DNA of 32,000 nt. It comes from Candidatus Heimdallarchaeota archaeon. GTDB lineage: Archaea > Asgardarchaeota > Heimdallarchaeia > JABLTI01. This document shows positions 1 through 32,000 of this stretch, piece after piece; position 1 is the stretch's first letter; every line of letters begins with the position of its first letter. The stretch spans positions 1 through 32,000 of the forward strand of contig JAUWKS010000015.1 of the NCBI GenBank assembly GCA_030614005.1, written 5' to 3'. The translations under genes and the position numbers were made by a program. The notes under the pieces were generated by a model. The model was not told the DNA's origin and made no database searches. It saw nothing but the letters and a program-made list of their open reading frames with translations.

Positions 1-25
1 AAGGACTTAAGGAGGTTTTTTCTCC

Positions 26-1363
26 TTAATTGGTTTCGATTCTTACTGGTAACCCCTCTTTGACTAATTTCCTAAAGAAGTACTTTTCAACTATTGGTTC
101 TTTAATATTTCTTGCCCAATTAATGTAAAGTTTATCCTTATAACTAACCACTGCACAACCCGTTTTTGTTACAGGGCTTGGTGCTGGAAAGAATTGGAAA
201 TCAGTTATTTCGTCCTGTAATGCTTCTGGCATTACAACTCTACCTAAATTTGTTATTACACCGGAATACAAGTATTCTCCAAAACCATTATAAAGTGTTT
301 TTCCGAACCGTTTTTTCACAAATAATGGTGTGTATTTTACAATTGGATTTAATTCTCCTCTAACGTTTCTTGCTATTTGTTGATTGATCACTTTATCTGT
401 TACTTCTGAGCGCATATAATGATATACTATTTTAATTATCTCTTTAAATGAGTGTTCCCCTAATTTCGGGTTAATTCCAGGAGTAACATATAATGAAAAA
501 TTTCTCATTGTTTTTGAAGGATATATTCGTCTCAAATTGACTGGCACCATTAACCTAATTGGTTTAAGCATTTTTTTTCTCATTTCTTTTGGATAATCAA
601 AAATCATCGATTGTAGCGTATACAAATAAACTGCTATTAGATAATCCGTTAAAGTAATATTATGTTGTTTTGCTATTTGCAAGATTTCTTTAACGGGTAT
701 AATGCCAGTTATATAGTAATAGATTCCTTTTGGTTCCAATCTATTCGGTAAATGAAAAGAGCGCACCAGTTTTTCTGGATTAGGGACCGTTGAGCGATAA
801 TTTTTTTTGAAGCCATCTTCATATTCTTCTTTATCCGGTATTTGATTTGGTTGAAAAACGTCCAACCAATCATTCACTTCTTTCCCTTGTAAACGCAAAT
901 ATTCTCCAACTATTGCTCTTAAGAAGGTGAGAGCACCTGTACCATCTGTTAAACTATGATGAAATTCTACTGCAATTCTATTTCGAAATGCTCTAACTCT
1001 AAAAGGAAATGTTCCTTTCTTTGTTATCTGTAGTTTTTGTTGAGGATATTTTGAATCACTCATTATTTTTGGTGAAAGGGCATTTTTCTCCCAATAATGC
1101 CAGAATAACCCTGCTCTCAAATTTACATGATAATATGGAAACCTAACCATTGTATTATCTAAGGCTTTTTGTAGGTTTGCAACATTTATTGGTGATTTCA
1201 GTTCGGATGAAATTCTAAACAAACAAGTTATCCTTGCAGAATTAACAAAAGTGAATAATGTTGCAGCATTATCCAATTTGTACCATTCCAGATATTTCTC
1301 CCGTTTTGAAAATGAGATTGGTTCCAAACTTTTTTCAATTGTTTGAGAAACCTTTGTATTCAT
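26..1363 (-). CDS. Condensation-domain/CoA-dependent acyltransferase (alcohol acetyltransferase-like)
   Basis: HHSLTDG matches the HHxxxDG catalytic motif; N-terminal WYKLDNAA and VPVNLR segments are typical of this family. ATG at 1363; alternative TTG at 1375. Confidence 0.8.
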   Translation of the reverse strand: MNTKVSQTIEKSLEPISFSKREKYLEWYKLDNAATLFTFVNSARITCLFRISSELKSPINVANLQKALDNTMVRFPYYHVNLRAGLFWHYWEKNALSPKIMSDSKYPQQKLQITKKGTFPFRVRAFRNRIAVEFHHSLTDGTGALTFLRAIVGEYLRLQGKEVNDWLDVFQPNQIPDKEEYEDGFKKNYRSTVPNPEKLVRSFHLPNRLEPKGIYYYITGIIPVKEILQIAKQHNITLTDYLIAVYLYTLQSMIFDYPKEMRKKMLKPIRLMVPVNLRRIYPSKTMRNFSLYVTPGINPKLGEHSFKEIIKIVYHYMRSEVTDKVINQQIARNVRGELNPIVKYTPLFVKKRFGKTLYNGFGEYLYSGVITNLGRVVMPEALQDEITDFQFFPAPSPVTKTGCAVVSYKDKLYINWARNIKEPIVEKYFFRKLVKEGLPVRIETN

Positions 1364-1462
1364 TTTTTTCACCAATTTATTCTAATTATAATTCTATAAT
1401 TAATTACTCTTATTGTTAAAAACCATTTTTGAAATTATCCTAAAGAACCAAAAGATGAGTAA

Positions 1463-2311
1463 TTAGTCCGTTAGAATGGATTTCTTTAATTCATCCAAAA
1501 CAGCTAATGTCGAAGTATATGCAGAAATTTTTTTCTGTAATTCTTTTTCAACTAAATATTTTTTTTCTATTGGTGAAAAATTGATTTTTGAATAATTTAC
1601 ATCATAAAGAACTAAACCATCGGGAGAAACTGGTCTTATTCCACCTTTTGGCATCTTCAGTGTGGGCTCCAAGGCTGCTTGCAGAGCACTAATTGGGAGG
1701 ATAGCTCTACCAATTATTCTAATCATTGAAACCATGTTTCTAACTTGTTTCCACAAAAAACTTTCTGAAGCAAATTCAAACATCAACAAATTATTTTTTT
1801 CGAGAAGCTGAACAGAAGCAACATCCAATGTTAAGATCGTTGATTTCGGTTTTCCACTGGGTAAATTATTTGTTTTTTTGCAAAATTTCTCAAAATTATG
1901 TGTTCCAAGAAGGCAAGATAATCCCTTCTCCATTAATTGTAAATTTTCTCCAGCAAATGGTATAAAGTACCTATATGTACGCTTTTGAGCATGTCTTCGT
2001 GCATTAAAATCTCCATCGACTTTTGCTAACCCCCAAGCAAAAATATCATCTGGAAAGCAATGGTTCAATTCGTCCAGATGGATCTCTTGTTTTAACGAAT
2101 CAAATGCAATAACTTGACCTAATGCATGTACCCCTGCATCTGTTCTCCCAGCAGCTGTATATCTTGCTTTAGGTAATTTATCGATAATTCCTAATTTAGT
2201 TAAAGAGTAAAATATCTCTCCCTCGATAGTTTTTACCCCAGATTTTTGTCTTTGAAAACCATGATAGTTAGTACCAAGATAGGCAATCTTCACGGCGAAT
2301 CTATCAACCAT
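1463..2311 (-). CDS. truA: tRNA pseudouridine(38-40) synthase
   Basis: AYLGTNYHGFQRQ, AAGRTDAGVHALGQV (catalytic Asp), RTYRY, FLWKQVR. Probable start MVDRF at 2311; the ORF track extends to 2386. Confidence 0.95.
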   Translation of the reverse strand: MVDRFAVKIAYLGTNYHGFQRQKSGVKTIEGEIFYSLTKLGIIDKLPKARYTAAGRTDAGVHALGQVIAFDSLKQEIHLDELNHCFPDDIFAWGLAKVDGDFNARRHAQKRTYRYFIPFAGENLQLMEKGLSCLLGTHNFEKFCKKTNNLPSGKPKSTILTLDVASVQLLEKNNLLMFEFASESFLWKQVRNMVSMIRIIGRAILPISALQAALEPTLKMPKGGIRPVSPDGLVLYDVNYSKINFSPIEKKYLVEKELQKKISAYTSTLAVLDELKKSILTD

Positions 2312-2382
2312 GTCACAATAAGCTCCAAGGTATATTTTAACTATTGATAAAATAACTTTTTCAAAGCAAGGTTTCTTACTTT

Positions 2383-3015
2383 TCAAATTAAGGCGTTAGC
2401 AAATTCTTCTTGTAAATCAGCTTCTATTTTTGTAGCTAAATCACGTCTAAATGCAGGAGGCACAATACGTAGTGTTGTTATTAACATATCCAATATTTGG
2501 TCTACGATATTTTTAACATCAAAAGGTTTTATTTCAACCAAACCTTGAACTATTGCTTCTTCTACAAAAACTTTCACAACTGAGGATATAACTGCAAAGG
2601 TTATTCCTTCTTTTTCAATATAATATGGAAAATTCTTTCTATCGCGCAGAGTGAAAAAACCTTCTTGCTCAACAATAGAATTAATATACCAATCTAAGCT
2701 GGACTCATTTAACTCGAGTCTTTCAGAAAATTCTTTCTTTGAACTATGATTTGGGTACGATGCTGGAAGCCGATTAACTATATAGAGCGCAGCTGCATTC
2801 AGAGTTTTTTGATCCCTAGGGAAACCAGCTTTTGTAAGGTATTTTGCTACAACTTTTAAAGCAAAAATTTTGTATGATTCTTTTACTGAATAATCGCCAA
2901 AAAATTTGTAGGTATTTTTTAAGAATTGAATTGTCTCTTCTGGACTTGCTTGATCCCAGATGAGGTCAGTTTTCCCAAATGATTCTGTGTTCAAATTACT
3001 TACCCTTGTTTCCAA
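2383..3015 (-). CDS. Hypothetical protein with a TFIIB/cyclin-fold-like helical repeat
   Basis: LNAAALYIV...SKKEFSERLELNESSLDWYINSI resembles the TFB cyclin repeat (AAAxLYIA...TQxxVA...TxRNRxKEL; compare 12924-13973). TTG start, no Zn ribbon. Confidence 0.5.
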   Translation of the reverse strand: METRVSNLNTESFGKTDLIWDQASPEETIQFLKNTYKFFGDYSVKESYKIFALKVVAKYLTKAGFPRDQKTLNAAALYIVNRLPASYPNHSSKKEFSERLELNESSLDWYINSIVEQEGFFTLRDRKNFPYYIEKEGITFAVISSVVKVFVEEAIVQGLVEIKPFDVKNIVDQILDMLITTLRIVPPAFRRDLATKIEADLQEEFANALI

Positions 3016-3094
3016 TAGAGGGTTTCTTTTTTATCTTTTGTGGCGCTTGGAAACAGTGGTGTTTCTAGTAGAAAAAATGAGCTATCATTAATTA

Positions 3095-3577
3095 TCATCG
3101 TCTTCTTTTTGTTTTAAATTTCTTTGCCAATTTTTCCCAAAATGGATGTTTGTGTAATTTCACATCTCCAACAGCTTTTCTTGGTACAATGTCTAACTCG
3201 AGTAAATCTTGATCAAATTCATTGAAAATTGAAGTATCAATTACTATATTATCAATTTTATTTGCATATTTCTCAAGGAAAATGCGATGTGTATCATTAA
3301 GTTGTTTCGTGATTTTTTCGCTGTTCTCTTCAATAGGGTTTGCAAAAACGAATATTAGTTCATTTTCTTCATCAACTTTAAAATTCAGTTTTAAGTTTTG
3401 GAAGAGAACTGATTGTATTCCCTGCTGACCAAACGATTCTTTGGAGAATGAATAGAGTGCCGCAAGAAAACCGCTCTGAAGTGCATGATCTGGATGCATT
3501 TTGCACGTTTTTCCGCCATAACACTTTGAGAATAGTGGTACTCCGGATGTTTTCAATATAATTACGTCATCAGCCAT
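3095..3577 (-). CDS. Longin-domain protein (Mon1/Fuz-longin-like)
   Basis: VIILKTSGVPLFSK...LQSGFLAALYSFSKE...LIFVF pattern of the longin beta-beta-alpha fold; ATG at 3577 (MADD). Confidence 0.8.
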   Translation of the reverse strand: MADDVIILKTSGVPLFSKCYGGKTCKMHPDHALQSGFLAALYSFSKESFGQQGIQSVLFQNLKLNFKVDEENELIFVFANPIEENSEKITKQLNDTHRIFLEKYANKIDNIVIDTSIFNEFDQDLLELDIVPRKAVGDVKLHKHPFWEKLAKKFKTKRRR

Positions 3578-3664
3578 TTTCTCATCATTCCTTTTTTTGT
3601 ATACATTAATTATTATCATTAATTAGAATTAGCATTTCTTTCAAAGAGCTAGATATGAATTTGT

Positions 3665-5323
3665 CTAAATCAAATATCGTCCACACTTTACGCAATAATG
3701 TTTGTTGTATTGTCGTATATATTTCGCATCGTCACCACAAATTGGACACTTGCTTTTCTTTTCAGTTTTTGTTGTACTTAAATGTTGACCAATCTGAGGT
3801 TCAGATGATTTTGTTTCATCCTCAGTCATATCTTTCAATTCAGAGATCATAGCACTTGAAAGTTCAGTTCCGATTACACTATCATCAGTAGGAACATGTT
3901 CATCTTCCTGAATTGGTATTAATGGTTCCTCTTCAATTATATCTACCAAATCGTTTTCTGGTATATCAACAAGTTCTTCTAATTCATCTATTGGAGTAGT
4001 AATGCTATCTTGAATAGTAATTTCCTCTGTTTCTGCTTGTGATGAAGAATCTTCATCAAAATCTAATAAACTCTCCAATACTTTTTGATCATCATCCAAT
4101 TTAGATTCATCAAGTGGAACCTCTTGGATTTCTTCGATGATCTTTTCTTCAATTATTTCTTCTGGTTCATCTATTTCAACTTGATCAATAACATTGTCCA
4201 TATCATCTGCATCACTTACCACAGATTCATCAATTGAAGCCAATACATCTAAATCATCTCTCATATCGCCTATAGTGTCTTCAATTTCCACTTTTTCTTC
4301 CTCTGTTTTTAGCCCATTTACTTTTACGTTTGTTATCTCTTCTTCCAAATCTTTTAATCTTGATGTCAAACTATCTAGTTGGAAATTAATTGAATTTAAT
4401 ACCCGTTCAAGTTCAGGTGTAATTAGAGGTTCAACTTCTTCTTGCTCGACTTTTTTACCTTTGATTGAATTCTTTGGAACAGTAATAACTCGTTCCCCAT
4501 CATCGGTTTTTTCTCGACCAATTATTATATCATTCGTTTCATCCAAAACAGACATGACTTCTTCGATTAGTTTTTCTGTTTCTTCATCATCCCTACCAAC
4601 CATTACTGATTTCTTGATTGGTTTTTCTTCTTTTTCTTCATCAAATGTTGAAACGATTATCATTGGCTCTATCAATGATTTTTCGGGCACGCTTGACTTC
4701 TCTTCAATGACTTCTGCTTTCTGCTTTATTGGAGCAACATCAATTGCATCTTCTACAGCTTTTACTGGTGTTATTCCCTCTCTTTCAAGTAAGCATTTAG
4801 CCATTAAATCAAAAGCAATGTCAATATTTTCTCCTGTTAAGGCTGAAGTTTCTATATATGCGCATTGTAGTCCAGAACTTTCCTTGAGGGCACTTGCAAA
4901 CTGCTCTCCAGTTTCTCTAGATATAACCCTCTTTCCTTTCAAATCAATTTTATTTGCACAAACAATAAAGATTTCAATTGTTCCATTTGAATACCTTATT
5001 GCTTCGTCTACCCAGGTTGATATACTATTAAGTGAATTGGAATTTGTAACATCAAATACTAGAAAACAAGCTGTTGCGCCACCATAAAAACTTGAACGAA
5101 TATATTTGTACTTGTCTTGTCCTGCGAGATCCCAAATTTGGAAAGAAGTCAAAAGGTTTCCAATTCTCGCTTTATAAGAGGAAAAATCAGCACCAACTGT
5201 AGAAATATATTCTTCTGCAAAATGTTCACCCATTGCTCTTTTCCTAATTGTAGTTTTACCTACAAAAGAGTCACCTGTAAGTACTATTTTCCAAAGGAAA
5301 TCAGCTTGTTTTTTATTTATCAT
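3665..5323 (-). CDS. Rab-like small GTPase fused to a long acidic linker and a C-terminal Zn ribbon
   Basis: G1 GDSFVGKT, G2/RabF1-like TVGADF, G3 FQIWDLAGQ, FYGGA, LVFDVTN, G4 NKID, G5 ETSA; roughly 330-aa D/E-rich region; CPIC...YCVKC at the C-terminus. Confidence 0.9.
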   Translation of the reverse strand: MINKKQADFLWKIVLTGDSFVGKTTIRKRAMGEHFAEEYISTVGADFSSYKARIGNLLTSFQIWDLAGQDKYKYIRSSFYGGATACFLVFDVTNSNSLNSISTWVDEAIRYSNGTIEIFIVCANKIDLKGKRVISRETGEQFASALKESSGLQCAYIETSALTGENIDIAFDLMAKCLLEREGITPVKAVEDAIDVAPIKQKAEVIEEKSSVPEKSLIEPMIIVSTFDEEKEEKPIKKSVMVGRDDEETEKLIEEVMSVLDETNDIIIGREKTDDGERVITVPKNSIKGKKVEQEEVEPLITPELERVLNSINFQLDSLTSRLKDLEEEITNVKVNGLKTEEEKVEIEDTIGDMRDDLDVLASIDESVVSDADDMDNVIDQVEIDEPEEIIEEKIIEEIQEVPLDESKLDDDQKVLESLLDFDEDSSSQAETEEITIQDSITTPIDELEELVDIPENDLVDIIEEEPLIPIQEDEHVPTDDSVIGTELSSAMISELKDMTEDETKSSEPQIGQHLSTTKTEKKSKCPICGDDAKYIRQYNKHYCVKCGRYLI

Positions 5324-5701
5324 TCTTTTTGTATCCCTTTATTTTATTCTCAAATGCTTTTGACAACAGTATTAATTATTTATTTCCTACGTTCTTTACT
5401 TTTTCGCTAAGATTAGCAGATTTTTATTGAAAAAGCAAATTTTTCTAATCTCAAATGATTTTTTTGTTCAGTATTGTTGGTCTTAACACATAGCTAAGGG
5501 CAATATCCAAATATTACAATCCCTTATTTTCAATAAATTCGTTCTTAATCATATAGAGGATATTACAAAGTAAAATCCTATTCGAATAAACGGCGTTTAC
5601 TTGTTATAAATTTAAGGTAAGCACCCATTTCCTCAAAGAATCTTTGGTGGAAGTATCTCCATAGAAACAGAAACAAAAAAATCTTGAGTGTGAATTGAAA
5701 G

Positions 5702-7183
5702 TTGGGTTATGATCCTAATAGACGTTGCATGAAATGCGGCAAAAGGAATGGTTTTCTATATTATTGTGAGGATTGTGGTGGCTCTTTCTGTAATGATTGT
5801 ATAGTTTCTGAAAAAACGGAATGTACATTTTGTAACGACTGTGCACATATTAGTGTAGGAAGCAAATGTGAAAAGTGTGGAAAAACCAATCAATTAACTG
5901 CTGCTAAAAGATATTTAAGGAAATGCCCCGGTTGTTCTTCTATAAGAATAAAAGATATCCCTAAGAAAATAGCTGGTCTCTCTTCTGAATATATTGAAGC
6001 GATTAATATCATTTATAGTGGTTTAGACATCATCCGTAATTTTGCTAGCAGTTTTTCAGAAGTTGTCAATCAAGCAAAATTCCTTCGTCGGGAAAGATTT
6101 GGCCTTTATCCTAATATTGAAAATAATTTAATACGTATTCAAGGTCAATTTTACGAAATTACTCAGCGTGCTATGGGACTCATTGATAAAGTCTATAAGC
6201 AAATTTTAAATGATGCCCGTTTGCTCCGATTTAATCATCGAGTAACTATTGATCAGCTTCCCAAAATAGATCGTGTGCTAAAAACGATCAAATATAATAC
6301 TCAAGGTTATTCTAATCTGATTAATGATTTTCTAAATGAAGCAAAAACAGAACTTGCTGATGTGAGAGAGCTCGTCAGCGAATTAAGAAATTACACTACT
6401 TATTTCGACGAAGTTTCAGATAAATTTGAACCTGAAATGCTCGAATTGAAAATCGCTGCAATACCAAATGTAAAAGTAACGCTACCGGACAATGGACGTA
6501 AAAGAAGAGGTACAATTTTCTTAACAAATAAGCATCTTTATTTCCTTCCAAATTTCAAATTTATTTTCCGTTTCCATGGAAAAATAAGAGCCATTCCTAT
6601 TTCGATGATACGAGAAGTTGAAACTAAAGAAAGAAAATTATTTAGCTCTTACTTAATGATCAATAGTCCTGATAGAAAATCAATGAAAATTCACTGTTCT
6701 AGAACGGAATTGGATCAGCTTAATTTTCTCTTTGGTGTTCTTTTCAATGAAAATGAAGGATATATTATTTCAGATCCATACTTTATCGAAGAACTAAGAA
6801 CTACTCTAGATTTCAGTGTTCTTCGAGAAAAAGTTGAACGCCGTATTAAAGATTTGAAACAGATACCATTTACTCAAATCGTCCAACAACAACATCAACA
6901 AAATATTTGGCAAAGAGGACCTATTGTTAACGTTAATGTAGAAAGCAATGAAACTAAACAACTAAGAATTAAGCTTAGAGCAGCAAGGGACACCCTTAGC
7001 CAATTAGAGAAAGCTTTTGAGGATCGAAGTATAACTCCGGAAATCTATTTCTCACGGTTGGAAAAGACTCGAGAGAAAATAATTTCCTTAGAAGAAAAAT
7101 TGAAAGATATTATGCGAATAAATACTGGTTACCAACAACACCAGCAACCAAATTTTTCTGATTTTCTAAGGAATGTAAGATAA
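5702..7183 (+). CDS. Multidomain protein: Cys-rich Zn fingers, helical/coiled coil, GRAM/GLUE-like PH domain, steadiness-box-like C-terminus
   Basis: Six CxxC pairs in the first ~80 aa (CMKC, CEDCGGSFCNDC, CNDC, CEKC, CPGC); GTIFLTNKHLYF; AARDTLSQLEKAFEDRSITPEIYFSRLEKTREK. TTG start. Confidence 0.6.
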   Translation: MGYDPNRRCMKCGKRNGFLYYCEDCGGSFCNDCIVSEKTECTFCNDCAHISVGSKCEKCGKTNQLTAAKRYLRKCPGCSSIRIKDIPKKIAGLSSEYIEAINIIYSGLDIIRNFASSFSEVVNQAKFLRRERFGLYPNIENNLIRIQGQFYEITQRAMGLIDKVYKQILNDARLLRFNHRVTIDQLPKIDRVLKTIKYNTQGYSNLINDFLNEAKTELADVRELVSELRNYTTYFDEVSDKFEPEMLELKIAAIPNVKVTLPDNGRKRRGTIFLTNKHLYFLPNFKFIFRFHGKIRAIPISMIREVETKERKLFSSYLMINSPDRKSMKIHCSRTELDQLNFLFGVLFNENEGYIISDPYFIEELRTTLDFSVLREKVERRIKDLKQIPFTQIVQQQHQQNIWQRGPIVNVNVESNETKQLRIKLRAARDTLSQLEKAFEDRSITPEIYFSRLEKTREKIISLEEKLKDIMRINTGYQQHQQPNFSDFLRNVR

Positions 7184-7326
7184 TTTACTCAATTAAAGCA
7201 AAATAAACAAAAAAGCATTTAAGATAAAAAATTTACACCAACCTAAACTTTAAATTGAGACAAAAAGTACTTTAGCATAAAACTAATAACCAAAACAAGC
7301 AAATGCTTTCAATGAGGTTCTAAACA

Positions 7327-7890
7327 TTGCGCAAGGATAGTCAGGGCAGAATTCACTTAAAAATTGTCTTCTACGGACCCTCCCTTAGTGGGAAAACAAC
7401 TGGATTACGATGGCTCTACGACCAAGTAGAAGGACTAACGAAAGGTGGTTTTACTTCAATTGCTGACCCCACTGGTAGAACACTCTATTTTGATTTTACA
7501 CCCTTTTCAGCTTCTGGAAGAGTAATTTTAGATGCTTATACAGTTGCTGGGCAAACAAGGCACAAAAGTCAAAGAAAAGTGATTTTAAGAGGAGTAGATG
7601 GAATAATTCTCATGCTTGATTCCACACCAGAAATGCAGAAATTTAATCAAGAATCTGTGGATGAATTACAAGAATTTCTTGGGGATCGATTTGGTACTGA
7701 AGTACCAATTGTTATATCATTAAATAAACGAGATGTACCTGGTGCTTTAACTCGTCCTGAAATGCTTTCAGGGTTAGAATTAGAGGGCTACCCTGTTTAT
7801 GAAACCATTGCAACTAAAGGTATTGGTATCAAAAGGGCATTTCAATCTATTGCAAGAGAAATTCTCTTAAAACAATTATATGGAAAATAG
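7327..7890 (+). CDS. mglA: MglA-like small GTPase
   Basis: KIVFYGPSLSGKTT, RTLYFDF, YTVAGQ, RKVILRGVDG, NKRD, ETIA are collinear with Myxococcus MglA motifs; TTG start. Confidence 0.85.
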   Translation: MRKDSQGRIHLKIVFYGPSLSGKTTGLRWLYDQVEGLTKGGFTSIADPTGRTLYFDFTPFSASGRVILDAYTVAGQTRHKSQRKVILRGVDGIILMLDSTPEMQKFNQESVDELQEFLGDRFGTEVPIVISLNKRDVPGALTRPEMLSGLELEGYPVYETIATKGIGIKRAFQSIAREILLKQLYGK

Positions 7891-8004
7891 ATGATTTTTT
7901 TCTCTTTTTCCTAATATTTTCTCATTTTTCATTTGGTTTTTCTTAGATTATTAAGGAGTAGCTAATAATACTTTCATTAATTTATTATTTATTAGGTGAT
8001 ATAT

Positions 8005-8487
8005 TTGACTAAACCTTTGAAAGTGAAAGTAGGTGATAAAGCCCCATTATTCTGTTTACTTGATAAAGATGAAAATGAAATTTGTCTTAAGAATTTCATA
8101 GGAAAATGGGTTATATTGTATTTTTATCCAAAAGATAATACAAAAGGTTGTACGATTGAAGCAATCGATTTTACAGCACAATTAAGTGACTTTTCCAAAT
8201 TAGGAGCAGTTGTTTTAGGCATTAGTCCTGATTCAGTTTCAAGTCACCAAAAATTCACTGATAAACACGAATTAAAAGTACAATTACTTAGTGATACTGA
8301 ACACATTGTTCTTGAAAAATATGGTATTTGGCAAGAAAAATCTATGTATGGCAGAACTTACTTTGGCGTTGTTAGGAGTACTATATTACTTAATCCAGAA
8401 GGAAGAATTGCTGAAGTTTGGGAAAAAGTTCGTGTAACAAATCACGTCGAAAATGTGAAAAACAGATTAATCGAGTTGCAACAGTAA
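8005..8487 (+). CDS. bcp: Thioredoxin-dependent peroxiredoxin (BCP/PrxQ)
   Basis: YFYPKDNTKGCTIEA peroxidatic motif, GISPDS, RSTILL. Probable TTG start at 8005 after SD-like AGGTGA; the ORF track starts at GTG 7996. Confidence 0.93.
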   Translation: MTKPLKVKVGDKAPLFCLLDKDENEICLKNFIGKWVILYFYPKDNTKGCTIEAIDFTAQLSDFSKLGAVVLGISPDSVSSHQKFTDKHELKVQLLSDTEHIVLEKYGIWQEKSMYGRTYFGVVRSTILLNPEGRIAEVWEKVRVTNHVENVKNRLIELQQ

Positions 8488-8546
8488 GTTGTGATTTTCT
8501 TTCTCATTCACGTTCTTCGTATATTTATTTCAGAAGATGGTAAAAC

Positions 8547-10670
8547 ATGTCAAAAAAGCAACAAGGTTCACATAAAAATGAAAAAATTAATCATCTAATT
8601 AATGAAAAAAGTCCGTACTTACTTCAACATGCCACTAATCCCGTTGATTGGTATCCTTGGGGTGAAGAAGCTTTTGAAAAGGCACGTAAAGAAGATAAGC
8701 CAATATTTCTTTCCATAGGATATTCTACATGTCATTGGTGCCATGTTATGGCGCATGAATCTTTTGAGGACCTAGAAGTTGCTAAATTAATGAATGAAAC
8801 TTTTATTTCTATTAAGGTTGATCGGGAAGAACGGCCTGAAATTGATAGTCTCTACATGTCTGTTTGCCAAATGTTAACAGGGAGTGGTGGATGGCCATTA
8901 ACAATTATTATGGATGCAGATAAGCGACCATTTACCGCAGGTACCTATTTTCCAAAACAAAGTCGATATGGCCGTATTGGTATGATGGAATTAATTCCTC
9001 GTATTCAAAATTTCTGGAAAAACCAACGAGCTTCACTTGAAGCTTCTGCAAAGGAAGTTATTGAACAATTACAACAAATGGAATATACACCTGGCAATGA
9101 ATTTACTATTGATATATTGGACGAAGCTTTCAAAGAAGCCTCTATGCTTTTTGATGAAAAACTAGGTGGATTTAAGGGAGCGCCAAAATTCCCAACACCA
9201 CATAAATTGCTATTTCTTCTCCGGTATTGGAAAAGAACTGACAATGAACAAGCTTTAGTGATGGTAGAAAAGACTCTTCAAGCAATGCGCAATGGAGGAA
9301 TTTTCGATCACATAGGATTTGGTTTTCATCGCTATTCCACAGATTCTTCTTGGTTATTACCACATTTTGAAAAAATGCTTTATGATCAAGCACTTTTAGC
9401 TATTGCTTACATTGAAACATATCAGGCAACAAAAAATAAATATTATCAGAATGTTGCTGAAGAAATTCTTACTTATGTTTTACGTGATATGACCTCCTCT
9501 CTTGGAGGGTTTTATTCTGCAGAAGATGCTGATAGTGAGGGAGAAGAAGGCATATTTTACACTTGGTCCACAGACGAAGTTAAAAAAGTTCTAGACGAAG
9601 AAGATAGTTCACTATTTCTTAAAGTGTATAATTTTGAACAAAGTGGAAATTTCTATGATCAAGCTACTCAAGAGAAAACAGGCACTAATATTCCCCATCT
9701 GAAAAATTCGATAGAGAAATTATCTAATGAATTATCGGTTCCTTTTACTGAACTAAATTCACGATTAGAAGGAATTCGAGACAAACTGTTCTCAATTCGC
9801 AAGGGTCGCATTCACCCTCACAAAGATGATAAGATTCTGACTGATTGGAACGGCTTAATGATAGCTGCTCTTGCTATAGCAGGAAGAGTTTTTGAAGAGA
9901 AAAAATTTAGCATCGCAGCTCAAAATGCAGCAGATTTTATCCTTGAGAATATGTTAGCAGAAAACAATCGTTTAAACCATAGATTTAGAGATGGAGAAAT
10001 TGCTATTCAAGGGATGGTTAATGATTATGCATTTCTTATTTGGGGACTTTTGGAATTATACCAGACCACTTTTAATGAGAGTTATCTTAAATATGCCATT
10101 TCACTCAATACCTCATTACTAGAGCATTTTTGGGATGAAAAAGATGGAGCATTGTTCTTTACACCTGATGATGGTGAGCAACTTCTCATCCGCAAAAAGG
10201 AAATTTATGACGGAGCAATTCCTTCTGGAAATTCGGTTTCAATGTTGAATTTCATAAGAATTGGTAGAATTACTGGTAACGTAGAATTAGAGGAAAAAGT
10301 ATCACAAATAAATAAAGCGTTTTCGAAAGTAATTGAACAAGCCCTATCTGCTCATACAATGTTTCTAAGTGCTTTAGAATACATATATGGTTCTTCATTT
10401 GAAGTGGTTATTGTTGGAAAATCTGATTCAAATGATACCAATGAAATGTTGAAAGCAATTCATTCCAATTTTATTCCAAATAAAGTTGTTTTATTTGTAC
10501 CAATGGAGGAACAATCTTCAGAGATATCTAAAATCACCGATTTTGTACATTATAAAGAGAGTATTGATAATAAAGCAACAGCACATGTTTGTATAAATCG
10601 CTTTTGCAAATTTCCCACAACAGAAATTAACATGATGCTCAAATTTCTAAAAATTTGTAGTAAAAACTGA
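8547..10670 (+). CDS. Thioredoxin-domain/six-hairpin protein (YyaL/SSP411/SPATA20 family)
   Basis: [58 protein letters not shown]. Confidence 0.95.
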
Positions 10671-10762
10671 GATATTAAGAAAAAGTAATTATACATATAT
10701 ACTTCAATTGGATTGAAGAAATTCCTAATAAATTGTGCCTAAAGTGAAGAGTTGGGTTATGT

Positions 10763-12127
10763 ATGACAAATTCTAAAAAAACCAAAGTTGCAGTTATTGG
10801 AATGGGATATGTAGGTATACCGGCTGCTGCATTAATTGCCGATGTAGATGGATTTGATGTTATCGGCATCCAAAGAAGATCTGAGCGATCTGGGTGGAAG
10901 ATTGAAGCATTAAATAAAGGGGAGTGCCCAATTCTCAATGAACCTTTGCTCCCTGAATTAATTAAACGAGTTGTTCTTGAGAAAAAGAGCTTTCGTATAA
11001 CAGATGAGACAGATCTTTTGAAAGATATGGATTTCATTTTAATTGACGTTCAAACTCCTATAGATAAAGAAACAAATCAACCCTTGTATAAATCTCTTAG
11101 AGCAGTTTCCGCTACTGTCGGAAACAAAATGAAGAAAGGTGCTGTTGTTGTCGTTGAATCTACTGTTGCACCTGGTACCACAGAATTTATTGTGAAACCA
11201 ATCCTCGAAGAGAATTCTGGTATGAAAGCTGGTGAAGATTTCTTTCTTGTATTTGCTTATGAGCGAGTAATGGTTGGAAGATTAATCAACAATATTGTCA
11301 ATTATCCGAGAATTATTGGTGGTTTGACTGAAAAATGCACTGAAAAGGGGCTATGGTTGTATAAACATATTGTAAAAGAGAAACTCATTCCTGTTTCGGC
11401 AACAACTGCAGAAGTAGCTAAAGTTGTTGAAAACACTTACAGAGACGTTCAAATTGCTTTTGCTAATGAAGTAGCACTTGCTTGTGAATCTCTTAATGTA
11501 AATTTCAACGATGTAAGAGAGTGTGTAAATAGCTTACCTTTTAATTCTAATGCTTACAGAGATCTACATTTACCAGGAGCGGGTGTTGGAGGTCATTGTT
11601 TACCAAAAGATCCATGGTTATTGAAATATGGAGTAGATACTTATGGTAAAGATGTGGTTCCATTTGATGTAATTATCAAATCCAGAGAACGAAATGAAAT
11701 GATGCCTTCTCATATGATAAACTTATCAAAAGAAGCCGCTGAAAAGGCAGGTATAGATTTCAAGAAATCAAAGGTTGCTATATTGGGTGCTTCATTTATC
11801 GAAAATTCAGAAGATACAAGAAATTCTCCAACTGAGACAATCATCAAAATCTTAGATAAGGAAAAAATAAGCTGGGTAACCCATGATCCATTAGTACGGC
11901 AGCGAGAATTTCCATATACAATTTCTGATAACTTAGAAGAAGTTGTACAAGATGCAGATATAGTTCTAATTATGGTCAAGCATCAAGAATATTTCGATAT
12001 CAAACCTGCATGGCTTAAAGGAAAAATGAAAACAGCTATTGTGATTGATGGACGAGATGTTCTTAGTTTGGATGAATTTCGCAAAGAAAAATTCATCTTT
12101 TATGGTGTTGGAAAACCTAAAATATAG
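10763..12127 (+). CDS. Nucleotide-sugar dehydrogenase (UDP-ManNAc/UDP-glucose dehydrogenase family)
   Basis: Rossmann GMGYVG, VESTVAPGTT, AKVVENTYRDVQIAFANE, catalytic GGHCLPKDP. Confidence 0.93.
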   Translation: MTNSKKTKVAVIGMGYVGIPAAALIADVDGFDVIGIQRRSERSGWKIEALNKGECPILNEPLLPELIKRVVLEKKSFRITDETDLLKDMDFILIDVQTPIDKETNQPLYKSLRAVSATVGNKMKKGAVVVVESTVAPGTTEFIVKPILEENSGMKAGEDFFLVFAYERVMVGRLINNIVNYPRIIGGLTEKCTEKGLWLYKHIVKEKLIPVSATTAEVAKVVENTYRDVQIAFANEVALACESLNVNFNDVRECVNSLPFNSNAYRDLHLPGAGVGGHCLPKDPWLLKYGVDTYGKDVVPFDVIIKSRERNEMMPSHMINLSKEAAEKAGIDFKKSKVAILGASFIENSEDTRNSPTETIIKILDKEKISWVTHDPLVRQREFPYTISDNLEEVVQDADIVLIMVKHQEYFDIKPAWLKGKMKTAIVIDGRDVLSLDEFRKEKFIFYGVGKPKI

Positions 12128-12348
12128 CTAATTAGCGTTATTCCAATCCTCTTCCATTTTTCTCAGAAAATCATCTGATTTATTAGTGATTTCGAAGTAT
12201 TACTCAATCATTTGTATTATAAAATAAACTGCTAACTTTTAGTAAAACTTCTGTTTATGTATAGCTAAAGCTAATAATAATTAGTTTGTACAGAAGGAGG
12301 CAATTTTTCTTGACTGAAAATGAAGACGCTTGTGAAATAGTATCTAAA

Positions 12349-12735
12349 ATGAAACTAACATTGACCACTGGTAAAAAATGGGGCAGTTCAACTGATGATC
12401 CCGTTAAAGTATTCATTGGAGAACACTCCTGGGAACTTACCCATCCATATTGTGATGATTTTGAAAAAGGCAAAACCGATGTTTTTAATCTTGATATACC
12501 TGAAGGTTTGACTTCTGATTGGTTTCAATATTTCTGCTTTAAGAAAGAACACCCAATTATGGGTGATAAATGGTTGTTAACTGGTGTTAAATTGGAAATT
12601 AATGATAGAGTTATCTATGATTCGGGTGAAATTAAAATTTGGTTTGAAGGTGGGAAAACACAATGGTGCATTCCTGACTTAAATTATGGCAAATGTCGAG
12701 GCAATGTTAGCCCTGATTTTAATGTTAGCCATTAA
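12349..12735 (+). CDS. Stand-alone PLAT/LH2-domain protein
   Basis: LTLTTGKKWGSSTDDPVKVFIG, DDFEKGKTDVF, DKWLLTGVKL match the PLAT pattern (V.TG...AGTD..V; FE.G..D.F; W.L..V). ATG at 12349; the track starts at TTG 12286. Confidence 0.7.
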   Translation: MKLTLTTGKKWGSSTDDPVKVFIGEHSWELTHPYCDDFEKGKTDVFNLDIPEGLTSDWFQYFCFKKEHPIMGDKWLLTGVKLEINDRVIYDSGEIKIWFEGGKTQWCIPDLNYGKCRGNVSPDFNVSH

Positions 12736-12860
12736 TTGATTAACGTTTTCTATTTTTTTTCTTTTCTTCTATATACAGTATTTACCATTACTTTCTCTCT
12801 AAAGGTAAAGAACTAATTAGTGGTTGTTCTATTACAATCTTAGTTAGGAACTAAAAGCGA

Positions 12861-12876
12861 GAGAAATGTTTATATA
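12861..12876 (+). promoter_or_regulatory. Probable BRE/TATA promoter of tfb
   Basis: Purine-rich GAGAAATG followed by TTTATATA (12869-12876), about 50 nt upstream of the tfb ORF. Confidence 0.55.
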
Positions 12877-12923
12877 GTAATATCAAGATATATACCACCA
12901 AGGTAGTCCTACTCTATTACCTA

Positions 12924-13973
12924 GTGAGGGAGAACGACCCACTCCTTATAGTAGTACAAAAAACACCATTGGAGAATATTAGATTGTTAAAAGATAAAGC
13001 TCAAAGGAAAGAACAAGAAGAAACAGAAAAGAATTGCAAAATCTGTGGTTCAGAAGCATTAATTGATGATAAATCACGTGGAGAAAGAATATGCACTTCA
13101 TGTGGAGCAGTTCAAGATATAATCATAAGTTCAGGTCCAGAATGGAGAGCATTCACTAAAAGTGAACGAAATGCACGAGAACGTGTTGGTGCTCCCGCTT
13201 CAAACCTAAAAATCGATAAAGGATTAAGAACTCAAATTGGTGCAGGTTATAAAGATATTACAGGCAAAAGTTTAAGTCCATCAACCATCGCTAGAATGAA
13301 TCGTTTAAGATGGTTAAATAGGAGAACTGGCAGATCTGAAGCACGAAACTTACGTGATGCAATTTTTGAATTGAAAAGAATTGCAAGCCAATTAGGCATC
13401 TCAGAAGATATTAACGAATCAGCTGCTATTTACTATCGAAGAGCCTTAAAAGCAAAACTCATTCGTGGTAGAAGTATAGATTCGATGACTGCTTCAGCAA
13501 TTTATATTGCTTGTAGAACACACAACGTTCCAAAAACTTTGAAAGATATCTGTACAATTGCTAAAGTTGACAAGAAAGAATTAGCTCGATGTGTAAGAGT
13601 ATATATCGTTGAGCTTGGCATCAAGCCAACACCAATTGATCCAGCACAGCTCGTATCAAGATTAGGATCCGAACTTAAGCTCACAATGCATACACAAAAC
13701 AGAGCTATTGAGATTCTACAAACTGTTAGACAATACAGATTAGATGTTGGCAAAAATCCAATGTCCATTGCCGCTGCTGTGTTATATATAGCAGGCATAC
13801 AAACTGGTGAAAGAAGAACACAACAACAAGTAGCTTTGGCAGCAAAAACTACACCTGTCACTCTTCGAAATCGCTTCAAAGAATTAGTTGCAGCATTAGA
13901 GATTGGCCAAGTAACAGTTAAACGTGGTGCAGCAGCTACACCAGTATATGTTAGAGATCCATATAAATTTTAG
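12924..13973 (+). CDS. tfb: Transcription initiation factor IIB
   Basis: Zn ribbon CKIC...CTSC, B-reader GPEWRAF, two cyclin repeats (RGRSIDS..ASAIYIACR; GKNP..IAAAVLYIA; TQQQVA..TLRNRFKEL). Exact start uncertain. Confidence 0.97.
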   Translation: MRENDPLLIVVQKTPLENIRLLKDKAQRKEQEETEKNCKICGSEALIDDKSRGERICTSCGAVQDIIISSGPEWRAFTKSERNARERVGAPASNLKIDKGLRTQIGAGYKDITGKSLSPSTIARMNRLRWLNRRTGRSEARNLRDAIFELKRIASQLGISEDINESAAIYYRRALKAKLIRGRSIDSMTASAIYIACRTHNVPKTLKDICTIAKVDKKELARCVRVYIVELGIKPTPIDPAQLVSRLGSELKLTMHTQNRAIEILQTVRQYRLDVGKNPMSIAAAVLYIAGIQTGERRTQQQVALAAKTTPVTLRNRFKELVAALEIGQVTVKRGAAATPVYVRDPYKF

Positions 13974-14018
13974 AGGACGTAACTTCCTCTAATTTTTTAT
14001 CATAGACTTTTTCACATT

Positions 14019-14058
14019 GTGGTGGCGAAAGTGAAAGATCAACCTACTTTCGCACCAT
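14019..14058 (+). other. GC-rich hairpin in the tfb-rfcS intergenic region
   Basis: GCGAAAGT (14025-14032) pairs with ACTTTCGC (14046-14053), extended by TGGT/ACCA across a one-base bulge. Confidence 0.5.
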
Positions 14059-14234
14059 ACTAATTATTTTTCAAGCACTCATTGGAGATTTTATACTAGA
14101 AATAATACTTTTTTTTAGATTTCCTTTGGTAAAGGTAATAGAAAATATTAATACCTAGTTACAAATCATCAATGATAGAGAGAAAAGACTCTATTACTCA
14201 AAAAGTAAGGAATTTACAGGTAGGTTATAAACAA

Positions 14235-15215
14235 ATGTTATGGGCTGAAAAATATCGACCACGTTTACTCAAAGATATAATTAATCAACAGGAAATTAAA
14301 AATCGCTTGAAAGGATTTATTGATGCAAGCACAATGCCTCATTTACTTTTTGCCGGTCCTCCGGGAACGGGTAAGACCTCAACAGCATTAGTGTTAATCA
14401 ATGAATTACTTAGTGATTTCGATGTATTTGGTCGTAAGGAAGATAGTCTTCAAACTAATGTTCCCTATCTCGAGTTAAATGCTAGTGACGAAAGAGGGAT
14501 CAATGTTGTAAGAGAACGAATTAAAAATTTTGCTCATCTAATGGCAATTAATGCACCATTTAGAGTTATTGTTTTAGATGAAGCTGATTCAATGACTTCG
14601 GATGCACAGCATGCTCTACGTCGAACGATGGAAAAATATAGTTCTACTTGTCGTTTCATTTTAATTTGTAATTACAGTTCTAAAATCATTGAACCTATTC
14701 AATCTCGTTGTGCTGTTTTTCGTTTTGCGCCTCTTAGTAAGAAGGATACTAAGAAATATCTTCAAAATATTTTCAAAACTGAGAAAATAGCTATTACTCC
14801 TGAAGCAGCTGATGCAATCATTTATGTTTCTGAGGGGGACCTTCGACGAGCAACTAATATTTTACAATCTGCAGCAATTTCAGGAAAAGAAATATCTGAA
14901 GATGATATCTATAAAGCGACTGGAAAAGCACAACCTCAAGAAATCCGAAAAATGATTAAATATGCAATAACGGGAGCATTCAAAGAATCCAGAAAACTTC
15001 TTCTTGAATTAATCATCAAACAAGGTCTTTCCGCACAAGATATTCTAAAACAAATCCATCGTGAAACTACGGTTATGACCGATATTGATGATCGAACTAA
15101 AGTTGAAATGATCAAAATGATTGGTGAAATTGATTTTCGCTTAACTGAAGGATCAAATCCTGAAATCCAATTATCGGCTCTTTTAGCCCATTTAGTTGGA
15201 TTACAATTGGAATAA
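14235..15215 (+). CDS. rfcS: Replication factor C small subunit
   Basis: WAEKYRP, Walker A GPPGTGKT, ELNASDERG, Walker B LDEAD, ALRRTME, SRC. Probable start at ATG 14235. Confidence 0.97.
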   Translation: MLWAEKYRPRLLKDIINQQEIKNRLKGFIDASTMPHLLFAGPPGTGKTSTALVLINELLSDFDVFGRKEDSLQTNVPYLELNASDERGINVVRERIKNFAHLMAINAPFRVIVLDEADSMTSDAQHALRRTMEKYSSTCRFILICNYSSKIIEPIQSRCAVFRFAPLSKKDTKKYLQNIFKTEKIAITPEAADAIIYVSEGDLRRATNILQSAAISGKEISEDDIYKATGKAQPQEIRKMIKYAITGAFKESRKLLLELIIKQGLSAQDILKQIHRETTVMTDIDDRTKVEMIKMIGEIDFRLTEGSNPEIQLSALLAHLVGLQLE

Positions 15216-15244
15216 AAAAAATTGGAGGAAATGATTTCTAGAAA

Positions 15245-16543
15245 TCAAGTTCCTTCATTAAATCCAGTTAGATATTCTCTTTGTTCTTCTGTAAGTGGTT
15301 GCAGATTAATATTATGTGTTTCAAGTGCCATTCTTGCAACATAATCATCCAGTTCTGCTGGAACATCAATTACTTTGATTGGTAATTCTTTTCCGTTTTT
15401 TGCTAAAAATTCTAATGCAAGTGCTTGAATAGCAAATGATCCATCCATAATTTCTAATGGATGTCCTTGCCCTGCAGGTCTTGCAAGATTCACTAAACGT
15501 CCTTTTGATAAAAGATAGATTTTTTTACCATTTTTCATCTGATATTCTTCGCAATTTTCATTTATTTCTTTGACATCTTTAGTCATTTTTTCCAGACCCT
15601 TGATGTCAATCTCTAAGTCAAAATGTCCGGCGTTAGCTAGCATTGCACCATCTTTCATTTTCTCGATGTGTTTTGCATCAATTACTTTCTTATCACCTGT
15701 TACTGTAATAAAGAGATCACCAATCAGTGCAGCATCATCCATATTCATTACTTCGAATCCTTCATACAAAGCTTCTAATCCTTTATGCCAACCTGAAGGC
15801 TCAGTTTCTTCTGCATAAGGCATCCTATCTCCAGCTTCTACAACGATTGTTCTTGCACCCATTCCTCTAGCTCGCGTTGCTAATCCTCTGCCACACCAAC
15901 CATATCCAACAATAACGACATTTTTTCCAGCAATCAAGTTATTTGTAATTGACATTATTGCATTGAGTGCAGATTGACCTGTTCCAAATCTATTATCAAA
16001 CAAGTGTTTTGAATAAGCACCATTGGCATTTGTTATTGGAAATTTCAAAGCCTTTTCTTTTTCCATTGCTTTTAATCGAATAATACCTGTTGTAGTTTCT
16101 TCACTTGCTCCAATAACATTCTCAATTAATTCTGGTCTTTTGAAATGAATAATATTAATTAAATCAGCACCATCATCTATCAGCAGATTGGGTTTTGAGT
16201 CCAAAACACTATTGAGGTTTTGGTAATATTCTTCCGTATTTTGATTTGCCCAGGCAAATACTTCTATGCCATCAAATGTGGTTAATGCTGCTGCAACCCG
16301 ATCATCTGTTGTTAGAGGATTGCAACTTGCTACTCGAACAGTAGCTCCACCTGCACGAAGAGTTCTTATTAGTTGACCTGTTTTTTTCTCTAAATGCAAC
16401 GCTAAACTAACTCGTAAATTTTTTAATGGCAATTCTTTCTCGAATCGTTTCTTAATCGCATTTAAAATAGGCATGTTTTTTTCTGCCCATTCAAGCTCTT
16501 TCAGTCCTTCATCAATTAATGTTAAGCTCTTTACTTTACTCAA
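15245..16543 (-). CDS. ahcY: Adenosylhomocysteinase
   Basis: SCNPLTTDD, EETTTG, KHLFDNRFGTGQS, GYGWCGRG, NAGHFD, GHP; TTG start. Confidence 0.97.
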   Translation of the reverse strand: MSKVKSLTLIDEGLKELEWAEKNMPILNAIKKRFEKELPLKNLRVSLALHLEKKTGQLIRTLRAGGATVRVASCNPLTTDDRVAAALTTFDGIEVFAWANQNTEEYYQNLNSVLDSKPNLLIDDGADLINIIHFKRPELIENVIGASEETTTGIIRLKAMEKEKALKFPITNANGAYSKHLFDNRFGTGQSALNAIMSITNNLIAGKNVVIVGYGWCGRGLATRARGMGARTIVVEAGDRMPYAEETEPSGWHKGLEALYEGFEVMNMDDAALIGDLFITVTGDKKVIDAKHIEKMKDGAMLANAGHFDLEIDIKGLEKMTKDVKEINENCEEYQMKNGKKIYLLSKGRLVNLARPAGQGHPLEIMDGSFAIQALALEFLAKNGKELPIKVIDVPAELDDYVARMALETHNINLQPLTEEQREYLTGFNEGT

Positions 16544-16622
16544 AATTATCGCCTTACAAATAATAGAAAATTAGTTAGTATAATAGTTTTTGGCGAATTT
16601 GGAAATAAAAAGAATATGAGAG

Positions 16623-16651
16623 GATGAGAGCTATTAGATTAATCTCTCATC
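16623..16651 (-). terminator. Possible terminator hairpin downstream of the RHH gene
   Basis: GATGAGAG/CTCTCATC 8-bp inverted repeat followed on the minus strand by a T-rich stretch. Confidence 0.35.
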
Positions 16652-16699
16652 GAATGTTGTTATATCTATCCAGTCCTTACATAGAAGGGAGAAAGAAAT

Positions 16700-16852
16700 T
16701 TATGATTCAGATCTTGACCAGAGTTCATCTCGAAGTAAATCTCGAATTGCTACCCGTATAATTTCACTTTTATTTGGATATTTCTTAGATTTCACTAGCT
16801 CTTCTAAACCATCAAGGAATCCTTCTGGAACGTGTACTGTTAGTAGTCTCAT
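16700..16852 (-). CDS. Ribbon-helix-helix (CopG/Arc) regulator, CdrS-like, 50 aa; absent from the ORF track
   Basis: Translated by hand: MRLLTVHVPEGFLDGLEELVKSKKYPNKSEIIRVAIRDLLRDELWSRSES*; SD-like GAGGTG upstream; pattern matches archaeal RHH proteins (YPxxSExIRxAIRDLLxxELW). Confidence 0.88.
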   Translation of the reverse strand: MRLLTVHVPEGFLDGLEELVKSKKYPNKSEIIRVAIRDLLRDELWSRSES

Positions 16853-17063
16853 CAAATTTATTTACACCTCGGCAAGAGAGCACCATAGTAATCAATTTTC
16901 ACCTCAAAAGACTCACCTGCTCTTTTGAGGAAATCGTTCTGTATTCCCTAGGCATTCTCTAGATATTGCTTGAAGATATATCTCTATTAAAAAGAGCAGT
17001 AAGTCTAGAGTACTACCGGGGTATTACCCATAAAATTAGCTTTCTGATAATATTTGATGAAAA

Positions 17064-17390
17064 TCAAGGAGATTCATTAGTTTGAAAGTGTTCCTCTAGC
17101 TTAGATAGAATAGCTTCTTCATCCTTAGAAATTATGCCATCTTCCAAAGCTAATTGTCGAATATTGGCTATTAGACGATTTTTGAAACAGTCAGTTTTTA
17201 ATGCTTCTGTAATTCCACCCTCATCTTCAATGCATTTAGCGACTCCTTTTTCAAAAGCTCTGATGTCAACTTCAATTTGAGAGAGCAAAAGAGATTCTTC
17301 AGGAGTAATTACTCCATCCTCCATAGCTTCTTTCATTACTGCATCGAATAGACTACTAAGGAATGGTTTGAATAATTCTTTATAGACCAT
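17064..17390 (-). CDS. Small acidic helical protein with a duplicated TerB-like motif
   Basis: AMEDGVITPEESLLL and ALEDGIISKDEEAIL form an internal repeat (AxxDGxIxxxExxLL). Confidence 0.55.
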   Translation of the reverse strand: MVYKELFKPFLSSLFDAVMKEAMEDGVITPEESLLLSQIEVDIRAFEKGVAKCIEDEGGITEALKTDCFKNRLIANIRQLALEDGIISKDEEAILSKLEEHFQTNESP

Positions 17391-17491
17391 CGTCCTAACA
17401 CTCAATATTCAATTTAACTTACTATCCTTTTGTATGTTTTGATTAAAGTTATTAACTAATTAAAGAAATTGCTAATACAAATTCTTTTGCT

Positions 17492-17878
17492 CTATTTTTT
17501 CAAGGCAATTGCTTCAATTTCTACGCCAACATCTTTTGGTAAACGAGCAACCTCAACAGCAGCTCTTGCAGGAGGATTTTCTTTAAAGAATTCTGCATAT
17601 TTTGCATTCATTTCACTAAAGGTATCCATATCCTTCAAGAAGACAGTGCATTTCACAACATCGTCCAATGTGGCTCCTGCTGCCTCAAGAACAGCCTTTA
17701 CATTATTGAGTGATTGTTCAGTTTGGTCAGTAATCGTTCCTTCAACCATCTTACCAGTTTTAGAGTTAAATGGAATCTGACCGGACACAAAAATTAGATT
17801 TCCAGCAATAGTACCTTGTGAATATGGGCCAATTGCTGCGGGAGCATTATCTGTTTTAATGATTTCTTTTTTGGTCAT
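17492..17878 (-). CDS. ridA: RidA/YjgF/UK114 enamine/imine deaminase
   Basis: [42 protein letters not shown]. Confidence 0.95.
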
Positions 17879-18048
17879 AATGGTTCATCTCTATTTAATA
17901 CAAGAAAACTTACATTAGTATTTTTTGCTGTTATTAATGGTGAATATTTGTGTTTGAATAAAGATTTTTACTCTTTAGAACATTTGAAATTATAAAGGTT
18001 TAAAAGTCGTGTTAATCAATTTTAATTATATTAGGTGAGTTATCAGAT

Positions 18049-18831
18049 ATGGAACCTTGGCTTATTACAATTATTGTTTTAGTGATTGTTACATTTGGTG
18101 TTCTTATCCTCTTATTATTAGGAGGAATTAAGATTGCTTTGGAATATGAACGAATAGTTATTTTTCGTTTAGGAAGATATGTTCGAACTATCGGACCCGG
18201 TATGGTTTATATTACTCCATTCCTTGAAAAAGGTCGAAAAGTCGACATGCGAATAATTACACAAGATATCCCTCGTCAAGAAGTTATTACTCGAGACAAT
18301 ATCCCTGTATTAGCTAATACCGTTGTCTACTTTAAAGTTGAAAATCCACAAGATGCTATTATTAAAATTGAAAATTATGTGTATGCAGTCAGACAATACA
18401 CACAAGCAGCATTGAGAGATACTGTTGGTATTATGGAATTAGACCAAGTGCTAACTGAACGTGATAGGATCGCTGAGGATATTAGAGAAATTGTCGATAA
18501 AGAAACAAATGAATGGGGAATTGATATTAAAGCTATCAAAATCCAAGAACTTGAATTACCTGCAGAAATGAAAAGAGCGTTTGCAATGCAAGCAGAAGCA
18601 GAAAGAGAAAAACGAGCAATAATCATTAAAGCTGAAGGAGAAATGATCGCTTCCAAAAAGTTTGCTGCTGCTGCAAGAGAAATGGCGACTGCACCAGGCT
18701 CTCTTCAATTAAGAACATTGCAGACAATAAGAGATATAGCTCAAGATCCCAGTGAAAAAATCGTTATCTTTATGCCAAACGATCTATCGGATGTAGCTTC
18801 AAAAGTCATTAGAAGAACTACTAAGAAATAG
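18049..18831 (+). CDS. SPFH/band-7 stomatin-like membrane protein
   Basis: N-terminal TM helix, EYERIVIFRLGR, QEVITRDN, QAEAEREKRA, LQLRTLQT. Confidence 0.95.
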   Translation: MEPWLITIIVLVIVTFGVLILLLLGGIKIALEYERIVIFRLGRYVRTIGPGMVYITPFLEKGRKVDMRIITQDIPRQEVITRDNIPVLANTVVYFKVENPQDAIIKIENYVYAVRQYTQAALRDTVGIMELDQVLTERDRIAEDIREIVDKETNEWGIDIKAIKIQELELPAEMKRAFAMQAEAEREKRAIIIKAEGEMIASKKFAAAAREMATAPGSLQLRTLQTIRDIAQDPSEKIVIFMPNDLSDVASKVIRRTTKK

Positions 18832-18845
18832 AAGGGGAAATTAGA

Positions 18846-19517
18846 TTGTCAATAAAACGCAATACAAGATATCTACAATTTGCGTTTAATGGTTCAATGC
18901 AACAAGTGCGAAGAGTGCTTCCATCTATACAATATGACCCAAGAATCATCATTGAAGCAGGAACACCGTACATTAAGCAGTTTGGTATGCCAGGTGTACG
19001 GTTGATAAGAAGATTATGGAAAGGATTAGTAGTTGCTGATCTAAAGGTTACCGATGGTGCTATAGAAGAAGTACAATTTGCAGCTAGAGCAGGAGCTAAT
19101 GCAGTTACTGTAATGGGTTCTGCTCCAACTGAAACATTGGACTTTTTCAATGAATATAGTACGAAATTAGGCCTTTATTCAATGATAGATATGCTCGGTG
19201 TAGATAATCCTCTGAGAAAACTTTTACCATTAAAGCATAAACCCAACTTTGTAGTTATACACAAAGGTCGAGATGAAGAAACAAATAGACGAAATATAAT
19301 TCGTTACAAAGATATCTCGAAGATTCGATCAAAGTATGATACCTTTATCTCCGTTGCTGGAGGATTAGATGTGGCAAATATACGAAAAGTATACTTCAAT
19401 GGAGCAGATGTTGCGATATTAAACATTGTAACGAGTTCAGCTCCGAATACTGGTGTTGTTGATACTACAAACTTTCGGCAATTAATTCCCAATTTATTAG
19501 CAGAAGTAGGGAAATAA
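18846..19517 (+). CDS. 3-hexulose-6-phosphate synthase-like protein (OMPDC/HUMPS TIM barrel)
   Basis: LQFAFN, IEAGTPYIK, ADLKVTDG, AGANAVTVMG, HKGRD, VAGGL; TTG start. Confidence 0.8.
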   Translation: MSIKRNTRYLQFAFNGSMQQVRRVLPSIQYDPRIIIEAGTPYIKQFGMPGVRLIRRLWKGLVVADLKVTDGAIEEVQFAARAGANAVTVMGSAPTETLDFFNEYSTKLGLYSMIDMLGVDNPLRKLLPLKHKPNFVVIHKGRDEETNRRNIIRYKDISKIRSKYDTFISVAGGLDVANIRKVYFNGADVAILNIVTSSAPNTGVVDTTNFRQLIPNLLAEVGK

Positions 19518-19530
19518 TAAAAGCTACATT

Positions 19531-19562
19531 ATCCTTGGAAAATTCTTCCAGGGATTTTTTTT
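19531..19562 (+). terminator. Hairpin plus T-tract terminator after the SPFH-HPS pair
   Basis: ATCCTTGGAA/TTCCAGGGAT 10-bp stem (one G:T) followed by a T run. Confidence 0.6.
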
Positions 19563-19589
19563 ATCTTTTTTTAAAAATAAACAAGAATA

Positions 19590-19728
19590 TGGTGACCGAG
19601 CGGGGATGTATTCAGAAGGAAGTCGCAACTTCCAAACATTGAACCCCGGAGCCCTACCAAAACAGAAATATCAGGCGCACCTGATACTTTCCCCAAGGTA
19701 GAATCATACCAATCTAGACCACCCGGCC
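19590..19728 (-). tRNA. tRNA-Pro(GGG) with two introns (37/38: 19660-19690; 58/59: 19608-19638) and encoded CCA
   Basis: Acceptor GGCCGGG/CTCGGTC-ACCA, D-arm GTCTAGATTGGTATGAT, anticodon stem CTACC/GGTAG with loop TTGGGG|T, T-arm CGGGG-TTCAA|AT-CCCCG; both inserts fold as hairpins in BHB-like geometry. Confidence 0.88.
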
Positions 19729-19791
19729 ATTCTTAGTTGTTTTTTAATTCTAAAATTAAAAAGCTTTTCTCTTTTATGATGTTCTTGTGTT

Positions 19792-20466
19792 TCAAAGAAT
19801 TAATTCTTTATCAATCAATTTTTTACATTCTTTTTGAGCTTTTGTTAATAAAATGCCTGTTTTAATCTTATTATCTTCATTTTTGTAAAATCCATAGTCG
19901 ATTGTTTTCTTAATTCGTCTGCTAAATTTAGAGTTGTTGTTAATCAATGGTAAAAATCTATTTACATACCAATAGACATAGTTTTGTATCTTTTGAAAAC
20001 CTGGGAAAGAAACAACTGGTTTTTTATAAAAATCTTTAATCCATAAGAAGTTAGTTTTTGAATCATTTTTCAAAAGATTTTCATAGATAAACAAATCTAA
20101 TCCAACTTCTCGTCCAAGATGTATTTTTGCTGTACTGAAATAACGTCTTACTCCTTCACCCTTAATTATCTTAGGGCACAATGGACCATTATCTAGAAAG
20201 AATGGGTTTTCATGGATTAGTTCATCACATAATAAATGCAATTTCCACCCCAACGCATATGCCTTGCCTCTTTGACTCTCTTTATTGTAAAACAATAATG
20301 GTGGAATTTCCTGATGGTCGAAAATTTTTAGCTTCGGAGAAAAAAGTTGAAAATACCCTGCATCTGGGCTCCAACTTCCAACAATCATTGGTTTTATTAC
20401 CTCTTCCAGAGGTAATCCTTCTGGCAATACATTCAAAATTGAAAACATATGTGCAAGAAAGTACAT
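19792..20466 (-). CDS. Zinc-dependent phospholipase C-like (Zn_dep_PLPC) protein
   Basis: N-terminal AH, GSWSPDA, YALGWKLHLLCDELIH metal-ligand pattern. Confidence 0.6.
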   Translation of the reverse strand: MYFLAHMFSILNVLPEGLPLEEVIKPMIVGSWSPDAGYFQLFSPKLKIFDHQEIPPLLFYNKESQRGKAYALGWKLHLLCDELIHENPFFLDNGPLCPKIIKGEGVRRYFSTAKIHLGREVGLDLFIYENLLKNDSKTNFLWIKDFYKKPVVSFPGFQKIQNYVYWYVNRFLPLINNNSKFSRRIKKTIDYGFYKNEDNKIKTGILLTKAQKECKKLIDKELIL

Positions 20467-20621
20467 GGCACCACATCATTCTTTTTCGTGTATATCTTCG
20501 AGTACTACTCGGATATATATCGGTCTTTAATTTATCCTTGCTAGTATTAGTGGTTGTATATTACAAAATTAGTAGTTTAAAAAGGTGCTTTTGTAGAGTA
20601 ATAGTAAAGGTGAACTAAGAC

Positions 20622-20891
20622 TTGTCCTTATTCAGTAAATCAAATTGTGAGTATTCTCCTACTACAGAAACCTCATCCCTTCAAACAAAGGATCAAGATA
20701 ATTGTCTTATTTGTAAGGTTATGCGCATTCGTCATGAAAAAGCTGATCTTGTTAAATGGATTTTTTCTTCCGACAAGTCTACTTCTGAAAAGGCAGAACT
20801 AGCTACTTCGCTTACTGGCATCACCTTTGATAAAGAAGTCATTGAATGTATTCAAGATCCTGATATCCAGAAATTTCTTTTTTCTAAGTAA
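20622..20891 (+). CDS. Hypothetical protein (CxxC-containing, 89 aa)
   Basis: Open frame filling an intergenic gap between divergent/convergent genes; TTG start; no recognised family. Confidence 0.4.
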   Translation: MSLFSKSNCEYSPTTETSSLQTKDQDNCLICKVMRIRHEKADLVKWIFSSDKSTSEKAELATSLTGITFDKEVIECIQDPDIQKFLFSK

Positions 20892-22985
20892 TCATACTTC
20901 TTCATCGAATGGTTCCTCTATATCTGAGGTCAATGATGGTTCTTCTTGAGTTGGTTTCTTTCTTCTCATTTGAGAGAATATAAGCACCCAAGGTGTGATT
21001 AACGCTAAAATTGCTCCTAATATAGATAAGAATATCGCCCAAGGTGGTAAGCTAACTTTCCCTGTAAAATATAACGTTATTATGAAATCTCCTAGTGGGT
21101 ATACACCATCCAGATGAAGTAGAGTTGTATCATTTTCTGCTGTTGGGTTGAATATTTCTAAGCTATTATTGGTGTTTTTCGAGCTTCCTTCTAAACCATC
21201 TAATAACGCTAAATCACTGAAATTTAATGTCCATGAATACAATTCAACTGCACCTAGTGCATTTAGAGCAAATTTCAAACTATAGAAGTCGAGATTCAAA
21301 TCATCGATATTGAATTGGAAATCTTCTAATGGAATTGAATAGAACTCTTCAACTTCTTCCGGTATTGTGATAGGAACAAGAACCTCTTCATTATCCATAA
21401 ACCAGTCAAGAGCAAGTATCTCACCGTTATTGTTAATATTCCCAGATACAGTTGCAGTCCCTGTTATATTGAACATTGGTGTCATTACAAATGATATAGT
21501 ATAATTTAGAATTGTATCTTCCCATAATACCACAGGATTGAGAATTGAATTTACAGTCAAGTTCTTTCCTATGAATGTTTTAAATGCAGAGAGATTGAGA
21601 TATTCGGGTATGCCTGCATCTGCTAAAGATATTAAATCTGAAGATCCTAGCGGTGTTACAAATGATAAACTTCCTCGAAACGCTGCCCAAAAAGTACTTG
21701 CTTCTGCAGTTAATTTAATTTTGACATTGGTTTTTTCACCAGCATTTACTCTCTCTGGAGCTTCAATGGTGATATTAATTGGGGATGTCAATCCTACATC
21801 CATAAATAAACTTAGGTTTAACCCTAAACTTTCATTTCCAATAAATTGATTTATCTCAAATGGTCCAATTGAATGATTGAAATTTAATGACCCTCTATCA
21901 ACAACCACATAATTATATGGTGTTGGATTTGGTTCTGCTACCCTCCATGTAAGAATTTCTAACCCATCTGCAAAATCAGCCACAAAAATTAATTTATCAT
22001 CAAGTGTTAAACTAAATGCTTGTCCAATTTCGCTATCAATAAATTGAGCAATTTCCTTTGGATTAGTGGGGTCTGAAATATCTAAAATTTCAACACCATC
22101 CTTTTCGTCAGCAATATAAAGAAATTCATTATCTAATTTAACATCCCAAGCTCTTCCAGGTCCCAAATCTTTGTGCTGGCCAACTATTTTTGGTCTATTT
22201 GGATTGGAAATCTGTATGACTTTGATACCTGTATCTCTTGTTGCTAAATAGGCATATTTTCCTGATACCGTTATACCAACAGCATCTACTATTCCATCAT
22301 CAATCTCAGCTACCTTCCGGGGATTTTCAATATCCTTAAGATTAACGATTTCTAATCCGGCACTTATCCCAGCAGCAATATAAGCATAATTCTCTATAAC
22401 AAAAACATCGAAAGGGTGCCCATCGTATTGAGAAATTTCAACAGGATTTGTTAAATCTGAGATATCCAAGATTTCAATGCCATCAGTTCTGTCTACAGAA
22501 TAAACAATGTTGTTATCAATGAAAAGACTCCAGATATTTCCCCCATCATCGTATGCACCCACTTCTACCATATTAACTGGATCAGAAATGTCAACTATTT
22601 TGAAACCCGCTCTTCCATGAGCTAGGAAAGCATAATTATCCTTAATTAAAACATCATATACACTTTCATTAGAATCTTGATAGGTTCCTAGAACTGAGAT
22701 GTTAGTTTTATCTGCAAAATTTACTGCTATTAATCCCTGAATTTGATCAGCAATAAATGCAATGTTATCTTGTACTGCTACACTCACTGCAGCAGTTGCG
22801 CCTTTGAATCCGCCAATCTCCTCTAAATTGTAAGAAAATATTTGTTCATCTTCATCTTCTGATTGAGCAGAATTTTCTATTCCAATTAATGCACCCGTTC
22901 TTGAAATTTGTGTCATTCTAACAAATGAACTATTGAATAGAAGTATTGTAATTAGTATAACAAGAATTTTTCTTACGGTGTTCAT
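20892..22985 (-). CDS. Secreted, membrane-anchored LVIVD-repeat (beta-propeller) protein
   Basis: N-terminal signal peptide, multiple YxYxAxxxxGLxIxDISDPxNP repeats, C-terminal TM helix followed by a basic/acidic tail. Confidence 0.88.
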   Translation of the reverse strand: MNTVRKILVILITILLFNSSFVRMTQISRTGALIGIENSAQSEDEDEQIFSYNLEEIGGFKGATAAVSVAVQDNIAFIADQIQGLIAVNFADKTNISVLGTYQDSNESVYDVLIKDNYAFLAHGRAGFKIVDISDPVNMVEVGAYDDGGNIWSLFIDNNIVYSVDRTDGIEILDISDLTNPVEISQYDGHPFDVFVIENYAYIAAGISAGLEIVNLKDIENPRKVAEIDDGIVDAVGITVSGKYAYLATRDTGIKVIQISNPNRPKIVGQHKDLGPGRAWDVKLDNEFLYIADEKDGVEILDISDPTNPKEIAQFIDSEIGQAFSLTLDDKLIFVADFADGLEILTWRVAEPNPTPYNYVVVDRGSLNFNHSIGPFEINQFIGNESLGLNLSLFMDVGLTSPINITIEAPERVNAGEKTNVKIKLTAEASTFWAAFRGSLSFVTPLGSSDLISLADAGIPEYLNLSAFKTFIGKNLTVNSILNPVVLWEDTILNYTISFVMTPMFNITGTATVSGNINNNGEILALDWFMDNEEVLVPITIPEEVEEFYSIPLEDFQFNIDDLNLDFYSLKFALNALGAVELYSWTLNFSDLALLDGLEGSSKNTNNSLEIFNPTAENDTTLLHLDGVYPLGDFIITLYFTGKVSLPPWAIFLSILGAILALITPWVLIFSQMRRKKPTQEEPSLTSDIEEPFDEEV

Positions 22986-23139
22986 TAGCTATTACACCTC
23001 TTCACTTTTCTGAAAGTACTTTACTTCTTTTCTCATTTTAATCTATGTATTCACTTTTCGGTATTCTTTCTCTGCTTTTTTATTATTTTTTGAGGTTTTA
23101 AATAGTACAGTTTGAAGTATTCTTCGAGAGTCGATTACT

Positions 23140-23898
23140 TTGATGACATCATTCAATTTATTCACATCCATTTCTTGGATAATTACAGGGTTTGTTTCTG
23201 CTATACTTAGCACTTTATTTCTTAGTAAAAATCCTAAGCGAAGGCTAAATCAACTATTTTCTGTAGGATTTTTCTTTTGGTCACTTTCAATGTTATTTAA
23301 TGGGATAAATTTTGCAGTAGCTTACAAGTCCCTGATAGCAGCAAATGTATTCAGAGATCTTAGTGTTATTCTAGGAATCTTCAGCGCAATCACGCTTTTT
23401 GCTGCAGCAATAGGAATTTATTATGGTCCTGACACAGTAAATTGGGTTTTACTGTTAGCACTAGCAGCTATTGCAGCCACTCTTTCAGGGTTAGGCGCAG
23501 CAAATGATTGGGTTACTCTAGATGGTTTAGGAGGCTTCAAAACTACTGATAACCTTCTAGGAAAAATTTGCATACAAATAGTAACGGCGATTTTCGTTAT
23601 TTCAGCAAACGTTTTCCTCTTCTTAACTTACCGTTCCTCGAAAAATCCGAAAGCAAAACGAAGAGTAGGCTTTTTCGTAATCGGTTATTCCACAATAATT
23701 ATTGGTTTACTAATGTATGTGATTGATACTTTTGTTAAAATCTCACAATATGTATTCCCAACCTTTGCTCAAATTGCTTGGGTTGCAGGACCAATCTTAA
23801 TGCTTGTTGGCTTCTATGTCAAAACAGAAGCTGATACTCCATCTCCCCCCAAAGATGGTTTACTAAAAAATGAGACACAGCTCCCCTCTTCTCAATAA
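23140..23898 (+). CDS. Multi-pass (about 7 TM) membrane protein
   Basis: About seven hydrophobic segments with KNPKRRLN and KNPKAKRR basic loops; resembles sensor-type 7TM domains with no cytoplasmic output domain. Confidence 0.65.
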   Translation: MMTSFNLFTSISWIITGFVSAILSTLFLSKNPKRRLNQLFSVGFFFWSLSMLFNGINFAVAYKSLIAANVFRDLSVILGIFSAITLFAAAIGIYYGPDTVNWVLLLALAAIAATLSGLGAANDWVTLDGLGGFKTTDNLLGKICIQIVTAIFVISANVFLFLTYRSSKNPKAKRRVGFFVIGYSTIIIGLLMYVIDTFVKISQYVFPTFAQIAWVAGPILMLVGFYVKTEADTPSPPKDGLLKNETQLPSSQ

Positions 23899-23922
23899 GA
23901 GAAGAACATCGAAAGACCCTCT

Positions 23923-23954
23923 TGAGACCTTATAACCCCTATTGTAAGGTCTCA
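23923..23954. terminator. 13-bp hairpin between convergent genes, possible bidirectional terminator
   Basis: TGAGACCTTATAA-CCCCTA-TTGTAAGGTCTCA. Confidence 0.45.
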
Positions 23955-24041
23955 CCCTCTTCTCATTTAAGAAACCAAAAAAAGAATAGCAGTTGAAAGA
24001 ATCAATGGATTCTCTCAACAATGAGTTTGTTATTAGATTTT

Positions 24042-24836
24042 TTAAAGGTAAAAGTTCTCTATGATGTTTCCATCAAATTCTTGTGGAAGATCTTTTCTAT
24101 CATATGGATAAATGGATACTGCGTAATCGAAGATATCTTCCATTGAAACGCTAAAGCTACCACCATAGTATTCTTGCCAAGCGATTTCTAAGAAGAAGTA
24201 TGTCCATGCACCATTTAATCCTGGTGTATAATCATAACCGTATCCTCTGTCAGTACAAGTTACTGCCATGTAGCCATTTGCGCTATTGGCATTACTCATT
24301 ACTCCGTTCATTCCACCTGCATTACAATGGTCTAAGAATATGAACCATTTGCAAACTGCACCATCAAAAACTGGTTGTAATTCAGCATCGAAGATGTATC
24401 CATCTTCACCATTTTCGCCTACAGTACAATCCCACATACACAAGAATGAGTTTCTTACTCTACCTCTAGTAGCTCCACCATGTCCACTTGTTGCAAATAT
24501 AACAATATCATCTTCGTCAGCAATGCTAAGGTAATAGGCTAATGCATTATAGACATTTGTTTCTGTAGCTAACCCATCATATTGTGGATAAGTGTTAGTG
24601 TGATCACCTAGAACTGTACATATGTAACCGTTTGGTGCCAATTGATTATACCAATCTGTTGCGTCTTCATCACAGTAAGATAAATCGCTTATTGCGCTAT
24701 AATCTGAAATTCCGACAATAACAGCATATTTGTTTACAATCCCATCTTCAGCTGAAACACTAACTGCTAATGGAATAACAGTAGAGATAATGAATACTGA
24801 AATGAGAACTATACCGATAGTTAGTCTTTTCTTCAT
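24042..24836 (-). CDS. Caspase-family (C14, ortho/metacaspase-like) peptidase with N-terminal signal/anchor
   Basis: KYAVIVGISDY, DLSYCDEDA, catalytic SGHG and FLDHCN, NGAWTYFFL. Start MKKRL at 24836, followed by a hydrophobic helix. Confidence 0.85.
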   Translation of the reverse strand: MKKRLTIGIVLISVFIISTVIPLAVSVSAEDGIVNKYAVIVGISDYSAISDLSYCDEDATDWYNQLAPNGYICTVLGDHTNTYPQYDGLATETNVYNALAYYLSIADEDDIVIFATSGHGGATRGRVRNSFLCMWDCTVGENGEDGYIFDAELQPVFDGAVCKWFIFLDHCNAGGMNGVMSNANSANGYMAVTCTDRGYGYDYTPGLNGAWTYFFLEIAWQEYYGGSFSVSMEDIFDYAVSIYPYDRKDLPQEFDGNIIENFYL

Positions 24837-25027
24837 TTGTACCAACTCAATTAAAATCACTAAGAGTGATAGTTGGATATATTAAAGGAAATATATAAAC
24901 TTTTTTTAAAAAAACCGCATTTTTGTTACTTATGAATAGATTTATCTGTGGAGATTTTTTAAGATAAATATATTAAGTACTTTAAAATAATCTAATTTAG
25001 ATTTTTGTCAGTAAAGAGGACTGGATA

Positions 25028-25519
25028 ATGAAAAAAACAAATAAAAATTTCCTTAAAATAACAATTCTATTATTTTTCACCCTTATTATCGTCCCCACAA
25101 CAGTACTTCAAATACATGCTTACGACACCCGAATCCCTGATGTTTATGATATGAGTTTCATACATGCAGAATATTTAGACGCCGATGAAGACGGTTCTGA
25201 AGATGACACCAGGTTTTTGGTTTATGTATTTTTCAACCCACTATACTTTGATGGTTCACTAATTCATCTAGATTGTTATTTTGAGATCATCTTGCCTTCA
25301 AATACTACTTATGCATACAAGGGATACATCAGACTACCATCAGAGTCTTGCATTATTCAATTTGATGTATATAATACAGTTACTGAACCTGGATGGTATA
25401 CTATTAACTTTGAATCAAGTGTAAAAATTAAAATGATCAAGTATACTTGTTTTTGCACTACGATTTTTGACCCACCCACGGAAGCACCTGGCGGTGGAGG
25501 TCCAACTATAGGCTTCTAA
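25028..25519 (+). CDS. Secreted beta-rich hypothetical protein
   Basis: Basic N-terminus plus hydrophobic signal ending IHA; DADEDGSEDD (possible Ca-binding loop); alternating beta-strand pattern. Confidence 0.65.
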   Translation: MKKTNKNFLKITILLFFTLIIVPTTVLQIHAYDTRIPDVYDMSFIHAEYLDADEDGSEDDTRFLVYVFFNPLYFDGSLIHLDCYFEIILPSNTTYAYKGYIRLPSESCIIQFDVYNTVTEPGWYTINFESSVKIKMIKYTCFCTTIFDPPTEAPGGGGPTIGF

Positions 25520-25554
25520 TCAATAGTGAATTAAATGAGGACAGTAGAAAAATT

Positions 25555-26649
25555 ATGACCATTGAAGAGAGAGATTTACCCTTACTGATTTCATTACAAG
25601 AAAACCCACTTGCTTCTGCTTCAACATTAGCGAAAGCTGTTAATCTCTCTGTTCCTACAGTCATAAGCAGATTAGAACTATTAAGAAAAGGCATAGTATA
25701 TTATAAAGTCTCAGCAGATCTGCTTCTTGATACTTTGGAATTAGAAATCGTTGATATCCTTATCGAAATTGAGTCATTAGCTAAACTAACTTATTTCGAA
25801 AAAGAAATTTGTTACAAACACCCATATACTCTTTTTCGTATTCGATGTTTCGGTAATTTCTTTGGTTTGTATACTCAATTCCGGATTCCAATAAAATCTA
25901 AAGAATGGTTAGTAGATTTTCTTGAACATCTAAAAAAGAATAAAACAATTCAAAATTTTACCATAATCAATGTTTTGAAGGACACTATGCCAATTTATAC
26001 AACTACAAATTTAGCAAATTGGGAACCAAACTTAATGCGATGGAACTTTGATTGGGATAATTGGTTTAGCAAATTAGATACCAATAGCTCAACTCTCCTA
26101 AAAAGCAAAAAAGAAAATTCTCTGTTAAACAAAATAGATGATCTTGATATTGCTCTATTGCAAGAACTTACAATTAATGCAAGAAGAAAAAACACTGAAA
26201 TAATGGAATCTTTGAAACTAGATAAAAAAACCGTTGGTCTACCACAAAAAATAAGTCGAAAACTTCAATTTCTAATAAAAAAAACTATTGCTCAGTTTAG
26301 AGTTTCACTTCAATGGGAAACGTTTGAGATTTTCAATTCATTTCTAATGAACTGCGACTGTGAGAAAAAAACCAGTAATAGATTACAAAACCATCTTTCT
26401 AATAACCCAATACCATTTGAATCTACCTTTAAATTGACTGAAAAAGGCTTTTTATGGTATGTTAGATGCCCTGCATCTCATTTTTCAAATATCTCTGAGA
26501 TAATTTGGCGCATTTGTAAAAAAGTGGATTTTTATTATCTTGATTATAAAAGTACATTATACTATGGATTATGGAAAGGTGTTTTTGATTCTTCAAAACA
26601 TAATTGGTCTATTGATATGATGAAAAAAGAAAAAATATTAGAGAAGTGA
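25555..26649 (+). CDS. Tandem Lrp/AsnC-like winged-HTH transcriptional regulator
   Basis: Two HTH units: RDLPLLISLQENPLASASTLAKAVNLSVPTVISRL and LDIALLQELTINARRKNTEI, each followed by a RAM-like domain. Confidence 0.8.
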   Translation: MTIEERDLPLLISLQENPLASASTLAKAVNLSVPTVISRLELLRKGIVYYKVSADLLLDTLELEIVDILIEIESLAKLTYFEKEICYKHPYTLFRIRCFGNFFGLYTQFRIPIKSKEWLVDFLEHLKKNKTIQNFTIINVLKDTMPIYTTTNLANWEPNLMRWNFDWDNWFSKLDTNSSTLLKSKKENSLLNKIDDLDIALLQELTINARRKNTEIMESLKLDKKTVGLPQKISRKLQFLIKKTIAQFRVSLQWETFEIFNSFLMNCDCEKKTSNRLQNHLSNNPIPFESTFKLTEKGFLWYVRCPASHFSNISEIIWRICKKVDFYYLDYKSTLYYGLWKGVFDSSKHNWSIDMMKKEKILEK

Positions 26650-26689
26650 ATTTCACTCTCGAGTTTTCTTGCTATGAGTATTTGTTTAT

Positions 26690-27520
26690 TTAACTCATTA
26701 ATATTTTAGTTGTTATGAATACAGCTTTTTCTGTATCTTTACGTGAAGGGCGGTAATTCTCGTGATCGATTCTATTTAATATGAGATTAACAAATTTGAA
26801 ATCTTTCAAAGCTTCTAATCCCTTAGCAGCTCCTTTGTCGATTAACATACCAAGTGTTAATTGTTCATCAAACATACCCATTCTTACTCTTAATTCAGCT
26901 TCTACACTATGAGCACATTCTTTTATACATTCACGAAAATTTCCTTCATCAAGTAACAATTCATAAGTTGTTTTTGTTGGAAGATCTATTTTCTCCTTAG
27001 GGGGGACATCTTTTGGTTTGCGTGGTTGAGGGGAGGGAGGAGGTATATCACCAGCTTTCTTTGGTTTATCCTGTGGACCATCTTCACCTCTCATCATTTT
27101 AGCAGTCATATCATCTGATGGAGGAGGGGGTGGAGGAGGAGTTTTATCTTTAGGAGGAGGAGGTAATGGTACATGTTTTTTTTCGGAAGGAGGGGGAGGA
27201 AGAGGAGGTTTATCCTTTGAAGGAGATGGTCGACTACCTGCCTTTGGTGTGCTTGGTAAATCCTTAGCTAAATCTATATCGGCCGGTGGACCTGAAATGA
27301 GAATTTTAATCTCTTTTGCACGTTTAATATACTCCTTTGCTTTTACATAATAACTATCACGTATTTTTCGTGTTTTTTCCATGGCAATTAGCTGATTCAA
27401 GAGTTCAGCCGATTCTAAGAATAATTCAAAAGCAGCCGTTAAATCTCCATTTCTTTCAGCGCGTATTGCTTTATTAGCGGTTTTTTTAACACGATCAAAA
27501 AGGTATTTCGTTGGGGACAT
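26690..27520 (-). CDS. MIT domain + proline-rich linker + HEPN/DUF4145-like domain protein
   Basis: KAIRAERNGDLTAAFELFLESAELL...YIKRAKEIK (MIT); PPLPPPP/PPPPPPP runs; GNFRECI..VEAELR..LGMLID..LILNRIDH..SRKDTEKA. Confidence 0.75.
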   Translation of the reverse strand: MSPTKYLFDRVKKTANKAIRAERNGDLTAAFELFLESAELLNQLIAMEKTRKIRDSYYVKAKEYIKRAKEIKILISGPPADIDLAKDLPSTPKAGSRPSPSKDKPPLPPPPSEKKHVPLPPPPKDKTPPPPPPPSDDMTAKMMRGEDGPQDKPKKAGDIPPPSPQPRKPKDVPPKEKIDLPTKTTYELLLDEGNFRECIKECAHSVEAELRVRMGMFDEQLTLGMLIDKGAAKGLEALKDFKFVNLILNRIDHENYRPSRKDTEKAVFITTKILMS

Positions 27521-27729
27521 TGTTTATTTCTCCTAGTAAGTTATGACTAACTAAATTAATTAATTCCATTATCTCATAATCAATAACAACTTTTACTGAT
27601 TTGAAGGTTTTTAATTAAATTACTACTTTTATATGGTGTTTTTACCTATATTTAGTATTACAATCAATTGCTATCTTTCAAAGAATTTAAATAGCTGATA
27701 TCTTCATTTCGATTCAATGGTGTTTCATA

Positions 27730-28011
27730 ATGGCGCTTAGACAAAGTGTAAATAAACGCAAAGGTAAATGGGGCCGAACAAAGGAATTCGAATCCATTGA
27801 GCGAGCACTCATCATTGATGAGGCCCTCAGAGATAAAATGCTCAAAGAAATTCCTAAACAAAGAGTAATCACCCCCACTTCAGTTTGCCAAAGATATCAA
27901 GTTAGGATGTATGTTGCAAATAATCTTATCAAAGAATTAGTTTCTTCTGGAACAATCGTTTTTCATGAAAAAACTGCCTATACTAACGTTTACAAACCAG
28001 TTCAAGCATAA
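27730..28011 (+). CDS. rps25e: 30S ribosomal protein eS25
   Basis: KGKWG, KMLKEIPKQRVITPTSV..RYQVR..VA..LIKELVSSGTI align with eS25 (KEVP..KLITP.V.S.RL.I..SLA...L.EL...G.I). Confidence 0.85.
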   Translation: MALRQSVNKRKGKWGRTKEFESIERALIIDEALRDKMLKEIPKQRVITPTSVCQRYQVRMYVANNLIKELVSSGTIVFHEKTAYTNVYKPVQA

Positions 28012-28051
28012 TCAAAAGTGTTTGACTTGGTTCTATCATTATTTTAATAAT

Positions 28052-28489
28052 TCATTTTAGAGCAATTTTATCCGTAAAAATCACTTCTACATTCTTTAGT
28101 TCTCCCTTTTCCCTTAGTAGGTATCCCTTTGGTTTAGTTGGTTCAGATGTACTGCTTATTAACCAGACACTTGGATTTACTTCCATGAATTTTTTATCGG
28201 TTCCAGAGGGATAGGGAGGTGCAGGATGTGTGTGATATATTCCAACTACTTCCAAATCACTTTCATCAATTTTAGTGTAAATTTCAAGTAAAACTAAAGG
28301 ATCAACAGTAAAGGAAACAGTTGATTTGTCAATGTTTTTTGGAGTGAAAACTTCCTCTGCAAGAGCTTGTCTATCTTTGATTGTTCCGGCAATAATTGAT
28401 ACTGATTCATTTGGTGCAGTATTTTTTGCGTGTTTAACCATTTTTTCAAATAATTCTTCTGGGATAACAATACTATCAATATCAATCAT
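28052..28489 (-). CDS. JAMM/MPN+ (Mov34) metalloprotease
   Basis: PNE...GIYHTHP..PYPSGTD gives an intact E-HxH-x7-S-x2-D motif. Confidence 0.93.
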   Translation of the reverse strand: MIDIDSIVIPEELFEKMVKHAKNTAPNESVSIIAGTIKDRQALAEEVFTPKNIDKSTVSFTVDPLVLLEIYTKIDESDLEVVGIYHTHPAPPYPSGTDKKFMEVNPSVWLISSTSEPTKPKGYLLREKGELKNVEVIFTDKIALK

Positions 28490-28622
28490 ATATTATAATG
28501 AAATTCATCAAGTAATAATTTTTTTATTAGCTGAAATGGGGAACATTCAGTAGAAATTACGCAAGTAAGAAAAAACATTAAAAAGGATATTCAATTCCCA
28601 AATATTAGTAATCTAGCTTTTT

Positions 28623-28658
28623 GCGGGGGTAGCCCAGCTAGGTCAAAGGCGCAGGGTT
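28623..28658 (+). pseudogene. 5' half of a tRNA-Leu-type gene (acceptor 5' strand to anticodon loop)
   Basis: GCGGGGG-TA-GCCCAGCTAGGTCAAAGGC-G-CAGGG-TT matches the archaeal tRNA-Leu 5' pattern; no plus-strand T-arm or CCCCCGC follows in the window. Confidence 0.75.
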
Positions 28659-28677
28659 TCGTTTCGTACCTTAATCA

Positions 28678-28892
28678 TTTCTCCCTCAATATTTCAAAAG
28701 CTATGTGAGCATGAAGTTCTTCATGTTCCTCCCATAATTACAACAAAGCAATCTATTTATAAGGAAGGAAAAAAATTTCCCTTTTACTTTTTTCCGATTT
28801 TAAAAAGTTGATCTTAAGAACACCAAATAAATTTGAGAAAGCAATTTGGTGTGGGAAAGAACTCAAACCCCTGAACTCCTAAGAGGGAGAAA
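28678..28892. repeat. Perfect 10-bp inverted repeat TTTCTCCCTC (28678-28687) / GAGGGAGAAA (28883-28892)
   Basis: Read directly from the sequence; the right copy overlaps the start of the minus-strand tRNA-like 3' half. Confidence 0.7.
28847..28885 (-). pseudogene. Degenerate tRNA-Leu-type 3' half (att-like scar)
   Basis: Minus strand reads CTC-TTAG-GAG (variable arm) TTC AGGGG-TTTGAGT-TCTTT (decayed T-arm) CCCAC-ACCA. Confidence 0.55.
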
Positions 28893-29012
28893 GTGTAACG
28901 AATAGCTACAAAATTTTAGCTATTTATAAGTATAAAATTTAAAAGTTAACATAGGATACTATTTATTAAAAAGAATTTTACCTGCATTTTCATTCATAAG
29001 GTAGGGATTTAA

Positions 29013-30230
29013 ATGAAAAATAACTTGAAAGGCATAGGATTAAAAGTTGATATAAAATCAGATGTGGATAATTACAATAGTAATTATGAAGAATATTTTG
29101 CAAGATTTGGGATATTTAATGGTTCGTTTCTTGAACGAAATAAACCTGGGATAACAAAACAATTCAATTTTATAATTGATCCAGAAACATCTTTTCTAAA
29201 TTATCCAAAAAAATTAATTAGAGAGCACGATTTAGTATTTCAATATACAAACAAATTAACTGATGGAAATTTTAAGAAACGTCATCTCATTGAGGATGGC
29301 AAAGAATATCTTGATCCAGAATTCATTAGAGAAAGACTTGTTCCTTTGACAGAAAATGTTTTACAAATCGAAAGAGGACATTTGTCTTTTGAAGATAAGT
29401 CAATAGCTAATGGTATCGAAAACACTCCAATATTTGTGAGCAATTACTCAGCACCTTATTTTTCATTGATGATTGAAACGTATCCCGATGAAATGGTTGA
29501 ATTAAACGTCGAAAGTTATTCATTAATGAATGAACGAATCAGTAAGGAGGATGTTAAATTTAACAATATAATTTCCATTATTGAGTTATCTCTTAATGAT
29601 CTTAAATATGAAGTTGAAACAAAAAACTGTATTTCGAAAATACTATCAAAAAACCTATCTAAATCTATTTCTTTGAAATTAATCAGATATGGTAATCCAT
29701 TAACAGAAGTTCAGTTACGAACTCTTTATAGAATACTGAAATGGTTGAAAGAGAAGAATTATACAATAATTTCGCAAAATTTAGGTCTTGAAGGCACTAT
29801 TTTATCGTGGTTATTAAGAGTTCCTCTTATAAGTAGAGGATGTTTTTCTGAGCGAATAAACAAGAGAAAAAAAATAGAGGAAAGAAAAGAAGATGATAAA
29901 AAAGAAAAAGTTGGTCCATTCTTTCCTTCTGAAAAAAGATTATATGACCCAAATACATTCCATTTTAGAAAAAACGTGAAATGTAATTGTGATTATTGTA
30001 GGATAAGAAAGGCAGGAAAAGATGGAACACACGATTATGCATCTTTGGGCCATAATTTCAGTGCATTAATTAATGAAAATCAAGACATGGTATCAATTAA
30101 ACATCAAAACCTAAAAGGTCTAATTCAACTCAAACTTGAGGAAGCTATTAGAGAAAGCAATAATTTAGGTATAAAAAAATATCATGTGAATAAATTGAAG
30201 AGAACTATGAAAATAATTTCTGAGGAATAA
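29013..30230 (+). CDS. TGT-like/beta-protein-like Zn-binding TIM-barrel protein
   Basis: FIIDPET near the N-terminus; C-terminal CNCDYC...GHN resembles the tRNA-guanine transglycosylase CxCxxC...H Zn site; canonical TGT catalytic motifs not recognised. Confidence 0.5.
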   Translation: MKNNLKGIGLKVDIKSDVDNYNSNYEEYFARFGIFNGSFLERNKPGITKQFNFIIDPETSFLNYPKKLIREHDLVFQYTNKLTDGNFKKRHLIEDGKEYLDPEFIRERLVPLTENVLQIERGHLSFEDKSIANGIENTPIFVSNYSAPYFSLMIETYPDEMVELNVESYSLMNERISKEDVKFNNIISIIELSLNDLKYEVETKNCISKILSKNLSKSISLKLIRYGNPLTEVQLRTLYRILKWLKEKNYTIISQNLGLEGTILSWLLRVPLISRGCFSERINKRKKIEERKEDDKKEKVGPFFPSEKRLYDPNTFHFRKNVKCNCDYCRIRKAGKDGTHDYASLGHNFSALINENQDMVSIKHQNLKGLIQLKLEEAIRESNNLGIKKYHVNKLKRTMKIISEE

Positions 30231-30233
30231 CAA

Positions 30234-31601
30234 ATGGAAATTTTAGGTTATATACTATCAAGTTTTGCTACCGTTATAACAACTCTTCTAATAACATTCA
30301 TTTTATTATTGTTTGGTAATCGAAAAAAAGGTAAGGAATATTTCCCTCAATTTGAATCTCTATATCTTCATTTAATAGATAAAATTTACGATTTAGAAAA
30401 GAAGCGTTTTATTACAACAAAAATATCACAAGAAAAATCATTAAATTATGTTAAAAAGGCTGTTTCTTGGAAATATTTTTGCTTTGGCATCAAAATTAGA
30501 TTTACTAACAGAGATGAAGGCAAAGTTACTTTTCAAACACTATTAAGGAAAATTCAGAAAAAGCTCATTGATAGCAGTTCAAAGATGGATAAAATTATTG
30601 TTGAAAACCTACTTTTATTTTACTTGTTGGAAAAAAAGTTCCTACCAAATACATTTCGAACAAGCTATGAAAATGAATATAAAAAACATCGAATAGAAAT
30701 ACTAAACAAATATAAAATTGACGAAATGCAATTTCAAACATTATATAGAAAATATATTTCCAAATCAAAGAAAAAAATACCATCAGCTGTTCTTAAAGAA
30801 ATAGTGTTTCTACAAAAAAAGACTGAAAATTCATTAGATAAAATATTAAATGATATATTGTCAAATATAATTAAGTATGTTCACAAATTAATGAAGGAAT
30901 TAAAAGTTGATTTAAAACCTTATATTATGCAAATTGACAAAGAAGAATTATCTGTATTTTTCATTCAATATAAAATTAAATTAAAAGACCCACGTAATAT
31001 AATGATTGAGGCATTAAAAAAGGCTAATTTTAGCAAATTATATCCATTGCATTACACATGGATTAAAGTTGTAGAAAATTCAGAGCTAGCTATAGCAGAA
31101 AATATTGAAAAATGGCTAACAAGTAGATTAGGAAATGCTATTAAAAAAGCAAAAAAAGAAGGAGGAGGAAAATTCTTGATTTTTAAATTTTCATTAAAAA
31201 ATTATCTAGAAAAAAATCTTGGTTTAGAAGATGATCCATATATCTTTACAGATGCATTAGAATTACAGTTTAATGAAAACAAATCTTTAATGGAGAAATA
31301 CATGTTAACTAAAGATATGGATAAACACTATCCACAATTGAATCCAGCAAATTTTCTAATGAATCCTTTAACATTTATTAATTGTATCTTAGAAAAGGAC
31401 ATTAATGAGAACGAATTTAAAGAAATACTACAAACTCACAAGATAGCTGTTGATAATACACTGGAATTAGATGCGATAAAAAAGGAAACATTAAAAGAAG
31501 CTTTTTCATTGTCTGAAAGAGACTATAAACACTTAAAACAGGCTATAAGCACAGTAGATTTAATTACATCTGATTTAACAGGATTAATATATGGATTCTA
31601 A
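30234..31601 (+). CDS. Hypothetical protein with an N-terminal TM anchor
   Basis: Residues ~3-27 are hydrophobic and followed by RKK; starts 3 nt after the upstream stop. Confidence 0.7.
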   Translation: MEILGYILSSFATVITTLLITFILLLFGNRKKGKEYFPQFESLYLHLIDKIYDLEKKRFITTKISQEKSLNYVKKAVSWKYFCFGIKIRFTNRDEGKVTFQTLLRKIQKKLIDSSSKMDKIIVENLLLFYLLEKKFLPNTFRTSYENEYKKHRIEILNKYKIDEMQFQTLYRKYISKSKKKIPSAVLKEIVFLQKKTENSLDKILNDILSNIIKYVHKLMKELKVDLKPYIMQIDKEELSVFFIQYKIKLKDPRNIMIEALKKANFSKLYPLHYTWIKVVENSELAIAENIEKWLTSRLGNAIKKAKKEGGGKFLIFKFSLKNYLEKNLGLEDDPYIFTDALELQFNENKSLMEKYMLTKDMDKHYPQLNPANFLMNPLTFINCILEKDINENEFKEILQTHKIAVDNTLELDAIKKETLKEAFSLSERDYKHLKQAISTVDLITSDLTGLIYGF

Positions 31602-31795
31602 ATTAGAAAACACATTTAACAAATATTCTTTTTTTTATCAAATTTAAGTAATTGATATTGAGATTAACAAAAAACTTGAATGAATATGATTGGTGAAGTG
31701 AATGTAATTCGAACATGTGAACTTCTGCAAAAGAATCTGAAAAGAAAGATTAGTATCATAATAATAATTTGAAAATTTTAATTTTTAGAAATTGC

Positions 31796-31999
31796 CTAAT
31801 TATCAACATCAGGAGTAGTTAAATCCTGAAAGTCAGTGATTCGCATATTTTTATCTATTTCCCTCTGGAGAATTTCTTTTCGTTTTTCTTCTTGCATATC
31901 TTCTTCTGTTGGGAATATTTTCCACCACAATTTCTTAATTTGCTTTGGGATGACTATAAATGTAAGACCAAATATAATACCACAAACCAAAAAATACAA
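31796..31999 (-). CDS. C-terminal part of a small membrane protein truncated by the window edge
   Basis: Frame open to the window end; hydrophobic segment followed by a charged tail. Confidence 0.5.
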   Translation of the reverse strand: MYFLVCGIIFGLTFIVIPKQIKKLWWKIFPTEEDMQEEKRKEILQREIDKNMRITDFQDLTTPDVDN

Positions 32000-32000
32000 G

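Follow-up and report, generated by a model that had tools for sequence, protein, structure and literature searches.

Known trafficking-type genes in a lineage-specific juxtaposition in Heimdallarchaeia, with an ESCRT-I-like adaptor gene next to mglA

Asgard archaea possess many components known from eukaryotic trafficking, yet almost nothing ties their GTPases to effectors. In eukaryotes, longin platforms serve as guanine nucleotide exchange factors (GEFs) of Rab GTPases. In Myxococcus and Thermus, MglA and the Roadblock protein MglB form a polarity switch (3T12, 6H17), and the bacterial mglBA arrangement places the Roadblock gene ahead of mglA. The Asgard family Znr_PH_CC_SB, or Znr_CC_PH_SB (asCOG cog.011556), was proposed to be an ESCRT-I component (Makarova et al. 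2024, mBio, PMC10936438). Asgard Rab-like GTPases have also been described (7EZB; Tran et al. 2024, PMC10933270); according to that study, Asgard GTPase genes generally do not share operons with longin or Roadblock genes, and gene order is rarely helpful for them.

The window analyzed here is a 32,000-nt stretch of DNA from a Heimdallarchaeia genome, assembled from samples of marine sediment or of a cold seep. Four eukaryote-like trafficking genes lie side by side in this Heimdall archaeon, encoding a longin protein, a Rab-like GTPase, an ESCRT-I-like adaptor and the GTPase MglA. ORF calls, Pfam, Foldseek and phmmer confirmed the ORFs and domain types of the initial annotation, as well as its head-to-head layout, in which the Rab-like gene on the minus strand and the adaptor gene on the plus strand diverge across a gap of 378 nt (5324..5701). 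Synteny of all four genes across relatives, on which its functional reading depended, was not found; beyond one genus, only the pairing of the adaptor gene with mglA persisted. The four-gene layout was restricted to that genus, where it is part of a collinear 12-kb block that includes housekeeping genes, in the order acyltransferase, TruA, hyp210, longin, Rab, adaptor, MglA, Prx, DUF255 and UDP-Glc dehydrogenase. Because the whole block is collinear, synteny within the genus is uninformative. We consider it probable that these are four separately evolving genes, which stand together only in one Heimdallarchaeia genus, and not a conserved four-gene machine. The parts are known and their juxtaposition is lineage-specific, with one modest new lead, the coupling of the adaptor with MglA. 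Identities, folds, distribution and gene order were observed directly, and we infer every molecular role given below.

The 493-aa protein encoded on the plus strand at 5702..7183 is a member of the published Asgard Znr-CC-PH-SB family, a putative ESCRT-I component, its membership of cog.011556 being assigned from architecture and homology and not from an accession. Its relatives comprised 143 representative clusters among 1.84 billion proteins and, as in the described family, were restricted to Asgard archaea and shared three N-terminal Zn ribbons, a helical or coiled-coil region, a PH domain and, at the C-terminus, a hairpin that may correspond to a steadiness box. The three Zn ribbons (residues 9-78, nt 5726-5935) contained 11 cysteines in CxxC pairs, which were invariant across 16 aligned members, and the AF2 model (pLDDT 83.7) showed short β hairpins at these residues. 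The helical region (residues 86-237) was followed by a GRAM/GLUE-type PH domain (residues ~238-352, nt 6413-6757; ~233-352 in the structural comparison), which was recognized with Foldseek and VIA-align. Structural overlays revealed that its fold superposes on the GLUE domain of Vps36/EAP45 and the PH-GRAM domain of myotubularins with root mean square deviations of 2.5-3.5 Å over ~108 residues; the Z-scores were 13.4 for MTMR2 (2.5 Å, 108 aa) and 13.3 for EAP45. In contrast to these proteins, the adaptor has neither the winged-helix ESCRT-II core of Vps36/EAP45 nor the phosphatase domain of myotubularins. The Pfam GRAM score was below threshold (17.8 vs 23.6 bits), and no FYVE signal was found in the protein. 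The C-terminal hairpin (residues 416-475, nt 6947-7126) was modeled by AF2 as a helix-turn-helix. Its Pfam Vps23_core score of 19.5 bits (E 1e-3) was below the cut-off of 26.8 but equal to those of UEV-Vps23 (19.7) and Vps28 (18.9) from the same genome, and profile searches against the PDB and with hhalign gave no significant match.

The genomic surroundings distinguish the host-family gene from its relatives. Adaptor relatives adjoin ESCRT genes, in the arrangements Snf7-Snf7-Vps4-Vps25 in family f2 and UEV-Vps23/Vps28 in family f5; the relative P0057, whose clade is sister to that of the f1 genes, adjoins Snf7-Vps4-Vps25-Vps22, and P0072 also lies in an ESCRT neighborhood. In contrast, no ESCRT gene was found near the host gene or any other gene of the host-family clade, which is ~20% identical to other Heimdall versions and always precedes mglA. 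The adaptor is the sole Znr-CC-PH-SB member of the host family, and the ESCRT genes of the host genome lie dispersed on contigs C1, C9 and C85, with UEV-Vps23 and Vps28 together on C1. The protein would most likely function as an ESCRT-I-like adaptor, with the PH domain on the membrane, the Zn ribbons binding cargo or a partner, and the C-terminal hairpin docking onto the UEV-Vps23/Vps28 pair.

Judged from its sequence, the 187-aa protein encoded downstream on the plus strand (7327..7890) is a true MglA. A phmmer search against the PDB gave Thermus MglA (3T12) at 3e-37 over essentially the full length (residues 8-182) and Myxococcus MglA at 1e-35, and the next family, Arl8, followed at 2e-8. 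It has a P-loop (G17-T24) and, like the bacterial proteins, the NKRD motif, T72-V-A-G-Q76 (TxxGQ) instead of DxxGQ, and Arg51, which occupies the site of the intrinsic arginine finger of MglA. The gene is present as a single copy in 77 of the 82 class genomes, and in six other Heimdall families (f2-f7) a Roadblock/MglB-like gene directly precedes it, as in bacterial mglBA. In the host, by contrast, mglA stands behind the adaptor gene, apart from its two Roadblock genes. Both Roadblock orthologs are present in all 12 host-family genomes with 85-100% identity, away from mglA, and in the host genome they lie on a separate contig (G000:C110). The regulators of MglA are likely these two Roadblock proteins and not the longin protein; the class-wide, single-copy MglA most likely still cycles with them. 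MglA and the two highly conserved Roadblock proteins provide a cognate set for experiments.

The order of adaptor gene and mglA was kept across the whole host family, which comprises 12 GTDB species, and likewise on six additional metagenome contigs (L052, L053, L132-L134 and, partially, L054). The pairing persisted at adaptor identities as low as 46% and outlasted changes of the outer neighbors: on the upstream side, G011 and L052 have a glycosyltransferase gene, and on the downstream side, L052 has TauE. This adjacency, seen in 12/12 family genomes and the six contigs, argues for an alternative in which the two genes form a unit, MglA is coupled to the ESCRT-I-like adaptor in the host family, and the Rab-like and longin genes are bystanders; GTP-bound MglA would bring the PH/Zn-ribbon adaptor to a membrane site or release it there, which would amount to a small-GTPase-to-ESCRT recruitment step. 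The alternative is also favored by the position of the adaptor gene, which stands, perhaps not by accident, in the slot held by the Roadblock gene in all other families, and by the departure of the family's only adaptor from the ESCRT clusters in which its relatives reside. In addition, a gene for a Roadblock-GTPase fusion stands two genes upstream of P0064, a distant member of the family. However, Prx, DUF255 and UDP-Glc dehydrogenase are equally stable downstream, which suggests that the block is merely slow to rearrange; MglA showed no accelerated divergence, and neither of its Roadblock partners has been lost; and among independently sampled contexts outside the host family, only one of eight had GTPase neighbors. 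The spacer between the two genes (7184..7326, plus strand, 143 nt) also speaks against a single unit, as it varies between 143 and 416 nt in the family and, in an alignment of nine family loci, contains a conserved TATA-like box, CTTTAAATT, at 7248-7256 on the plus strand. This box suggests a separate mglA promoter, and a GAGGT motif (7314-7318, plus strand) lies 8 nt ahead of the TTG start of mglA. On balance, we regard the two-gene unit as unlikely. Its stronger form, in which the MglA switch was rewired when the gene left the Roadblock/MglB operon, so that MglA-GTP positions the adaptor, and hence ESCRT-I/II/III, at a defined membrane site, seems quite unlikely, but if true, it would be a prokaryotic precedent for a small GTPase that recruits ESCRT machinery.

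On the reading of four separately evolving genes, the Rab-like gene (3665..5323, minus strand, 552 aa) probably arose by duplication of a Rab-like GTPase gene and is specific to the genus. In the protein, the GTPase domain (residues ~1-185, nt 4769-5323) is connected by ~340 aa of acidic linker to a Zn ribbon at the C-terminus (CPICG...CVKCG, ~nt 3674-3754). It matched Pfam Ras at 1e-39, and its best PDB matches, at 6e-33 to 1e-32, were the Thorarchaeota Rab 7EZB (6e-33) and Ypt1/Rab1, with which it shares Rab-family-like core motifs. In contrast to these proteins, it lacks C-terminal prenylation cysteines, in whose place the acidic linker and Zn ribbon are found; the terminus reads ...CVKCGRYLI, with no CaaX, CC or CXC motif. 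The Zn ribbon is probably a protein-based anchor that replaces the lipid tail, and the protein documents a Rab-like subfamily with a Zn ribbon at the site of the lipid anchors of eukaryotic Rabs. A 414-aa paralog at G000:C30 has the same Zn ribbon and architecture. Full-length orthologs were present in all ten genus genomes and nowhere else among the 82 class genomes; the one other trace was a C-terminal fragment in bin G044, labelled f2, where it adjoins a longin copy. Upstream of the adaptor gene, the sister genus and L052 carry a glycosyltransferase gene and not a Rab-like gene.

The longin ORF on the minus strand is open from 3095 to 3619, but its real start lies at 3577, because the start MADDV is conserved, which gives a protein of 160 aa (3095..3577). 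Its Pfam Fuz_longin_1 score of 26.1 bits was exactly equal to the cut-off, and the AF2 model (pLDDT 76.6) showed the topology β-β-α-β-β-β-α-α. The top Foldseek matches were all longin proteins (AP sigma, Mon1/Ccz1, SRX and TRAPP, including Bet5/Trs23), with the same longin topology, a fold-match probability of 1.0 and 12-24% identity. In contrast to these, the host protein is a single domain with no particular subfamily assigned and has no partner gene; no second longin, such as the heterodimer partner in Mon1-Ccz1, adjoins it at the locus. An invariant loop, C19-x-G-G-x2-C25-x3-P-D-H31, is present. Orthologs occur across the class Heimdallarchaeia with 47-62% identity, and in the other families none had GTPase neighbors; in f2, f3 and f7 the neighbors were Prx, flavodoxin, GTP cyclohydrolase, Dna2 or TFIIB. 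Within the host genus, the gene was intact in six of 13 distinct loci and deleted or a pseudogene in seven (G010, G002, G009, G007/L053, L132, L133 and L134), in which the Rab-like gene remained intact, and the assemblies G009, G002 and G010 contained no intact longin ortholog anywhere. The gene is probably best viewed as a class-wide stand-alone longin that is undergoing loss in the genus.

A second alternative limits the functional link to the Rab-like and longin genes, with longin as a dispensable accessory regulator of the Rab-like GTPase where both are kept. The tight, same-strand arrangement, in which 46 nt separate longin from the Rab-like gene upstream of it (3619/3577 to 3665), and the longin fold, a known GTPase platform (PMC10933270), are consistent with such a pair. 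We nevertheless find it very doubtful, as longin is older than the Rab-like duplicate and, in genus g2, adjoins hyp210-TruA with no Rab-like gene, has been lost repeatedly, and would depart from the general absence of Asgard GTPases from operons with longin or Roadblock genes (Tran et al.).

The 378-nt divergent region was compared in an alignment of seven genus loci and gave no Rfam match. A 23-nt element at 5511-5533, unique in the genome, precedes the adaptor gene at every locus of the family, even where the Rab-like gene is missing; on this conservation pattern, it is an element of the adaptor gene alone. The co-regulated two-GTPase circuit of the initial annotation, in which longin would act as GEF or GAP of the Rab-like protein and both GTPases would drive adaptor recruitment as an analogue of Rab conversion and ESCRT recruitment, has hardly any likelihood, although all four domain types are present head-to-head across 378 nt, Foldseek matched longin to the Rab GEF platforms Mon1/Ccz1 and TRAPP, and six genus genomes with intact longin keep the layout, since the layout is genus-restricted, longin is often lost beside an intact Rab-like gene, its orthologs elsewhere are without GTPase neighbors, and the cis elements are separate for each gene. 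Attractive as it was, the four-gene circuit was removed as unsupported because only the adaptor-MglA pairing is kept beyond one genus, and the remaining lead, which is cheap to test, is the family-wide adjacency of MglA and a putative ESCRT-I adaptor in the slot occupied by MglB elsewhere. A further conserved block in the divergent region lies near the Rab-like gene, at 5392-5409.

Gene calling bore out the layout given in the initial annotation, with the ORFs of all four genes in place. On the minus strand lie a longin ORF (3095-3619) and a gene for a 552-aa Rab-like GTPase (3665-5323); on the plus strand, across a gap of 378 nt, the gene for a 493-aa adaptor (5702-7183) is followed after a 143-nt spacer by mglA, encoding a 187-aa GTPase (7327-7890). 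Housekeeping genes flank the four on both sides, namely hyp210, TruA and an acyltransferase on one and peroxiredoxin, a DUF255/thioredoxin-like protein and UDP-glucose dehydrogenase on the other. The 210-aa product of hyp210 (2383-3015, minus strand) is 67-95% identical across the family and had no match in Pfam or NCBIfam; its stop and the TruA start share 4 nt, and in the Atlas it belongs to a hypothetical cluster confined to Asgard. The window has a G+C content of 33%, and its source bin is 3.6 Mb in size and 90% complete; the sequencing runs that hold the genome are DNA metagenomes from marine sediment and cold seep, with no RNA run listed. The four genes had been taken as one co-regulated circuit; the best-supported reading is a lineage-specific juxtaposition whose members have their likely partners encoded elsewhere.

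The 12-kb gene order was collinear in 10/10 same-genus genomes, and since the housekeeping genes were equally collinear, conservation within the genus was uninformative on function. As a four-gene layout the arrangement was found in the genus only. The part that survived beyond the genus was the adaptor gene followed by mglA, an order present in 12/12 genomes of the window's family and in all additional family-type contigs examined that extended beyond the adaptor gene, with adaptor identity as low as 46% among the loci keeping it. A glycosyltransferase gene lay upstream of the adaptor gene in the sister-genus genome G011 and in metagenome contig L052.

The longin start MADDV is conserved, giving a protein of 160 aa (3095-3577). 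Its AF2 model (pLDDT 76.6) revealed a b-b-a-b-b-b-a-a order, which is that of a longin and not of a Roadblock domain, and Foldseek matched it to the longins of AP sigma, Mon1/Ccz1, SRX, zeta-COP, TRAPP and Sec22. Between strand 2 and helix 1 we also observed an invariant loop, C19-x-G-G-x2-C25-x3-P-D-H31, where AF2 confidence is low; this loop may be a metal or partner-binding site without counterpart in known longins. The gene was intact in six loci of the genus, present only as a remnant in G010 and G002, interrupted by in-frame stops in G007/L053, and absent from G009, L132, L133 and L134; an intact ortholog was not found elsewhere in the G009, G002 and G010 assemblies. In G011 it is placed between TFIIB and hyp210-TruA, away from the adaptor gene, and the orthologs in three other families of the class (f2, f3 and f7; 47-58% identity) have unrelated neighbours and no GTPase genes beside them. 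With losses of longin this frequent and the Rab-like gene intact throughout, longin cannot be indispensable to any circuit that joins the two.

The GTPase domain of the Rab-like protein was closest to a solved Thorarchaeota Rab and to Rab1/Ypt1. Next come an acidic linker (about 340 residues) and a C-terminal CPxCG...CxxC Zn ribbon, and no prenylation motif was found in the 552-aa sequence. The same genome encodes a 414-aa paralog on another contig (C30:20619-21860, minus strand) with the same C-terminal Zn ribbon (CPxCG...QYN..YC..C), there preceded by a coiled coil and an acidic linker, pointing to a small subfamily of Rab-like GTPases with Zn-ribbon tails. Full-length orthologs of the window's gene were limited to the genus and other genomes held the shorter paralog group only; the window's gene is a genus-specific duplicate. 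The one exception was a Rab-like C-terminal fragment beside a longin copy in a bin labelled as family f2 (G044). Two short contigs of that bin, C48 and C49 (L059 and neighbours), carry genus-type Rab-like, longin and hyp210 genes, the longin at 62% identity; their presence probably reflects a mis-binned contig or cross-contamination between bins.

Shared control across the divergent gap did not hold up either. The gap contains a 23-nt element, ATATTACAATCCCTTATTTTCAA (5511-5533), which occurs once in the genome and precedes the adaptor gene at all family loci with 0-4 mismatches, at a variable distance of about 60-190 nt from the adaptor start. Loci where the Rab-like gene is missing keep it too, so it belongs to the adaptor gene rather than to control shared by both genes; possible roles are a promoter element, a leader element or a site for a regulator. 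An Rfam search of 5250-7400 gave zero matches. The adaptor-mglA spacer ranges from 143 to 416 nt across family loci and contains a conserved TATA-like CTTTAAATT about 75 nt upstream of the mglA start, with GAGGT 8 nt upstream of that start, so mglA may have its own promoter.

In the adaptor, 11 invariant Cys are arranged in three Zn-ribbon-like units; after these come a helical stretch, a PH domain and, at the end, a helical hairpin. This is the architecture of the published Asgard family Znr_PH_CC_SB, proposed as an ESCRT-I component (PMC10936438). The best superpositions of the PH domain were on the myotubularin PH-GRAM domain (Z 13.4, 2.5 Å) and the EAP45/Vps36 GLUE domain (Z 13.3). The steadiness box is weakly supported: the adaptor scored 19.5 bits on Vps23_core, below the cut-off of 26.8 and at the same level as UEV-Vps23 (19.7) and Vps28 (18.9) of the same genome. 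A C-terminal profile run against the PDB with hmmsearch returned coiled coils alone, and in hhalign the Vps23 and Vps28 of this genome reached probabilities of 5-7%. Many Foldseek DH-PH matches suggested a RhoGEF-like reading of the helical and PH part, which was rejected on the VIA-align result (rmsd 7-10 Å, score no higher than for the PH domain alone).

Several relatives of the adaptor adjoin ESCRT genes: Snf7-Snf7-Vps4-Vps25 in f2, UEV-Vps23 and Vps28 in f5, and Snf7-Vps4-Vps25-Vps22 beside P0057, from the sister clade of the window family's genes. P0072 has a Snf7 gene nearby, and a gene for a Roadblock-GTPase fusion lies two genes ahead of P0064; the neighbours of the remaining relatives examined had no telling identity. 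In the window's genome the ESCRT genes are spread over contigs C1, C9 and C85, with UEV-Vps23 and Vps28 at C1:24160-25564. A locus search with the narrower adaptor alignment found the window's family alone. Of two distant sister-clade members, L158 (GCA_019058315.1) and L159, one is followed by a ribophorin-I-like gene and has the Roadblock-GTPase fusion two genes ahead of it, and the other is preceded by inositol-1-phosphate synthase and metallophosphatase genes. The window's adaptor gene is the sole Znr_CC_PH_SB member native to its family. A second copy lies in an f2-type ESCRT cluster on a 3.6-kb contig of the same bin (C107:1-3653, locus L041) with two Snf7 genes, AtpC, hyp127 and a small Zn-ribbon protein. 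We rejected it as a paralog: it falls within the f2 clade, the Snf7 genes next to it share 86-91% identity with f2 genomes, and both copy and Snf7 cluster are missing from the other 11 family genomes. The contig is probably foreign or mis-binned; its tetranucleotide composition is unremarkable.

Full-length matches identify the 187-aa product as a true MglA (E 3e-37 to Thermus MglA, 1e-35 to Myxococcus MglA), with Arl8 as the next best family (E 2e-8); it carries TxxGQ, NKRD and an Arg at the intrinsic-finger position. In NCBIfam, the sole match was to the generic small_GTP domain. The gene is single-copy in 77/82 Heimdallarchaeia genomes. In the six other families a Roadblock/LC7 gene lies directly upstream of mglA on the same strand, and often a second one downstream; in the window's family the upstream slot is taken by the adaptor gene. 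Here the Roadblock/MglB-like orthologs lie away from mglA, as a convergent pair on C110 (64008-64313, plus; 64405-64899, minus), and C20:32765-33145 holds an ortholog of the Roadblock/MglB-like genes flanking mglA in those six families. Both Roadblock orthologs were kept in 12/12 family genomes at 85-100% identity, a conservation equal to that of MglA. Identity of MglA between the window's family and the others was 58-65%, inside the range among the other families, and by this measure MglA is without extra divergence.

Under the juxtaposition reading, the adaptor would act with UEV-Vps23/Vps28 and the other ESCRT proteins, MglA with the Roadblock pair, and the Rab-like duplicate with partners not among its neighbours, while longin would be a dispensable stand-alone platform. 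The family-wide adaptor-mglA adjacency is the single locus feature that could mean more; it is a lead only, and linkage to the housekeeping genes further downstream is equally stable. The protein kinds are known: the Znr_CC_PH_SB family from Makarova 2024, the Rab-like, MglA, longin and Roadblock proteins of Asgard archaea from Tran 2024 (PMC10933270), and the Asgard MglA groups from bioRxiv 10.1101/2024.02.28.582541. New are the move of mglA in one family from a Roadblock operon to behind an ESCRT-I-like adaptor, the erosion of longin in the genus and the Zn-ribbon-tailed Rab-like subfamily.

Elsewhere in the window we observed three further trafficking-flavoured genes, encoding a 276-aa protein that has an MIT domain at its N-terminus but lacks an AAA ATPase (26690-27520, minus strand), a stand-alone PLAT/LH2-like domain (12286-12735, plus strand; Pfam 22.8 bits against a cut-off of 23) and an SPFH/Band 7 protein (18049-18831, plus strand).

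Follow-up and report, generated by a model that had tools for sequence, protein, structure and literature searches.

The open reading frame at positions 5702-7183 on the forward strand of the window, by which we mean the whole stretch of 32,000 nucleotides that was analysed from a Candidatus Heimdallarchaeota archaeon, encodes a protein that is very probably a modular adaptor consisting of a three-zinc module, a helical bundle, a PH domain of the GRAM/GLUE type, a flexible linker and a steadiness-box hairpin. We regard it, with moderate confidence, as a Heimdall-group paralogue of the Asgard family Znr_CC_PH_SB that would serve as an ESCRT-I-associated membrane and cargo adaptor, the binding steps of this role being presumptive. 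The frame runs from a TTG start to give 493 amino acids in a window whose G+C content is about 33%, and it is a real, conserved gene and not a chance frame because a word-indexed search returned 32 full-length homologues (46-100% identity) and an exhaustive phmmer search returned 72 cluster representatives at E ≤ 1e-3. The named carriers among the 32 homologues were Heimdallarchaeota, Thorarchaeota or simply Asgard MAGs, and the phmmer set included Loki/Promethearchaeota proteins of 400-830 amino acids with 20-28% identity. The TTG start is right: close homologues open with M-G-Y-D-P at this very point, and the first in-frame ATG comes only after the codon for Cys9, a residue that is invariant across the family.

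When the protein was modelled with AF2 from 28 homologues (mean pLDDT 82, pTM 0.66), the model laid out the zinc fingers over residues 1-85 and, after them, four long helices (86-237). The PH fold, a seven-stranded sandwich with a helix at its C-terminal end, occupies 250-348, and it is followed by a further helix (372-390), a disordered linker (394-412) and a hairpin of helices (416-476). The sequence-only reading of this DNA had named the same modules, and the ORF, the cysteine alignment, the AF2 model and the PH and hairpin matches found every one of them where it had placed them. Thus, the segments 5720-5940, 6440-6750 and 6955-7110 that it had marked are the zinc fingers, the PH domain and the hairpin of the AF2 model, and its long helical region is the set of four long helices. 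The Pfam matches of the protein itself were all under the curated cut-offs, and a PDB sequence search with the family profile gave nothing significant, the best match being to NurA over a helical stretch with an E of 0.006.

Among 55 diverse members of the family 12 cysteines were invariant, namely C9/C12, C22/C25, C30/C33, C44/C47, C56/C59 and C75/C78, and therefore three zinc sites are predicted. An extra cysteine, C41, is specific to the subfamily of the 5702-7183 protein. The first four cysteine pairs, which would make up the first two zinc sites (5726..5842, forward strand), are spaced C-x2-C-x9-C-x2-C-x4-C-x2-C-x10-C-x2-C, and this spacing, as read from the sequence, is that of cross-braced B-box, FYVE, ZZ and AN1 fingers. 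The CxxC-x9-CxxC-x4-CxxC part of it, which had been pointed out before, is real. The best and commonest N-terminal match was Pfam zf-B_box, which was found in 49 of the 55 members with a best E of 1.3e-6; the ANCHR-like B-box model matched 27 of the 55 N-termini and the FYVE model matched 19 of them below threshold, with a best E of 4e-4, and for the 5702-7183 protein itself no Pfam FYVE match was seen at E ≤ 1. The third site (C56/C59 ... C75/C78; 5867..5935, forward strand) was matched by Pfam Zn-ribbon models, Zn_ribbon_8 in 31 and Zn_Ribbon_TF in 21 of the 55 members, and it also resembled RNA polymerase subunit P/Rpo12 weakly. The N-terminus thus reads as a B-box-like double site followed by one Zn ribbon, and the first two sites are probably cross-braced, mainly on the strength of the spacing and the Pfam B-box matches. 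When the zinc module was folded alone its pLDDT was 75.5 and its structural matches in the wide VIA search were weak (Z ≤ 4.8), this list being headed by U-box, ZZ, RING and B-box entries, and the isolated module gave no Foldseek match against the PDB at E ≤ 0.001.

The earlier suggestion that this end of the protein resembles Hrs and the FYVE finger held for the cysteine spacing, which is shared with B-box, FYVE and ZZ fingers such as the Hrs FYVE domain and the ANCHR B-box and which includes the FYVE-type core CxxCGxxFCxxC, but not beyond it. The B-box is the better match, the structural likeness is weak (Z as above), the Pfam scores are below cut-offs, LYYCED stands at the position of the PI3P-binding motif R(R/K)HHCR, just as the remark that the basic RHHC patch is missing had it, and neither the VHS domain nor the UIM of Hrs/Vps27 was matched by Pfam in the 5702-7183 protein.

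The zinc module is followed by a helical bundle or coiled coil of four long helices (residues 86-237; 5957..6412, forward strand) in which the pLDDT was mostly above 90, and no specific fold match to this bundle came out of the structure comparison with the AF2 model. Next to it lies the GRAM/GLUE-type PH domain (residues ~241-354; 6422..6763, forward strand), for which Foldseek and re-alignment with VIA concurred, with VIA Z values of 12-13.8 and rmsd values of about 2-3 Å. The top match was the first DH/PH module of Trio (1nty; Z 13.8, rmsd 2.9 Å, 128 residues), and the others were the DH/PH module of Dbs (1kz7_A; Z 13.2, 3.3 Å, 131 residues), the GLUE domain of human EAP45/Vps36 (2hth_B; Z 13.1, 2.8 Å, 107 of its 129 residues), the GRAM-PH domain of MTMR2 (1lw3; Z 13.1, 2.6 Å, 110 residues), BBS5 (6xtb; Z 12.6, 2.0 Å, 101 residues) and the GRAM domain of Lam6 (5yqr; Z 12.2, 3.1 Å, 110 residues). 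The likeness to GLUE and GRAM domains that had been seen in the sequence is therefore borne out by structure, with the EAP45/Vps36 GLUE domain tied with MTMR2 GRAM-PH, BBS5 and Lam6 GRAM within one Z unit. On these model comparisons the GLUE-type subclass of the PH fold is supported and orthology to Vps36 is not. Below threshold, the Pfam models GRAM, bPH_3 and Vps36 GLUE matched 18, 8 and 2 of the 28 homologues, respectively. The motif GTIFLTNKHLYF at residues 270-281 (nucleotides 6509-6544), in which G270, T275, N276 and Y280 are invariant in the 28 homologues, carries the strand pattern G-x-L-x-L-T-x-x-x-L-x-F that the protein shares, together with the PH fold, with the GLUE domain of Vps36/EAP45 and the GRAM domains of MTMR2 and Lam6, and the loop between beta1 and beta2 of the domain reads GRKRRG and is basic in nearly all members. 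Unlike Vps36, the protein has no NZF insertion and no EAP30 winged-helix part; the tandem winged-helix core of EAP30 was not matched by Pfam in it, and contig C1 carries EAP30 as a gene of its own.

Many DH-PH RhoGEF modules were also listed by Foldseek for this part of the protein, with E values from 1e-5 to 1e-3. The alignments to 1nty and 1kz7_A run mainly over the PH domain and the helix leading into it, and when the helical region was added in VIA the rmsd rose to 6-16 Å and Z was no better, and for this reason a DH domain is not supported for the helical part in these alignments.

Beyond the PH domain there is a conserved helix (residues 372-390; 6815..6871, forward strand) that ends in an invariant D-L-K-x-x-P-[FY], as seen in the alignment and the AF2 model, and after it a disordered linker (residues 394-412; 6881..6937, forward strand) with pLDDT below 50 and variable, poorly conserved alignment columns. 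The linker leads into the steadiness-box-like helical hairpin (residues 416-476; 6947..7129, forward strand). The Pfam model Vps23_core, whose cut-off is 26.8 bits, reached 13.2 bits over the full-length protein and 19.1 bits (E 0.0014) over its C-terminal fragment, and the same model gave 19.7 bits with the undoubted UEV-Vps23 of this genome and 18.9 bits with its Vps28; the C-terminus of one family member, P0041, passes the cut-off with 30.3 bits. In hhalign comparisons a hairpin profile made from 28 close homologues matched the C-termini of 45 Asgard Vps23 proteins with 70% probability. A wider profile of 42 sequences, which were gathered solely by the family's own C-terminal HMM without the use of any Vps23 model, matched the Asgard Vps23 steadiness box with a probability of 95.6% (E 1.3e-8, score 42.6, 53 columns) and the N-terminal hairpin of Vps28 with a probability of 91.8% (E 7.5e-7, score 37.4), when 60 column-shuffled templates scored 10 ± 2.3 with a maximum of 17-19 and reversed templates scored 11-13. 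In the reverse direction, an HMM of the Vps23 steadiness box matched the C-termini of family members with up to 38.5 bits. Vps23_core recurred in five of six C-terminal fragments; coiled-coil matches such as HAUS1 and Med9 were also present among these fragments and did not recur, and an account of the C-terminus by SHOCT or a generic coiled coil alone was accordingly dropped. A C-terminus that resembled only SHOCT or coiled-coil models was the outcome that would speak against a steadiness box, and on the sequence side it did not arise, since SHOCT gave no match at E ≤ 10 in any of the six fragments. Because the profile scores lie far above the null, the reverse HMM matches, P0041 passes the cut-off and SHOCT does not appear, we take the C-terminal hairpin to be, by homology, a steadiness box, as its likeness to TSG101/Vps23 had suggested.

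What the hairpin has in common with those of Vps23/TSG101 and Vps28 is the signature L..L...F.[DG]..I[ST]P..[YF] as well as the profile-profile homology, whereas the rest of the protein differs from both: it has neither a UEV domain nor the C-terminal bundle of Vps28, and the hairpin is preceded by a disordered linker and not by a long stalk. Pfam found no UEV or UQ_con match in the 5702-7183 protein, and the true Vps23 of the genome has both. When the hairpin (residues 405-480) was co-folded from alignments with Vps28 residues 1-105 and the Vps23 steadiness box (residues 180-250), the run, which had no controls, gave a score of 0.30 and a mark of 0.32 and does not weigh either way on binding. 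In a paralogue group that adjoins ESCRT genes, the C-terminus compared with the steadiness box scored 10, which equals the null, in a comparison that had low power with its four sequences.

This arrangement of domains has been described before. Makarova et al. 2024 (mBio, PMC10936438) reported the Asgard-specific family Znr_CC_PH_SB, asCOG cog.011556, whose members run from three Zn ribbons through a coiled coil and a PH domain to a steadiness box, and they described it as not found in eukaryotes, as probably ancestral in Asgard archaea and as 'a likely ESCRT-I component' whose PH domain is expected to bind membrane; they also noted that hairpins of the steadiness-box type are common across Asgard multidomain proteins. 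According to a table of that paper, the cog.011556 member of Lokiarchaeum GC14_75 sits between PepD/L35Ae and MetE plus Vps20. In another Loki MAG the locus of the family member P0062, which runs from a C69 peptidase and L35Ae to MetE and Snf7, matches the GC14_75 locus as given in that table, and phmmer matched the 5702-7183 protein to P0062 with an E of 1.3e-9. The 5702-7183 protein is thereby linked to Znr_CC_PH_SB by its sequence and, indirectly, by way of the P0062 locus, and it has the same order of three zinc sites, coiled coil or helical region, PH domain and steadiness box. It differs from the Loki cog.011556 proteins in that it is shorter, 493 compared to 600-830 amino acids, in that it falls in a separate well-supported clade, and in that it lies outside an ESCRT neighbourhood, the typical setting of cog.011556, and is syntenic with small GTPases. 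All three zinc sites are called Zn ribbons in the published description; in the 5702-7183 protein the first two look more like a B-box. The view that the protein is chimeric does not survive this comparison, for it belongs to an old, published Asgard-specific family and is not a fusion of eukaryote-type subunits. A literature search that combined the features of the family turned up only the computational paper PMC10936438 on any member. The architecture is thus already known, and what is added here is the presence of two paralogues and the location of the 5702-7183 copy in a block that is syntenic with GTPase genes.

The family was matched at E ≤ 1e-5 in 101 of 200 sampled genomes of the phylum, and in the same sample matches of ortholog grade (E below 1e-200) were confined to the genus of the window. 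A maximum-likelihood tree was built from 69 family members with 400 amino acids or more, shorter representatives being left out, and it splits into two well-supported halves, one holding the Loki cog.011556-type proteins along with P0156 and the other holding the subfamily of the 5702-7183 protein and a second Heimdall-type subfamily. The genome carries one gene from each of the two Heimdall-type subfamilies. The second paralogue, of 474 amino acids and on contig C107, has as neighbours a gene for ATP-synthase c and one for Snf7. P0076, which is 50% identical to this paralogue, adjoins an array of two Snf7 genes, Vps4, Vps25, EAP30 and UEV/Vps23/Vps28, and P0156 adjoins Snf7, Vps4 and Vps25. 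The presumed partners UEV-Vps23, Vps28 and EAP30 are encoded in the genome on contig C1, with Vps28 at 24169-24756 and UEV-Vps23, of 250 amino acids, in the gene adjacent to it.

The surroundings of the 5702-7183 gene are of another kind. No ESCRT gene adjoins it or its orthologues in six related loci. In all six a gene for an Arf-like small GTPase of 187 amino acids lies directly downstream (7327..7890 on the forward strand in the window; Pfam Arf E 1.2e-9), and this adjacency is kept even in the two loci that diverge most and that have a different upstream gene. Four of the six have a long gene for a Ras-like GTPase upstream in divergent orientation; in the window it is at 3665..5323 on the reverse strand, and the Ras/Rab-like GTPase that it encodes (Pfam Ras E 1e-39) includes a long acidic linker and, at the C-terminus, a Zn ribbon. 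A longin-domain gene follows the Ras-like GTPase gene in the window. The loci belong to a broad syntenic block that includes genes for a pseudouridine synthase, a peroxiredoxin, a DUF255 protein and a UDP-glucose dehydrogenase, and because the whole block is syntenic the adjacency to the Arf-like GTPase counts only as weak evidence for a functional link. Both intergenic stretches, 5324-5701 and 7184-7326, were inspected for signals; in 7184-7326 no clear terminator was seen after the 5702-7183 gene, and A/T-rich TATA-like stretches precede the GTPase gene.

A probable explanation for this set of features is that the protein works as an adaptor of ESCRT-I. Through its PH domain, in which the basic beta1-beta2 loop is conserved, the protein would sit on a membrane; its C-terminal hairpin would pack in the ESCRT-I headpiece against the hairpins of Vps23 and/or Vps28, to which it is homologous; and its zinc module would recognise a protein ligand, which might be ubiquitin or cargo. 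In this way the adaptor would give ESCRT-I the membrane and cargo binding that in eukaryotes is done by the Vps36 GLUE domain and ESCRT-0. We would give this mechanism as a whole, with PH domain on membrane, hairpin in headpiece and zinc module on ligand, an even chance. The hairpin may take the position of the third hairpin because Asgard archaea have no clear Vps37. The ESCRT role is inferred from the homology of the steadiness box, from relatives that lie in ESCRT clusters, from the second paralogue next to Snf7 and from the proposal of Makarova et al. 2024. Against it are the location of the 5702-7183 gene beside small GTPases and housekeeping genes, its place in a different major clade from Loki cog.011556, the scores of its own Pfam matches below the curated cut-offs, and the fact that a helical hairpin could also serve for self-association. 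A further point against it is that phosphoinositide lipids are not known to have been established in these archaea.

If the hairpin served only for self-association, the protein could be a scaffold independent of ESCRT that homo-oligomerises through it and whose zinc and PH modules act in a different process at membranes, for instance the sensing of lipids or the quality control of proteins. The wide spread of steadiness-box-type hairpins in Asgard multidomain proteins (PMC10936438) and the want of ESCRT neighbours of 5702-7183 would fit this, as would the ESCRT-adjacent paralogue group, because of which ESCRT gene linkage and a detectable steadiness box do not always go together; nevertheless, we think such a scaffold unlikely, as the homology of the hairpin to those of both Vps23 and Vps28 clearly exceeds the null and several divergent relatives that bear a steadiness box lie inside ESCRT clusters. 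The gene neighbours suggest another alternative, that the protein is an effector or regulator of a small GTPase outside ESCRT, for instance a membrane-bound effector or an exchange factor of the DH-PH kind, with the hairpin as an oligomerisation device. The constant Arf-like neighbour, including at the two loci with a different upstream gene, the Ras-like GTPase and longin-domain genes upstream of 5702-7183, and the DH-PH modules in the Foldseek list all point in this direction, but the DH-PH matches rest in VIA on the PH domain and its lead-in helix, the adjacency may only mirror relatedness in a syntenic block, members of other clades are not beside Ras-type GTPases, and the steadiness-box homology is specific. 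We therefore hold this alternative to be quite improbable. The two ideas could also be joined, such that the neighbouring Arf-like (or Ras-like) GTPase, when loaded with GTP, binds the helical/PH part and brings the protein to the membrane, where the steadiness box nucleates ESCRT-I; this switch-controlled recruiter is a long shot. If it were true, small-GTPase signalling would have been tied to ESCRT sorting before eukaryotes arose, and the protein would stand in for the missing Vps37, Vps36 GLUE and ESCRT-0.

The finding confirms and refines earlier work and does not bring in a new kind of protein, since the architecture had already been published. Its interest lies in what the Asgard ESCRT system has and does not have: ESCRT-I and ESCRT-II are present in Asgard archaea, and clear homologues of Vps37, Vps36 with its GLUE domain, and ESCRT-0 are missing (Hatano et al. 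2022). How the ESCRT of these organisms finds membrane and cargo is a question because these components are lacking, and Znr_CC_PH_SB is the obvious candidate for this role; the absence of a clear Vps37 and Vps36 also makes the family attractive as the missing membrane or third-hairpin element. This Heimdall-group genome, with one paralogue next to ESCRT-III and another next to small GTPases and with separate genes for Vps23 and Vps28, would be a simple system in which to test it.

In the 493-aa protein, the helix at 6815-6871 (residues 372-390) ends in the motif R-I-K-D-L-K-x-x-P-[FY], which is invariant, lies immediately ahead of the disordered linker, and is as conserved as the zinc ligands are. 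This motif may serve in docking. The same genome encodes a second paralogue of the Znr_CC_PH type, of 474 aa (G000 contig C107:2194-3615, minus strand), which adjoins genes for ATP-synthase c and Snf7, and its relative P0076 from another genome is adjoined by a full ESCRT cluster. When four sequences of the group of this paralogue were compared, similarity to the steadiness box was not detectable in the C-terminal hairpin. Vps23 and Vps28 are encoded in the window's genome by two separate, adjacent genes (L011:8813-9565 and 8158-8799), whereas in a related Heimdall-type MAG they are joined in a UEV-Vps23-Vps28 fusion of at least 471 aa (L016:11272-12638).

Elsewhere in the window, a Ras/Rab-like GTPase (3665-5323, minus strand; Pfam Ras, E 1e-39) carries an acidic linker of about 330 aa and a C-terminal CxxC...CxxC zinc ribbon, and the next gene encodes a longin-domain protein (3095-3619, minus strand; Fuz_longin_1 exactly at the cut-off); this pair is kept in several related loci. 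Two membrane-acting proteins are also encoded, one of the SPFH/Band-7 type (18049-18831, plus strand; E 6e-36) and the other resembling zinc-dependent phospholipase C (19792-20466, minus strand; E 8e-8). A stand-alone 149-aa protein (12286-12735, plus strand) gave a near-threshold match to PLAT/LH2 (E 1.6e-4; 22.8 bits versus 23 bits). Finally, a 276-aa protein (26690-27520, minus strand) with an MIT domain at its N-terminus (Pfam E 2.6e-9) and no AAA ATPase is a further candidate ESCRT-III binder in the window.

Follow-up and report, generated by a model that had tools for sequence, protein, structure and literature searches.

A 5' tRNA-Leu(UAG) stump as a probable integration scar at the border of a variable, defence-rich island in a Heimdallarchaeota genome

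The tRNA-Leu 5' half at positions 28623-28659 is very probably the dead stump of the resident tRNA-Leu(UAG) gene, standing at the left border of a composite island. The locus is an ordinary scar of integration into a tRNA gene, at a much-used hotspot, and neither a split nor a switchable tRNA, which removes a tempting false lead. Less usual here are the 5' stump left behind and a working tRNA with its own promoter inside foreign DNA. The window is the whole stretch of 32,000 nucleotides analysed, which is the first 32 kb of the 59.9-kb contig C63; the genome (G000) has 3.6 Mb and 33.5% G+C. Positions beyond the window are given as coordinates of C63.

The resident tRNA-Leu(UAG) gene and its 5' stump

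The left border of the island is defined by two features:

28623-28659, plus strand: 5' stump of the resident tRNA-Leu(UAG) gene (acceptor strand, D-arm, 5' anticodon-stem strand and first loop bases)
28052-28489, minus strand: host JAB/MPN-domain gene (Pfam Prok-JAB, E=4e-18), left neighbour of tRNA-Leu(UAG)

A preliminary description of this DNA had reported a clean 5' half on the plus strand, and comparison with relatives bears this out: positions 28623-28656 are identical at 34 of 34 bases to the intact tRNA-Leu(UAG) at the syntenic site of G001, a genome of the same genus. The likeness breaks off in the anticodon loop, where the stump has CAGGG TTT|CG versus CAGGG CTTAGGA in G001, and the anticodon of the stump is destroyed, reading TCG. 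Over the stump as a whole, 1 of 37 bases differs from the G001 gene, and the upstream flank is 85% identical (P ~0.03). Such high identity may reflect a break of recent date, gene conversion by paralogues, or a constraint of some kind on the stump.

Neither ARAGORN nor Rfam detected a whole tRNA in the 32-kb window, and the plus strand past 28659, aligned to the rest of the tRNA, gave nothing beyond chance. A whole pseudogene, with a decayed intron and exon 2 after 28659, was considered and rejected, the alignment scores falling below the null median (p ~0.8); the same idea for another relative, G005, was not significant either (p=0.29). Run on fragments that end at the breaks, the Rfam tRNA model fails to score even the genuine 5' stump and thus has no power for such pieces.

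The genes near the stump are of Asgard type, and include those for a MIT-domain protein, ribosomal protein S25e and the JAB-domain protein. The JAB gene is the conserved left neighbour of tRNA-Leu(UAG) in all relatives examined (G001-G005 and G010). Many intron-bearing tRNA genes with encoded CCA are found in G000. About 27-34 tRNA genes, many with introns, were detected in this 90%-complete genome. ARAGORN called a tRNA-Pyl(CUA) on contig C71, and several isoacceptors, including Leu(GAG), were not found in G000, probably because of non-canonical introns.

The empty site in related genomes and the displaced 3' part

In four genomes of the same genus (G001-G004) the JAB gene, one intact tRNA-Leu(UAG) and an ABC-transporter gene follow one another in this order, uninterrupted. 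The partial tRNA of the window is therefore collinear with an intact orthologue at the same chromosomal site in relatives. The intact gene of G001 is 88 nt long, and G001 aligns to C63 in three blocks, at 27056-28659, then at 53767-53888, then at 57462-58864. The first block holds the 1.6 kb upstream of the G001 tRNA, and the ABC-transporter and MFS genes of G001 match C63 from 57462 on. The middle block holds the missing piece of the gene:

53767-53810 of C63 (outside the window), plus strand: 3' part of the resident tRNA-Leu(UAG), 25.1 kb downstream of the stump

Positions 53767-53888 comprise this 3' part and 78 nt of the original downstream flank, on the same strand as the stump, and the far-end relic is thus still joined to the sequence that once followed the gene. 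Taken from 53744 to 53888, what remains is ~17 nt resembling the end of an intron, followed by exon 2, CCA and the flank that originally lay downstream. A perfect T-arm and the CCA are kept, and 6 of the 7 acceptor positions of stump and 3' part can still pair; the loop preceding the 3' part is mutated. The preliminary description had listed a scar of integration among its readings, and the empty site in relatives together with the far end at 53767-53888 supports it. A search for an orphan 3' half by the acceptor strand CCCCCGC came up empty, the acceptor strand of the real 3' part being ACTCCGC.

The orthologue in G004 carries a 37-nt intron at the canonical position 37/38. The sequence before and at exon 2 on C63, TTGAGCACAAGTAAGAT|ATCTTG, agrees with the G004 intron end and exon-2 start at 19 of 23 positions (p=0.001, random windows). 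Judging by this match, the interrupted gene probably had such an intron and was cut in the anticodon-loop/intron region. The intron-only part of the upstream extension of the right piece was not significant (p=0.22), on which ground an extension of that piece into the anticodon stem and loop, as an overlap or target duplication, was rejected. Within one genus this intron is polymorphic in its presence, being found in the tRNA-Leu(UAG) of G004 (contig C393; locus 2057-2181) and not in G001-G003.

A chimeric join within repeated tRNA sequence would be another source of a broken tRNA in a metagenome-assembled genome. The assembly consists of 126 contigs, tRNA-Leu 5' parts are repeated in it, and coverage by public contigs is thin at ~28560-28620. 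However, the junction is bridged by two contigs, one of 158 nt (28641-28798) and one of 499 nt from a second study (28627-29124), G010 independently has the same island order and right junction, and in G005 the stump lies beside JAB. With contigs from two studies spanning both the junction and the whole repeat region, the assembly artefact at this position that the preliminary description had allowed for is extremely unlikely.

The marine-sediment metagenome with the occupied junction (28627-29124) also has a second contig, which diverges at 28656. There the 5' half continues into an intact anticodon arm and variable arm (CTTAGGACCCTGTCTTGTAGAAGTTCGCGC), the latter resembling the displaced 3' part of G000. 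This contig with a continuous anticodon arm may represent the gene of a close relative in its island-free state.

The inserted island and its contents

The DNA between the two parts of the gene (28660-53766) is 25.1 kb of variable, mostly defence-type sequence, and is absent between JAB and the tRNA in G001-G004. Its features in and near the window are as follows:

28660-32000, no strand: left part of the composite island, which runs on to 53766 of C63, or to 57461 counting a later 3.6-kb cassette
28901-28924, no strand: palindrome AATAGCTA-N8-TAGCTATT, in front of the promoter of the orphan cassette
29013-31601, plus strand: two-gene orphan cassette (405 aa and 455 aa), the first cargo past the junction
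33.5-35.3 kb of C63: AbrB/TnpB insertion sequence

The G+C content is 28.9% at 28660-35436, 25.2% in the 3.6-kb cassette and 33.5% in the host flanks. Positions 28660-29012 are unique in G000. Searches of Pfam, PHROGs and NCBIfam yielded nothing for the proteins of the orphan cassette. The 405-aa protein is missing from all of 40 related genomes, and among 5.8 billion proteins it has a single homologue, 46% identical and labelled Candidatus Heimdallarchaeota; both genes of the cassette are found together again in another Heimdall-labelled metagenome genome, in a different context and without a tRNA. The island also holds two small minus-strand ORFs. Further cargo includes a LAGLIDADG-HTH gene, a 1378-aa protein, a DEAD-helicase/phosphoesterase, a type I restriction-modification system with a YgjP-like peptidase, and an Orc1/Cdc6 gene. 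The 3.6-kb cassette, which follows the 3' part, encodes a dCTP deaminase and two unknown proteins. It is bounded by 36-nt direct repeats of host sequence (32/36 identical; 53853-53888 and 57465-57501) and is absent from G010 and G001.

In its strict form the palindrome occurs only 3 times in G000, one copy lying on contig C15 in the control region that separates a TnpB gene from a LAGLIDADG/Cas1-fold module. The extended similarity is marginal (score 32 versus a null 95th percentile of 29), and the palindrome may be a shared operator.

The replacement tRNA inside the island

The preliminary description had proposed searching the genome for the intact tRNA-Leu and for other halves. This search was productive, yielding the 3' part at 53767-53810 and, inside the insert, an intact gene:

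35437-35524 of C63 (outside the window): intact tRNA-Leu(UAG), found by ARAGORN and Infernal

By both programs this is the only tRNA-Leu(UAG) in the assembly, and an intact tRNA of the same anticodon is kept at the locus, as in an integration scar. The island tRNA has its own TATA box upstream, TTTATAAAA, and its promoter region was not found in the genomes with an intact resident gene. It is internally coherent, with compensated pairs 7-66 and 31-39. Identities calculated for each half of the tRNA-Leu(UAG) copies separate host-type from element-type halves too poorly to establish chimerism. We infer that the tRNA is now supplied by the island copy, which would have made the stump dispensable. 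With its working tRNA and promoter lying in foreign DNA, the host may rely on the island to decode CUA and CUG.

The presence of this copy bears on a functional split tRNA of the kind found in Nanoarchaeum equitans, in which the pieces would be transcribed apart, paired in trans and joined by splicing endonuclease and ligase. Several features would suit such a gene: tRNA introns abound in the genome, the 3' piece retains an intron end, a perfect T-arm and CCA, the acceptor strands pair at 6/7 positions and the 5' stump is well conserved. The UAG anticodon, however, is gone: the 5' piece has UCG and U37 in its place, and the loop ahead of the 3' piece is mutated. The duplex between trailer and leader has an energy of -18.3 kcal/mol, no different from that of shuffled sequence (mean -18.3 +/- 3.5), and the intact tRNA-Leu(UAG) with its own promoter lies between the pieces. 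Moreover, G010 is without the 5' piece, and in G005 this piece is interrupted by an insertion sequence. The earlier suggestion of a 5' half spliced in trans to a partner elsewhere consequently fails on the anticodon, on flanks that pair like shuffles, on the intact copy in the insert and on the loss of the stump in G010, and we regard a split tRNA as very unlikely.

The minus-strand piece, the inverted repeat and the hairpin

Downstream of the stump, three further features had given the locus the appearance of a broken and possibly invertible gene:

28836-28892, minus strand: weak tRNA-Leu-like 3' fragment (variable arm, degenerate T-arm, ACCA)
28678-28687 and 28883-28892: 10-bp perfect inverted repeat TTTCTCCCTC / GAGGGAGAAA, enclosing 195 nt
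28820-28828 and 28844-28852: 9-bp hairpin ACACCAAAT / ATTTGGTGT

The stump and the minus-strand piece had been described as two convergent halves of one gene. This pairing does not stand, and the minus-strand piece was rejected as the partner of the stump, since the real 3' part is 25 kb off and on the same strand. The likeness of the piece to tRNA-Leu is itself weak. The reverse complement of ~28853-28886 agrees with the variable arm and T-arm of tRNA-Leu at 19 of 23 positions, with an empirical p of ~0.002 per 101-nt window that rises to ~0.02 when nearby windows and strands are allowed for. The T-loop reads TTTGAGT, the acceptor pairing has one mismatch and two G-U pairs, and the piece is 2 nt short. 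It obtained no score with the Rfam tRNA model, a test that also misses the genuine 5' stump. Of the minus-strand 3' half with ACCA, a weak tRNA-Leu resemblance therefore survives (p ~0.002 uncorrected) and the partner role does not. At most, the piece is an old relic of another such event in inverted orientation; otherwise it is due to chance. An inverted relic has a parallel on contig C104 of G004 (748-798), where a tRNA-Leu 3' relic running from TCTCG to ACCA lies downstream of the helicase of a Cas1-fold module, and is inverted relative to that module.

The 10-bp repeat and the 9-bp hairpin are present as first described, yet they are no more than chance gives. A perfect inverted repeat of at least 10 bp occurs in 39% of dinucleotide shuffles and in 17% of random 461-nt genome windows, and a 9-bp hairpin in 20% of dinucleotide shuffles and 10% of random genome windows. 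These frequencies weigh on the idea of an invertible segment, in which recombination at the 10-bp repeats would flip 28688-28882 and place the minus-strand piece behind the 5' half. In favour of it, the two arms of the repeat match perfectly and the right one borders directly on the tRNA-like piece, but the flipped product would still be without an anticodon and an anticodon-stem strand, and no invertase or tyrosine recombinase lies nearby. Contigs of two studies have the assembled orientation only, with no alternative joint, rare variants being beyond the reach of contigs. With a repeat at chance level and a single orientation in both studies, the inversion or switch put forward earlier is abandoned as hardly credible.

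Insertions at the same gene in sister species

Islands with tRNA relics occur at the tRNA-Leu(UAG) gene of three other species, and their cargo and relic end points differ. In G010, the gene order and the right junction (AAGATATCTT before exon 2) are the same as in G000, the left cargo is different and the 5' stump is gone. In G005, one contig (C11) has JAB followed by GCGGGGGT and then foreign DNA, which we read as the left end of an insertion sequence. Another contig (C53) has the right end of a TnpB insertion sequence followed by AGCCC...CAGGGTTTA, past which come 570 nt, an intact tRNA, 6 kb with three transporter/caspase-like genes, a 36-nt 3' relic and the ABC gene. In G009, the intact tRNA stands next to the LAGLIDADG gene that heads a Cas1-fold module, and a 33-nt 3' relic precedes the ABC gene. 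A 3' relic in front of ABC is thus found in G005, G009 and G010.

The 5' stump of G005 appears to be split between T8 and A9 by the insertion sequence. The foreign DNA after JAB contains an ORF resembling a MerR-type HTH protein, and by eye gives an IS607-like impression.

From these comparisons, the locus is a landing site in repeated use, with relics of varying length. The recombination hotspot suggested in the preliminary description is accordingly upheld by different cargo at one gene in four species. That four species of one genus carry different defence cargo at one tRNA-Leu(UAG) gene is of interest in its own right, the mobile elements of the Heimdall group being poorly known.

Candidate enzymes

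A tyrosine integrase acting at the anticodon loop had been invoked as background to the scar. No such enzyme is encoded in the island or on the contig, and the sole PF00589 match in G000 lies on another contig. The only recombinase-like proteins in the island are a protein with a predicted Cas1 fold and TnpB, neither of them linked to the junctions.

The C-terminal 529 aa of the 1378-aa protein are predicted to fold like Cas1 and casposase. The model of this part was built from an alignment of 13 paralogues and orthologues and has a mean pLDDT of 75; Foldseek places 6opm (M. mazei casposase, E=5e-7) at the top, along with many Cas1 structures. An H...D motif like that of Cas1 can be seen in the consensus of the alignment. 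Comparison of the 1378-aa protein with Cas1 by sequence was blank throughout (Pfam, NCBIfam, PDB sequence and profile searches, and ESM Atlas features).

At the island ends, no terminal inverted repeats and no clean target duplication were found; the best inverted match is 11 nt, and the flanking repeat is the 44-nt tRNA 3' part at 80% identity. Cas1-fold paralogues elsewhere in G000 are not beside tRNA-Leu pieces. Because terminal repeats and a duplication are lacking and the paralogues lie away from tRNA-Leu, no enzyme is assignable to the 28659/28660 junction. Paralogous modules of LAGLIDADG, Cas1-fold and helicase genes are present on contigs C86, C15, C8, C48 and C9 of G000, with a divergent TnpB gene and a conserved control region of ~150 nt upstream. 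The module on C63 has a tRNA and 49 nt where its paralogues have the control region.

The TnpB element offers a different route to the break. The RNA guide of TnpB is copied from DNA flanking the right end of the element. Behind the conserved right end (...GAACGGT) of the element encoding the 532-aa TnpB, the 16 nt at 35313-35328 of C63 read AAGGCTTAGGACCTTG. Counted by hand, AAGGCTTAGGACCTTG agrees with the intact resident anticodon stem-loop at 14 of 16 positions and with the island copy at 10 of 16. The TnpB of the island might on this basis have cut the intact resident tRNA-Leu, with the island captured or retained there in a homing-like manner, and the target would be present in island-free alleles only. 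The 16-nt match is tempered by other copies of the element family, in which the flank after the right end is unrelated, and it may reflect no more than insertion of this element into a tRNA relic. In addition, one mismatch falls at guide position 2, the apparent intron of the resident gene would interrupt the target, and the TnpB right end is 18 kb from the right border of the island. The left ends of the element copies, compared for a target-adjacent motif, had no usable similarity. An RNA-guided break is thus an improbable origin of the interruption. It is similarly doubtful that the island polices its own site, with a TnpB guide against the anticodon stem-loop cutting empty sites and favouring spread or retention of the island. 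If true, a guide-resistant replacement tRNA and a kept stump would amount to a selfish addiction module that breaks the host tRNA and supplies its own.

A second TnpB lies beside a tRNA gene in G000: on contig C37, ~200 nt separate the end of a shorter TnpB-like ORF (2299-3190) from the tRNA-Gly(UCC) gene downstream of it, which has an intron.

The locus provides natural alleles from before and after insertion, which could be used for probing the function of the giant Cas1-fold protein or of TnpB.

Possible course of the integration

Returning to the integration scar, the pieces could have arisen in one of two ways. Foreign DNA carrying its own tRNA-Leu(UAG) and promoter would have integrated into the resident gene; alternatively, two elements would have done so in succession, each with an attachment site resembling a tRNA, on the 5' side in one case and on the 3' side in the other. 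More cassettes, the AbrB/TnpB insertion sequence and the element encoding the Cas1-fold protein would have been added later. In sister species the stump, by then superfluous, would be disappearing or taking hits from insertion sequences.

The halves of the island tRNA form imperfect direct repeats with the resident pieces (36/41 with the stump and 35/44 with the 3' part), and such repeats are also expected of two paralogous tRNAs, which makes a single disruption indistinguishable from two or more attachment-site integrations. A single event that disrupted and replaced the gene is favoured by resident pieces that are complementary without clear overlap, by the coherent island tRNA and by a promoter found with islands only. 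Successive attachment-site integrations are favoured by the imperfect direct repeats and by the species-variable starts of the 3' relics. Either way, the stump is a by-product of integration.

Comparison with known systems

Islands in tRNA genes are flanked by partial tRNA copies, the attachment-site repeats, and tyrosine integrases use sublocations in the anticodon loop, in the T-loop and at the 3' end. The locus resembles such islands in its empty site, the partial tRNAs at its borders, the intact tRNA at the locus, the variable defence cargo and the reuse of one gene across species. It differs from the usual case in that the stump left is the 5' one, the rarer side, and in that no tyrosine integrase is present. 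The cut, moreover, lies in the anticodon loop or intron of an intron-bearing archaeal tRNA, and an intact copy with its own promoter lies inside the island, so that the resident gene may be replaced and not regenerated.

Split tRNA genes have reportedly been described in Nanoarchaeum equitans and in Caldivirga/Staphylothermus. They share with this locus a 5' piece ending at the anticodon loop, a distant 3' piece and an archaeal host with many tRNA introns. Unlike them, the pieces here have no complementary leader and trailer and no usable anticodon, an intact gene of the same anticodon is present, and the stump is dispensable in a sister species.

TnpB elements of the IS200/IS605 and IS607 types offer a further parallel, as elements of this kind lie in or beside tRNA relics here and in G005, with a tRNA-derived flank at the right end. 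They explain the secondary hits on relics and not the 25-kb interruption.

The casposons of M. mazei have terminal inverted repeats, a 14-bp target duplication and a family B polymerase, and involve the 3'-distal part of the gene; they share one tRNA-Leu gene with unrelated elements that use tyrosine integrases (Krupovic et al. 2016, PMC4779613). Of the hallmarks of a casposon, the island has a Cas1-family integrase as judged by fold search (the Pfam Cas1 model gave no match), and neither terminal repeats nor a 14-15-bp duplication. Pfam scans of the large ORFs of the island gave no match to a polymerase. Unlike in M. mazei, terminal repeats and a short duplication are thus missing, and the Cas1 fold forms the C-terminal part of a 1378-aa protein. 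What the two systems have in common is a tRNA-Leu gene as landing site, a Cas1-family protein beside the tRNA, and elements in either orientation.
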